Shown piece by piece: positions 1-64,000 of a stretch of DNA of 64,000 bases. Position numbers and translations under genes: made by a program. Within the stretch, counting starts at the first letter, position 1; each line of letters begins with the position of its first letter. This DNA is from Malacoraja senta (lineage: Eukaryota), in contig CM075988.1 of NCBI GenBank assembly GCA_038087875.1, forward strand, positions 2,542,001 through 2,606,000, read 5' to 3'. Below the pieces are notes generated by a model. That model saw nothing but the letters and a program-made list of their open reading frames with translations. It ran no database searches and was not told the DNA's origin.

Positions 1-659
1 AATGGTTGTATGATTCTATTGGCAGAGATTTTACACAACTACATACCATGGCAATCAGATCATCATTAGCCCAGCATGTGCCTGGTTGTGGATTTGTGCT
101 TTCTTTGTTCTGGGAAACTATGCCTCACTGCTGGCTGACATGGACATGTTTTACTTCTCCCCTGCAGTCATCACTTTCATGCTGTCATCCTCAGTCCCAT
201 GTCCAATGCAAGGGTGTCCTCAATGCAGTTTGAAGAGGGTGGCTGAGCATGTGTTGACTCTCCCTAATGCCCACATAGGTCTGTGACATTAGTGAAGGAT
301 TCCACTTGCTCTGGCCATCGTTCACCAGTTTACCAGCACAACATGAGATGGATCATTCATCTGTGCATGTTTATGTGACAGCATGCTGATCATAACTGTA
401 GGTGAATCGACTTTGGTGTTTGTGCATGCCAGAGAGAGTTCCACAATTGCTTCAGTTAACACAGTTGCTTTAGTTGACTTCATTGTAAAGGGGAAAATGT
501 ACTGCATTTCCCCAGAGTAACGTGTATTGAGAGTAAACGGTACACGCAGTGAATGACCATGCCACACAGACCCAGAGAGCATTGTCACTGAGGAACAAAC
601 TAGGGACACCATAAAACACAGGACAATAGCTAAACTTTCAGGCAATGCAAACAAAACAA

Positions 660-1010
660 TAAAAAGTATACAAAATCATGAGAGGAATAGATCGTGTAGA
701 TGCACAGAATCTTTTGCCCAGAGTAGGGGAATTGAGCACCAGAGAACATAGGTTTAAGGTGAGGGAGGGAAACATTTAATAGGAACTGGAGAGGTAACTT
801 TTTTGGACAAAGGGTAGTGGGTGTATGGAACACACTGCCGGAGGAGATAGTTGAGACATGTACTATTGCGACGTTTAAGAAACAATTTGACAGGTACATG
901 GATAGGACAGGTTTAGAAGGATGTGGGCCAAATGTAGGCAGGTGGGACTAGGGTAGATGGGGCATGTTGGTCGGCGTGGGCAAGTTGGGTTGAAGGACCT
1001 TCCACGCTCT
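660..1010 (+). mobile_element. CR1-like LINE 3' fragment (degenerate)
   Basis: Encodes an ORF2 C-terminal remnant (YKIMRGIDRVDAQNLLPRVGE..TREHRFKVR) followed by a 3'UTR. A second 3' piece lies at ~1115-1280. Confidence 0.75.
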
Positions 1011-1463
1011 ATGTCTCTTCCATTTGTCTCTTCAGTTAATTTTCCAGCATATGTTAACATTTATTGCAACATACTCTGGTGTTTGCATTTATTCACTTGC
1101 AAATGAACAAGTGCAAGGGTAGTGGTGGAGGTGGATATGACAGTGGCATTTAAGAGACTTTTGGTTTGACGCATGGATATACAGGGGATGTGGATCACGT
1201 GCATGCAGAGGATATTAATTTAACTTGGCATCATGATCGGTACAAACATGTGGGCCGAAAGGCCTGTTCCTGAGTTGTTCAATATGCACGATGAACAGCA
1301 CAATACACAAAAGCGGGGATAAAACTCTAGCCCCTCAGCCTTGACTCTCATCCCTACCCACGCAGGTTGAAGAAGGAGGGCTATGTTGTGTTGGGGGAGT
1401 ATGCAGGCTGTGCTTCATGATTCTGTGAGAGTACTGTTTACTTTCACCACTTGTGTCCTGCAG

Positions 1464-1546
1464 GATTCTGTCTCAGTGGCTTCTGATGAGGATCGCTTGG
1501 TTAAAATTCATGATGTGATCCAGCAGCTTCCTCCTCCTCACTACAG
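1464..1546 (+). CDS. ARHGAP32: ARHGAP32 coding exon, RhoGAP domain (DSVSVASDEDRLVKIHDVIQQLPPPHYR)
   Basis: Acceptor ttgtgtcctgcag|GAT, donor TACAG|gtacct; 83 nt, phase 0-2. The peptide matches the recalled ARHGAP32 RhoGAP segment KIHDVIQQLPPPHYR. Upstream exons lie outside the window. Confidence 0.93.
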
Positions 1547-1914
1547 GTACCTGCACACAGACTGGTGAATGCTTTGAAAACCCCAGTGTATTTCTCAGTG
1601 TCTGTCCTGCCATGTAATTCTTCAGTTTTGGGAAACATGAAGAGGTTGAATTTCAAATGGATTAAAATCTCTGTGTTCCTTTTCAAAGTGGGAGTAGTAT
1701 CTCTGTAATTTCTGGTACAGACAACACAGTTGCAGCACACATATGAAGAGAGTTAACTGCTGTGACATGGGTAGGTTTGGGTGTTGGGACTGCATTTCCG
1801 GCCTGCTGTCACCCCACACTGGTTACACAACTATCTCTTGCATCAAAACCTTGAATCTCCTCACTTGGGCCACCTTTGCACGCAACTTCTATTCACGACT
1901 GTTGACATGAGTTA

Positions 1915-3443
1915 CAGTGCCCTCCATATTGTTTGGGACAAAGACCGACCATTTATTTATTTGCCTCTGTACTGCACAATTTGAGATTTGTAATAGAAAA
2001 AAATCACATGAGGTTAAGGTACACATTGTCAGATTTTAATAAAGGCAATTTTTATACATTTTGGTTTCACCATGTACAAATTACAGCAGTGTTTATACAT
2101 AGTCCCCCCATTTCAGGGCACCATAATGTTTGGGACACAGCATTGTCATGTAAATGAGAGTAGTCATGTTTAGTATTTTGTTGCATATCCTTTGCATGCA
2201 ATGACTGCTTAAAGTCTGTGATTCATGGACATCACCAGTTGCTGGGTGTGTTCTCTGGTGATGCACTGCCAGGCCTGTATTGCAGTCATCTTTAGCTTCT
2301 GCTTATTTTAGGGGCTAGTCCCCTTCAGTTTTCTCTTCAGCATATAAAAGGCATGCACAATTGAGTTCAGATCAGGTGATGGACTTGGCCACTCAAGAAT
2401 TGACCATTTGTTTTAGCTTTGAAAAACGTATTTGTTGCTTTAGCAGTATGTTTGGATCATTGTCTTGCTGTAGAATGAACCAATGAGTTTTGAGGCATTT
2501 GTTTGAAGGAGCAGATAAGATGTGTCTATACACCTCAGAATTCATTATGCTACTACCATCAGCAGTTGTATCATCAATGAAGATAAGTGAGCCAGTACCT
2601 TCAATAGCCATACATGCCCAGGCCATAACACCCCCACCACCGTGTTTCACAGATGAGGTGGTATGCTTTGGATCTTGGGCAGTTCCTTCTATTCTCCATA
2701 TTTTGCTCTTGCCATCATTCCGATATAAGTTAATCTCCGTCTCGTCTGTCCACAAGACCTTTTTCCAGAACTGTGGTTGCTCTTTTAAGTACATCTTGAC
2801 AAACTGTAACCTGGCCATCCTATTTTTGAGGCTAACCGGTGGTTTGTATCTTGCAGTGTAGCCTCTGTATTTATTTTTATGAAGTCTCCGGTGGACAGTG
2901 GTCATTGACAAATCCACACCTGACTCCTGAAGAGTGTTTCTGATCTGTCGGACAGGTATTTGGGGATTTTTCTCTATTCAGAATTCTTCTGTCATCAGCT
3001 GTGGAGATCTTCCTTGGCCTGCCAGCCCCATTGTAATTAGTAAGCGCACCAGTGCTCTCTTTCTTTTTAATGATGTTCCAATGATGTTGATTTTGGTAAG
3101 CCTAAGGTTTGGCTGATATGTCTAGCAGTTTTATTCTTGTTTCTCAGTCTCATAATGGCTTCTTTGACTTTCATTGGCACAACTTTGGTCCTCATGTTGA
3201 TAAACAGCAATAAAAATTTCGAAAGGTGATGGAAAGACTGGAGGAAAGACTAGGTGCTGAGAGCTCTCTTATGAAATGGGGGGACTATGTATAAACACAG
3301 CTGTAATTTCTACATGGTGAAACCGAAATGTATAAAAAGGCCTTTATTAAAATCTGACAATGTGCACTTTAACCACATGTGATTTTTTTTCTATTACAAA
3401 TCTCAAGTTGTGGAGTACAGAGGCAAATAAATAAATGATGGGT
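1915..3443 (-). mobile_element. Tc1-family DNA transposon fossil, IR/DR type
   Basis: Left terminus TA|CAGTGCCC at 1915; ~170 bp inverted repeats at ~1945-2115 and ~3272-3443. Transposase remnants on the minus strand: KVLWTDET, SVKHGGGGVMAW, LQQDNDP, then frameshifted WPSPSPDLNSIV (catalytic E replaced by V). Confidence 0.92.
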
Positions 3444-3709
3444 ATGCCAACCTCCTCTTGGAGAGTGCTTCATGACACAGTGTGCTCTTTCCATCACTAC
3501 ACAGCAACCCTTTGTCACTTTACTTATGAACAGTCTTGCATTAACATCACTGGGGGATGAATGCACATCACTCCTGTAACTTTTCTACTTGTTTTCAGTT
3601 GGCTGCCTTGCATTAGGGTGCATTGTGACTGTAATACTTGTGAAATTTCTGCTTTCTGTCCAGAGCATTGTGCTAACATGTAGTTAACTTGTGTTTTGTT
3701 GGCGTCCAG

Positions 3710-3817
3710 GACTCTCGAATTTCTGATGAGGCATTTGGCTCAATTGGCAACCTACAGTTATATCACTAACATGCACACCAAGAACCTGGCTATTGTCTGG
3801 GCTCCAAACCTTCTGAG
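3710..3817 (+). CDS. ARHGAP32: ARHGAP32 coding exon, RhoGAP domain (TLEFLMRHLAQLATYSYITNMHTKNLAIVWAPNLLR)
   Basis: Acceptor gcgtccag|G, donor CTGAG|gtgaga; 108 nt, phase 2-2. Contains the RhoGAP signature NM..KNLAIVWAPNL. Absent from the ORF track; read by eye. Confidence 0.95.
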
Positions 3818-4119
3818 GTGAGATCAAACAAACCGATTATCTCAGAATCCGTATCACACAGATGTTGACATTGTGCTACTGCTCTGTAATATCATCAATT
3901 TAAAACACACTGTCATTTTCAATATGGTCGACTCAATTGCCTGCTGTTGCTGGCAGTAGCTGTGATGGATGGTGCTGGAACTGGGTAGTAAAATGCATCC
4001 ACAAACATATAACTGGTCAGCCCGCAGGTTTACTGATGGGGCTAATGTTACACATGTTAAAGTGAGTGATGAGTAAAGAATAGTTGTAGTGGTTCCCTCA
4101 CATTTCTAACTGTATGACG

Positions 4120-6315
4120 ATAGACAATAGGTGTAGGAGTAGGCCATTCGACCCTTCGAACCAGCACTGCCATTCAATGTGATCATGGCTGATCATCTCC
4201 AATCAGTACCCTGTTCCTGCCTTCTCCCCATATCCCCTGACTCTACTATCTTTAAGAGCTCTATTTAACTCTCTTTTGAAAGCATCCAGAGAACCGGCCT
4301 CCACCGCCTTCTGAGGCAGAGAATTCCACAGACTCACAACTGTGTGTGAAAAAGTTTTTCCTCATCTCCGTTCTAAATGTCTTATCCCTTATTCTTAAAC
4401 TGTGGCCTTTGGTTCTGAACTCCCCCAACATCGGGAACATGTTTCCTGCCTCTAGCATGTCCAAACCCTTAATAATCTTATATGTTTCAAGAACCCCTCT
4501 CATCCTTCTAAATTCCAGAGTATACAAGTCCAGCCGCTCCATTCTATTAACAAATGACAGTCCAGCCATCCTGGGAATTAACCTGGTGAACCTATGCTGC
4601 ACTCCCTCAATAGCAAGAATGTCCTTCCTCAAATTTGGAGACCAAAACTGCACACAATACTCCAGGTGTGGTCTCACTAGGGCCCTGTACAACTGCAGGA
4701 CCTCTTTGCTCCTATACGCAACTCCTCTTGTTATGAAGGGCAACATGCCATTCACTTTCTTCACTGCATGCTTACTTTCAGTGACTGATGAACAAGGACC
4801 CCCAGATCCCGTTGTACTTCCCCTTTTCCCAACTTGACACCATTTACATAATAATCTGCCTTCCTGTTTTTGCTACCTAAGTGGACAACCTCACATTTAT
4901 CCACATTAAACTGCATCTGCCCACTCACCCAACCTGTCCAAGTCACCCTGCATCCTCCTCACATTTCACACTGCCACCCAGCTTTGTGTCACCTGCAAAT
5001 TTGCTAATGTTACTTTTAATCCCTTCATCTAGATCATTAATGTATATTGTAAATAGCTGCGGTCCCAGCACCGAGTCTTGCAGTACCCCACTAGTCACTG
5101 CCTGCCATTCTGAAAATGACCCGTTAATCCTTACTCTTCGTTTCCTGTCTGCCAACCAATTATCTATGCATGTCAGGACCCTAATGTTCTCTAATTTTGC
5201 CCACTAATTTCCTATGTGGGACCTTATCAAATGTTTTCTGGAAGTCCAGGTACACTACATCCACTGGATCTCCCTTGTCCATTTTCCTAGTTATATCCTC
5301 AAAAAATTCCAGAAGGTTAGTCAAGCATGATTTCCTCTTCGTAAATCCGTGCTGACTCGGACCAATCCTGCTACTGCTAACCAAATGTGCGGCTATTTCA
5401 TCTTTTATAATTGACTCCAGCATCTTCCCCACCACCGATGTCAGGATAACTGGTTTATAACTCCCTGTTTTCTCTCTCCTGCCTTTCGTAAAAAGTGGGA
5501 TAACATTAGCTACCCTCCAATCCACAGGAACTGATCCTGAATCTATAGAACATTGGAAAATGATCACCGATGCGTCCACGATTTCCAGAACCACCTCCTT
5601 AAGTACCCTGGGATGCAGACCATCAGGCCCCGGGGGTTTATCAGCCTTCAATCCCATCAGTCTACCCAACACCATTTCCTGCCTAATGTGGATTTCTTTC
5701 AGTTCCTCCATCACCCTAGATCCTCTGGCCACTAGTACATCAGGGAAATTGTTTGTGTCTTCCTTAGTGAAGACGGATTTAAAGTACCTGTTGAACTCGT
5801 CTGCCATTTCCTTGTTCTCCATAATAAATTCATCTTTTTCAGTCTTCAAGTGTCCAACTTTGGTCTTAACAAATGTTTTCCTCTTCACATACCTAAAGAA
5901 GCTTTTACTATCCTCCTTTATATTCTTGGCTAGCTTACCTTCGTACCTCATCTTTTTTCCCCGTATTGCCTTTTTAGTTATCTTCTGTTGCTCTTTAAAA
6001 GTTACCCAATCCTCTGGCTTCCCGCTCATCTTTGCTATGTTTTACTTTTTATCCTGTCCCTGACTTCCCTTGTCAGCCACGGTCGCCCCTTACTCCCCTT
6101 GGATTCTTTCCTCCTCTTTGGAATGAACTGATCCTGCACCTTCTGTATTATTCCCAGAAATACCTGCCATTGTTGTTCCACTGTCACCCCTGCTAGGGTA
6201 TCTTTCCAGTCAACTTTGGCCAGCTCCTCCCTCATTGCTCATTTGTTCAACTGTAATACTGACCCTTCCGATTTACCCTTCTCCCTCTCAAATTGTAGAT
6301 TAAAGCTTATCATAT
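4120..6315 (-). mobile_element. CR1 LINE, 5'-truncated, broken RT ORF2
   Basis: ORFs 5181..6029, 4943..5155, 4761..4946 and 4261..4764 carry GPDGLHPRVLKE, YLDFQK.FDKVPH and SVLGPQLF; 3' tail near 4120. Confidence 0.95.
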
Positions 6316-6521
6316 GCTGCCCACCAGCAATGTTACCTGGAGATGAAAGTTGTTTTCCACTTGTACACTAACAACCGTCGTCTCCCCTTCACCTCTACTT
6401 CTGCCGTCAGTCGTCACCCTCTCACTTCTACCTTTAACAACCATCCACGCTGGAGGTGAAGATTGAATGCTAGTGTCTTGTGCTGTGAGGCACCAACTCT
6501 GTTAGGGATGCCCCTGTGTAG

Positions 6522-7530
6522 CTGGGACCCCAGCTATTTACAATTTATATTAATGATCTGGACGAGGGAATTGAAAGCAACATCTCCAAGTTTGCGGATG
6601 ACACTAAGCTGGGGGGCAGTGTTAGCTGTGAGGAGGATGCTAGGAGACTGCAAGGTGACTTGGATAGGCTGGGTGAGTGGGCAAATGTTTGGCAGATGCA
6701 GTATAATGTGGATAAATGTGAGGTTATCCACTTTGGTGGCAAAAACGGGAAGGCAGACTATTATCTAAATGGTGGCCGATTAGGAAATGGGGAGATGCAG
6801 CGAGACCTGGGTGTCATGGTACACCAGTCATTGAAAGTAGGCATGCAGGTGCAGCAGGCAGTGAAGAAAGCGAATGGTATGTTGGCCTTCATAGCAAGAG
6901 GATTTGAGTATAGGAGCAGGGAGGTTCTACTGCAGTTGTACAGGGTCTTGGTGAGACCACACCTGGAGCATTGCGTACAGTTTTGGTCTCCAAATCTGAG
7001 GAAGGACATTATAGCCATAGAGGGAGTGCAGAGAAGGTTCACCAGACTGATTCCTGGGATGTCAGGACTTTCATATGAAGAAAGACTGGATAGACTTGGC
7101 TTTATACTCGCTAGAATTTAGGAGATTGAGAGGGGATCTTATAGAAACGTACAAAATTCTTATGGGGTTGGACAGGCTAGATGCAGGAAGATTGTTCCCG
7201 ATGTTGGGGAAGTCCAGGACAAGGGGTCACAGCTTAAGGATAAGGGGGAAATCCTTTAAGACCGAGATGAGGAAAAACTTTTTCACACAGAGAGTGGTGA
7301 ATCTCTGGAACTCTCTGCCACAGAGGGCAGTTGAGGCCAGTTCATTGGCTATATTTAAGAGGGAGTTAGATGTGGCCCTTGTGGCTAAAGGGATCAGGGG
7401 GTATGGAGAGAAGGCAGGTACGGGATACTGAGTTGGATGATCAGCCATGATCATATTGAATGGCGGTGCAGGCTCGAAGGGCCGAATGGCCTACTCCTGC
7501 ACCTATTTTCTATGTATCTATGTATCTATG
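6522..7530 (+). mobile_element. CR1 LINE, young subfamily, 5'-truncated
   Basis: Near-identical to 54314-55310 (reverse complement); KFADDTKLGG; (TATCTATG)n tail at ~7510-7530. Confidence 0.95.
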
Positions 7531-7632
7531 TAGACATGCACAGTAGCACTACCTGTGTGTCCACAAACCACTGGATGATCATGTTCAGTGCCCCGTCATA
7601 TCATGGCATACTTTCCTCAGATTGCCATGTTA

Positions 7633-9315
7633 ACATAGAAAATAGGTGCAGGAGGTGGCCATTCGGCCCTTCGAGCCAGCACCGCCATTCATTGTGAAAA
7701 TGGCTGATCGTCCCCAATCAATAACCCGTGCCTGCCTTCTCCCCATATCCCTTGGTTCCACTAGCCCCTAGAGCTCTATCTAACTCTCTCTTAAATTTGA
7801 CCTCCACTGCCCTCTGTGGCAGGGAATTCCACAAATTCACAACTCTCTGCGTGAAAAAGTTTTTTCTCACCTCAGTCTTAAATAGCTTCCCCTTTAATCT
7901 AAGACTCTGGCCCCTGGTTCTGGACTAGCCCAACATTGGGAACATTTTTCCTGCATCTAGCTTGTCCAGTCCTTTTATAATTTTATATGTTTCTATAAGA
8001 CCCCCCTCATCCTTCTAAACTCCAGTGAATACAAGCCTAGTCTTTTCAATCTTTCCGCATATGACAGTCCCGCCATCCCAGGGATCAACCTCGTGAACCT
8101 ACACTGCACTGCCTCAATCACACGGATGTCCTTCCTCAAATTTGGAGACCAAAACTGTACACAATACTCCAGATGTGGTCTTACCAGCGCCCTATGCATC
8201 TGCAGAAGAACCTCTTTACTCCTATACTGAAATCCTCTTGTTATGAAGGCCAACATTCCATTAGCTTTCTTCACTGCCTGCTGTACCTGCACGCCAACTT
8301 TCAATGACGGGTGTACAAGGACACCCAGGTCTCGCTGCACCTCCCCCTTACCTAACCTAACCCCATTGAGATAATAATCTGCCCCCTTGTTTTTGCCGCC
8401 ACAGTGCATAACCTCACAATTATCTATATTATACTGCATCTGCCACGCATCTGCCCACTCACTCAACCTGTCCAGGTCACCCTGCAACTTCCTGACATCC
8501 TCTTCACAGTTCACACTGCCACCCAGCTTTGTGTCATCCGCAAACTTGCTAGTGTTGCTCCTAATTCCCTCTTCCAAATCATTAATATATATGGTAAACA
8601 GTTGCGGCCCCAACACCGAGCCTTGCGGCACTCCACTCTGCTAACCAATTTTCTATCCATGTCAACACCCCCAATACCATTTGCTCTAATTTTAGTCACC
8701 AGTCTCCCGTACGGCACCTTATCAAAGGGTTTCTGAAAGTCTAGATACACTACATCCACTGGCTCCCCTTCATCCATTTTACTTGTCACATCTTCAAAAA
8801 ATTCCAGAAGATTAGTCAAGCATGATTTCCCTTTCATAAATCCATGTTGACTTGGACTAATCCTTTTACTGCTATCCAAATGCCCTATTATTACCTCTTT
8901 AATAATTGACTCCAGCATCTTTCCCACCACTGAAGTCAGGCTAACTGGTCTGTAATTCCCTGTTTTCTCTCTCGCTCCTTTCTTGAAAAGTGGGATAACA
9001 TTAGCTATCCTCCAATCCACAGGAACTGATCCTGAATCTATTGAACATTGGAAAATGATCACCAATGCGTCCACTATTTCTAGAGCCACCTCCCTGAGGA
9101 GCCTGGAATGCAGACCATCCGGCCCAGGGGATTTATCATCCTTCAGTCCCATTAGCCTACCCAGTACTATATCTCGCCTAATGAGAATTTCTTTCAGTTC
9201 CTCTACTCCCTTAGATCCATCTGTCCTTCAGTACATCTGGGAGATTGTTTGTGTCTTCCTTAGTGAAGACAGATCCGAAGTATCTGTTCAACTCTTCTGC
9301 CATTTCCTTGTTGCT
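7633..9315 (-). mobile_element. CR1 LINE, 5'-truncated
   Basis: ORFs 8511..9152 and 7993..8631 are RT domain fragments. Confidence 0.95.
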
Positions 9316-9753
9316 TCCCATCTGGCCCCAGTGACTTATCCACTTCAAGATTTGTCATCTTCTCTAATATCTCTGTGCTAACAATTCTTAACAGATCCAG
9401 TGTCTCAAACATTTCCTCCACTATTAGTTTGAAATCTCGGTCAGCCTGGGAAAGGACGGCAGATTTCTATCCATAAAAACATTAGTGAACCATGGGCTTT
9501 TATGACCAAAAAACATATAGCTGGAGGAACTCAGTGGGTCAGAGAGTATCTCTAGAGGGAATCGTACAGACGATCCTTCTTTAGACAATTGGGGTTTTAT
9601 GATAATCACGTGGCCCTGTGGCCACAGTTACAAATTATTTCCCTTTTTTGAAAATTCTGGTTTCTGTTTTTTTTAAATCCAGGCCTTTGAGTCACCAGTT
9701 TAACAAGTTAGCCACTTTGTGTAGGGAGAAACTGCAGATGTTGGTTTAAACCG

Positions 9754-9928
9754 AAGACAGACACAAAAAACTGGAGTAACTCAGCGTGTCAGGCAGCATC
9801 TCTGGAGAAAAGGAAAAGGTGACATTTCAGGGGCTGCAGAACGATCTTGACCCGAAATGTCACCTATTCTTTTTCTCCAGAGATGCTGCCTGACCCACTG
9901 AGTTACTCCAGCATTTTGTGTCTGTCTT
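9754..9928. mobile_element. Fold-back pair of Penelope pLTR/hammerhead units
   Basis: 9754-9831 is the imperfect reverse complement of 9851-9928; a degenerate hammerhead core lies at ~9834-9861. Confidence 0.8.
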
Positions 9929-10789
9929 AAGTTAGCCACTTCACCAGCACCACACCCTTAACATTCCCTTATCCATCACCTTGGTTTGAGAACTGTTGTG
10001 TAAATCACAGAGTTTGTGCCATGAATGTAGTCAGGTTCAGCTTGGGCCAGCGACTGTCAGGTGGCAAGAGATGGGCAGGCCCCGTCTGCTACATAGCTGA
10101 GTAATGCAGGTGAAAATAGCCATGGTGAAGTAGGGAGAGGAGCTGGGAGTAGCAGGGGTCGGTAATTATGCTGTCTTTCAATTTTTGAGATAGAATTTTA
10201 ATCATATTCGCTGAATAATGTGTTATCTGAAATTTAAGCCATATCAACTAGCAAATAGCATCAATGGGGAAAGGGTTTTATCACAAATCTGTGCTTTAAT
10301 TCACATCAGCCATTTTTAAACCATATTGTCATCAATCAATACATCAATATTTTTCTACTCATCATGGAATGGAATTGTATTCTGAGGAAAATTTCTGTGT
10401 TTTGGGCAGATCTATGCTGGGTCTCTTATTGGGAGGGGCATTTGAATGGTCATGGTTCTATCTTTCTGTGGGTGATGTTCTGTGATTTGATGACACCTGG
10501 GTATGATTTCTCTTGTGAGTAAGTCTATTATTGGGAGTGAAGAGGTGTGCTGTACAGCTGGGGACTCTGGTGTGGGTGGAGAGTAGTGTTTATAATATTT
10601 ACTTGGTCACATACTTTAACTCACTCGCACTTGTTCACGCTTGTTTGCTCACTCACACGATCCATTCACATTCACATTTGCACACTTAGTTTTTCTTGGA
10701 CTAATGCTCTGACACAGTCGAGCACACATGCTCAGTCACCCACTCTCGATCCGCTCAATCACACTCACTCGCTCAGTTAAACACACACA

Positions 10790-10895
10790 CACTCGTTCAG
10801 TCACACATGCGCACTCGCTCAGTCACACTTGTGCACTCGCTCAGTCACACTTGCGCACTCGCTCAGTCACACTTGCTTAGTCACACTTGCTCACG
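10790..10895 (+). repeat. 22-bp minisatellite (GCACTCGCTCAGTCACACTTGY)n within a CA/CT-rich tract
   Basis: About four tandem copies directly visible, ~65 bp upstream of the exon at 10961. Confidence 0.85.
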
Positions 10896-10960
10896 TGCAC
10901 TCTTTCTTACTGGAACAGCATATTTCCATCTTAAACTGCCTGATTTGATTCTCTTCCCAG

Positions 10961-11106
10961 GTCCCGGCAGATCGAATCGGCTTGTTTCAGTGGCACTGCT
11001 GCCTTTATGGAGGTTCGGATACAGTCTGTGGTGGTGGAATTCATTCTCAATCATGTGGATGTCCTGTTCAGTTCCAAGCTTAGCTCCGTAATCCGGGAGG
11101 GTGCAG
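10961..11106 (+). CDS. ARHGAP32: ARHGAP32 coding exon, end of RhoGAP domain (SRQIESACFSGTAAFMEVRIQSVVVEFILNHVDVLFSSKLSSVIREGA)
   Basis: Acceptor ctcttcccag|G, donor GCAG|gtatgt; 146 nt, phase 2-1. Nearly identical to the recalled vertebrate ARHGAP32 sequence. Confidence 0.95.
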
Positions 11107-11679
11107 GTATGTCTCAATCCAGCCAATTCTAAAAAAACAATGAGTCTCTGTGCAATCAGACCACTGTGAGCAGGCAAGCGCTCTGGGCATCATATGAAGA
11201 TGCATTGGCTTAGAAGGTTGCAGCATAAATGTGTGGGTTTCAAGAACCAAATTGCAGGATGGCAGATAATCCTTGAGTTAAAGTTGGAGGTGATCTGATC
11301 AACGTTTTCAAGATGGGGCTTGGTGAGAGCAGGACCAGGGCTTGTGTAAACGAGAGGCAGGGTATTACAAAACTGCTGCTGAGGAATATTTCTACATTCA
11401 AAGCATGCCAAGTCTTTGGATTTCTTCTAAAGATGTTAATTGGTGCTAGGTCAGTGTTAAACTGAATTTGTATGATAAATCTGTGCCTGACAACAATGTT
11501 ATTGAACATGGAGTTGGCCACAGATCAACCATTATCTCAGTCAATGGTGAAATGAGCTTGAAGGACTCCTGTTTCCGTGGTTACATAGTTTAACTCCTGC
11601 TCCTCACGGTCACTATATTCACATGGGATTTTGCTCTGGAGTGGTTACGTTCTGCTTGATGAATAGTATTTTACAACAG

Positions 11680-12320
11680 CCAAACCACCCTCCCCACAGT
11701 TACTTTCCCCTGCAACCACAGGGGATGTTACACCTATCCCTATACCTCCCCCCTCACATCCATCCAATAAGCTCAGCAGTTCTTCCAGATGAGATAAAGG
11801 TTCACGTGCACCTCCTCTAACCTCATCTATTGCACTCTGTGTTCCCGATATGGCCTCTTGTATATTGGCAAGTGTAGACTCGGCAAATGTTTCGCCGAAC
11901 GCCTGCGCTCGGATTGCCAAAGCCTGCTGGATCTCCCGGTTGCTAACCTTTTTAACTCCGCTTCCCATTCCCATATTGACCTTTGTTCTAAGCCTCCTCC
12001 ATTGCCAGAGTGAGGCCACATGCAAATTTGCAAAACGGCATGAACATTGAATTCCCCAATTTTAGGTAACTAATCTACAAACAGCCCTTCCCCCCCTCCA
12101 CTTCCCTTCTCCCCACCCTCCTCCACCTCTCTTCCTTGTGCCCCACCTGCACTCTCATTCCCCCTTTCCTTCCACCTATGTTCCTTCCTCTGGCTTCACA
12201 GTTTGTACCTCTTCTGTCCTTAACTCACACCGTTTGTCTTTTCATTTATGGCCTTGTTCAACCATCTGCTTCTTGGCAGAGATGCTGCCTGGCCCGTTGA
12301 GTTACTTCAGCACTGTCACT
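11680..12320 (+). mobile_element. Penelope-like element 3' fragment (degenerate GIY-YIG region)
   Basis: aacctcatctattgcac...ttgtatattggc corresponds to an NLIYC...LYIG remnant; homologous to 17490-19555. Confidence 0.8.
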
Positions 12321-14221
12321 TTTTGTCCCATGAATAATACTGTTCTCTATTCCTGCAGAAACCCTATGTTCAGGTACTTTGTGTGTTTATTTTGGGACGA
12401 GTATTTAACAAAAGAACACCATTTTATGATTTGCATATTAAACCTGCCCTCTAAGTTATTTTTTTTTATGTCCATATCTGAACATAATCAGTGTGTTTGC
12501 TGCCCAAATGTGATTCTGTTGTTCATTCCTTGGTCTATGATGCTCAGGAGCAGTTTGAGTCTGGTGGAATATATTTCTACCACAGGACAAAATTGTTTCA
12601 AAGATTTGCAGGATTCAATGGTTTATCGTAAAACCTTCTCTTCAGAGAGGGATCCATGTGAACAGCAGAGGAGCAGGACCTTTAGCCGAGCATGTCTGTG
12701 CTGACCATAATATCAAAGTAAACTGATCCTACTAGCCTGCCTCTGATCCATTTCCCTCCATTCCCTCCATTTCACTCGCCTGTCTAAATGTCTCACCAAC
12801 ATATCCACCACGCAACCCTGGTTGTTGTGCGTTCCAGACACTCGCCTGTCATTTGTCTTGTGCATCTATTTTAAGATTACCCCCTTTCAACTTTAAGCTC
12901 TGCCCACTAGTAATTGACATGTTCACCCTGGGAACAATACTCTGACTGCCTCTCAAAACTTCTCTCAGATCTCCCTGCAACCTCCAATGTTCCAGAGAAA
13001 ACAATCCAAGTTTTTCCAACACGTCCTTATAGTTAATACTCTAATCCAGGCACAATCCTGGCAAACTCCTGCACTCTCTTCAAAACCTTCACACCCCTCC
13101 AGTGATGCTGTGACCAGAACAGCACACAATACTCAAGTATCAAGTTTAACTGTTATATGCACCAGGATCAGAAGAATTAAATTCTTATTTGCTGCAGCTT
13201 TACCGACACATTGGATGCAATAACACAACAAATAAATACACCATAAACTATAATACAATAAATGATCAGTTGTACTTGGCAACCAGGCCACAATAGTGCA
13301 AGCCAAGGTATGCAGTACAACCTGTGCAAAGGTAGTAGTTTGGTACTGAGGTAGGGTTGTGGTTAATTGGCCTCTGTACACTGCCTCGAGTGTGTAGGGA
13401 ATGGATGACAAAATGGGATAACATAGAAGCAGTGTGACCAGGTGATCGGTGGTCGGAGAGGACTGTGAGTCGAAGGGCCTGTTTCTATGTTGAATCTCAA
13501 TCAATTCAGTCAATCAATTTATTTTTCTTCAAGTGATCCAACATCTCCTTGATATCAACATGCCCGAGAATATGAGCATTCCTGCACTGATCTTACTATC
13601 CTCCATGTCCTTCTGGATAACTAACATGCAAAGTAATTGTTTAGTACCTAGCCCATATCCTCTTGCTCGTGGTCCTACACCCTCCCTGGTTTTTAATGTG
13701 TGCATAAAATGCATTAAGTTTTTCCTTAATCTTCATTGCTATGAACATTGACCATTTTGTCCCCCTCATGATTCACTGTTTTGAGTTATTTCCTGTTTTC
13801 TTTATATTAACAGTCAGTAATAATTTGGACCAGTGTTTGAGTTGTTAACTAGCCCTCCTTGATCTGCCTGCTCTGACCACATAATGGTCAGGAAATGGGC
13901 TGCTGATGGAAGCACTATCCCAAATTGAATGTAGATCGGAAGATTGTAACATTTCTTTTGTTGTTCTTTCACTGAGCTGCTACATTGGCCAACCTTTGTC
14001 CATTAAACATAGAAACATAGAAACATAGACAACAATGCTTTGACAACATTGCACACTCCCCACCCCTTTGCTGTATTAATTCCAGCACTTGTCCAATTAA
14101 ATTAGTTCATCTATTGATCTAGATTGAAGGTGGGGTCAGACAATTTCTTCAATAAAATAGTCCATCTGCAAACTCTGGTATCATGTGAAAGCATCGGGGC
14201 TAATGCAACTAAACTAAACAT

Positions 14222-16705
14222 CTGGGGTCTAGTGGCCAGAGGATCTAAGGTGCCGGAGGAACTGAAGGAAATTCACATTAGGCAGGAAATGGTGTTGGGT
14301 GGACCGATGGTACAGAAGGCTGATAAATACCCAGGTCTGCATCCCAGGGTACTTAAGGAAGTGGCTCTAGAAATCGTGGACGCCAGGGGCAGAAATCGCT
14401 ATCAAAACATTGGGGGGGGGGGGGTCACAATTCCTTGGCGGCTGCGCGCACACACACACATACACACGATGCTTCGGAGGCTTCAGCCGTGGGCCCTGTG
14501 GACGGTATCACCGAGAGCTGACCTGGTTGGTGACCGCCTCCGAACTCCAGCAACAGCAGCTTCGTCCACCCCGAATCGTGGGGCTTGAATCGGCCCGTTC
14601 GCGGGGCCTTTCATCGCTCGGCGCGGCTTAAAATCGGCCGGCGGGGGCTTCAACAATGGAGCTTCGATCGCCTCGATGCAGCAGTTTGATTTTAAGCTGC
14701 GCCGGGCGATGAAAGGACCCGCGAACGGGCCGATTCAGCCCTTAGAAAGCGTCTGATACCCTCTTAAATCTTTCAAAAGCTCCAATGTGATAAATAACAC
14801 AAACAAATAAAACTGAGGCAAATAAACACAAACAGAAGAACCAACCTTGGAGGGGGGAGAGAGAGATGGGAAAAACATACTAAATAACGTGAGTGAGGGA
14901 CTTACCTGCAAGCCAACCACAAAACCTGTTCGACCGGATTCCTTAATGACCTGACCCGTTTAAATCCGATACTCGTTTAAATCTTTCCCATCCAATTAGT
15001 TCAAATGGTAATTGTACCCACATCAGACAGCTTTGGAAGGTCAAAACACAAGTGGTAACACATCGTGCTAATATGGTGTTAATAGAGACATTTAACAAGC
15101 GCTTAACAGTGACACCCCCACTGTCTCACGGAAAGCGGAGATTTAAATTTTTTTTTTTAAACCGAATTTCAAAATCCGGATTACAAAACATGGGGGGATT
15201 GTCCCCCACCTCTCAAAATGGGGGGACGCGCCTCGTCCCCCCCAGGATTTCCGCCCATTTCTGGAACATTGGAGATAATTTTCCAATGTTCTATAGATTC
15301 AGGATCAGTTCCTGTGGATTGGAGGGTGACTAATGTTATCCCACATTTAAGAAAGGTGGGAGAGAGAAAAGAGGGAATTATAGACCAGTTAGCCTGACAT
15401 CGATGGTGGGGAAGATGGTGGAGTCAATTCTAAAAGATGAAATAGCGGCACATTTGGATAGCAGGAACAGGATCGGCCCGAGTCAGCATAGATTTACGAA
15501 GGGGAAATCATGCTTGACTAATCTTCTGGAATTTTTTTGAGGATGTAACTAGGAAAATGGACAAGGGAGAGCCAGTGGATGTTGTGTACCTGGACTTTCA
15601 GAAAGTATTTGATAAGGTCCCACATAGGAGATTAGTGGGCAAAATTAGGGCACATGGTATTGGGGGTAGAATGCTGACATGGAAAGATAATTGGTTGGCA
15701 GACAGGAAACAAGGAGTAGGGATTAGCGGGTCCTTTTAGAATGGCAAGCAGTGATTAGTGTGGGTCAGCAGCTACTTACAATGTACATTAATGATTTAGA
15801 TGAAGGGATTACAAGTAACATGAGCAAATTTGCAGATGACACAAAGCTGGGTGGCAGTGTGAACTGTGAGGAGAATGCAGGGTGACTTGGACAGGTTGGG
15901 TGAGTGGGCAGATGCAGTTTAATGTGGATAAATGTGAGGTTATCTACTTTGGTGGCAAAAATAGGAAGGCAGATTATTATCTGAATGGTGTCAAGTTGGG
16001 AAAAGGAAGTACAACAAGATCTGGAGGGTCCTTGTTCATCAGTCACTGAAAGTAAGCATGCAGGTACAGCAGGCAGTGAAGAAAGCTAATGGCATGTTTG
16101 CCTTCATAACAAGAGGTGTTGAGTATAGGAGCAAAGAGGTCCTTCTGCAGTTGTACAGGGCCATTGTGAGACCACACCTGGAGTATCGTGTGCAGTTTTG
16201 GTCTCCAAATTTGAGAAAGGACATTCTTGCTATTGAGGGAATGGCAGGTTAATTCCCTGGGATGGTGGGACTGTCATATGTTGATAGAATAGAGCGGCTG
16301 GGCTTGTATACTCTGGAATTTAGGATGAGAGGGTATCTTATTGAAACATATAAGATTATTAAGGGATTGGGCACGTTAGAGGCAGGAAACGTGTTCCCGA
16401 TTTTGGGGAGTCCAGAACTAGGGGCCACAATTTAAGAATAAGGAGTAAGCCACATAGAACGGAGATTTGGAAAAACTTTTTCACTCAGAGAGTTGTGAAT
16501 CTGGAATTCGCTGCCTCAGAAGGCAATGGAGGACAATTTTCTGGATGTTTTCAAGAGAGAGTTAGACAGAGCTCTTAAAGATAGCGGACTCAGGGGATAT
16601 GGTTGGAATGCAGGAATGGGGTACTGATTGTGGATGATCAGCCATGATCACAGTGAATGGCGGTGCTGGCTCGAAGGGCCGATTGGCCTACTCCTGCACC
16701 TATTG
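14222..16705 (+). mobile_element. CR1 LINE, 5'-truncated, interrupted by a hAT-like MITE
   Basis: GLHPRVLKEVALEIVDA breaks at 14383 and resumes at ~15268; RT ORFs 15557..15739 and 16058..16252; tail ends at 16705. Confidence 0.9.
14384..15259 (+). mobile_element. hAT-like non-autonomous element
   Basis: Imperfect 14-bp TIRs CAGGGGCAGAAATC / GATTTCCGCCCATT. Eight extra nt at the CR1 breakpoint fit a decayed 8-bp TSD. A second, internally deleted copy lies at 61976-62385. Confidence 0.75.
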
Positions 16706-17409
16706 CAGGGCTCTCACTTTAGCTTTTTTTCCCTGTTGCCAGGCGAGCAAACTCGGCAGCTTTTTAGGTTGCCAAATGACAGTTTAGGTGGTCATTTAAG
16801 ACGGCTTGCATGACGTGTACGATAATGTGCTCGGACGAAGTGCGTAGTTACCAGTCGGAATTATGGTCAATGAAGCATTCACATATTATTTCTGCTTCAA
16901 ATAAAATCGCAAACTAAACATATTCACCAATCAAGACATGAAATATACCTAAATGACATGAAATATACCTCAATGACATGCAGCAAAATTACAATACAGT
17001 ATCTCATCTCTTTTTACACGTTGCAATGAATGCAATTTCTATTATCTCTTTCCACTTCCAAACAAAAATCTGGTTAGATTATTCAGCGCATGATCAACCT
17101 CGGTGAGACCAAGCGCAGGCTTGGCGATCGCTTCGCACAACACCTCCACTCAGTTTGCAATAGCCAACCTGGCTCAGCACTTCAACTCCCCCTCCCATTC
17201 TGAATCCGACCTTTCTGTCCTGGGCCTCCTCCATGGCCAGCACCTCATATTTTGCTTGGGTAGTTTACACCCCAGCGGTGTGAAATTGGCTTCTCCAATT
17301 TCAGGTAGTCCTTGCTTTCTCCCTCCTTCCCCTCCCATTCCCAGATCTCCCACAGCCTACTGTCTCCGCCTCTTCCTTTTTCCCGCCCCCCTCCCCTCCC
17401 GACATCAGT

Positions 17410-17437
17410 CTGAAGAAGGGTCTCGACCCGAAACGTC
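17410..17437 (+). ncRNA. Minimal type I hammerhead ribozyme core in Penelope pLTR
   Basis: CTGAAGA-AGGGT-CTCG-ACCC-GAAA-CGTC: CUGANGA and GAAA boxes, 4-bp stem II, palindromic ACGT stem III remnant, GUC triplet. Stem I is weak. Confidence 0.7.
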
Positions 17438-17778
17438 GCCTATTCCTTCGCTCCATATATGCTGCCTCACCTGCTGATTTTCTCCAGCTTTGTCTACCAA
17501 CGGGATCCCACCATTGGCCACATCTTCCCATCTCCTCCCGTCGGCTTTCTGCAGAGACTGCTCCCTCCGTAACTCCCTGGTCAATTCGTCCCTTCCCACC
17601 CAAACCACCCCCTCTCCTGGCACTTTCCGTTGCAACTGCAGGAAATGCTACACTTGTCGCTTTACCTCTCCCCTTGACTCCATTCAAGGAGCCAAGCAGT
17701 CTTTCCAGGTGCGGCAGAGGTTCATCTGCACCTCCTCATCTATTGCATCCGCTGCTCAAGGTGTCAGCTGCCCTACAT

Positions 17779-19110
17779 AACCATATAAGCATTACAGCAC
17801 GGAAACAGGCCATCTCAGCCCTTCAAGTCCGTGCCAAACATTTTTTTTTTTTGTGTGTTTTTTTTTTGCTTCCCCCTAGTCCCATCTACCTGCACTCAGA
17901 CCATAACCCTCCATTCCTTTCCCATCCATATACCATCCAATCTATTTTTAAAGGATAAAATCGAACCTGCCTCCACCACTTCCACTGGAAGCTCATTCCA
18001 CACAGCTACCACTCTCTGAGTAAAGAAGTTCCCCCTCATGTTACCCCTAAACTTTTGTCCCTTAATTCTCAAATCATGTCCTCTTGTTTGAATCTTCCCT
18101 ACTCTCAATGGAAAAAGCTTATCCACGTCAACTCTGTCTATCCCTCTCATCATTTTAAAGACCTCTATCAAGTCCCCCCTTAACCTTCTGCGCTCCAAAG
18201 AATAAAGACCTAAATTGTTCAACCTTTCTCTGTAACGTAGTTGCTGAAACCCAGGCAACATTCTAGTAAATCTCCTCTGTACTCTCTCTATTTTGTTGAC
18301 ATCCTTCCTATAATTAGGCGACCAAAATTGTACTCCATACTCCAGAATTGGCCTCACCAATGCCTTGTACAATTTTAATATTACATCCCAACTTCTATAT
18401 TCAATGCTCTGATTTATAAAGGCCAGCACACCAAAAGCTTTCTTTACCACCCTATCTACATGAGATTCCACCTTCAGGGAACACACAGTTATTCCTAGAT
18501 CCCTCTGTTCAACTGCATTCCTCAATTCGCTACCATTTACCATGTACGTCCTATTTTGATTTGTCCTGCCGAGATGCTGCACCTCAGCATTAAACTCCAT
18601 CTGCCATCTGACATCTTAGCCCAATCTTCCAAATGGCCTAAATCTCTCTGTAGACTTTGAAAATCTACTTCATTATCACAACACCACCTATCTTAGTATC
18701 ATCTGCATACTTTCTAATCCAATTTTCCACACCATCATCCAGATCATTGATGTACATGACAAACAACAGTGGACCCAACACAGACCCCTGAGGCACCCCA
18801 CTAGTCACCGGCCTCCAACCTGACAAACAGCCATCCACCATTACTCTCTGGCATCTCCCATTCAGCCACTGTTGAATCCATCTTGCTACTCCACCATTAA
18901 TACCCAACAATTGAATCTTCTTAACCAACCTTCCATGAGGAACCTTGTCAAAGGCCTTACTGAAGTCCATATAGACAACATCCACTGCTTTACCCTCATC
19001 AATTTCCCTGCTAACCTCTTTGAAAAATTCAAGAAGATTAGTCAAACATGACCTTCCAGGCACAAATCCATGTTGACTGTTCCTAATCAGACCCTGCTTA
19101 TCCAGATGCT
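17779..19110 (-). mobile_element. CR1 LINE (distinct subfamily), 5'-truncated
   Basis: ORFs 18665..19252 ([20 protein letters not shown]) and 17896..18600; TACAT appears on both sides of the insertion. Confidence 0.93.
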
Positions 19111-19465
19111 TACATCGGTGAGACCAAGCGTAGGCTTGGCGATCGCTTCGCCCAACACCTCCGCTCGGTTCGCAATAACCAACCCGGTGGCTCAGCACTT
19201 CAACTCCCCCTTCCATTCCGAATCCAACCTTTCTGTCCTGGACCTCCTCCATGGCCAGAGTGAGACCACTGTAAATTGGAGGAGCAGCACCTCATATTTC
19301 GCTTGGGCAGTTTACACCCCAGCAGTATGAACATTGACCTCCAATTTCAGGTAGTCCCTGCTTTCTCCTCCGCTTCCCAGGTCTCCCTCAGCCCACTGTC
19401 TCCGCCTCTTCCTTTCTTCTTCCCGCCCCACCCCCCCCCCCCCCCCCCCCGGCACTCACATCAGT

Positions 19466-19493
19466 CTGAAGAAGGGTCTCGACCTGAAACGTC
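19466..19493 (+). ncRNA. Minimal hammerhead ribozyme core in Penelope pLTR
   Basis: CTGAAGA-AGGGTCTCGACCT-GAAA-CGTC. Confidence 0.62.
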
Positions 19494-19770
19494 GCCTATT
19501 TCCTTCGCTCCATAGATGCTGCCTCACCTGCTGAGTTTCTCCAGCACTTCTGTCTCCCCATTCACACCAGTTCTGTAATCCCACTTTCCTCACCCTACAC
19601 ATTAGGGGCAATTTTACAGAGACAGGTTAACCTACAAAGCCAATGCGTCTTTGGATGTGGGAGGAAACCCACATGCTTGCAGGGAGAATGTGCAAATTCA
19701 ACACAGACAGTGCCGAGGACAGGATCGATCACAGATCTCTGGCGTGTGAGGGCAGCAAGTCCACCAGCTG

Positions 19771-20653
19771 GTACACAAAAATGCTGGAGAAACTCAGCAG
19801 GTGCAGCAGCATCTATGGAGCGAAGGAAATAGGTAACGTTTCGGGCCGAAACCCTTCTTCAGACTGATAGGGGGTGGGAGAAGAAAGGAAAAAAGGAAAA
19901 GGCGGAGGAGGAGCCCGAGGGCTGGGGGAGGGGGAGGAGACAACCAGATGGCTGATGAAGGGGAGGGGAACAGCCAGGGCTAGCAGAATTGGGAGAATTC
20001 AATGTTCAGGCCACCAGGATGTAGACTGCCCAAGCGGAATATGAGGTGCATTTCCTCCAATTTACGGTGTTGCTCGCTGTGGCCATGGAGGAGACCCAGG
20101 ACAGAGAGGTCAGATACGGAATGGGAGGGGGGGTTGAAGTGCTGAGCCACCGGGAGTTCAGGTTGGTAATTGCGGACCGACCGGAGGTAGGTTTCGGCGA
20201 AACGATCGCCAAGGTCTCACCGATGTAGATCAGCTGGCATCTAGAGCAGCGAATGCAATAGATGAGGTTGGAGGAGATGCGGGTGAACCTCTGTCGCACC
20301 TGGAACGACTGCTTGGGTCCTTGAATGGAGTGGAGGGGGGGAGGTGAAGGGACAAGTGTTGCATCTCTTGCGGTTGCAAGGGAAAGTACCAGGGGAGGGG
20401 GTGGTATGGGAGGGAAGGGAAGAATTGACAAGGGAGTTACGGAGGGAGCGGTCTTTGCGGAAGGCAGACATGGGGGGAGATGGGAAGATGTGGCGAGTGG
20501 TGGGGTCACGTTGGAGGTGGCGAAACTGACGGAGGATCACTTGTTGTATGTGACGGCTGGTGGGGTGAAAGGTGAGGACTAGGGGGACTCTGCCTTTGTT
20601 GTATGTGACGGCTGGTGGGGTGAAAGGTGAGGACCAGGGACAAGTGTTGGGAT
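19771..20653 (-). mobile_element. Penelope-like (Neptune-type) element, 5'-truncated, with 14-bp TSD
   Basis: ORFs 20241..20540 (CNRKRCNTC) and 20006..20509 (NLIYCIRCSRCQLIYIGET, GIY-YIG endonuclease). TSD AAGTCCACCAGCTG at 19757-19770 and 20654-20667; inserted into a SINE head. Confidence 0.92.
19835..19862 (-). ncRNA. Minimal hammerhead ribozyme core in Penelope pLTR
   Basis: Minus strand reads CTGAAGA-AGGGT-TTCG-GCCC-GAAA-CGTT. Confidence 0.65.
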
Positions 20654-23600
20654 AAGTCCACCAGCTGTGCCACTATATTTTATTTTCCAACACACAAAAC
20701 AATATGCATTGATAACTTTGGTTACTAAAAAAAGAAATATTCATTTTCAGTCTTAAATCTCTAAGTGAGGCTATTGTCCCCATTTACAGCTAATGTATGT
20801 TTTAATTCAGTTCAAGACTATGGAGCAGTACATTGGCCATAAAGTTGCTGCCTAAAATTGCCAGAGACCCGGAATTGATCCTAAATATGGGTGCAGTATG
20901 TATGGAGTTTTGTTTTCTCATTTATACATTGTTTACAGAGTACTATGTTTACATATTCTGTTGTGCTTCTGCTAGTAAGGATTTCATTGTTCTAACTGGG
21001 ACGTGAGAGAATAAAACACTCTTGACTCTTTGACTTACGTCGCTAATGTGTGGGTTGGAACTTGTGTACGGGTGATCAGTGGTCGGCATGGACTCGGTGG
21101 GCCGAAGGGCCTGTTTCCACGCTGTATCTTTAGAATTATACTAAAAAACACTAAAACAGAGGAAACCTAAAGAAGGGTCTCTACCCGAAACGTCACCCAA
21201 TTTCTTCTATCCTGAGTTGCTGGCTGCTCCATGGAGTTCCCCCGCACAATTAAAGCATGGAATAGTCTTCACCCTACATAGTTACCCAACCAGAAGCAAC
21301 TAAATTCTAAATTTAAGGTAGCTCTTTTTTCCCCAAGAACCCTTTTTTTGCTTGTCCAAGTCAAGAGTCAAGAGAGTTTTATTGTCATGTGTCCCATATA
21401 GGACAATGACATTCTTGCTTGCTGCAGCACAACAGAATATGTAAACATAATACAGAACAGGAGATAAAAAGTTCAGTGTGTCTATATACCATAGACCATA
21501 TATATACACAATAAATAAACATAAAATGCAATAGGCTGTTATTTTTCAGAGTTTGGAGTTTGGTTGTGGTGGGTCCACTCCAGTTTAAATTCCATTTGGA
21601 ATATTTTTGGAGGACCAAGAAACCAAGAAGCAAGTTTCTTCAGGTCTCCAGCTCTAGGGAGTAATTCTGCGTTGGTTTTCAGCGGTCGCGGTGAGGCGGC
21701 GACCTGACAGCAATGGCGGCCAGATCTCCCACAATGCAAAAGGATGGAGAAAGCGACCGACGCCGACTAGTAGCCGATGATGTGCTGGCCGTGGTTGTGC
21801 GCATGTGCAGGGGGAGGATGTGCAGGCCGTGGCAGTGTGCATGTATAAGGCGGCCTGCCGTGCCGAGCCGAGAGGAGACCCGAGACCCGAGACCCGGACA
21901 CGAATGGTGGGCGGAGACGGAGAGTGACAGAGAGAGAGATAGAGAGGGGGCCCGCTCAGAATTAAACTATAGGTGTCCCGGGTGCTTGCCAAGCCGGGCA
22001 AAATGGCATGGCTTTCAGGTTGCCCAGCGGGACTGTAGGGTGCCATTGGTACCCGGGCAACCGTTAATTTCGAGCCCTGTATTGTTTATTGTCTATCTCT
22101 TTTCAGATGTTGAACTGGAGAATAGGGAATCTGTATCCCCTGTGGGGAGATGAGTCACTGAACCCTGGGGAATGTACAGGAGACAGAATTAAACTCCACA
22201 GAAAAAAGCCAACAATAATCATTGCTCAAAAATGTGCAACTGGTGTGCAGGTTTGTAGGTTAATTGGTTGCTGTGAATTAACCTTATTCACTCTGTGTGG
22301 AGCCTACACTTCCCATCTGTGACTGCCTAGGTTTCCTTTGGGTGCTGCAGAATCCTCCAAGATCCCAAAATCTATGCTATTCGGTAGGTTAATTGGCAAT
22401 AGTGAGTAGCCCATAAATGGGTGGTGGGAGAATCAGTAGTGGGCAGATTAATGGGCATGTGAGAGGGAATATGTTACAAGGAAGTAAGTGTGGGAATGAG
22501 ATTAATGGATTGTTCTGCGAGCTGGCATAGACTCAAAGGGCCAAATGGCCACCTCATTTGATGTACGAGGATATAAATAAGAGTTATATGAGGGTCATGC
22601 ACATAGCTAAGCCTCGAAAGATTTATATCTAGGTGCACCTAGGTAGTTCCCACAGCGACACTGTTAAACAGCCCGACACACAAGCCTACACTGCTCAATG
22701 TAGCTCACTCTCAGCTTCCCCGCTTCAGCATAACCCAGGCCACTGCCCCTGATCGTGTGAACAAGCTGCTTTGCTGAGGTATGATTTTCATTTGGCGTAA
22801 AGAGTGTTTGGGTTAAAGCAATCTTTTTATGACAAAGATCATCACTATTTTACAAGCCCAAAGTCACATTTTGGCAATAAAAACGTTAAAGTGAGAGCTA
22901 TATTGACGAATAAATTAGCACATTGCCTTCTACTCCTTCGAAAAGCACATTTTCACACTCACTCAGTCGCACACAATCGCACTAAATGAGTGCCTGTTAG
23001 ACAGTGTGCCCATCCTCAGTGTGTAAGGTGGTGAGTGAGTGCATGACTGCGAGTGGGCTGTGTAAGAGAGCGTGTCACAAAAATGTGAGCGTGAGAGCAT
23101 GAGCGAGTGTGTGCAAGACCACGTGTGTGTGTGTGTCCAAGAGCATGTTAATGTGTGCATGGCATTATGCCAGCACCTACACCAAGCCCATCAATCCCAT
23201 TACCCCACTCGTTTCCTCTATCTCCTCAGCCCATCAGCTACCATCTGATCTCGCTGCTGCCGTGTACACCAGTGACAAATTAAGCCCCAACCCGTGGTGC
23301 GTGAGAACAGGAAACCCCATGGGAGGTAGCATGGGACTGGGGCTCTTGGGGCTGTGAGGTAACTGTGCCACCATGCCTCACTGATGGGGAGAATGTGGCC
23401 TGTGGCAACAGGTTCTCTGGCACTGTGCTCACATTCCTCTGGAGTAGAGGATGCTGATTAGGAAACTAAACTGCATCGCTGCACACCTCTAATGGCCTGA
23501 ATCCAGTGAGTGGGTTCTGGATTATCCCAATTTGTTTGTTTCATATTTTGTAATAGCCTGATACCAGTTTGTGCATGTATCTGCTTCAGACACCCAGCGA

Positions 23601-23693
23601 GTGATGTGCTAGCAATATGTGGCTGAGTGGCTGGAGACTCCTGGTGCTGGTATTCTGCCGCTTTCACTCTCATTCTTCTGGTTTCCCCTGCAG

Positions 23694-23895
23694 GACATAC
23701 CTCTTTGTCTCGGCCCAAGTCCTTGCTGGTCTCGTCCCCTTCCACCAAGCTGCTGACCCTGGAGGAGGCCCAAGCTCGCACACAGCTCCAGATCAACTCC
23801 CCGCTCACTGCTGACAGCAAGTACATTGAAGTAGGAGATGGGCCAGCAGCACTGCAGGGGCGCTTCCACACAGTCATCGACTTCCCTGTGGACAG
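23694..23895 (+). CDS. ARHGAP32: ARHGAP32 coding exon (GHTSLSRPKSLLVSSPSTKLLTLEEAQART...GPAALQGRFHTVIDFPVDR)
   Basis: Acceptor tttcccctgcag|GA, donor GACAG|gtcagc; 202 nt, phase 1-2. Contains the conserved KLLTLEEAQAR and EVGDGPAALQG motifs. Confidence 0.95.
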
Positions 23896-23994
23896 GTCAG
23901 CAACCTTCACCGCCTCCTTTGCTAATGTAGTTTAGAGATGTACCTAGCATAAAGCTGTTGTGGTAATGTTCTTTTGAAAACATATCTGGTTGTA

Positions 23995-24233
23995 CTCTCT
24001 CTCTCTCCCTCTCCCCCTCCACCCTCTCTCCTGCCCTCCCCTCTCTCCTGCCCTCCCCTCTCCTGCCCTCCCCTCTCTCCCGCCCCCCTCTCTCTCGCCC
24101 CCCCCTCTCTCCCGCCCCCCTCTCTCCCGCCCCCTCTCTCTCGCCCCCCCCTCTCTCCCGCCCCCCCTCTCTCCCGCCCTCCCCTCTCTCCCGCCCACTC
24201 TCTCTACCGCCCACCATCCTCTCTCTCTCTCCC
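23995..24233 (+). repeat. C/T-rich low-complexity repeat of CCCCTCTCTC-like units
   Basis: ~240 bp of nearly pure pyrimidine on the + strand, 100 bp downstream of the donor at 23895. Confidence 0.95.
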
Positions 24234-25041
24234 ACCATGTCGATAGGAATGGCAGGTCCAATCATTAACCTGGGATTGAGCAGGGTTTCGAGTGTTTCTG
24301 GCCTTGGTGCCTTTACTTTAGAAGTGAGGAAGGGTTGTGATGAGGAATTGTAAGGAGAGGCAGCACTTTATCAGCTCACATACAGCAATTTAAATCTTCT
24401 CCCCAAAGCAGCCTTCACATCTCTTCAGCGGCCAAGTGTCTCGGAACCTGGGAAACAGTTTAACCCTCGAATCACGTTAAAATCATCTGCAGCCAATTTG
24501 ATCAAAAGGTTTAAATTGCCATTTCATCCATCGGGACCCGTTTGCAGCATTATGTGAGGACTTGCATTCTCTGAAAGATCATCACAGATTTCTCACGTAA
24601 AGATGTGCAAATGTACAAAAAGAGAAGCTGCTGGAAGCATTAGTCTGAAGCAGAGTCTCGACCCGAAACGTCACCCATTCCTTCGCTCGAGAGATGCTGC
24701 CTGTCCCGCTGAGTTACTCCAGTTGTTTGTGTCTGGCATTCGGCAGGCCAGGATGTGGAGAGAGAGAAAAAGAGCCACTGTTTCAGGTCAATTACCTTCG
24801 CTCAGAAAGATATGATTTATTTATTATGCCACAGAAGGGGGCCATTTGGCCCATCGTCCACGCATCTGCTCCCCCTGCAGAGCAAACCTCTCAGTCTCGG
24901 GTCCCATCTTCTTACTACCCCAGCAGTCTCTCTCACAAGCCCAACATTTGATTCTTCTGTTACCTGCAGTAAAGGGCAATGTCCAGTTCATAAGTGATAG
25001 GAGCAGAATTAGGCCATTCGGCCCATCAAATCTACTCTGCT

Positions 25042-25457
25042 GACACAAAATGCTGGAGTAACTCAACGGGTGAGGCAACATCTCTGGAGAGAAGGAATGG
25101 GCGACATTTTGGATCGAGACCCTTCTTCAGACTGATATCGGGGAGGGGGCGGGACAAAAGAATGTAGGCGGAGACAGTAAGACTAGTGGAGGAACTGGGA
25201 TGGGAAAGGGGATGGAGAGAGAAAGCAAGGGCTCTGTGAAGTTAGAGAAGTCAATGTTCATACTGCTGGGGTATAAACTACCCAAGCGAAATATGAGGTG
25301 CTGTTCCTCAAATTTGCGCTGGGCCTCACTAACAATGGAGGAGGCCCAGGACAGAAAGGTCAGATTGGGAATGGGAGGGCGAATTGAAGTGCTGAGCAAC
25401 CGGGAGATCAGGTAGGTTAAAGCGGACTGAGCAGAGGTGTTCAGTGAAGCGATCGCT
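25042..25457 (-). mobile_element. Penelope-like element 3' fragment with degenerate hammerhead pLTR
   Basis: ORF 25127..25399 carries [24 protein letters not shown] (PLE endonuclease C-terminus); core at 25103-25130. Confidence 0.85.
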
Positions 25458-25847
25458 TACTCTGCCATTCAATCATGGCTGATCGATCTTTCCCTCTTAA
25501 CCCCATTCTCCTGCCTTCTTCCCATAACCCCTGACACCCGCACTAATCAAGAATCTTTCTATCTCTGGCATAAAAATATCCATTGACGGCCTCCACAGCC
25601 TTCTGTGGCAAAGAATTCCACAGATTCACCACCCTCTGACTAACAGAATTCCTCCATCTCCTTCCCGAAGGAATGTCCTTTAATTCTGAGGCTATGTCCT
25701 CTGGTCCTGGACTCTCCCACTAGTGGAAACATCCTCTGCACATCCAGTGTATCCAAGCCTTTCACTATCCAGGAGCACACAGTGAACACCCACAGAGTCA
25801 GAAGAGAACATGCAAAGTTCACAGGGACAAGGATCAAACCTGGGTCA

Positions 25848-26528
25848 ATAGACAATAGGTGCAGGAGTAGGCCATTTGGCCCTTCAAGACAGCACCGCCA
25901 TTTATTGTGATCATGGCTGATCATACCCAATCAGTACCCCGTTCCTGCCTTCTCCCCATATCCCCTGACTCCACTATCTTTAAGAGCCTTATCTAGCTCT
26001 CTCTTGAAAGTATCCAGAGAACCGGCCTCCACCGCCCTCTGAGGCAGAGAATTCCACAGACTCACAACTCTCTGTGAGAAAAAGTGTTTCCTCGACTCCG
26101 TTCTAAATGGCTTACCCCTTATTCTTAAACGGTGGCCCCTAGTTCTGGACTCCCCCCAACATCAGGAACCTGTTTCCTGCCTCCAGCGTGTCCAAGCCCT
26201 TAATAATCTTATATGTTTCAATAAGATCCCTCCTTCTCCTTCTAAACTCCAGAGTGTACAAGCCCAGCTGCTCCATTCTCTCAGCATATGACAGTCCCGC
26301 CATCCCGGAAATTAACCCTGTAAACTTACGCTGCACTCCCTCAATAGCAAGAATGTCCTTCCTCAAATTAGGGGACCAAAACTGCACACATTACTCCAGG
26401 TGTGGTCTCACAAGGGCCCTATACAACTTCAGAAGGACCTCTTTGCTCCTATACTCAACTCCTCTTGTTATAAAGGCCAACATGCCATTCGCTTTCTTCA
26501 CTGCCTGCTGTACCTGCATGCTTACTTT
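25848..26528 (-). mobile_element. CR1 LINE 3' fragment
   Basis: ORF 26139..26387 ([19 protein letters not shown]); tail near 25848. Another CR1 3' piece lies at ~25458-25770. Confidence 0.92.
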
Positions 26529-26788
26529 CCCTTCCCAGTTCTCTCACTAGTCTTACTGTAGCTGGAGATCTGAGGCGGTACCAACTCCAAAGGTCATTGA
26601 CCTCAAATCTAAACTGTTTATTTCCATAGACCTGCTAGGCATTCCCTAACTTGTTTTAATTTTTCACCCTCTGCAATGTTTTTGCTTCTTATGTTCTAAA
26701 GCATGTTATTTTCACTCAACTTGCATACTTGTTTCAAATACAGAGCAGCCAAGTATTTAACGCCGAGTCCTTTACCATCGATATCCAG

Positions 26789-26934
26789 GAAGAGGACAAC
26801 CAACAAATCAAAGAAGTCACCTGTTGGCACTTGGCGCTCTTTCTTCAACCTCGGCAAGTCCTCTTCTGTGGTCAAACGGAAGCTGCACCGCAACCCCAGC
26901 GAGCCGACAGAGATGAAGTCCATGGTGTTGGCAG
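26789..26934 (+). CDS. ARHGAP32: ARHGAP32 coding exon (RKRTTNKSKKSPVGTWRSFFNLGKSSSVVKRKLHRNPSEPTEMKSMVLA)
   Basis: Acceptor gatatccag|G (an in-frame alternative would start at 26744), donor GCAG|gtgtgt; phase 2-1. Contains KKSPVG.WRSFFNLGKSSS. Confidence 0.9.
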
Positions 26935-27037
26935 GTGTGTGATGACCAGGGGGAGCAGCACTCTTCCCCTTGCACTCTTCAGCAAGTAAAGTGACAATTT
27001 GCTTAGTTTAGCATCATTTAGAGATGCAGCATGGAGA

Positions 27038-27345
27038 GGGCGGCGTACTGGTAGAGTTGCTGCCTACAGCGCCAGAGACCCGACGTCGATCCTGACAACG
27101 GGTGCTTGTCTGTGCCGAGTTTCTATGTTCTCCCTGTGACCTGCGTGGGCTTTCTCCAAGATCTTCGGTTTCCTCCTACATGGCATAGACGTAAAGGTTT
27201 GTAGGTTAATTGGCCTGGTATAAATGAAAATTGTCCCTCATGTGCAGGATATTGTTAATGTGCGGGGATCACTGGTCGGTGCAAACTCATGGGGCCGAAG
27301 GGCCTGTTTCCGCGCTCTATCCCTAAACTAAAAAACAAAACTAAA
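27038..27345 (+). mobile_element. tRNA-derived SINE (V-SINE/HE1-like)
   Basis: tRNA-like head, central GGTTTCCTCC(C)ACA domain, LINE-like tail GGGCCGAAGGGCCTGTTTCC, (CTAAA)n end. Confidence 0.88.
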
Positions 27346-27563
27346 CAGGCTGTGCCACTGTGCTAACCATTTGTTGTGGACAAGAAAACACAGAGTTGGT
27401 GAAGGTCATTTTTTTTTTAGTTTAAAAGCTTCAGCAATATGTGAATCAACGGGAAACTGCAGAAAGATGGCGTAATCTAATCTTTTCTGTTGGAGGTATA
27501 AAATTGTAGATTTAGCAGCTGTTTGTGATTGCGATTTCATCCTGTTTGATTGTGTTTTATCAG

Positions 27564-27644
27564 CAAAGGGTGATTCAGGAACACTTCGCTCTGCAAAAAG
27601 TGAAGAGTCTCTTTCATCTCTGCACACTCTGCACAATGTGGAAG
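27564..27644 (+). CDS. ARHGAP32: ARHGAP32 coding exon (AKGDSGTLRSAKSEESLSSLHTLHNVE)
   Basis: Acceptor gttttatcag|CA, donor GAAG|gtaagt; 81 nt, phase 1-1. Contains the conserved TLRSAKSEESL motif. Confidence 0.93.
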
Positions 27645-28494
27645 GTAAGTACAGAGCAAACTGCTGATTAAGTACGCATTTTACTGCATGATTGCTGCCA
27701 TTTCTGCTGTTTCAACTGGAAGCATGTTCTTATAAGTGTAGTATATTTTTAGTGTATAAATGTATACATTGTACTGGTGCTGCCAACAGTTCAGATTTTA
27801 GGTCCGATGATTTTTGTATATTATTTAGCTATTGAACGTCATTACTTTAAAATGGCTTCGTAAAAAAAAATTAATTAGTGCAGATATTTTTCGATTGTCA
27901 TACACATTGATTACAAACCAAATAATCTTGGGAGACAAAGTTGTTTCTAAACTAATTGATCCAAAGATTATTGTACCAAAGATTGTGTTGTCTAGATTCA
28001 AACCATCCATCTGTGGGAACAAATGGATTTAAAGCATTTAACATGTTATAGCGAGCCACGTGTTGTGTTTCAAAAGTGATCTTTATTATGACTATATACA
28101 AGGGCACGCCCCTCAACCACGTGACGACTTCTTCCCTCCAAACACAGTCACGTGACCCTACCAGTCCTAGTGCTGAGGGTTCGCTCAGTAAGTGGTATAA
28201 CCACCAGGTGGCGCCACAATGTAACTTCTTAACATGCATCTGGATAAGGTCCCAGAAGATTGGAAAATGTTGTTCCTTTAAGTAGTGTTTAAGAAAGGAA
28301 GTGGAAGAAGCAGATGAGATAGGAACCTTTAAGAGGCATTTAGAAATATGCATGCAAAGGCAGGGAATATCATGAACCAGAGCATGCGCAGGCAGGTAGG
28401 ATTAGTTAGATTGGCATTGTGGTCACCGCGGACACAATGGCCGAAGGACCTGTTCCGGAATGGCACCATTCGATGGGGCAACTCAGGTTTTCCT

Positions 28495-28786
28495 TCAGTT
28501 TAGTTTAGAGATACAGCACGGAAACAGGCCCTTCGGCCTACCGAGTCTGCACCGACCAGTGATCCCCGCACACTAACACTATTCTACACACAATTGGGAC
28601 AATTTATAATTAAACCAAGCCATTTACTCTACAAACCTGTACTTCTTTGGAGTGTGGGAGGAACCAGATATCCTGGACCACGCAGGTCACGGTGAGAACG
28701 CAGAAACTCTATACAGACAGCACCCGTAATCAGGATCGAAGCCGGGTATCTGGCGCTGTAAGGCAGCAACTCTACCACTGTGCTGC
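28495..28786 (-). mobile_element. tRNA-derived SINE (same family)
   Basis: Reverse complement of the same family sequence. Confidence 0.88.
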
Positions 28787-31213
28787 TCAATATTCCTATA
28801 TATTATTACTTTGACAATTCATTTCCTTTGTGAAATATTAATGATTGATTGTGGAAAATGCTTTATTTATAGACAACAGACAATAGGTGCAGGAGTAGGC
28901 CATTCGGTCCTTCGAGCCAGCACCGCCATTCACTGTGATCATGGCTGATCATCCACAATCAGTGCCCCGTTCCTGCCTTCTCTCCATATCCCTTGACTCC
29001 GCTATCTTTAAGAGCTCTATCTTACTCTCTTTTAAAAGCATCCAGAGAATCGGCCTCCACTGCCTTCTGAGTCAGAGAATTCTGTTGATCTGCACCCAAT
29101 GGGACAGACTTAGCTTTCAGCGGAGATTTTCTTTTAAACTGAGCTTGTATCCTGAGGCTACAGTGTTCACCCAGCAGTTAAACCACCTCCTCTGTGTGTC
29201 TCTGCCACTACATTTTACAGTTAAACAGTCTTGATTTAAATACTTCCCGTTTCCATGATAGGTGCAGTGTCAGGTCAGCTGGCTGCTTGTGAAGCAACTG
29301 ATTAAAAAAAAGCAGATTTTCATTATTGCGGTGTTTCAACCAATTGGTTACAGGATTTTTAATAGCAATATCCTACATGTTTTAGTGCAAAGGAGTCTGG
29401 TTTAGCTTAATTGGGTTAAAATGATTGAGGTTACACAGGCTAGAAAAGGCTATTTAAGATCTGAGTATAATACCAGACGTTGACAGGGTTGTATTGTGCA
29501 GGTGGTTAACAATGATGAGTTGTGCTCATTGTTTGATGAACAAAGTCTCAGTTGATGCCACTGGTGTACTTCTGTAACTCAGAAACTCCAAAGTGTTCTT
29601 GCTCAACAAGAAAATGACCACTTTAAATTTTGCATTCATCTCCATGGCTTTTTGCCTTTGATTAGTACGGGTGTCAGGGGTTATGGGGATGAGGCAGGAT
29701 GATGGGGTTGAGAGGGAGATAGATCACCATGATTGAATGGTGGAGCAGACTTGATGGGTGGAATGGTCTAATTCTGCACGTATCACATGAACATCAACTT
29801 TGTGTGAACAGCCCTTCCATGCCTTTCCCCTGAATGGTCAGTGTCAGAATTAAGATTATATTCCTTTGTCCTGGACTCATCTAACCCTGGAAATAGAATC
29901 CTTAATTTTCTGAACTCAAGGAGATATAACTTATCCAGGAAATCTCTCTTCTTAATTAACCCAATTAGCTCTGGAATCTCCAAATCAAATCACCAATTAA
30001 CTTGGTGAATCTCCAGCGTCAGAATATGTGTTGCCTCGAACACAACGCTGTACTTCAACTAAAATAGAAAAGGTTGCAAACGTATATCTGTGGAAAGAGA
30101 AACATGGTTCATTTTACAGATCAAATACCTTTCATCGGTACTGTGGATGTCTGGCAAGAATTCAGCTTTTCATCATGTCATGTATGTTCTGGCCTCGTGG
30201 ATTTTTTAAATGATTTTTTATGATGAGCTCTTTGTCGTTGTACGCATTGGTTTATTATTGGGTTCAGTGGGGCTGAGAGTTCAGTAGGTTTGTGTGCAGC
30301 TACCTGCAGGGGAGACACCGAACCTTCCAAGGTCCCAGTCTCCCACATAACCCTGAGCTAGTAAAACATTCTGACAGTGGTTCATAACTTTTAAGTAGAG
30401 TAGTCAAGATTTACACACCAAGTCATTTCCAAGAGCAACATGTGAAAAGTTTGTTTTATTTTAACCATATGACCAGATGCTCTTGATTTTAGTTGTAGAT
30501 TTGTATAGCACAGAACTGGGATCTCCAGCCCTCCCTGTTCTTTTTTTACCCATCTACACATTATTTCATGGCTAAAGATACATATCCCAGAGTCGCTGCT
30601 CCCACTCGCTGGTTGACTCAAGGGTCTTTCACTGCCCCATGGTCACATCTTCCCTGCTCTGCTGTCCCTGTTCTTCACTGCCCCCATACTTATATCACTA
30701 TATCACTCCTGTGCTCAGTGCTACAGTATCCCATTGTGGGACAGCACAGAACAATGCCTACGGGACACTTGGATGGGCGAGGATCTGGATCTGGCTTCAA
30801 GTCAATAAATAGGACCAGGATCAGTTCATCGCTGGTCCCATACCTACTTGGTTTGGCCTCCGATGGCCCTGAAAGATCACCAAGGGTCCCAGGCCCAGCA
30901 GCAGGTGGGTGCTGGCGACTGGACAGACAGCAGGGAGAGTCACATTTGTGTTCAGCTCCTCCTAGTTACTGCATATTTTCCCCAACGTGGAGAGGGGTAG
31001 ATGGAACAGTCCTGAAGATTCACTGATGGGGTGATTGTCCGGTTGCATACCAAATGTGGACGTGTTTGCAGATACGGCAAGTGTTATGTCACAAAAAATA
31101 CCAGGGATTTAAGAAAAATACTATGGATTTAAAATTTACATTAGAACTCATTTCATTGATGCTTGTGTATTCATAAGTGTGTGGTAATTAATGTGCCGTT
31201 TGTTACTCCTCAG

Positions 31214-32320
31214 GAGAATCCAAGATGTACAGACCGAGGAGGCCTCGGTCCAGCAGCGATGCCTTGTCCGTTACCTTCAACGTTGGTGGCCTTTCCGGCC
31301 TAAACCACTGCAATTCCTACGACAACCTTCCCAGCAACGATAGTGAAGGAGAAGATGCCATGCTCCAAGTGCCTGCACTGGTGTCTCCTAGAATGGACGA
31401 AGTAGAACTGAGCCCACCAGATATGGGAGCGGCAGGGTTGGACTTTGACCCAATGTCCTTTCAGTGTAGTCCACCACGGGCACTACTGGAACTGGACAAC
31501 AACTCGCCTCGGGTGGATTCCCCGCACACTGGTAAAGGCAAGCTGAATGGCAGTTCGAGGGAGTCAGTCTTTGGCAGTGTGTGTTTGACACCTGGTAGTG
31601 CCACTAGTTCTGAACCAGCCTCTCACTCCCCAGATAAAGTACTCAGCCCATTCTTCTCGCCAGATCTGAGCCCCACTGATGAAAAACTGGCCAAACCACC
31701 TTCTTTTGCAGAAAAGGTGGTTCACGCCTTCTCCCCGAAAATAGGACGCAAGACCCCCAAGTTTCCCATGTTGACTATTTCTGATCCCATCGCCATCTCT
31801 GTTCCGATACGGGTTTCTGAAATGATTGGCAACATGGCTGCTGTCTCCCTAGCCTCGTCTCCGCCTTGCACCAGCCCAGCGGCCAACAGCAACGTCAACA
31901 AGTCGCCTCCGCAGATGATGTCCATGTTACTGAAGACCAGTGACATGCAACTGCCTGAGGTTTGTCGTCTGGAGATCCACAGCAAGCTCTCTGCTGCTGC
32001 AGCAGGCTCAGAGACTAAAGGGCAAAGTCCAGACTGGCACGATCAGACTTGCTACCCCAAGCCTGCGCCAGCTCCATACTTCCAAACAGGTACAAAATGG
32101 CAAAGTGCAGACCAGCACGAGCTGACCAGTCAGAACAAAACTAAACCACTTCCTCAGTCGCAAGCAGGGACTAAAGGACAAAGTTCCGATTGGCATGATT
32201 CCAGCAATCAACCCAAGACTGCACCATCGGTCCAGTCACAAATGGAGGCAAAAGCACCAAGCCCAGAATGGCATGAATTGACCAATCGGAACAAGACCAC
32301 ACCATCTACCCAGCCACATG
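31214..32320 (+). CDS. ARHGAP32: ARHGAP32 large coding exon (GESKMYRPRRPRSSSDAL...LDFDPMSFQCSPP...KVVHAFSPKIGRK...), ending in a 4 x 26-aa repeat
   Basis: Acceptor tactcctcag|GA, donor CATG|gtaagt; 1107 nt, phase 1-1; ORF track 31225..32331. Motifs RPRRPRSSSDALS, CNSYDNLP and DFDPMSFQCSPP are characteristic of ARHGAP32. Confidence 0.95.
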
Positions 32321-32351
32321 GTAAGTGTTGATTGAGAATATATATACTTTA

Positions 32352-32594
32352 TACCGCCAAAGACTCAGGTTCGATCCTGACTACGGGTGCTTGTCTGTAC
32401 GTTCTCCCCGTGACCTGCGTGGGATTCCACCTGGATCTCCGGTTTCCTACTACGCTCCAAAGTTTGAAAGCTAATTGGCTTGGTATAATTGTAAATTGCC
32501 CCTACAGTGTGTAGGATAGTGTTAGTGTGCAGTGATCGCTGGTCAGCATGGACTCGGTGGGTCAAAGGGCCTGATTCCGTGTTGCATCTCTAAA
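32352..32594 (+). mobile_element. tRNA-derived SINE (5'-clipped)
   Basis: B box GGTTCGATCC, central domain and tail present. Confidence 0.88.
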
Positions 32595-32639
32595 CCGTGC
32601 ATAGCTCTGGGATACAGGAGTCATGATACCAAGTCTTAC

Positions 32640-32760
32640 GGTAGACAAAAGTGCTGGAGAAACTCAGCGGGTGCAGCAGCATCTATGGAGCGAAGGAAAT
32701 AGGCAACGTTTTGGGCCGAAACCCTTCTTCGATTTTCCAGCATCTGCAGTTCCTTTTTAA
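32640..32760. mobile_element. Mini Penelope-pLTR/hammerhead insert with internal inversion and 14-bp TSD
   Basis: TSD ATACCAAGTCTTAC at 32626-32639 and 32761-32774; a minus-strand hammerhead unit is followed by a plus-strand tail segment. Confidence 0.88.
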
Positions 32761-32804
32761 ATACCAAGTCTTACATTGTGCATGTGGGCTGTATTTGGTC
32801 TTTT

Positions 32805-33114
32805 TAGTTTAGTTTAGAGATACAGCGTGAAACAGGCCCTTCGGCCCACCGAGTCTGCACTGAACAGCAATCCTCGCACATTAACACTACTCTCTACACA
32901 ATAGAGACAATTTCCTTTACATTGATACCAAACCAATTAACCTACAAACCTGGGAATCTTTGGAGTGGGCGAGGAAACTGAAGATCCCGGAGAAAATCCC
33001 CGCAGGTCACGGGGATACGTATAAACACCATACAGACAGCACCCGTAGTCAGGATCGAACCCGGGTCTTTGGCGCTGTGAGGCAGCAACTCCACTTCTGC
33101 GCCAATGTGCCACC
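32805..33114 (-). mobile_element. tRNA-derived SINE
   Basis: Full-length reverse-complement copy. Confidence 0.88.
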
Positions 33115-33289
33115 CTGTGAGTGTTGGGGGAACTCAATTTTTAGTCAGCACATGATTAGTATCTGTCACTCGTTGCTGCAGTCCTCACTGGAACTGATTT
33201 GTGCCATAATACTCTTCCAGAGTAATAGCAGCTTCAAGGTATTGTATCATGATTCTCCTGGAGAGTGAACATTGAGGAATTGTACGTTC

Positions 33290-34461
33290 TTTTGATAAGG
33301 TCCCACATACGAGAATAGTGGGCAAAATTGGGGCACGTGGCATTGGGGGTAGGGTGCTGACATGGATAGAAAATTGGTTGGCAGACAGGAAACAAAGGGT
33401 AGGGATTAATGGGTCCCTTTCAGAATGGCAGGCAGTAATTAGTGGGGTACCGCAAGGCTCGGTGCTGGGACCGCAGCTATTTACGATATACATTAATGAT
33501 TTGGATGAAGGCATTAAAAGTAACATTAGCAAATTTGCAAGTGACACAAAACTGGGTGGCAGTGTGAACTGAGGAGGATGCTCTGAGGATGCAGGGTGAC
33601 TTGGACAGGTTGGGTGAGTGGGCAGATGCATGGCAGATGCAGTTTAATGTGGATAAATGTGAGGTTATCCACTTTGATGGCAAAAACAGGAAGGCAGATT
33701 ATTATCTAAATGGTGTCAAGTTGGGAAAAGGGGAAGTACAACGGGATCTGGGCGTCCTTGTTCATCAGTCACTGAAAGTAAGCATGCAGGTACAGCAGGC
33801 AGTGAAGAAACCGAATGGAATGTTGGCCTTCATAACAAGAGAAGGAGTATAGGAGCAAAGAGGTCCTTCTGCAGTTGTACAGGGCCCTAGTGAGACCACA
33901 CCTGGAGTATTGTGTGCAGTTTTGGTCTCCAAATTGAGGAAGGACATTCTTGCTATTGAGGGAGTGCAGCGTAGGTTCATGAGGTTAATTCCCGGGATGG
34001 CGGGGCTGTCATATGTTGATAGATTGGAGCGGCTGGGCTTGTATACTCTTAGAAGAATGAGAGGGGATCTTATTGAAACATATAAGATTATTAAGGATTT
34101 GGACATGGTAGCTAGAGGCAGGAAACATGTTCCCGATGTTGGGGGAGTCCAAAACCAGGGGCCATAGTTTAAGAATAAGTGGTAAGCCATTTAGAATGGA
34201 GATGAGGAAAAACTTTTTCACACAGAGAGTTGTGAGTGTGTGGAATTCTCTGCCTCAGAGGGAGGTGGAGGCTGGTTCTCTGGATGCTTTCAAGAGAGAG
34301 TTAGATAGAGCTCTTAGGGATAGTGGAGTTAAGGGATATGGAAAGAAGGCAGGAACGGGGTACTGATTGTGGATGATCAGCCATGATCACATTGAATGGT
34401 GGTGCTGGCTCGAAGGGCCAAATGGCCTATTCCTGCACCTATTGTCTATTGTCTATTGTCT
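33290..34461 (+). mobile_element. CR1 LINE, 5'-truncated
   Basis: ORFs 33318..33572, 33589..33852, 33910..34167 and 34127..34366; (TATTGTC)n tail. Confidence 0.94.
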
Positions 34462-35188
34462 AATTGGGAGTGGGTACTGAGTGAGATCACAGTGTCACAT
34501 CAGCCCTGGGGAGAGATTGCTGACAGAGTGTTGCACTTAATGCTGAAGAGATCTATTGTGGCACCATGACATTCTCTCTCTCACGGCAGTGGGGAATGCA
34601 CTTTGTGCCATTCAAGTCCCAAAGGATGGAATTAGGATGGAAGATGGTGGTGCTGGTGGAATGTTGCACTCAGACCTGATGTGACGGGGTTGCTATGCTG
34701 ACTTGGTTTCAGTTAGTTTAGACTTGAGGATGTGATGTGATGTTGCATACTCTGCAGAGTGGGACCAGCACAGAGCTGCTCTGTCCCAGGAGAGCAGTAG
34801 TTATGCAGTGTTGCACTCTGATGTGGGAATGGAGGTGGGATTGGCATAGTGTCATTCTCTAGTCCAGCAGGCTTTGAGTTCCACACGGACTGCCTGCTTA
34901 TCTGTGTTACTCATTGTGTACGTGTGTGTGAGCCAAGTATTCCGACTTTCCATTGGCTGCACAAAGACTGTACATGAATTTGATCCTGATCTTCACCAGC
35001 TTTAGTACACATACACAAATAATTTCACTATACAGCTGTCACGGGCGGGAACATTGGCTGATTCCACCCTTACCACCAATTAATAGCCAAGTCCTGCTCT
35101 TTGTTGGTTAACCCAGCTCAAACCAATATTTATGCTATGATTATTTAATCAGACCACTTAACTCACATTTCAGTCCCAGAAAGAATAG

Positions 35189-35499
35189 TGGCATGGTGAC
35201 ACAGCGGTAAAGTTGCTGTCTTACAGCGAATGCAGCGCCGGAGACCCGGGTGCGATCCTGACTACGGGTGCTGTCTGTACGGAGTTTGTACTTTCTCCCT
35301 GTGACCTGCATGGTTTTCTCCGGGATCTTCAGTTTCCTCCCACACTAAAAAGATGTGCAAGTTTGTTGGTTAATTGGCTTGGTAAATGTAAAATTTGTCC
35401 GTAGAGGGTGTAGGATAGTGTTAATATGCGGAGATCACTGGTCGGCGCTGACCCAGTGGGCCGAAAGTTCTGTTTCCACGCTGTATATCTAAACTAAAC
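35189..35499 (+). mobile_element. tRNA-derived SINE
   Basis: Head, central domain and tail as in the other copies. Confidence 0.88.
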
Positions 35500-36087
35500 A
35501 GTGCAAAAAATCATAGCATCCTTTCATCTGTTGGAGAGGCATATTTTACTGAAAGTGCCAAATTTTCAAGAAGTTGTTTGCTGACAACCCAAAAATTAGT
35601 TCAGTAGTAGACAGTGAAGGTGGTTGTAACGGAATATAGAAGGAAATATACCATATGGAATGTTATGTGGATCAGTGGCAGATGGAAATTAATTCACAGA
35701 AGTGTAAGGTAATGGATTTTAGGATGTGAAATTCTAATGGGACATTTACGTAAATGTCAGGTACCTCAGAAGCGTTGATGTGCTGAGGAACCTTGGGGTG
35801 CAGGTTTGTAGTTTCCTGAAAGTAGTAGAACAGGTGGATAGAATAGTGAAGAAAGCATCCAGCAATGTGCCGCGTTAGGCCGAGGCATAGTGAAAGAATC
35901 AGATGTTGTGTTGCAGCTGTGCAAAACAGTAGTCAGGCTACACTTGGGGTATTGTGTACAGTTTTGGTCACCACACTACATGGTAGCATTGGAATAGATT
36001 CACCAGAACACTTACTGGGGGGGCTTTACTTATCAGGAGAGATTGGATAAGCTGGGATTTTGCTTGCGGATTGAAAAGTGACCTTAT

Positions 36088-37210
36088 TAGACAATAGACA
36101 ATAGGTGCAGGAGTAGGCCATTTGGCCTTTCGAGCCAGCACTGCCATTCACTGTTATCATGGCTGATCAGCCACAATCAGTACCCAGTCCTGCCTTATCC
36201 CCATATCCCTTGACTCTGCTATCTTTAAGAACTCTATCTAACTCTCTCTTGAAAGCATCCAGAGAAACAGCCTCCACTGTTTTCTGAGGCAGAGAATTCC
36301 ACAGATTCACAACTTTTTCCTCATCTCCGTTCTAAATGGCCTACCCTTTATTCTTAAACTTTGGCCCCTGGTTCTGGACTCTGCCAACATTGGGAACATG
36401 TTTCCTGCCTCAAGCGTGTCCAATCCCTTACTAGTTTTATATGTTTCAATAAGATATCCTCTCATCCTTCTAAATTCCAGAGTATACAAGCCCAGTTAAT
36501 CCATTCTTTAAACATATCACTTTGAGCGACTTTGAGTCCTGAAAAGCGCTATATAAATAAATCTATTATTATTATATGACAGTCCCGCCATCCCGGGAAT
36601 TAACCTCGTGAACCTACGCTGCACTCCCTCATTAGCAAGAATGTCCTTCCTCAAATTTGGAGACCAAAACTGCACACAATACTCCAGGTGTGATCTCACC
36701 TCTTTGCTCCTGTACTCAACTCCTCTTGTTATGAAGGCCAACATGCCATTAACTTTCTTCACTGCCTGCTGTACCTGTATGCTTACTTTCAGTGACGGAT
36801 GTACAAAGACACCCAGATCTCGTTGTAGTTCCCCTTTTCCTAACTTGACACCATTCAGATAATGATCTTGCCACCAAATCTATCCACATTAAACTGCATC
36901 TGCCCACTCACCCAACCTGTCCAAGTCACCCTGCATCCTCATAGCATCCTCCTCACAGTTCACACTGCATCTGCAAATTTGCTAATGTTACTTTTAATCC
37001 CTTCATTTAAAACATTAAAGTATATTGTAAATAGCTACGGTCCCAGCACTGAGCCTTGCGGTACCCCACTAGTCATTGCGGTCCCAGCACTGAGCCTTGC
37101 GGTACCCCACTAGTCACTGCCTGCCATTCTGAAAGGGACCCGTTAATCCCTACTCTTTGTTTCCTGTTGGCCAACCATTTTTTTATCCGTCAGTACCCTA
37201 CCCCTAGTAC
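36088..37210 (-). mobile_element. CR1 LINE fragment with a small L2-type tail insert (~36518-36573) and a 38-bp tandem duplication (~37038-37116)
   Basis: ORFs 36307..36489 and 36517..36762. Confidence 0.9.
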
Positions 37211-37431
37211 CATAATGGGTTAAAAAAAATTAAGAGGGGCATAGATAGGATAGATAGATTATTGTTTACGCAGGGCAAGGGAGTCTAGAACTGGAGGGCA
37301 CAGGTTTAAGGTGAGATGGGAGAAATTTAAAGAGATCTGAGGTGAAGATTTTTAACCTGGAGAATGGTAGTTATATGGAATGAGTTGGTCGAGGAAGATA
37401 AAATTACACTGTTTGAAATGTGGTTGGACAA

Positions 37432-37855
37432 CGTAAAGTAAAGTAAAGTAAATTTATTTATATAGCACTTTTCAATCAATTTCAATCAAAGAAGCCAAAG
37501 TGCTTTACAGAGAAAATTATCCATATAAATAATAAAAAGAGGTAGAAAAAAAATGACACAACACACTATAAGAGATTCAACACGAACATCCCCCCACAGC
37601 AGAATCTACACTCTACACTGTGAGGGAAGGCACTAAAATGTCCAGTCCTCCTCCTCCTCCTAGTCCACCCGAGGTCGGGGCCAGTTTGAGGCCACCGCAG
37701 CCAGTCGCCGCAACGGCAGCCCGATGATTATAGGCCCACCCGCCGGGAAGCTGGAACACCGGCATCGGGTGGAAAAGTCCTCAGCGGCCTTGAAGTGTCT
37801 GGAGCAGCCGCTCCTGCCCCGAAGACTGCGACGCCCGTGGACTTCAGGCCGCGCC
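37432..37855 (-). mobile_element. Non-autonomous retroelement with GC-rich body and L2-type 3' tail
   Basis: Minus strand ends AAAAGTGCTATATAAATAAAT(TTACT)n; flanked by an imperfect GGTTG(G)ACAA duplication within an old CR1. Confidence 0.55.
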
Positions 37856-37904
37856 GGTTGACAAGTGCTTACGGGGGAAAGGAGCAGAGAAATACAGGCC
37901 AAAT

Positions 37905-38219
37905 GGGGCAGCCTAGTGGCACAGCGGAAAAGTTGCTGCCTTACAGCGCCAGAGACCCGGACCCGATCCTGACACTGGGTGCTGTCTGTGCAGAGTTTGT
38001 ACGTTCTCCCCGTGACCTGCATGAGTTTTCTCCAGGTGCTCCGGTTTCCTCCCACACTTCAAAGATGCACAGGTTTGTCAGGTAATTGGCCTCAATACAA
38101 TTGTAAATTGTCCCTAGTGTGTGGGATAGTGCTAGAGTACAGGGGTGTTCGCTGGTCGGCAGGGACTTAGTGGGCTGAAGGGCCTGTTTCCGTGCTGCAT
38201 CTCTAAAGTCTAGTCTAAA
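37905..38219 (+). mobile_element. tRNA-derived SINE
   Basis: Full-length family copy. Confidence 0.88.
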
Positions 38220-38961
38220 TGTGGCCGTAGATTGGCCAATTGGTCACCATGGAGGAGTTTGGCTGAGTGGGCACATTTCTGTGCTGTACAACTCCATCAC
38301 GCCGAGGAGAGATTTGTTATTCAGGTGGGTTTAAACGGGTGTGGTATGGATAAAGGACCCATTGCGATAGTGTGGCAGGGTTGAAAGTTGAAGCAAACAC
38401 AGAAGTCAAAGTGAGAAAGTCCAACAGGTCGGAGAGATGAGGATGGGGAGCGAGAAAGTTCTGATCGGTAAACTGTATTCATTTTAATTCGAGGTCTAAT
38501 GTCCCTGCAACCTTTGATACCCTTACTAATCAAGAACCTATCAATAGCCACTTTAAAAGAACTCAAAGACGTCCTCAGATTCATCACCGGGAAATAAATT
38601 CCTCATCTCCATTCTAGAGGTACAGCTGTACAAGATTACACCATGCTTGCACTATCGTGTGCTTTCAGCTAGTTGTACTGCAGGAAGGATGTCGTTAAGC
38701 TAAGGAGGGTCAGAATGAATTTACATGGGTGTTGTGACATTGGTTAACCTGGAACTGTATTCACTGGAGAGCAGGAGATGAAACCGTGACCTGATAAAGG
38801 TATATGAAATCATGAGTATAAATAGGGTAGATAGCCACAGTCTTTTTCTCAGTCTTGGTGTGGAACAAGCTACCAGAGAAAGTCGTCGAGGCGGCTACAA
38901 TTGCAAAGTTTAAAAGACATGTCCCATATCAGTCAATATTTGGAAAGATAAAATCCCCCAC

Positions 38962-39322
38962 TTAAGGGGTTGGACAGGCTAGATGCAGGAAGATTGCTCC
39001 CGATGTTGGGGAAGTCCAGGACAAGGGGTCACAGCTTAAGGATAAGGGGGAAATCCTTTAAAACCGAGATGAGAAGAACTTTTTTCACACAGAGAGTGGT
39101 GAATCTCTGGAACTCTCTGCCACAGAGGGTAGTCGAGGCCAGTTCATTGGCTATATTTAAGAGGGAGTTAGATGTGGCCCTTGTGGCTAAAGGGATCAGA
39201 GGGTATGGAGAGAAGGCAGGTACGGGATACTGAGTTGGATGATCAGCCATGATCATATTGAATGGCGGTGCAGGCTCGAAGGGCCGAATGGCCTACTCCT
39301 GCACCTAATTTCTATGTTTCTA
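38962..39322 (+). mobile_element. CR1 young-subfamily 3' fragment
   Basis: ORF 38970..39233 is nearly identical to the C-terminus of the intact ORF2 at 54405..57473. Confidence 0.95.
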
Positions 39323-39339
39323 TTACAATCCTATAATTC

Positions 39340-40580
39340 TTGCAGCTGTCTGAGGTCTCCCTATATATTTCCTCCTATATATTCCCTATATAATTCCTGC
39401 TGACTACGGGTGAACCTAGAGTATTATCCCATCAATGTGATCACCCATTCTTATTTCTTCTTGTCCCTCCTCCCATATTGTCCACTGGCTGATCCCCGAT
39501 GAACATCCTCCAAGTATCACCATGATGTTCTCCCTAAAGAATAACGCAACTCCCCCTTCTCATTTACCTCCACCACTATCCCTCTAGTACCTGTACCCCA
39601 CATCATTGAGCTGCCAGCCCCAGTCCCTCTCTCAGCCACATTTCAATTTAGTTTATTGTCAGGTGTACCGAGGTATAATGAAAAGCTTTTGTTGCGTAAT
39701 AACCAGCTTCTTTCATAGCTATGTGATATCCCAGTTCCACATCTCTATCTGAACCATGAGTCCATCTGCCTTACCCTGTCAGGCCTCTTGCAGTTTCATC
39801 TATCATTCTGCTCTCACTCCTTTGCATGCTCCAGTCTGTTCCATCTATTAACCACTCTCTTTTACATGTATTTGTCCCAAAATTCTCTGCTCTCTACTGT
39901 TTTGTACCTCACGCCCCTGCCAGACTCATTTAACCCTCTGGAGCAACTATAGTAAATCTCCCTGTCAGGATATTGGGTCCCCTCCAGTTCTGGTGCAACC
40001 CGTCTCTCTTATACTCGTCACCAGAAGGGATTCCAGTGGTCTAAAAATCTGAATCCCAGCCCCCTGCACCAGCTTCTCAGCCACACATTTGTCTGCCCTA
40101 CCTCCTATTCCCACTTTCACTGGTACGTAGAACTTGAAGTAATCCAGAGATTAATACCTTTTTTAACCCGGGTTTAATTTTTATCAGTGTTTTAATCTCC
40201 TCCTTAACTCTGTATATTCACTCTGCAGCATCTCCTCCCTTTTTCTCCTCATGTCATTGATACCTATATGTACAACGACCTCTGGCTGTTCACCCTCCCC
40301 CTTGAGAATTTTCTGCAACCCTTCAGAGACTTCCTTGAATGACCTGCTCCCTCTAACTCTCTTGGTGATCATCCTGCTGCCTGCACCTTAACTGTTGCCA
40401 TCTCTCTGGAACGCCTGTCTTTTTTGCCTCATCCTGAGCAAGTTCCACCACTTAATGCGGTCAGCCAGAAGCTGCCGCTGGATTCGCTCCCCACAAGTGT
40501 AGTCACCAGGCTCACTGGAAGCTTCCCTGATCTCCCACATCTTGCAGGAGGATCAGATGACCGCCTTGACTGCCATCCTG
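39340..40580 (-). mobile_element. Old CR1 5' region: ORF1 esterase remnant and start of ORF2
   Basis: ORF 40184..40372 reads ILKGEGEQPEVVVHIGIND, the SGNH/esterase GxND block typical of CR1 ORF1. Confidence 0.75.
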
Positions 40581-40778
40581 GCCACGAATGGACTGGGTGG
40601 GCCAAAGAGCCCGTTTCCATGCTGTATCTCTAACTAAATGTGAAGGAGATCACAGATCTTGTGGCGGATCATCGATCGTGAAAATGGGTAAAGGGGAAAG
40701 TTGAAGAAGACACAAGGAACTGCAGATAGACACAAAAAGCAGGAGTAACTCCAGCATCTCTGGACAGAAGGAATGGGT

Positions 40779-40806
40779 GACGTTTCGGGTCGAGACCTTT
40801 CTTCAG
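40779..40806 (-). ncRNA. Minimal hammerhead core in pLTR fragment
   Basis: Minus strand reads CTGAAGA-AAGGTCTCGACCC-GAAA-CGTC. Confidence 0.55.
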
Positions 40807-41215
40807 TTCCTACTGTTCAAGGAACTGTAGATGCTGGTTTACAAGTGCTGGAGTAACTGAGCGGGTCAGGCAGCATTTCGGGCCAGGACCATAAACATTA
40901 CTTATCCATGTTCTCTAGAGATGCTACCTGACCCAATGAGTTATTCCAACATTTTGTGTCTTAAGTTGAAGCGGACCTTCTATTATACTAAGTGTTCACT
41001 TCTACGTTTCTTCGCTGAAGGCCGTCAGGACAGAGCCTCAGCACTTTCTTCTCAGACACAGCACTTGGAAGTCAGACACAGCCACTCCCAAAATGCCACT
41101 CCACTGGAGCCTTTAAAATCCTCACAACGGCGCATACTCGTAATGCCACGTGGGACCATACTCAAAGGTATCGGCCTCTTTGTAAATGAATGAAATGCTT
41201 CTGTTTTCTCCGCAG

Positions 41216-41547
41216 CGACTCCTCCAGTGGAATCCTCGCAGAAAGCTCCAGCGGTTAGCTCTGTGCCTCTGATTCCACCACCTCCACCCCCAAAGAGTGC
41301 CGCCCGCCTGCTGGCACTGGCTCTGGCAGAGAGTGCCCAACAGGCCACCGCGCTCTCTCAGAAGAAGCCTCACGCCGGGACTCAGCATCTTTTCACTGCA
41401 CCGTCGACAGAGCAGTGCCCAGCAACTACAGGCCCTGCACAACCCACGGTCAGCTATCCAACAACAGTGCAGCCAATTGTCGATCCGCAGCCAGCCACAT
41501 ACCAGGCCCCGTCCAGCACTGCGCCAGGGCTCACAGCTTCAGGACAG
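41216..41547 (+). CDS. ARHGAP32: ARHGAP32 penultimate coding exon (ATPPVESSQKAPAVSSVPLIPPPPPPKSAARLLALALAESAQQA...)
   Basis: Acceptor tgttttctccgcag|CG, donor GGACAG|gtaagc; 332 nt, phase 1-0. Contains LIPPPPPPK..AR.LALALAESAQQA. Confidence 0.92.
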
Positions 41548-43893
41548 GTAAGCACATAACCTGGCAACTGGACTCTGGGAATCAACTGCAACATAGACAG
41601 TAATTCCTCTACTCAATGTCTGGTTATAGGAAATTGATTCAAACATCAATCTTGGATGCTATGTTTCAACTGGAGTTTTTAAATTAAGGTTAATTTTTTT
41701 TTTAATGGTTCACCTAATTCATTAATGGGATGTGGGCCAACATTTATTCAACTTTTCTAATTGTCCTCGAGAAGATGGTGGCATCTGTCTTTTTGAAGTA
41801 CTCTTGGCTGCATTACAAAGACTTTCCTAAAGTATTGCTTCGTAAGAAGCTGGCTTCTGTTGCAATCCAGCAACTGTGAAGAAAAGCCAGTATAATTGTA
41901 AAAGCAAAATACTGCTGAATTTGCAAATAAAAACAAAAATTACTGTACAGGTGGCAACAACGCATGTGTTCAGCCCAATGACGCTTTCCAAAAATGTTCA
42001 AGATCAAACAGGTTTCATGATGTACAGAGAACGGGTGATGTAATGTAAAGGGCTATGACTGTATGGAACACAGGACTGGATAAATGACACGAGGAGTGAC
42101 TGCAGCAATGAGATAGGGTGCAAGAGTGATTATGAGAGGCACAGAGTATTTATCGGAGGATTGTTTCCATGAGGTTACATTGAGCTGTGCTAGAGCAGTG
42201 TGGAAACTGATGTCCATGTGTGATTGAGACAGGAAATGAAGTGGCAACTTGAAGTTTTTGTTAGATAGACACTAAATGCTGGAGTAACTCAACGGGACAG
42301 GCAGCATGTCATTCGGGTCGAGACCCAGATTTTAGATGATCAGCCATGATCATATTGAATGACGGTGCTGGCTCGAAGGGCCGAATGGCCTACTCCTGCA
42401 CCTATTTTTCCATGTTTCTATGGGACAGGTTGACGGATGGAGATAATGTTGTCATATGTAGCCGTGGATTTCCATGGGCTTGTAGACTGCAGTCTATCCC
42501 CTGAGGTGATGTTTTCGGAATCCATCAACCTAGGCTACAGTGCTGAATGTATCACATGGATTAGCTTAAAGACAGGACCATGGATACAAAAGTACTTCTC
42601 ACACAGCATGGTTGCATATGTTTCAGCTTTGTCTTTTTATGTTTTCCATTTACACCATGAGCCATAACATTGTTCAGTAGAGGGCTATTCAAGGAGCCTT
42701 CTTGCACCAGCTGTGTAGATGTCATCACCATTGACAAGTGAATGTGGCCGGCCTCCAGTACTTTGAACCTCTCCATCAGTGGTGGACTTGCTTCGTTTTG
42801 TGTATATACACTTGTAAGTCTGTATTCAAGGAGGGTTCGAGCAAACCTGAGTATGGTGGTAACACAGTGAGTTAAATTAGCAGAATATTAAATCAGAGAC
42901 ATCATTTTACATCCCACTGTTGCAGTTGTGGGATTTAAAATTCAGTTAATTAAATTATTTGAGGCTTAAAACCAAAACTAATCTCAGTAATGGTGAGCAT
43001 GAAACTGAAAATTCTTCAGAGACTTCCTTGAATGGCCACATAGGTCATTACTAATAAACTAATGAAATGAATGGAGTGTTGCAAATGTTCATGAACGCCC
43101 TGCATGGCAAGAAATCTGTTGTGCTTGCTTGGTCTGATCTATATGTAATCCCAAACCCATAGCAATGTGGTTACATCTTAGAGAAAAACAAAAGCTTTAA
43201 ATGCTAGATATGGAAGGAAATAGTTCCCATTTCAAGTGATGGCCTTTCTTCGGAACTAACACAATCAGATCCGTTGTGAAGAAATGTCCACGTCATGTGA
43301 ACTCAGTTTCTCTCTCCGCAGATGCTGGTTAACTCTTTAATACCCTCTGAAGTGTACTTGTGAGCCACTCCATGGTGTCACTACATTACTGCAGTGGTTC
43401 AAGAGGTGGCCCGCTGATGCATTCTCCAGAGTAATCAGGGATGGGATATGAATACTAGGTGAAAAATGAGTATAGACATTGAGCCCGTATATCACCAATA
43501 CCTTGGTGATGGTGACAGTGATGTGACACATAGTAGCTGCTGGACATTTGCAGACATCACAATAAAGAGGAAGAAGATTGGACTTTATTGCCTTCCATCA
43601 GTGAGAAATGTGGGGAATCCACTGGTGGTGGATGTTTATGTTAACTTTTATGTAGTTTTGTGTCTTGGTGATTTTTTGTATGGCTGTATGGTAATTCGCA
43701 TATCACTGTACCTTAATTGGTACACGTGACAATAAAAGACATTTGAAACCTATGAAACATCAAATGGCATAGACCTGCTTCTTGGTGTTAGCTTTAGTTA
43801 GAGGGCTCCTGCTACCAAGGTTACTGCCAGAAGGACATTCCTCTTCGCTGTGTGGTGATCACCTCTACCAATGCTGACTTGTCTAGAGTCTCT

Positions 43894-44212
43894 AGTTTAG
43901 TTTAGACATACAACATGGAAACGGGCCGTTGGTCCCACTGAGACCATGCCGACCATTGGTGAATCCTTCACATTAGTTCTATGTTATCCCACTTTCGCAT
44001 CCTATACACGAGGGGCAATTTTACAGAGGCCAATTAGCCTGCAAACCGCATGCCCTTGGGATGTGGGAGGAAACCAGAGCACCCAGAGGAAACCCACGCC
44101 ATCACAGGGAGAACGTGGAAGCTCCATACAGATAGCAGCCAAGGTTAGAATCAAGCCCAGATCTCTGATGCTGTAAGGCAGCAACTCTGCTAGCTGCAAA
44201 ACTGTGCTGCCC
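43894..44212 (-). mobile_element. tRNA-derived SINE (variant subfamily)
   Basis: Reverse-complement copy with the GGGATAACATAGAACTA segment. Confidence 0.85.
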
Positions 44213-44589
44213 ACAATCATAGTTCTCCCACTCATTCCTATTTGACACATTTCTCTTCACGATTTGCCCATTCAGTGGTGGCATTACTGAGTGACCCTAG
44301 ATGATCAACATGGAAGACTTATCCTAAAATGCTTGTGATATCCCGAGCATTTGATTCCTTAGCTGACAAAGGGTTTTATGTGTGATTATCAGGAGGTTCA
44401 TTTCCTTATGTGACTTCATGTGGGCTAGACTCCATACTGAGGACTGCCTTCAGTCATTCTCTCCTGAGTATATAGCACCTTTACGGTGCTTGTCCTGCCC
44501 TTGATACCTAGAGCATCAGAGATAATGATGGAGACACCTGGACGTTAGCAGAGTGTGTGATCTGTGAGTATGATAGTATTTAGAAAGGA

Positions 44590-45155
44590 CTGCCGAACAT
44601 TTTAGCTCTCCCCATTCCTACATTAACCATTCTGTCCTGGGGCGCCTCCACTGTCAAAGTAAGGCCACACGCAAATTGGAGGAACAGCAACTCATATTTA
44701 GTCTGATGAAGGGTTTCGACCCGAAACGTTGCCTATTTCCTTCACTCCATAGATGCTGCCTCACCCGCTGAGTATCTCCAGCATTTTTGTCTACCCTCAT
44801 ATTTAGTTTGGGCAGCTTACAACCCAGCAGTACAAATATTGATTTCTCTAATTTCAAGTAACCCCTGCATTTCCCCTCTCTTAACACCTTTGCCACCCTA
44901 GTCATCCTGCCAGTTCCATCATTCACATCCATATATCCCTTCATTATCACCTCTTCCACAGCCAACAATGAACCATTGTGGGCTTATCCTTTCCTTGGTG
45001 ATCGGTGCCAGCTCTGATTTGTTTGGAATCTTTTCATACCTGTAGTTTTATTCACCCCTGACTCTCAGTCTGAAGAAGGGTTTTGACCCAAATCGTCACC
45101 TATATCTTTTCTCCAGAGATGCTGCCTGATCTGTTGAGTTACTCCAGCATTTAGT
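44590..45155 (+). mobile_element. Penelope-like 3' fragment containing a nested mini hammerhead unit
   Basis: RKLEEQQLIF...LQPSSTNIDF remnant; pLTR with degenerate core at 45070-45097. Confidence 0.85.
44703..44795 (+). mobile_element. 93-bp stand-alone hammerhead unit with perfect 12-bp TSD
   Basis: Begins CTGATGA-AGGGT-TTCG-ACCC-GAAA-CGTT and ends GTCTACC; TSD CTCATATTTAGT at 44691-44702 and 44796-44807. Confidence 0.88.
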
Positions 45156-46096
45156 TTGATAGTATTGCCTGTTTACAGGACTCCCAATTCAAATGTTTGG
45201 TTCCAGACATTCACGAGAAACACTCGGTCAGTTGGGTTTTGTGTGTCTGAATCTGGTGCCTGGGTCAATCATGGGTGATCAGTCTGGCGTTACCCTTTGT
45301 CATACCTTGATGCGCCTGAGTAACAACACAGGTCATATCTGAGCCAAGTTAATAGTCACCAGAGTGGGTCTGGAGCCACATACTCACTCTACTGGGTCAG
45401 CATTAAAACACATGAAAGCAGGAGCAGTTCACTCAGCCCATCAATGCAATCGTGTCTGATCCATGCAGGTCTCCACTCATCTTTTGTGCCAGTTCCTCAG
45501 TTCTTTCATTTTATTATGGTATTCTTTTCTCCCAAAGAAACTCAACAGTGTTGGGTGACCTTTAATTGATTGCTTAATATCCAATTAGCTGAACCATCAT
45601 TCATGCCTTAATAGTTAAAATGTTGAATAATTTAGTATAGCAATGGGTAGATCACCAGTTCCAGCAAAATTGATGTGTATTATAATTTGTTCCCTCACCA
45701 AGTGAACAGGTTAATTCCAGTCTAAGGTTATCACTACACTGACAATTTACTGAAACAAATCTAAGACAATGGTCTTGTTTTAAATAGCTTGGTATTTAGA
45801 ACAGAACATAATCCCACCAAAAATCTTCTAAACGTTATTTGCAAAAGGAATGAGATGATAGAAACGTAAAAATATAATTCAAACTGATTACCCAGATCAT
45901 AGGATTGCATTGGAAATAATTAACTTGAGTTTAATAAGTGGGGATGTACATCTTGCACATGAGTCATTATAACTGGATGAGATCTGTATCAACGGGAACT
46001 CTCCCAACACCTTTTTCATGCCAACTAGAAGAGCTGAGAAACAGAATTATATACATGAAAAGTCCCAAATAAACACCTGATATATTCCCATGTTTG

Positions 46097-46363
46097 GGTG
46101 GCACAGTGATGCAGCGGTAGAGTTGCTGCCTTACAGCGCCAGAGACCCGGGTTTGATCCTGACCACAGGTGCTGTCTGTACGGAGTTTGCATGTTCTCCG
46201 TATGACCTCGTGAGTTTTCTCCGGGAGCTCTGGTTTCCTCCCACACTCCAAAGGTGTGCAGATTTGAAGGTTAATTGGCTTTGGTAAAATTGTACAGGGT
46301 AATCGCTGGTCAGCACAAACTCGATGGGCCAAAGGGCCTGTTTTCATGCCATATATCCAAACT
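46097..46363 (+). mobile_element. tRNA-derived SINE
   Basis: A/B-box-like head and family body. Confidence 0.88.
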
Positions 46364-47638
46364 AATTATACAATTTCTTGTTCAGTAATTTATTTTAAAA
46401 TCACCTTCTTTTGGTGTTGGACCTGATCTTCTATGTTTGGTTGGATTTGCCAAATCTTTCAAAATCAAATAAGGAGAAACTGTCCCCAGTTGGTAGAAGG
46501 GTCACAATCGACGATAAAGCATCATCAGCGGTGTGGGGAAAAGCTTCTTACATGGCGAGTAGTTATGTTCTGGGATCTGTTGCCTGGAAATGTGGTAGAA
46601 GCTGGTTCAGTTGTAGCTTTCAAAACCTTATTGTGGAAAGAGGATGTCAAGTTGTAGTTGTAAAGGAAAGAGCCAAGAAGCAGGGCAACCTTCAAGAAGA
46701 AAGCATGTACCCACTGGGCCAAGCTCCCCACTGTGGTGCCATAGTTCTCCAAAGAGTACTTTGTTCCACTCTTACAAACATGCACCAGGAGTGATTTCCT
46801 CACCTTAAATTCTGTTTATTTTCAGTTGTTCTGAGAAAGTTAATGTCATATTAATATTAAGCTCTCACGTGGGTATGTTTTTTTGTGTTAGAATCTGATC
46901 ATTACAGTTCCATTGTTCCAATTTTGGCACTCTTCACTGCTGTACACATAAGAACCCAACATGTAATCCACAAACAAGAACATCACAGTGCCTGGCACTC
47001 TGGATGCAATTATCTGCCTTTAGTATCCAAGTATGAAACTGTAGTTGTTGCTCTAGATATAACAGATGAAAGAGAGGGAAGCAGCCTTTGCCCGTTGAAA
47101 CATGTACATTTAAATGCAGTGTACACTTAATGTACTTTGATAAAATGTTAGTGTGTTCTATTAGTTCCACTGTGAATGTGTGGAAGATTTAGTACCGTGC
47201 ATCTGGCATTACAGTCCTTGCTTGACCTGAGCTCCTCATCAGAAAAGCTGTGCACTCACACACAAAATGTTTAGGGATCTTGGGTTAACAGCAATGGTTC
47301 AGACTGGGAAAGAAAATGAAAATGGGAGGTTGCTAATTCTACATCACCAATATTCAGACATCAAACCTGGACAAAATAAATCATAAAAGGATACAAATGA
47401 GTCAGTATGTATACAAGTAGTACTGACCTGTTGAGTTACTCCTACCTGGAGAAACTCAGCAAGTCAGGCAGCATTTCTGGTGAAAATGGATAGGTGACAG
47501 TTTGGGTCAAGACCCTTGGACAAAAGAAACATTCACACTACAGGATGAGTGAGTGGAAGCGCCAGTAATTGAAAGCCAGAATGAAATATTTCCCAAAGCT
47601 GGTATTTGTTGTATCATCTGTGTTTTTCCTTTTTCTAG

Positions 47639-49951
47639 GTTCGAACGACAGTGTCTCCCGGAGCTCCGGTGAAGCCATCTGAGCCACGTGAACCTGAACA
47701 GGTCGGGTCAGCGTTCAGCCCCAGTAGTGGCTGCGTTAATCGCCCAGCCGCGGGTGTGGATGTCCACTGTGGGCATCAGGGGAAAGCAAGAGACAATGTC
47801 CAAGCACCGGCTATACACTCACGGGCAGAATCTGTCCCTGTGGATCACACTGTCTGCAGTGCCACTCCACCAGTACCACCCCTCCGATCAGCGGAAAGCA
47901 GGGCGCCACCTAACCATTCCATGTCTGATACCATTACAGCCTCCAATTTCCATTCATTCCTGGCTTCGACAACCATACCGTCATCCATTGAGGATGCCTT
48001 ACCCCAACCTCCTCCTCCTCCTCCTCCCAAGCCACCTTTTCTCTGCCAGTCGCACCCATACCATTCCAAGGTGGAGTCCTTGCCGGATATGGACAACCAC
48101 TTCCACCAGAAGCACACCCACTCCAAGCCCGTCATGTACCAGTGCCGGGCTGACAGCGTCCCTCAGCACTCACCCTATCCATCCCGGTCGGAGAGCACTC
48201 CACAGCATCTGCACTACGGTTCTCGGCCTGAAAACATTTCCTCGGGCGCATCTCGGTTCAACAACTGTACCAGCCAGTCCAAGGCAGCCTCCGTTCACCT
48301 TCCCAAACATCGGCTGTCGAGGTCAGATTACGTCCCGGTGGCGAATCCTGCCATGCGGCCATTTGTGTGTCCACATTCCCAGTTTGAGGAGCCTGTATAC
48401 CCAGCCATAAGGCGGGTACATTCCCTGCACATGCCGCCATCTTCCATCAGATCGGTTCCCATTTCCAGAACTGAGGTGCCCCCGGATGATGAGCTGTACT
48501 ATTATCAGAGACCTATCTACCAGTACAAACCATGCCAGCCACCTCCACCTCAGTCAGATTACCACGTCACTCAGCTGCAGCCATACTTTGAAAATGGTCG
48601 TGTTCATTACAGGTACAGCCCTTACTCCACTTCTGGGCTGAACCTGCACGGGACGGACTGCATGTTTTATGATCTGGCAGATGCCTACGGTTCAGTCAGG
48701 CTAAGGCAATTCCATTCGTTCACCAGCCGAGATATCCCACCTTACGTCGGTAGATTTCAGGGTAAAATCTTCCCGTATCCCAACGCACCCCACTACCCCC
48801 GCAGCGGCGCACCTGCCAACGCGATGAGCCGCGAACACAGCTTTGTGAGTCGCGATGTGCCCCCGTCTCCGGATGCAAAACTGGCCCACATGGTGTGGGA
48901 CCCAGAGGAGAAGTCCCGCTTCCAGTCCATTCGGCGAGAGGTTCGAAGTCGGCAGAAGACCAGGGGGGTGGTGATGTCGCAGTACGACAACGTGTCCCCA
49001 AACTTGCAGGAGGAATTTGGTGGCCTGGAGATCCACCATTCCAGAAGTAAGTCCGATCCTGGGAAAACTGGCATGGTGACCAGCGAGGGAAAAGAGAGGT
49101 GGCATCCTGCTGCCTCAAAGACCCCAGACATTGAACCACAATACGTCCGCCACTCCCCAGACAGTGAGCTGGACAGTGGGCCATATCTCCAGCCATCAAC
49201 TCCTCACCACTTAACATTCGGAAATGGGCAGATTGAGAAGCCAGCCCTTCCTCAGAAACAGAACCCCAACAGGACCAGAAGGCAACATGAAACTGCGTAC
49301 GACCAGTCGCTGTACGATTCCTGCCAAAGGTCCACAGACTCAAAAGGGGGGCACGTGTACAACACGCACTCGGCCCTATCAGCAGGCTATGGCTCCAAGC
49401 ACAGGCCCGATCACCCGGATTCACGGACATATCCATCCGCAAGTGGCAAATATGTGCTTTCTTCTCACGAGCCTTTGCAGATGTACGAAGATCCATTTCG
49501 GACAGCAGTGGATAGGCCGGATTTAGAGAGAGTGAAAGTAAGAGGCGGTGGCGGGGACCTGCCGACCAGAGACTGCTACAGCAAGGAGGCCGAGGAGCTT
49601 GTCAAACCACTGATGTCGGGCCAAGTGGAGAGGAGTTACGGCACCAAGTATCAGCAGCATGCTGAGCCACTGGCAAGGGAACAGTCTCTCTCCTACCCAT
49701 ACCCCTGCCTCGGTCACCCAAGCAGCAAGAGGCACAGCACACTGACGGTCATGTCTCAGTACGACAACCTGGATGACTGTCACACTCTGGCTCAGCAGCA
49801 GAAACGTGGCTTGGGAGGGAGTGCCCCGTTTGTCCCTCCCAGCTACGGTCATCCCCAGGCCAGGACATTTAGCACTGCTCTGGGCCAAGGAAGCTTCTTA
49901 TCTACTGAGCTGGCATTGCAGAGGTCTGAAGCAGAACTACACGTGGAATGA
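47639..49951 (+). CDS. ARHGAP32: ARHGAP32 last coding exon, 770 aa Pro-rich C-terminal region ending ...ELALQRSEAELHVE*
   Basis: Strong acceptor tgtttttcctttttctag|GTT, phase 0, open to TGA at 49949-49951. Motifs: RSVPISRTEVPPDDE, SDYHVTQLQPYFENGRVHYRYSPY, VMSQYDN (x2), RSKSDPGKTG, ALGQG.FL. Confidence 0.96.
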   Translation, partial: VRTTVSPGAPVKPSEPREPEQVGSAFSPSSGCVNRPAAGVDVHCGHQGKARDNVQAPAIHSRAESVPVDHTVCSATPPVPPLRSAESRAPPNHSMSDTITASNFHSFLASTTIPSSIEDALPQPPPPPPPKPPFLCQSHPYHSKVESLPDMDNHFHQKHTHSKPVMYQCRADSVPQHSPYPSRSESTPQHLHYGSRPENISSGASRFNNCTSQSKAASVHLPKHRLSRSDYVPVANPAMRPFVCPHSQFEEPVYPAIRRVHSLHMPPSSIRSVPISRTEVPPDDELYYYQRPIYQYKPCQPPPPQSDYHVTQLQPYFENGRVHYRYSPYSTSGLNLHGTDCMFYDLADAYGSVRLRQFHSFTSRDIPPYVGRFQGKIFPYPNAPHYPRSGAPANAMSREHSFVSRDVPPSPDAKLAHMVWDPEEKSRFQSIRREVRSRQKTRGVVMSQYDNVSPNLQEEFGGLEIHHSRSKSDPGKTGMVTSEGKERWHPAASKTPDIEPQYVRHSPDSELDSGPYLQPSTPHHLTFGNGQIEKPALPQKQNPNRTRRQHETAYDQSLYDSCQRSTDSKGGHVYNTHSALSAGYGSKHRPDHPDSRTYPSASGKYVLSSHEPLQMYEDPFRTAVDRPDLERVKVRGGGGDLPTRDCYSKEAEELVKPLMSGQVERSYGTKYQQHAEPLAREQSLSYPYPCLGHPSSKRHSTLTVMSQYDNLDDCHTLAQQQKRGLGGSAPFVPPSYGHPQARTFSTALGQGSFLSTELALQRSEAELHVE

Positions 49952-50340
49952 GCAGAAATTTTACTCTCTACAGTCTCTGCTGGGCAGTGGACTTTTATTT
50001 TTCAAAAGATAACCCGAGTACTGTTTTTAAATGCAAAATATGTCGAATATTGGGCCTTGTGTGTTGTGTATTTTGAGCACATGTATGAAATGTGAGATTG
50101 CATTTTGTGCCCTTGGTGAATGACTTGCAGCTTAGTGTTTAGTCTTGTCAAGACTCTGCACGAGGATCAACAGTTAAAGGGATTATCGTCCTAAATTCCT
50201 TCTGATGAGAAACATTATTGTTCAGTGGAGCTGCTGAGGAGGTTGTTAAATCCCTGTCTCAATCAAATCCCCATCTCACACACACTATATTTCCTCTATA
50301 GGACTGGCTCTGTCTCAGTTCCCCCCCCCTCCCCCAACCC

Positions 50341-50433
50341 ACAGACGCACACACACACATGCACAAACACACACGCACAAACACACACACACACACACAC
50401 ACGCACAAACACACACACACACACACACACACA
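50341..50433 (+). repeat. Imperfect (CA)n microsatellite in 3'UTR
   Basis: Directly visible. Confidence 0.95.
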
Positions 50434-51628
50434 CTTGCTCATGTTGCAGGTCTGCCTCGGTTGTGTCTACACCTCATCATCTCTCAACTGCATGCCTCGG
50501 GGGTTGAATAACTATGATCTGGAAGATTTTCTTCATCTGTGTAAGCAAACCAGGCTCAGAAAATTAGTTCCTTTATAGTTTGAAATTGGTTTGTTAGAAA
50601 TACAGAGCCAGTCCTCCACTTGAGTTTCTAACTGAGCATCAGTGGTGACAAATCACCACACAATATGCCATCTGGCTAATGCACAGTGCCTCAGTGCCAG
50701 TGTTATCCAGAGGATGTTCATGCTTGAGGGTTAGTAAATTCAGCCAATCTTAGATATATCTTTTAGAACCCATTATGCTTCTAAGTAGGTACTCATGTAC
50801 TGTTGCAGGGGTTGTAGCAAACGGGTTGTGCATTTAATTGGCTATATCAAGGTTTAACCACTGCCATGTCCAGGTTCGAGTCCTGGGTGTGTTTAGTCCA
50901 GATCGACAGTGCAGCTGTGCGGGGTTACGGCCAGCACTCTGCACCATTCCTGCACAGTCAGAGATGGCTTTGAGAAGGGGTCAGTGAAAGTGAATGGTGC
51001 ACCATCACAGACCTCGGCAGCAAGGGTCCTGTGTAAAGAGATTGTCCTTTTGAGGTAGATTAAACGGCAGGTCTGGTGTCCATGTGAGTTGCTGGGCCCA
51101 GCATGAGAATGTTTGCAGACAGATGTAATACTGTTTCAACTAGTAATAGAAAGTGGTGGAAATACTCTGCTGAGGAGGAACTTAACATCACAGAATTTTC
51201 ATCAGAGCAGAAGATGAGCAAGCTTTAAACAAGGTCAGAGCTTGGAGTTGGGAATAAGTAGATGTGTGGAACAGTGGGCAGAAATATAATGTTGTAGGTG
51301 GTGTGAGCGAAGGTGGGGGGTATGGGAAATGAGTTGACGAAAGGGACAGTGGTCTAAGGTGCAATGGGATGTTGTTGGAACAGACACGGAACAAGCAGTT
51401 CAGAAGAGGTGTCAATGTCGGGGAGGCTTGCCATGGCTCGGGAATGTGGTGGGGAAAGGTAGGTAGATTCTGGGGGTGCAGATCAGCATATCACCATGTA
51501 TTAAACTGGGGGCTCCACCTAAGCACCAGCCCACACTCAGTGTAGCCATCCTCTATTGACTGTAGAGATGTCAACCAAATCTATTGCATCGGTGTTGATG
51601 TAGTTATAACACCTGCTGGCGAATGGAT

Positions 51629-51634
51629 AATAAA
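51629..51634 (+). promoter_or_regulatory. Candidate polyadenylation signal AATAAA
   Basis: Canonical hexamer ~1.7 kb downstream of the stop codon; no transcript evidence. Confidence 0.3.
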
Positions 51635-53064
51635 AATAGCCAGAGAGTTATGTTCTTAGTGGAGAGGTTAACAGTTTAACCAAATGTGTAAGTTTAAAGA
51701 TGGTGAGATACCCAAGTAAACTAGTTGAACCGCTGGGAGTGGTTGTTGGAATGTTCAGCCAGCAAGGCAGCAGGAAGCAAGGCTGCACAAGGTGGATGTG
51801 TGCGGGGAACATGTCCTGGTAATTGGATCACTTCATCCAACCCCTACTAAACTATGCACACACAGTAGGTAGACTGAAGCAAAACCCCTTCTGCAGCTCA
51901 GTTCTGCACAGTTTAGCCGTGTGTGTGTGCTCTTGTGCATGATCTCTAGGTTTCTTCCATCAAATGCTAAACTATTTTGATTGTGCATTATTTTCAGTGA
52001 TTAGGACACTACTGTGACAAAACAAAGTGAAAACAAACTGAGAGGTTTGGAAATGTCCAGTGGATCTGACAGACTATGAGTGCAGGGTGCGTTTCAGATG
52101 CCACGACATGAACCTGGATATCAGGTGCACTGCATTTCCAACATTTTCAAATGTTACTTTAGATTACCAATTATCTTTCAGCCAGGGATTAAGCCCTCTC
52201 TATAACTAAGATTCTTAACAGACAGGAATAATGATTTATCCTCAGTAATAATTACTTGCTGTGATATCGCCTGTAAACTTAGCCATCACTTCTCAATCAG
52301 CAAGCTTGTTTAGCTTCCTGCAACGTGCTCCATATAACATAGTGTAAAATGGGCTCTGACTCCCTTCAAGTTATCATTAAATGCATTGTCAGTCGTAATA
52401 TATGAAGGGGTCAGTGTTGCTGCAGCTCCAGATAGAGCTAGCTATTGTGTCACCTGTGGTAAGAGCATGAAGTGTATGTTTCACCCAGTGCCTGAAAAAA
52501 CAAGTCAAGGTCATTTGTACTTGTGCTAATGAGACATAATGTTTGAGAAACACATCAGTGGTTTTCTTTAAGAGAAATATAATAGCCCAAGTTTGCAACA
52601 CATCCGAATTCCTGATGAATCCACTACTGGGAAACCTGTCACCTGGAAATTAATTGCTACCTGTCATTCATCTCTATTTTCTGTGTCTTTTTGAGTTTGT
52701 CTTGGTGTAAAGAGTGATAAGCAAAGCTGGTGTAATGAAGTGTAAATACTGGATCTGTTTGTGAGTCCTGTACATACTGAACATTTCCCCACTGCTGGCT
52801 GCTGCCAATTGTGTATTGGAACAAGAGGTGATTTTTCTTTTCTGTTCTTTTGTACTGAATACTGATGAAGCTGGACTTGCACAATTCAGCAGAATTGCAT
52901 TGTTCCACCACACAGGATCTCAGCATTACATAAAAAAGGCAACATCAACTAAAAACATCTCAGATGTGGTTTTCTTGTGGTTTAATGTTGAAATCTTAAG
53001 ACCATTAAGGGATTTGCAAAGCGATCTGCACAAAATTCAACCATAATTTCCACATATTATATGA

Positions 53065-53352
53065 GGCGTCATGGTGGCACAGTGGTAGAGTTGCTGCCTT
53101 ACAACGCCAGAGACCCGGATCCGATCCTGACTATGGGTGCTGTCTGTACGCAGTTTGTACGTTCTCCCTGTGACCGCGTGAGCTTTTTCAGGGTCCTCTG
53201 GTTTCCTCCCACTTTCCAAAGGTTTGTAGGTTAATTGACTGGTAGTAAATTGTCCATAGTGTGTAGGTTAGTGCTAGTATATGGGGATTGCTGGGCGGTG
53301 CGGACCCGATGGACTGAAGGGCCTGTTTGCACGCTGTATCTCTAAACTAAGC
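53065..53352 (+). mobile_element. tRNA-derived SINE
   Basis: Full-length family copy; followed by a minus-strand pLTR fragment at ~53360-53446. Confidence 0.88.
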
Positions 53353-54313
53353 TGAACGAAAGATAAACACAAAATGCTGGAGTAACTCAGCAGGACAGGC
53401 AGCATCTCTGGAGGGTGTCATTTCGAGTCAAGACTCTTCTTCAGACTTCAGTTCCTTCCTAAACTAAACATCTCTTGCTTCTACCCTGAACTGCATCCAA
53501 CAACAGAATGCATATGGTTCCCAAGCACAGGTACACTTGCCATCCAGAGACCAACACCTGGTACATTGGCTCTGCATTATGTGTTGCATTCATTGGTGAC
53601 CACCTGCAGTGTAATTTCCCCAAGGTAATGTCGAGCAAGCATTGGAGACACATTCCAAACTTCTCATCCAGGGAGTTACATTTAAAAAAAATTACATGGA
53701 TGGTATAAATTGTATTTGTGCACATTTTCTGGAATTTCCACACATAAATAAGTGGGGGACTCTGCAGAAATCTGGAAGGTCTCCCAGATGCGGTAATACA
53801 CGATTTGATCTTCCCAGGATACCTGATTCAGGTTTGTGAAGCTGTGGTTTCTCTATCACCAGTGGCTTTAAACCATTTAGAGGCAACATATCCACGTCAC
53901 TCTCTGTGAAAGGTTCGTCACAATCTACTCGCACCTGAACCTGTAGACTCCTCGCACAACCTGTCTACACCACACACCTCAACCTGTGTCTACTCGCACC
54001 TCAGCCTGTAGGCTGCCACATCTAAATCTGTGACTGCTCACACCTGAATTAGTTGCTAATTTATTGTTCAAGCCTAAACTTCTTAGTGACTGCTGATCAC
54101 CACTGAACTGTTCATCGACCTGTCACCATCTTTGTGCAATAACCAGTTAATGTCCAGAGAATTCATCATCTTGGATTCTGCGTCCCAAGTTCCTCTTCCA
54201 TTTTTAAAAATATAAATAACCATTTCTCCTTTAGAAGGTAGACACAAATGCTACAAAAACTCAGCGGGTGAGGCAGCATCTATGGAGCGAAGGAAATAGG
54301 CAACATTTCGGGT

Positions 54314-57300
54314 CATAGATACATAGAAAATAGGTGCAGGAGTAGGCCATTCGGCCCTTCGAGCCTGCACCGCCATTCAATATGATCATGGCTGATCATC
54401 CAACTCAGTATCCCGTACCTGCCTTCTCTCCATACCCCCTGATCCCTTTAGCCACAAGGGCCACATCTAACTCCCTCTTAAATATAGCCAATGAACTGGC
54501 CTCAACTACCCTCTGTGGCAGAGAGTTCCAGAGATTCACCACTCTCTGTGTGAAAAGGTTTTTCCTCATCTCGGTCTTAAAGGATTTCCCCCTTATCCTT
54601 AAGCTGTGACCCCTTGTCCTGGACTTCCCCAACATCGGGAACAATCTTCCTGCATCTAGCCTGTCCAACCCCATAAGAATTTTGTACATTTCTATAAGAT
54701 CACCTCTCAATCTCCTAAATTCTAGCGAGTATAAGCCAAGTCTATCCAGTCTTTCTTCATATGAAAGTCCTGACATCCCAGGAATCAGTCTGGTGAACCT
54801 TCTCTGCACTCCCTCTATGGCTATAATGTCCTTCCTCAGATTTGGAGACCAAAACTGTACGCAATACTCCAGGTGTGGTCTCACCAAGACGCTGTACAAC
54901 TGCAGTAGAACCTCCCTGCTCCTATACTCAAATCCTCTTGCTATGAAGGCCAACATACCATTCGCTTTCTTCACTGCCTGCTGCACCTGCATGCCTACTT
55001 TCAATGACTGGTGTACCATGACACCCAGGTCTCGCTGCATCTCCCCATTTCCTAATCGGCCACCATTTAGATAATAGTCTGCCTTCCCGTTTTTGCCACC
55101 AAAGTGGATAACCTCACATTTATCCACATTATACTGCATCTGCCAAACATTTGCCCACTCACCCAGCCTATCCAAGTCACCTTGCAGTCTCCTAGCATCC
55201 TCCTCACAGCTAACACTGCCCCCCAGCTTAGTGTCATCCGCAAACTTGGAGATGTTGCTTTCAATTCCCTCGTCCAGATCATTAATATAAATTGTAAATA
55301 GCTGGGGTCCCAGCACTGAGCCTTGCGGTACCCCACTAGTCACTGCCTGCCATTGTGAAAATGACCCGTTTACTCCTACTCTTTGCTTCCTGTTTGCCAG
55401 CCAGTTCTCTATCCACATCAATACTGAACCCCCAATACCGTGTGATTTAAGTTTGTATCCTAATCTCTTATGTGGTACCTTGTCGAAAGCCTTCTGAAAG
55501 TCCAGATACAACACATCCACTGGTTCTCCCCTATCCACTCTACTAGTTACATCCTCGAAAAATTCTATAAGATTCGTCAGACACGATTTACCTTTCGTAA
55601 ATCCATGCTGACTTTGTCCAATGATTTCACCACTTTCCAAATGTGCTGCTATCCCATCTTTAATAACTGACTCTAGCAGTTTCCCCACTACCGATGTTAG
55701 ACTAACTGGTCTGTAATTCCCCGTTTTCTCTCTCCCTCCCTTCTTAAAAAGTGGGGTTACGTTTGCTACCCTCCAATCCTCAGGAACTACTCCAGAATCT
55801 AAAGAGTTTTGAAAAATTATCACTAATGCATCCACTATTTCTGGAGCTACTTCCTTAAGTACTCTGGGATGCAGCCTATCTGGCCCTGGTGATTTATCGG
55901 CCTTTAATCCATTTAATTTACCCAACACCACTTCCCGACTAACCTGGATTTCACTCAGTTCCTCCATCTCCTTTGACCCGCGGCCCCCTGCTATTTCCGG
56001 CAGATTATTTATGTCTTCCTTAGTGAAGACGGAACCAAAGTAGTTATTCAATTGGTCCACCATATCCTTGTTCCCCATGATCAATTCACCTGTTTCTGAC
56101 TGCAAGGGACCTACATTTGTTTTAACTAATCTCTTTCTCTTCACATATCTATAAAAACTTTTGCAGTCAGTTTTTATGTTCCCTGCCAGTTTCCTTTCAT
56201 AATCTATTTTCCCTTTCCTAATTAAGCCCTTTGTCCTCCTCTGCTGGTCTCTGAATTTCTCCCAGTCCTCTGGTATGCTGCTTTTTCTGGCTAATTTGTA
56301 CGCATCATCTTTTGCTTTGATACTATCCCTGATTTCCCTTGTTATCCACGGATGCACTACCTTCCCTGATTTATTCTTTTGCCAAACTGGGATGAACAAT
56401 TTTTGTAGTTCATCCATGCAGTCTTTAAATGCCTTCCATTGCATATCCACCTTCAACCCTTTTAGAACTAATTGCCAGTCAATCTTGGCCAATTCACGTC
56501 TCATACCCTCAAAGTTACCTTTCTTTAAGTTCAGAACCGTTGTTTCTGAATTAACAATGTCACTCTCCATCCTAATGAAGAACTCAACCATATTATGGTC
56601 ACTCTTGCCCAAGGGGGCACGCACAACAAGTCTGCTAACTAACCCTTCCTCATTACTCAATACCCAGTCTAGAATAGCCTGCTCTCTCGTTGGTTCCTCT
56701 ACATGTTGGTTTAGATAACTATCCCTCATACATTCCAAGAAATCCTCTTCCTCAGCACCCCTGCCAATTTGATTCACCCAATCTATATGTAGATTGAAGT
56801 CACCCATTATAACTGTTTTGCCTTTGTTGCACGCATTTCTAATTTCCTGTTTGATGCCATCCCCAACTTCACTACTACTGCTAGGTGGCCTGTACACAAC
56901 ACCCACCAGCGTTTTCTGCCCCTTAGTGTTTCGCAGCTCTACCCATACCGATTCCACATCCTCCAAGCTAATGTCCTTCCTTTCCACTGCGTTAATCTCC
57001 TCTCTAACCAGCAACGCTACCCCACCTCCTTTTCCTTTCTCTCTATCCCTCCTGAAAATTGAACATCCCTGGATGTTCAGCTCCCAGCCTTGGTCACCCT
57101 GGAGCCATGTCTCCGTGATCCCAACTATATCATAATCATTAATTGCTATCTGCACGTTCAACTCATCCACCTTATTACGAATGCTCCTTGCATTGAGACA
57201 CAAAGCCTTCAGGCTTGTTTTTACAACGCTCTTACCCCTTATACAATTATGTTGAAAAGTGGCTCTTTTTGATTTTTGCCGTGGATTTGTCTGCCTGCCA

Positions 57301-57514
57301 CTTTTACTTTTCACCTTGCTACCTATTGCTTCCGCCTGCATTTTACACCCCTCTGTTTCTCTGCTCACCCATTTAAGAACCCCACCACCTCTTATTCTCT
57401 GTTTATTATTGTTTTCTTCTTTCCCCCCTACATGTTGGGTCTGAGTGCTTTCCTTCTCTGCCTCCTGCCTCACACACTGTCTAATAGCATTCTCTATTTG
57501 AGTCCCTCAACCCC
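54314..57514 (-). mobile_element. Young CR1 LINE with intact ORF2, ORF1 missing
   Basis: Tail at ~54314-54330, 3'UTR, uninterrupted ORF2; the 5' end abuts the rest of a split hammerhead unit. Confidence 0.96.
54405..57341 (-). CDS. CR1 ORF2: APE endonuclease + reverse transcriptase (978 aa from first ATG)
   Basis: EN motifs LNARS, GITETW, VYRPP, MGDFN, LDWVL, SDH; RT motifs [30 protein letters not shown]. No stops or frameshifts in ORF-track frame 54405..57473. Confidence 0.93.
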   Translation of the reverse strand: MQAEAIGSKVKSKSGRQTNPRQKSKRATFQHNCIRGKSVVKTSLKALCLNARSIRNKVDELNVQIAINDYDIVGITETWLQGDQGWELNIQGCSIFRRDREKGKGGGVALLVREEINAVERKDISLEDVESVWVELRNTKGQKTLVGVVYRPPSSSSEVGDGIKQEIRNACNKGKTVIMGDFNLHIDWVNQIGRGAEEEDFLECMRDSYLNQHVEEPTREQAILDWVLSNEEGLVSRLVVRAPLGKSDHNMVEFFIRMESDIVNSETTVLNLKKGNFEGMRRELAKIDWQLVLKGLKVDMQWKAFKDCMDELQKLFIPVWQKNKSGKVVHPWITREIRDSIKAKDDAYKLARKSSIPEDWEKFRDQQRRTKGLIRKGKIDYERKLAGNIKTDCKSFYRYVKRKRLVKTNVGPLQSETGELIMGNKDMVDQLNNYFGSVFTKEDINNLPEIAGGRGSKEMEELSEIQVSREVVLGKLNGLKADKSPGPDRLHPRVLKEVAPEIVDALVIIFQNSLDSGVVPEDWRVANVTPLFKKGGREKTGNYRPVSLTSVVGKLLESVIKDGIAAHLESGEIIGQSQHGFTKGKSCLTNLIEFFEDVTSRVDRGEPVDVLYLDFQKAFDKVPHKRLGYKLKSHGIGGSVLMWIENWLANRKQRVGVNGSFSQWQAVTSGVPQGSVLGPQLFTIYINDLDEGIESNISKFADDTKLGGSVSCEEDARRLQGDLDRLGEWANVWQMQYNVDKCEVIHFGGKNGKADYYLNGGRLGNGEMQRDLGVMVHQSLKVGMQVQQAVKKANGMLAFIARGFEYRSREVLLQLYSVLVRPHLEYCVQFWSPNLRKDIIAIEGVQRRFTRLIPGMSGLSYEERLDRLGLYSLEFRRLRGDLIEMYKILMGLDRLDAGRLFPMLGKSRTRGHSLRIRGKSFKTEMRKNLFTQRVVNLWNSLPQRVVEASSLAIFKRELDVALVAKGIRGYGEKAGTGY

Positions 57515-58569
57515 AACCCTTCTTCAAAACATTTCTCCTTTAGAGGCAACTTTGACCAAAATAACTTGGTGTCGGTGGTAAAACCTGCTGCACTTGCAAG
57601 AACATAAGGACAGTGTTGAACAATTATCAAGTACATAAACACTGAAGAAGATAGCCCTCAATGCTACAGTGTTTATGTACATTGATCCATCTCGGATCAG
57701 CAATCTAAATTTTATTGGCTGAATACAGGAGTCGCGAAGCTTGCGCCAGTCATTTAGGGTCCTGAGAAGACCACGCCGAGGATATAGGTCAGATTCATCA
57801 CCAAAGGGACATGGTCACAGTGATGGAGAGTGTGCTGCAAGAGGTCTCCTGGTTGACTCCTGGGATGGTGGGTTTGCTTGAAGAGAGATTGCACCTACAC
57901 TATAACAAGAATGAGAAGTGATTTAGTTACAGTTTCAAAGAAAGTGTTGGTCATTAGAATTCAAGATGAGGAAAAATCTAATGCGTGAAGAAGGTCAAGA
58001 ATCTTGGATCCTCTCTTGTGTCCTCTGGCATAGGAGGCAATTCAGCCCATTGAGTATCTGCTAGCTCTGGGTAATCCCATTCCCCCACAATCTATTGACT
58101 CTTGTATGCCGTTCAATTGATTGTGATCCCACACATCTAAGTTTGGGGTAAATTAAAATGGGTAATTAATCTAGCAGGCAGCCTGCCTTTGGAATGTGGA
58201 GGGAAGCTGGAATACCCAGTGAAACCGGCACAGTCACAGGAAGAATGTATAAACTCCACACACACAGTGCCGGAGGTCGGGATTGAACACAGATTGCTGG
58301 AGCAGTAAAGCAGCACCTGATGTCTCACATGGCTGCGCTGTTGTGCCAGTTCACTAGCCAAGAGGGCCATGGAGACTCACATCTGGCATGTCCAAGTCAC
58401 GACTGGTGTTAGAGCAGGTAAATGGCACTAACCATGACCTTAGTTAATTGTAGAAGAAGGGAAATGAGTAAAACGGAGAGAAGCTGGGGAAGGAGTGGAG
58501 AGGAGAGAAAAGTGAGAGGATTGAGAGAAAGGAGACAGGTGTCCAGTTACGAAAGGTGTCCAGGGCCAG

Positions 58570-58748
58570 CACGTTTGGGTTTTCCCCGGGTACTCCGGTT
58601 TTCTCCCACATTGCAAAGACATACAGGTTTGTAGGCTAATTGGCTTCTGTAAATTGTCCCTAGTATGTGGGATAGTGCTAGTGTACGGGGATTGCAGGTT
58701 GGCACAGACTCGGTGGGCCAAAATGCCCATCTCTAAACTAAACTAAAA
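58570..58748 (+). mobile_element. SINE 3' half
   Basis: Central domain and tail. A degenerate minus-strand SINE also lies at ~58020-58345. Confidence 0.8.
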
Positions 58749-59224
58749 ATGGGGAATTGTGGAGAGAGATTTCCTCTCATGCTTATGGTCTTCAGCCAAA
58801 CGTGGTTCACTGTTTTGGTGCAATTCTCACAGCAAACACACAGCTGTGCCAGGGCGTATCTCCATTTGGCTGCAGGAAACTACCAGGTATGTCCAAGTTC
58901 CAGATTGAGTGCAGTTGGATGTACTCATCTACTTGATGAGGCTGCACTTGGATCTGAGTGGTGTAGTTCCAACATCTAGTGGAGGAATCACGTCAAGAGA
59001 TGCCTCTTCCCTGGAGAGGGTTTGAGATGGGGGTTTCTGGAGGGGGGGAGGTTGTTTGTTGACCATTCGCATCTGAGACTGCAGTCCCTTCTCAATTTGA
59101 CCCGTGCCCTTTCAACAGGGTGATCCGGAGAGTTTCCCAGCATGATCATTGTGGTGAGCATGGGTGGGATCTGACAGAACTGCGAATGCAGGACAATATC
59201 CCCTCACATCTGACATCCTCACAT

Positions 59225-59530
59225 TTAGAGGAATGGATCGGGTAAACGGACAGAGTCTCTTACCCAGAGTAGGGGAATCGAGAAGCAGAGGATATAGGTA
59301 TAAGGTAAAGGGGGACAGATTTAATATGAATCTTTTTTTCACATGAAGGATGATGTGTGTATGGAACAAGCTGCCAGAGGAGGAGTTGAGGCAGACTATT
59401 GCAATGTTTAAGAAACAAGTGGACAAGTACATGGATAGGACAGATTTGGAAGGATATGGGCCAAATGCAAGCAGGTGGGTGTAGAGTAGATGGCTTGTAT
59501 GGGCAAATTGTTTCCACACTGTATGACTGT
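59225..59530 (+). mobile_element. CR1-like LINE 3' fragment
   Basis: RGMDRVNGQSLLPRVGESRSRGYRYKVKG; same type as 660-1010. Confidence 0.8.
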
Positions 59531-60341
59531 GATCTGGGAGCCCATGCTGGGGTTTAGTGGGTAAGTTAGCGGCAAGCACATGGAATTATTCATCCCTCCC
59601 CAAGTAAGTTGCTGATGTCTGCATGAGAGCATAGTTCCATAGTTCATATCATATTTGGTGCCTTAGTTTGGATGGGTTCAAGGCCTCTGCGTAATGTCTG
59701 GTTCACTGCAGGCATCATCTGCTCTCAGAGCCATTTCATTTGCTGCGGGCAAGGTGCAAGAGACGAGCTGAAAATCCAGAAGGGTCCTTTGACTCTGAAG
59801 TTCCCAGGGCCCAGGATAGACACGAAAAGCTGGAGTAACTCAACGGGTCAGACAGCATCTCCGGAGAGAAGGAATAGGTGATGTTTCCGATCAAGACCCT
59901 TCTTCAGACCTGTGAGTCCACGTGAGTTTAGTTCCCAGGTGAGCAGGATGAGCAGTGATCTGCCCAATGTACATCTGAACTGCAGAGTGATGATATGGAT
60001 GTCACTTCAATCACCGGGAAGGAGCTGCATGTTGAGCCGGTGCATTGACTGTGGCTGTGAGTGGTGAGGTTGTGCCACAGTCAGGATGGCTCTAACCGCA
60101 CTCCGAACCCTCTGTGCAGAGGAGGTTGAGGAAGCTCACCTCCAGCCAGCTGAGCTCCCTCCGCCTCTTCATTTTATAACATTGAACTTCCACACAGACC
60201 AACGATATAGTGTCTACTGTAAATCTGGGCAGGAGTGTGAGCTGTGAGGAGCACGCAAACAGGTCGGAAAAATGCACCACAGGGGTGGGCAAAAAGTGGT
60301 AGGAGTGTAACAGGTAAGTGTGATGTTACTGGGAGGAGAGA

Positions 60342-60643
60342 GGCATGGTGGCACAGCGGTAGAGCTGCTGCCTCAGTGCTAAAGACCCGGTTCAATCCTG
60401 ATACGGGTGCAGTCTGTGGATTTTGCACGTTCTCCCTGTGACCACGTAGGCTTCCTTTGGGTGCACTGGTTTCCTCCCACATCCCAAAGACATGGGGGTT
60501 TGTAGATAAAGTGGCTTCTGGGAGTTATCTAGTGTGTAGGATGCAAAAGTGGGGTAACATAGAACTAGTGTACCGGTGATTGATAGTTGGCGCAGACTCA
60601 TGGGGCCGAGTGGCCTGTTTCCACATGGTATCTCTAAACTAAA
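60342..60643 (+). mobile_element. tRNA-derived SINE
   Basis: Full-length variant copy. Confidence 0.87.
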
Positions 60644-61463
60644 CGGAATTATTCATTTTAGTGCGGAGAAGAGAATTTGGAAAAAAAGAACAACTGTTAA
60701 ATGTAGCCAGAGAAATGTACAGTGTCTGTACATGAATCAGGGACATTTCAAAAGTTTAGTGTTTTATTGTCATTCGTACCAAAATGAAATGATGAAATTC
60801 CTACTTGCAGCAGCACCACAGGTTTGTAAACACACAGTACTCAATAGATTATATAATAAATAAACACAAAAAAAGAAATTCAATAAATTAAAAAAACAAT
60901 AGTGCAAAAAAACCCAAAGCTCTGAATCCCTAGTACAACCGATGCAATTAGGAGTTCAGAGTCTAGTTGGAGTTCGTCGTGTTCAACGTGTCGTGTTGGT
61001 TGTAGGGAAGAAGCTGTTACTGAGCCTGGGCATTACAGTTTTCAGGCTCCTGTACCACCTTCCCAGTGGCAGCGATGAAATGAAAGTGTGGCCAGGGTGG
61101 AGTGTGTCTCTGATGATGCTGGCTCCCTTTTTGAGGCAGTGACTCCTGTAAATCCCTTTGATGGTGGGGAGTTCAGAACCCATGATGGACTGGGCAGTGT
61201 TCACCACTTTTTGTAATCTCCTTCGTTCATGGGCATTCGAGTTGTCAAACCAGGGTGTGATGCAACCAATACTGTACACCTGCAGAAATTCAAGTGATTA
61301 TTCATCCACAGACCATATCTCCACAATATTCTAAGGACATCTTTTGAAGTTGTTGTCTCTCCACCACCATCCCTTTGATGAAGACACATTTGTGGAATCT
61401 CAGCCTTCTTCTTCCAAAGTCACCAATCAGTGCCTTGGGTTTACTGACGTTGAGAGCAAGGTT

Positions 61464-62967
61464 TAGGAAGGAACTACAGATGCTTTTTAAATCAAAGATA
61501 AACACAAAATGCTGGAGTAACTCAGTGGGACAGGCAGCATCTCTGGAGAGAAGGAATGGGTGACGTTTTGGGTCGAGACCCTTTTTCAGACTGATGTCAG
61601 GGGAGTGGGAGGTACATATATAAGGAAGTGTATAGAATAGAAAGTGTAAGGTGTGAAAACAGGACAAAGGGAATGGAGATCAAGGAAAATGTAGAATATA
61701 TCATTGTTAGTTGGGAGAAGATAACAACACAGCAAACAGATTTGATCACCGGGTAAAAATCGTTTTGCTGAACAGTTCACCTAAACCAACCTGATCTCCC
61801 AGTATAAAAGGAGCCCGACTGTCTTTTGGGTCACTCGCACCGCCTCCAACCTCATCTATGGTACCTGAAGAAGGGTTTCGGCCCGAAACTTTGCCTATTT
61901 CCTTCGCTCCATAGGTGCTGCCTCACCCACTGAGTTTCTCCAGCATTTTTGTCTATCATCTATGGAACCTGCCGTCAGGCACAGATATATCGCTATCAAA
62001 ACATGGGGGGGGGGGGGACACAATTTCGTGGCGGACATGCGCACGCACACACGCGAGGCTTCGGCCGTGGGCCCTGTGGACGGTAACTTCGGAAGCTGAC
62101 CTGGTTGGTGACCAACTCCGAACTCCAGCAACAGCAGCTTCGTCCGCCCCGAATCGCGGGCCTTTCATCGGCCGGCGGGGGCTTCAACATCGGGAGCCTC
62201 GATCGCCTCGATGCAGCAGTTTGATTTTAAGCCACGCCGGGTACTGAAAGGCCCCGCAAACGGGCCGATTCAGCCCTTAGAAAGCGTCTGATAAAGTCCG
62301 GTTTACAAAACATGGGGGGGATTGTCCCCTACCTCAAAGCATGGGGGGCGGCATTCTCCCCGTCCCCCCAGGATTTCCGCCCATGCCCGCTGTTCCAGGT
62401 GTGACTCCCATATATCGGCGAGACCAAGCGCAGGCTTGGCGATCGTTTCACTGAACACCTCCGCTCAGTCCACCTAAACCTGCCTGATCTCCCAGTTGCT
62501 AAATACTTTAACTCCCCCTCCCATTCCCACACTGACCTTTCTATCCTGGGCTTCTTCCAGTGTCAGAGTGAGGCCCAGCGCAAATTGGGCCTCACTCTGG
62601 GCAACACTTCATATTTTGATTGGGCAACTTACACCCCAGCGGTATGAACATTGACGTCTCAACTTCAAGTTGCCCTTACTTTCTCTCTCTCTCCATCCCC
62701 TCCCCCTTCACAGTTCTCCAACCAGTCTTACTGGCTCTGACTACATTTTATCTCTGCTTTGTCGTTACCTTCTCCCAACTAACAATGATTCCATTCCCTT
62801 TGTCTTGTTTTCACATCTTACATTTCCTTATAAATACACTTCCTTATCTATGTACTTCCCACTACCCTGACATCTGAAGAAGGGTCTCGACCCAAAATGT
62901 CATCTATTCCTTCTCTCCAGAGATGCTGCATGTCCTGCTGAGTTACTCCAGCATTTTGTGTCTATCT
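61464..62967 (+). mobile_element. Penelope-like element with inverted 5' pLTR
   Basis: Minus-strand pLTR 61464-~61750, then plus-strand body (YIGETKR at ~62411) and pLTR to 62967. TSD TTGAGAGCAAGGTT / TTGAGGGTAAGGTT at 61450-61463 and 62968-62981. Confidence 0.85.
61976..62385 (+). mobile_element. hAT-like MITE (same family as 14384-15259)
   Basis: Shares internal sequence with that copy; right TIR GATTTCCGCCCATG; decayed 8-bp TSD CCTGCCGT / CCCGCTGT. Confidence 0.8.
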
Positions 62968-63342
62968 TTGAGGGTAAGGTTGTTCTGGCACCATTCAGTC
63001 AGACGATCTCCCTCCTGTATTCTGATTCATCTTTATCCATAATTTGTTCAACAACTGTGGTATCATAGATGAATTTAAAGAGTTAGAACTACACAGTCAT
63101 GGGTATAGAGTGAATAGAGCAGTGGACTGACCGCATAGCCTTGAGGTGTACTTGCGCTGATGATTAACAAGGAGGAAGTGTTGTTGCCAATTCTATCGAT
63201 TGTTTTCTTTTCATGAGAAAGTCGGGTGTTGAGGGGGTGATGGTGTTGAATGCCGAGCTGTAGTCAATTAACAACATCTTGACACGTGTTTTTATTGTCC
63301 AAGTGATCCAGTGGAGAGCCAGTCAGATTGCATCCTCCATTG

Positions 63343-64000
63343 ATACATAGATACATAGAAAATAAGTGCAGGAGTAGGCCATTCGGCCCTTCGAGCCTGC
63401 ACCGCCATTCAATATGATCATGGCTGATCATCCAACTCAGTATCCTGTACCTGCTTTCTCTCCATACCCCCTGACCCCTTTAGCCACAAGGGCCACATCT
63501 AACTCCCTCTTAAATATAGCCAATGAACTGGCCTCAACTACCCTCTGTGGCAGAGAGTTCCAGAGATTCACCACTCTCTGTGTGAAAAAGTTTTTTCTCA
63601 TCTCGGTCTTAAAGGATTTCCCCCTTATCCTTAAGCTGTGACCCCTTGTCCTGGACTTCCCCAACATCGGGAACAATCTTCCTGCATCTAGCCTGTCCAA
63701 CCCCATAAGAATTTTGTACGTTTCTATAAGATCCCCTCTCAATCTCCTAAATTCTAGCGAGTATAAGCCAAGTCTATCCAGTCTTTCTTCATATGAAAGT
63801 CCTGATTCCCAGGAATCAGTCTGGTGAACCTTCTCTGCACTCCCTCTATGGCTATAATGTCCTTCCTCAGATTTGGAGACGAAAACTGTACGCAATACTC
63901 CAGGTGTGGTCTCACCAAGACCCTGTACAACTGCAGTAGAACCTCCCTCCTCCTATACTCAAATCCTTTTGCTATGAAAGCTAACATACCATTCGCTTTC
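63343..64000 (-). mobile_element. CR1 young subfamily, 3' end (runs off the window)
   Basis: Near-identical to 54314-54970; ORFs 63437..63895 and 63754..63987. Confidence 0.95.

Follow-up and report, generated by a model that had tools for sequence, protein, structure and literature searches.

The window analysed here is a stretch of 64,000 nucleotides from the skate Malacoraja senta, and it carries part of ARHGAP32, the N-terminal exons of which fall beyond it. This gene assignment, proposed in a preliminary description of the same DNA, is borne out by the Amblyraja radiata protein P0002, the closest relative. Nine segments of the window match residues 442-1943 of P0002 at 79-100%, the best matches are named ARHGAP32, and a Pfam search of P0002 recovers SH3 and RhoGAP domains together with a sub-threshold PX domain, in keeping with the PX-SH3-RhoGAP architecture of ARHGAP32 orthologues. 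The same three domains are found in bony-vertebrate ARHGAP32 (PX-RICS, p250GAP), which in addition shares the 14-3-3 motif named in PMC4799364, located in the last exon, as well as the end of the exon described below and the anchors flanking it.

Within this gene, a large internal coding exon of 1107 nt (phase 1-1), bordered by AG at 31212-13 and GT at 32321-22 and 95% identical to residues 696-1063 of P0002, ends in four in-register units of 78 nt, or 26 amino acids, without insertions or deletions. The array stops at 32319, one base before the exon end at 32320. The unit starts (32008, 32086, 32164 and 32242), the unit length, the translations, the register and the end point all agree with the preliminary description. 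The features are as follows.

31214..32320 (+): large internal coding exon of ARHGAP32, disordered C-terminal region (match to P0002, splice sites, spliced contigs covering it end to end)
31214..31510 (+): part matching the final portion of the GABARAP-binding region of mammals (residues 562-796; PMC4799364), mapped via anchors in mammalian orthologues, with an approximate boundary
32008..32085 (+): unit 1, outer type, orthologue of the first shark unit; core W kept, L lost
32086..32163 (+): unit 2, inner type, orthologue of the second shark unit; Q in place of the core W throughout the batoids, derived W at position 5 of the unit
32090..32091 (+): weak GT sharing the phase of the true donor (from the sequence); no isoform using it among 79 spanning records
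32164..32241 (+): unit 3, inner type, nearest to inner shark units; W kept, L lost
32242..32319 (+): unit 4, outer type, orthologue of the unit that closes shark arrays
32266..32283 (+): E-W-H-E-L-T core of unit 4, candidate linear motif; the sole intact W-x-x-L in the window array, invariant in ten of ten batoids
32321..32326 (+): splice donor in use in spliced contigs (contigs, sequence)
41216..41547 (+): next exon, with a polyproline stretch and a conserved helix, spliced straight onto the repeat (match to P0002, orthologues, contigs)

At a lag of 78 nt, 148 of 234 positions match, compared with 66 +/- 7 (maximum 94) in 20,000 codon shuffles. Self-similarity is limited to approximately 31995-32320 and is at background level elsewhere, and no second copy of the array was found in the rest of the 64-kb window. 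Between units, 49 (1-2), 50 (1-3), 42 (1-4), 48 (2-3), 49 (2-4) and 51 (3-4) of the 78 nucleotides are identical. As identity between the units is only 54-65%, it is expected that Tandem Repeats Finder does not report the array. A 9-nt deletion in unit 3 of Amblyraja and Leucoraja is absent from the window skate.

On the reverse strand, the window also holds an open frame of 1033 residues (54405-57506), which we take to be a CR1-like LINE with endonuclease and reverse transcriptase and of which many broken copies lie across the window, and a fragment of a transposase frame (2393-2977), presumably Tc1/mariner-like.

Inclusion of the array in transcripts

Contigs were compared from four of 22 sequencing runs, which derive from related skates and are only guessed to be RNA; 16 runs bear such guessed RNA labels, and intronic repeats dominate the depth. 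One contig of 9018 nt (X13 record 9) spans 31213-32319 at its positions 2333-3442 and continues at 3443 with 41215, and a contig of 8980 nt from a separate study (X5 record 15) shows the identical junction, 32319 to 41215, on the opposite strand. An X1 contig spans 31940-32320 unbroken, while X6 yields short pieces only. In addition, each of the 79 chondrichthyan protein records reaching across the region carries the complete array of its species; eight more records in the same clusters stop short of spanning it. These spliced contigs bear out the coding status of the repeat and its reading through to the donor at 32320. The preliminary description had named exclusion of the repeat by an upstream donor as the result that would count against it, and both contigs and protein records carry the array instead.

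That the repeat is intronic, or skipped through an upstream donor, could be argued from the weak in-phase GT at 32090 and from the provenance of the runs. With two long contigs from two studies crossing the array and 79 of 79 spanning records holding all of it, this reading is barely conceivable, and for the main isoform it is already contradicted. The junction of units 1 and 2 (32087-32095) resembles a weak splice donor, the use of which would remove units 2-4 in frame.

A chondrichthyan array and its single-copy counterpart

The distribution of the array was traced in 23 cartilaginous species including the window skate, with 126 units, a set assembled in part from the best 120 of 508 and of 293 matches. 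The array is present in all 23 species. The chimaera Callorhinchus has three units, the ten batoids have four, five carpet sharks have six, and Pristiophorus, Heterodontus, two lamniforms and two catsharks have seven. The largest number, 11, is found in Heptranchias (P0122 residues 963-1248), in which four inner copies are identical. The seven units are colinear in six galeomorph and squalomorph sharks, and 111 of the 126 units have a length of exactly 26 residues. Among the batoids, unit 1 of Hypanus is shortened to 15 residues, so that the profile detects three units, and deletions run through unit 1 in stingrays and mantas. Bamboo and epaulette sharks (P0126, P0286, P0294) carry eight additional residues after the last unit.

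Against 308 proteins, the unit profile finds several units in 80 records, every one of them chondrichthyan, and single weak matches (3.6-6.0 bits) in 11 others. Bony-vertebrate ARHGAP32 differs in having one diverged segment without W at this site, compared with 3-11 units in cartilaginous fishes. In 169 non-chondrichthyan proteins, which are relatives rather than independent trials and do not include named teleosts or cyclostomes, the highest-scoring of 22 windows taken at the homologous site came first among all windows in 44, within the top three in 92 and within the top ten in 135. In the examples shown, this proto-unit reaches at most 18, as against at least 39 for true units, and W is present in the proto-unit of one of the 169 proteins. 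The spacing between the flanking anchors differs accordingly, from approximately 146-151 residues in bony vertebrates to 214-223 in batoids and 302 in catsharks, the anchors varying by a few residues between measures. A salamander ARHGAP33 also contains one segment matching the head of the unit, which ranks first among its windows and suggests that the ancestral state was a single copy.

Some bird models and unnamed frames (P0057, P0082, P0194, P0195) run past the donor into the intron. This artefact of annotation shows where the shared exon ends: the bony-vertebrate read-through models leave the frame right after the proto-unit, indicating a donor at the same place. Frog ARHGAP32 (e.g., P0040, P0045, P0117) has in this part of the exon an independent insertion of approximately 40 residues that is not built of the unit, and its anchor spacing is 182-196, as against 146-151.

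The repeat had been proposed to be lineage-specific and absent from mammals. As an array it is indeed absent from mammals and other bony vertebrates, which have the proto-unit instead, but it is not specific to skates, being common to all cartilaginous fishes sampled. Judged by this distribution, the amplification dates to the chondrichthyan stem. That stem is more than about 400 million years old.

Broader searches returned little. With the exon as query against 1.84 billion representatives, none of the 48 matches aligned best within the repeat alone. When a shark array was compared with shorter proteins, no score was obtained for any of 7999 candidates, a weak search in which candidates were crowded. 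The best score in the ESM Atlas, 0.85, was to unrelated bacterial clusters, and Pfam places no family on the repeat or the exon (E 0.1). The chondrichthyan sequences stand in RefSeq models without a repeat family, and no description of the repeat was found among the papers listed on ARHGAP32, on sharks and skates or on LIR and GABARAP, a search that covered few subscription journals. The array is a real and apparently undescribed coding repeat found throughout the chondrichthyans.

Lineage-specific coding tandem repeats in disordered regions, or coding minisatellites, are a known class. The ARHGAP32 array resembles them in that its unit is in frame, its terminal units stay fixed, its interior varies and is at times homogenised, and it has no fold. 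It differs in being old and diverged, and in that a single-copy proto-unit can be traced both in the sister lineage and in the paralogue.

Order of duplication

The preliminary description read the four skate units as an ABAB pattern, produced by a 78-bp duplication followed by a 156-bp duplication, and neither part of this reading is borne out. Alternate units are no closer than neighbours, with 14 of 26 amino acids identical between units 2 and 3, the same as between 1 and 3 and more than between 2 and 4 (11). A tree was built for 74 units drawn from 13 of the 23 species, based on 26 columns and with many forks open. In it the first units of elasmobranchs, 12 of 12, fall together (98/94), while second and inner units lie across a 99/93 branch from the first, last and chimaera units. 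The nearest shark counterparts of skate units 1, 2 and 4 are unit 1, unit 2 and the last unit, respectively, while skate unit 3 is nearest to inner units. Compared in this way, the skate array is best described as outer-inner-inner-outer, with units 1 and 4 set against units 2 and 3.

A recent origin of the ABAB arrangement within skates could account for the four non-consensus residues common to units 1 and 3, and a short conversion tract may have arisen in Rajidae. However, identity between units 1 and 3 in Pristis, Narcine and Rhinoraja (11, 8 and 9) is below that between units 2 and 3 (12, 12 and 14), suggesting that the residues shared by units 1 and 3 are late changes. A single non-consensus residue is common to units 2 and 4, and unit 3 has it as well; the rest of the likeness between units 2 and 4 is ancestral. 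Synonymous differences, from only approximately 16 sites per pair, are larger for 1-3 and 2-4 (0.61) than for 1-2 (0.44) and 3-4 (0.43). Together with the presence of the array in chimaera and sharks and the 99/93 split, these observations make a skate-specific origin very improbable, and positional orthology with shark units, as read from the alignments, already contradicts it.

The history that we favour begins with the last 26 codons of the exon, single in bony vertebrates and in ARHGAP33, which underwent tandem amplification in the ancestor of cartilaginous fishes. By the time of the ancestor of sharks and rays the first, second and last units already differed, and the interior copy number afterwards shifted to give 3 to 11 units, probably by unequal crossing-over or slippage; we infer unequal exchange as the cause of the copy changes. 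This course of events (amplification in the stem, fixed terminal units and interior copy change) is well supported. The four identical inner units of Heptranchias show a recent interior expansion. Inner units may have been lost in batoids or gained in sharks, and the position of Hexanchiformes is disputed (10.64898/2026.02.13.705779). The expansion in Heptranchias may be length-polymorphic or hard to assemble.

Constraint and possible function

An AlphaFold2 model from a 17-row alignment predicts neither helix nor strand in the repeat (pLDDT approximately 44-62, pTM 0.18), bearing out the disordered context proposed earlier. With no Pfam repeat family at E 0.1 and no repeating secondary structure, the array does not resemble a folded solenoid. 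In all six pairs of window units pN is lower than pS, with dN/dS of 0.12-0.72 in pairs that are near saturation and not independent. Counted on a species tree, the repeat has 0.79-1.05 changes per column in batoids, approximately twice the 0.43 of the upstream exon, and 0.35-1.0 in seven-unit sharks, compared with 0.31 upstream. These rates are approximately equal to, or somewhat above, that of the loosest part of the next exon.

Under a codon-mutability model, columns 9-16 of the unit seem slow (66 changes against approximately 90). When residue rates are drawn from the remainder of the tail, columns 9-14 give P 0.05 overall and 0.29 in sharks, and L13 is not constrained; the constraint that the codon model had placed on K4, K18 and D9 is likewise mostly gone. 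W10 is kept in 80 of 83 shark units, with two changes where about 6-7 would be expected (P 0.03-0.06, without correction for the 26 columns). In batoid unit 4, the six core columns have no changes and the remaining columns 21, compared with 13 and 62 in units 1-3 (Fisher P 0.031; P 0.056 for W-H-E-L alone). Batoid unit 2, which lacks the W, has just one core change.

Intact W-x-x-[LIV] cores are present in 77 of the 126 units (65 of 83 in sharks and 11 of 40 in batoids), and at least one occurs in each of the 23 species. Heptranchias keeps 10 of 11, and nine of ten batoids have one of four. In the window skate unit 4 alone matches the LIR/AIM core [WFY]-x-x-[LIV], so that the multivalent binding site envisaged in the preliminary description does not hold for this species, while sharks retain most of their cores. 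In all 22 elasmobranchs the last unit has the form [DE]-W-[HR]-E-[LM], and in the chimaera it lacks the L.

The LIR comparison draws on a host protein already known to bind GABARAP. In PX-RICS this binding occurs through residues 562-796 (PMC4799364, PMC7226772), a region that in mammals ends in the first third of the same exon, approximately 165 residues upstream of the repeat. LIR binding is aided by an acidic residue at -1 and by upstream residues that can be phosphorylated (PMC7615515). Unit 4 shares with canonical LIR motifs its W-x-x-L core, an acidic residue (E/D) at -1, a Ser at -3 and a setting predicted to be disordered. It differs in its His at +1, its few acidic residues and its distance from the mapped region. 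His at +1, found in 61 of the 77 intact cores, lies outside the six-residue xLIR pattern given in PMC5640201, which fits two of 126 units and none in the window. In 70 of the 77 intact cores a single acidic residue occupies the six upstream positions, and Pro stands at +1 in four shark units. According to the same source, W-x-x-L type patterns are very common, occurring in 15,460 of 16,609 viral proteins. Given the GABARAP-binding host, an LIR-like candidate site in unit 4 is plausible from its residues.

In the reading that we place first, to which we give about an even chance, the array would serve as a disordered linker, joining the GABARAP-binding region to the block of polyproline and helix, with one functional motif in its last unit. 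Inner copies would be redundant and decaying, and the last copy would retain D/E-W-H-E-L as a short linear motif, probably docking W and L into a partner. Proteins of the Atg8/GABARAP family are the likeliest partner class and take roughly half of the weight that we assign to a motif; the contact would be an auxiliary site of low affinity, present once in skates and rays and several times in sharks. We infer a binding role for the last core from its invariance in batoid unit 4, from the presence of W-x-x-[LIV] in every species and from the binding of GABARAP by PX-RICS. The motif is weakened by the twofold rate of the repeat, by a core that is not clearly slow with residue-specific rates, by the almost equally static core of batoid unit 2, by the poor xLIR fit and commonness of W-x-x-L patterns, by the chimaera last unit and by the binding of GABARAP in bony vertebrates that have no array.

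Copy numbers from 3 to 11 in the fastest part of the exon would be expected of a spacer, amplified in a disordered segment tolerant of indels and kept for frame, composition and disorder, with no binding residue. W or L is gone in 29 of 40 batoid units, residue type largely explains column conservation, and the deletions through unit 1 in stingrays and mantas and the unrelated insertion in frogs fall in the same stretch. Against such a spacer stand the invariant last-unit core of batoids and the retention of W10 in sharks, both at P 0.03-0.06, as well as the exact unit length, and we regard it as a serious possibility that probably does not hold. A docking array in which each unit binds, and avidity rises with copy number, would fit the many intact cores of sharks, Heptranchias included, and the seven colinear units of six species. 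However, one core of four is intact in the window skate and most batoids, Pro follows W in some shark units, and the high retention in Heptranchias follows from recent copying, making such an array quite improbable. We consider it unlikely, if a little less so, that an Atg8/GABARAP-binding array arose de novo, through the gain of W in the terminal exon segment and its amplification to up to ten LIR-like copies beside the ancestral GABARAP-binding region. In sharks, copy number would then tune avidity for GABARAP-coated membranes in the trafficking of GABA-A receptors and cadherins, and skates and rays would have returned to a single site.

In the window skate the array is a real but modest evolutionary curiosity. 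Its wider value lies in a datable coding repeat born from an exon end, with a visible single-copy precursor and copy numbers (3, 4, 6, 7 and 11) that are diagnostic of clades. If the W-H-E-L core binds GABARAP, a linear motif would have arisen and multiplied in an autism-linked trafficking scaffold, and the series of arrays would be a natural valency series. Otherwise, it is a lineage-specific feature of a disordered region in a brain trafficking protein.

Other motif classes were considered for the core and rejected. The kinesin light-chain W-acidic motif is a W directly followed by D or E; in the array H follows W in most units, and D does so in one of 126. For the AP2/GAE appendage, delta-COP di-tryptophan and MDM2 F-x3-W-x2-L motifs, as we take them to be defined, required residues are missing or present in one unit only.

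A further tryptophan, the derived W at position 5 of unit 2 (32098-32100), is kept in 21 of 22 elasmobranchs, even in batoids without the core W, and the same position varies freely in the other units.

Follow-up and report, generated by a model that had tools for sequence, protein, structure and literature searches.

A 93-bp insert that opens with the catalytic box of a hammerhead ribozyme and lies inside the remnant of an older Penelope element (PLE) raises the question of whether it is a mini-retroelement moved by the PLE enzyme, or marks a place where PLE copying tends to stop. It lies in the 64,000-nucleotide stretch of DNA analysed here (the window; features in Table 1). Element positions are counted from the C of CTGATGA (+1, window 44703), with the predicted hammerhead cut after +28. 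As the first-pass annotation had described, the stretch between the two repeats opens with CTGATGA and the repeats are identical; the 12-mer CTCATATTTAGT has no third copy in the window, and a lenient finder of target-site duplications (TSDs) gave a score comparable to this repeat at 26 of 3000 random sites. The AGT microhomology said to blur the 5' junction is real, AGT being common to the end of the TSD and to element positions -3..-1, and the junction therefore lies somewhere between -3 and +1. All 93 bases align to the PLE end, and the insert has no head or promoter of its own. It belongs to the subfamily whose pLTR end reads GTCTACC, and its nearest tree neighbours include a 1.4-kb copy. 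The label "hammerhead-only" overstated the case, as two thirds of the unit lie 3' of the core, while the proposed 3' fold-back is indeed the predicted minimum-energy fold but of modest stability (z -1.8; 11 of 200 shuffles as good). The focal insert is a real insertion; it covers the 3' terminal part of a Neptune-type PLE that is young, starting at the minimal hammerhead and stopping at the first of the two fixed 3' ends.

Table 1. Features of the focal insert, its host and related copies in the window
Feature	Position	Strand	Remark
Left target-site duplication	44691..44702	+	last 3 bases AGT also match element -3..-1
Insert, 93 bp	44703..44795	+	+1..+93 of young Neptune-type PLE pLTR end, lacking the 35-nt tail
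Minimal hammerhead core	44703..44730	+	letters compared with descriptor features of PMC4209133 (in part)
Predicted 3' hairpin, immediately upstream of the +93 end	44751..44786	+	fold prediction, z -1.8
First of the family's two fixed 3' ends (+93)	44787..44795	+	putative reverse-transcription start site
Right target-site duplication	44796..44807	+	
Host: remnant of an older PLE's C-terminal GIY-YIG endonuclease, interrupted by the insert	44592..44860	+	
Host element's own older pLTR	44861..45152	+	79% identity to young pLTR end
Degenerate hammerhead in the host's older pLTR	about 45070-45100	+	
Second solo unit (+1..+91)	61852..61965	+	10-bp direct repeat
Unit +3..+93 preceded by inverted tail (+93..+127)	32626..32774	-	14-bp TSD
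Solo unit, its helix II later interrupted by ~3.2 kb of other DNA	54221..57544	-	15-bp TSD
Young copy of the family, long but 5'-truncated (endonuclease part and pLTR)	19770..20648	-	

Removal of the insert restores the interrupted endonuclease remnant, as had been predicted: the joined flanks form a single frame ending in LEEQQLIFSLGSLQPSSTNIDFSNFK and a stop, which matches residues 1158-1211 of the full-length PLE protein (tblastn E 6e-5). Paralogous host copies are uninterrupted at the insertion spot and mostly carry CGC or TGC where the host has AGT. DNA contigs from four related runs contain both unique flanks; all of them break at the repeat and none bridges the insert. None of the sequencing runs listed with the focal stretch is on record as RNA. 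Three further TSD-flanked units had been noted in the window, and direct repeats of 10, 14 and 15 bp do flank them; however, the unit at 32640-32760 is not a simple one, since it bears an inverted copy of the 35-nt tail. These units had been said to start within a few nt of the CUGANGA box; this does not hold for every young copy, because the window also holds long ones at 19770-20648 and 19111-19558. Additionally, we observed that the solo units at 61852-61965 and 44691-44807 both lie within apparent PLE endonuclease sequence and that their TSDs both begin (C)TCAT, resembling the element's own -11..-1; such starts may reflect a target or annealing preference.

The parent family is well represented in the genome (1.94 Gb searched). 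The best 30 genomic matches to the insert comprise solo units, inverted forms and copies extending into the endonuclease, and eight of these 30 continue into the endonuclease or the upstream pLTR. A protein search returned 8624 candidates, and each of the 150 that were scored is 98-100% identical. Among 14 long-frame loci fetched, L203, L205 and L206 contain a 1212-aa frame running from the first ATG at +164. The full-length layout consists of a partial upstream copy, the pLTR, the hammerhead, the 35-nt tail, the ORF and a pLTR that stops at +93; four of the six full-length copies checked are flanked by TSDs of 7-14 bp. The L203 frame matches Pfam RVT_1 with an E value of 6e-4, below the Pfam cut-off, and its C-terminal piece matches GIY-YIG at 22.9 bits (cut-off 22.6). 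A CX4CxxC linker, CNRKRCNTC at residue 1079, precedes the endonuclease; linkers of the form CX2-5CxxC mark Neptune/Nematis and are absent in Poseidon (PMC8557442, in part). The family is probably a Neptune-clade EN+ PLE, its clade being set by this linker motif and not by a reverse-transcriptase tree. The other features of EN+ PLEs are present as well, namely partial tandem pLTRs, a tail of 30-40 bp (35 here), an inverted 5' copy and a TSD. The three intact copies represent the youngest sister subfamily, which ends GTGTACC where the focal subfamily ends GTCTACC. Over the endonuclease region of L203 (2200-2850), poly(A) reads are about 2-3 to 1 first-mate-plus; in most stranded libraries such an excess denotes antisense RNA.

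How such copies end was read from an unselected sample of 1.664 Mb, made of the window and 32 blocks of 50 kb at round-number positions. The sample holds 464 copies anchored at the 3' half, 107 of them at least 89% identical to a young reference and 89 of those 107 bearing the young diagnostic motif. After five rows were removed as duplicated segments and 15 inverted mates were merged, 69 events remained, 48 direct and 21 inverted; the design is blind to copies truncated 3' of about +55, a few "direct" rows contain short pieces in inverted orientation, and for several long ends the value is a lower bound. The direct events have two 3' ends, 34 of 48 being tail-less (+93) and 14 ending at +127-129, while every inverted event (21/21) pairs one +93 arm with one +128 arm, and 18 of these 21 are flanked by TSDs of 9-19 bp. 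Among direct copies outside the window, a TSD could be assigned to 13 of 26 short and 8 of 17 long ones, compared with 45 of 3000 random sites. Outside the window there are 24 solo units in 1.6 Mb, which scales to an estimated ~29,000 young solo units genome-wide.

The 5' ends gather at the edge of the hammerhead. Among the 43 direct events outside the window, four end in +45..+12, 22 in +11..-6 and two in -7..-90, with 15 ending farther upstream, which gives the hotspot -6..+11 a density of 0.043 ends per nt against 0.002 elsewhere (~22x, binomial p 2e-18). Genome-wide exact counts, made for one helix-II variant, fall from 26469 (+7) to 20930 (+1), 17874 (-2), 14549 (-3), 10232 (-6) and 8418 (-9), that is, by 3.8, 7.6, 18.6, 11.1 and 6.3% per nt, compared with ~1.7% from substitution; between +1 and -6, 51% are lost where 10% would be expected. 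The largest single-step loss (18.6%) falls between -2 and -3, and the modal 5' end is the G at -2, with which the 2-bp helix I ends. RNA reads from a related organism have loose ends at places matching the hotspot ends. Together, these counts support the termination hotspot, one of the two options left by the first-pass annotation. It is hardly tenable that the solos arose by random 5' truncation or as deletion-derived solo pLTRs, with the clustering produced by alignments that stop at a variable poly-C tract. PLEs are known for high 5' truncation and single hammerhead motifs (PMC8557442 and PMC4209133, in part), and the upstream tract does vary in length, but for 13 of 26 solos a TSD is found no farther than about 30 bp from the 5' end, the solo flanks are not pyrimidine tracts, the exact counts drop most at -2/-3, before the tract is reached, and just two ends fall in -7..-90. 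The endpoint table and the genome-wide counts rule out both random truncation and an alignment artefact.

The other option, an independent non-autonomous mini-element of ~93-96 nt, SINE-like or retrozyme-like and copied by the PLE protein, is improbable and already largely refuted. The abundance of the solo units (the 24 counted outside the window) speaks for it, as do true tandem derivatives (a 408-bp array, a 138-bp array and 94-98-bp tandems, described below) and a slight clustering of the solo/long label on the tree (15-20 of 500 shuffles as low). However, on this tree of 43 direct copies and 86 columns, which has low resolution, the label needs 10 changes, four of them forced by the starred branch (shuffled mean 13); the sole starred clade unites 11 long with 7 solo copies, and two sets of identical sequences span both classes. 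The clustering tracks subfamily make-up, subfamily a accounting for 19 of 26 solos and 6 of 17 long copies. Moreover, solo copies use the same pair of 3' ends as long copies and resemble them in TSD length, the unit contains no sequence specific to it, its 5' ends are staggered and lie off the cut, and three fillers checked matched nothing else among the fetched loci. The annotation had named two signs of ordinary 5' truncation; solo units intermixed with long copies were indeed found on the tree, while the 5' ends turned out not to be broadly spread. The focal insert is very probably a dead-end PLE stub, as a stub that has neither tail nor ORF start is likely to go no further. Captured host exons were also considered as the source of the fillers and rejected, the three fillers having matched only themselves among the fetched loci.

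Hammerhead cutting does not explain where the stub ends. The core of the focal unit comprises CUGAUGA, an extra A, a 4-bp helix II with a UUCG loop, and GAA-ACGU-U, with the predicted cut after 44730 (GUU triplet). Helix I has only 2 bp (G-2:C+30 and U-1:G+29, A-3 facing C+31), short of the 4-5 bp of the min-HHR definition. The pattern is kept in 39 of 60 young copies, 32 of the 39 with an intact helix II; Rfam gave no match at gathering level across the window and none to E 10 at the insert. We rejected ribozyme cutting as the source of the 5' ends of plain stubs, given that 1 of 43 direct ends falls in +26..+32, and the counts of non-matching letters near the cut form no clear peak (511 at +30, 616 at +29, 474 at +28). 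Judged against this predicted cut position, the ends of the focal stub are not set by ribozyme cutting.

We therefore turn to the copying process itself. In the reading that we prefer, with a probability of roughly 0.55, the very short copy arises from a 12-base-staggered cut, a start at +93 and run-off from an RNA beginning at about -2/-3. Specifically, the PLE enzyme would cut the target with a 12-base stagger, target-primed synthesis would start at the fixed internal site +93, and the enzyme would run off an element RNA whose 5' end lies at about -2/-3, the 5' edge of the hammerhead; this end may come from a start at the initiator-like TCAGT or from trimming. By analogy to the anole element in vitro, the two 3' ends (+93 and +128) would be synthesis start sites, and these ends and the strict pairing of arms would fit one start site per DNA end, a direct stub presumably retaining one cDNA only. 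Since full-length copies have the pLTR-tail-ORF junction at their 5' end, no products other than those of 93 or 128 nt would come from an RNA that starts there, and longer copies would need read-through or tandem RNA. The stub ends are likely concentrated at the hammerhead edge because the copied RNA begins there. TCAGT precedes the core in young and old subfamilies, and at the hammerhead edge it resembles what we take to be an initiator motif. Immediately before -2, 1488 of 3325 cases carry G (45%, versus 30% expected on base composition), which would suit a cap-copied or untemplated base; A>G change in the longer copies, together with inverted arms, can account for some of this excess. A cap-derived extra G is known for L1; twin priming and the telomerase template boundary are likewise known.

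Several observations bear on whether the RNA really ends there. In vitro, the product of the anole PLE became shorter with the 5' end of its template (PMC11167929, in part). Second passes, in which a partial copy stands in front of the ORF start, stop in the hotspot in 3 of the 27 cases that reach +11. For first passes the figure is 22 of 39 (Fisher p 2e-4, and p 0.03 when only the matching subfamily is compared); 34 second passes were scored after removal of eight repeat units of one array, a set biased to the youngest, longest products. Because second passes stop less often, the stop is not a plain property of the sequence. Were there one RNA population with its start at -3, second-pass stops should be more frequent and not less; given their low rate, the run-off reading needs a second RNA class. 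Against an RNA end, moreover, the spread of the 5' ends, about +11 to -9, exceeds what a single start site would give, and one tandem array begins at -118. Poly(A) reads from a related organism (6% of one run) had no pile-up of molecule starts at -2/-3, a weak test because 90% of the reads run on into unrelated flank; these reads cover the unit about equally on both strands, mostly inside unrelated transcripts, and are blind to short uncapped or non-polyadenylated RNA. The hotspot context also resembles a 3' splice site, and in Drosophila virilis an intron end adjoins the hammerhead, with the start 46 + 75 nt upstream of that intron end (PMC2377424 and PMC4209133, in part). For a spliced template, the one candidate junction tested had 0 genomic matches, and no GT-AG joint occurred among the 15 listed of 75 joints in the poly(A) reads of the related organism; an end at the splice acceptor (-1) was rejected, the mode at -2 not fitting it. 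The pLTR upstream of the core appears intron-like, with a pyrimidine tract and CAG, at L003:1395-1500 and at window 44856-45069, and a donor-like motif is seen at the ORF stop in one subfamily and is absent from the youngest.

A close rival, which we hold with less than even confidence, is that the template is a long, intact RNA and that bound protein sets the boundary at which the enzyme stops; -2..+128 would be held as one domain, much as at a telomerase template boundary, and would block the first pass only. One RNA class would then suffice and the first-pass bias would be explained. For RNA beginning at about -16, -2..+10 is predicted to pair with +118..+128 in the youngest subfamily, a head-tail helix that would join the modal stop to the second 3' end and that beats shuffled tails in 28 of 29 copies, these not being independent. 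The anole hammerhead cuts only with protein, and uncut RNA is its main template (PMC11167929, in part). However, when upstream RNA is included, the prediction has the core paired with the pyrimidine tract upstream instead (p 0.65-0.97), the head-tail helix showed no compensatory change, the anole product in the same source tracked the template 5' end in vitro, and the G excess before -2 is left unexplained. A helix closing at -2/+128 fits a protein-set boundary and an RNA end equally well.

Rare tandem copies record further junctions. Rejoining of the 3' end to +18..+32 gave 45 matches in 22 loci (grouped by hand reading), of which 16 join at +29, the predicted cut, and the other six at six different positions. 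The +29 tandems have 61-bp units (+29..+89), up to 8 junctions and nine junction types, six of them free of microhomology; examples are G000:C4:32317114-32317571, C7:34680625-34689559, C9:35222349-35222564 and C18:6028760-6028912. At L259:1448-2982 (G000:C1, about 27.817-27.819 Mb), a 138-bp tandem (+29..+166) has 11 junctions exactly at the predicted cut; it starts mid-unit, ends at +128, lacks the catalytic core and has no TSD seen by eye. The junctions at +29 and the L259 units are what a cut RNA end would leave. Identical jump-back junction types may share a single origin. As a control, junctions onto +30..+44 gave 108 matches, about three quarters of the 100 rows listed lying at +41..+43 by eye; these are more numerous than those at +29, are also multimeric, forming ~50-bp tandems (for example C6:67802766-67803500), and adjoin a predicted stem. 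The notion that a jump junction equals an RNA end is weakened, control junctions outnumbering those at the cut. Junctions onto the +2..+14 region gave only 19 matches, and those onto -6..+4 gave 50, mostly at -3 and -2, often with one or two extra bases there, a point in favour of an RNA end. Whole stubs form 94-98-bp tandems in C4 (0.5-2.7 Mb) and C636. An array at L247:705-6314 (G000:C2688:130705-136314) consists of 13 complete 408-bp units (-118..+291), all of which retain an intact hammerhead, and a partial unit that stops at +93; an inverted tail arm stands at its head and a repeat of ~10 bp flanks it. Its first unit starts at the unit junction (-118), at the ORF stop codon. By anatomy, this array would fit the definition of a non-LTR retrozyme. 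Tentatively, the stubs and rare tandems may form a genome-wide record of a bounded, telomerase-like PLE template, with priming per end at +93 or +128 and boundaries at -2, +29 and +42, that at +29 being the hammerhead cut. If true, this would be a trace of a minimal PLE hammerhead cutting in the germline and yielding 61- and 138-nt repeat units.

Much of this anatomy has counterparts in known systems, each cited source being used in part. [quoted passage not shown] In those texts the truncation and tail are described qualitatively; the hotspot at the hammerhead edge, the 21/21 rule of one arm each and the difference between first and second passes go beyond them. The Poseidon element PAc of Anolis carolinensis (PMC11167929) also has two adjacent internal start sites that define the tail, has both strands cut and extended, needs no ribozyme cleavage, and resembles our family in its target, which here contains ATT. 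It differs in that its ORF starts inside the hammerhead, whereas the first ATG here lies after the tail, and that no RNA reads ending at the cut were found in that work, whereas rare tandem junctions occur at the predicted cut here. The minimal hammerheads of metazoan PLEs (PMC4209133), mostly single and ascribed to truncated PLEs, share CUGANGA, the extra base before helix II, G10.1-C11.1, the palindromic ACGU and the absence of helix III; here helix II has 4 bp, the triplet of the focal copy is GUU and the activity is predicted, while the 2-bp helix I is as in D. virilis and unlike the usual 4-5 bp. Non-LTR retrozymes (PMC7229834; bioRxiv 10.64898/2026.07.22.740005) are similarly derived from PLE pLTRs, with a type I hammerhead and a TSD of >4 bp. 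The focal unit, in contrast, is single, 93 bp long, not cut-to-cut and of no lineage of its own. Retrozymes are defined by at least two tandem hammerhead units, found here only in the C2688 array, and by an RNA unit bounded by cuts, whereas the focal unit runs from -3/+1 to +93. They are further defined by expression as linear and circular monomer RNA, while the RNA data used here are poly(A) reads of another organism.

Single hammerheads of truncated PLEs, the tail, inverted copies, TSDs and PLE-derived retrozymes were thus already known, and a single insert such as the focal one is by itself ordinary. In the titles and abstract starts of the openly accessible literature we found no description of the hammerhead-edge hotspot, and in the same titles and abstract starts no report of the strict arm rule or of junctions at the cut. 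The copying cycle of PLEs and the role of their hammerhead are described as open questions (PMC8557442 and PMC11167929, in part), and the hotspot offers a testable clue to how PLEs copy themselves, the footprints being mechanistically useful although of a known kind. With thousands of near-identical copies and intact frames in this family, the footprints predict for in vitro work starts at +93 and +128 on separate DNA ends, a stop at -2 and occasional jumps at +29 and +42. They also urge caution in such genomes, where numerous "hammerhead SINEs" flanked by TSDs can be by-products instead of forming a separate family.

Additionally, an older set sharing the same pLTR end (70-85% identity) is about four times more abundant and has similar short and inverted forms, with examples in the window at 9520-9923, 24642-25133, 59817-59909, 61499-61592 and 62873-62964. 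At L246 lies an internally deleted copy (+11..+546 followed by the pLTR) with an inverted head, a possible non-autonomous derivative. At L226-L229 and L256, full-length elements stand head-to-tail or inverted, about 4.0 kb apart, and are candidate source arrays for long RNAs.
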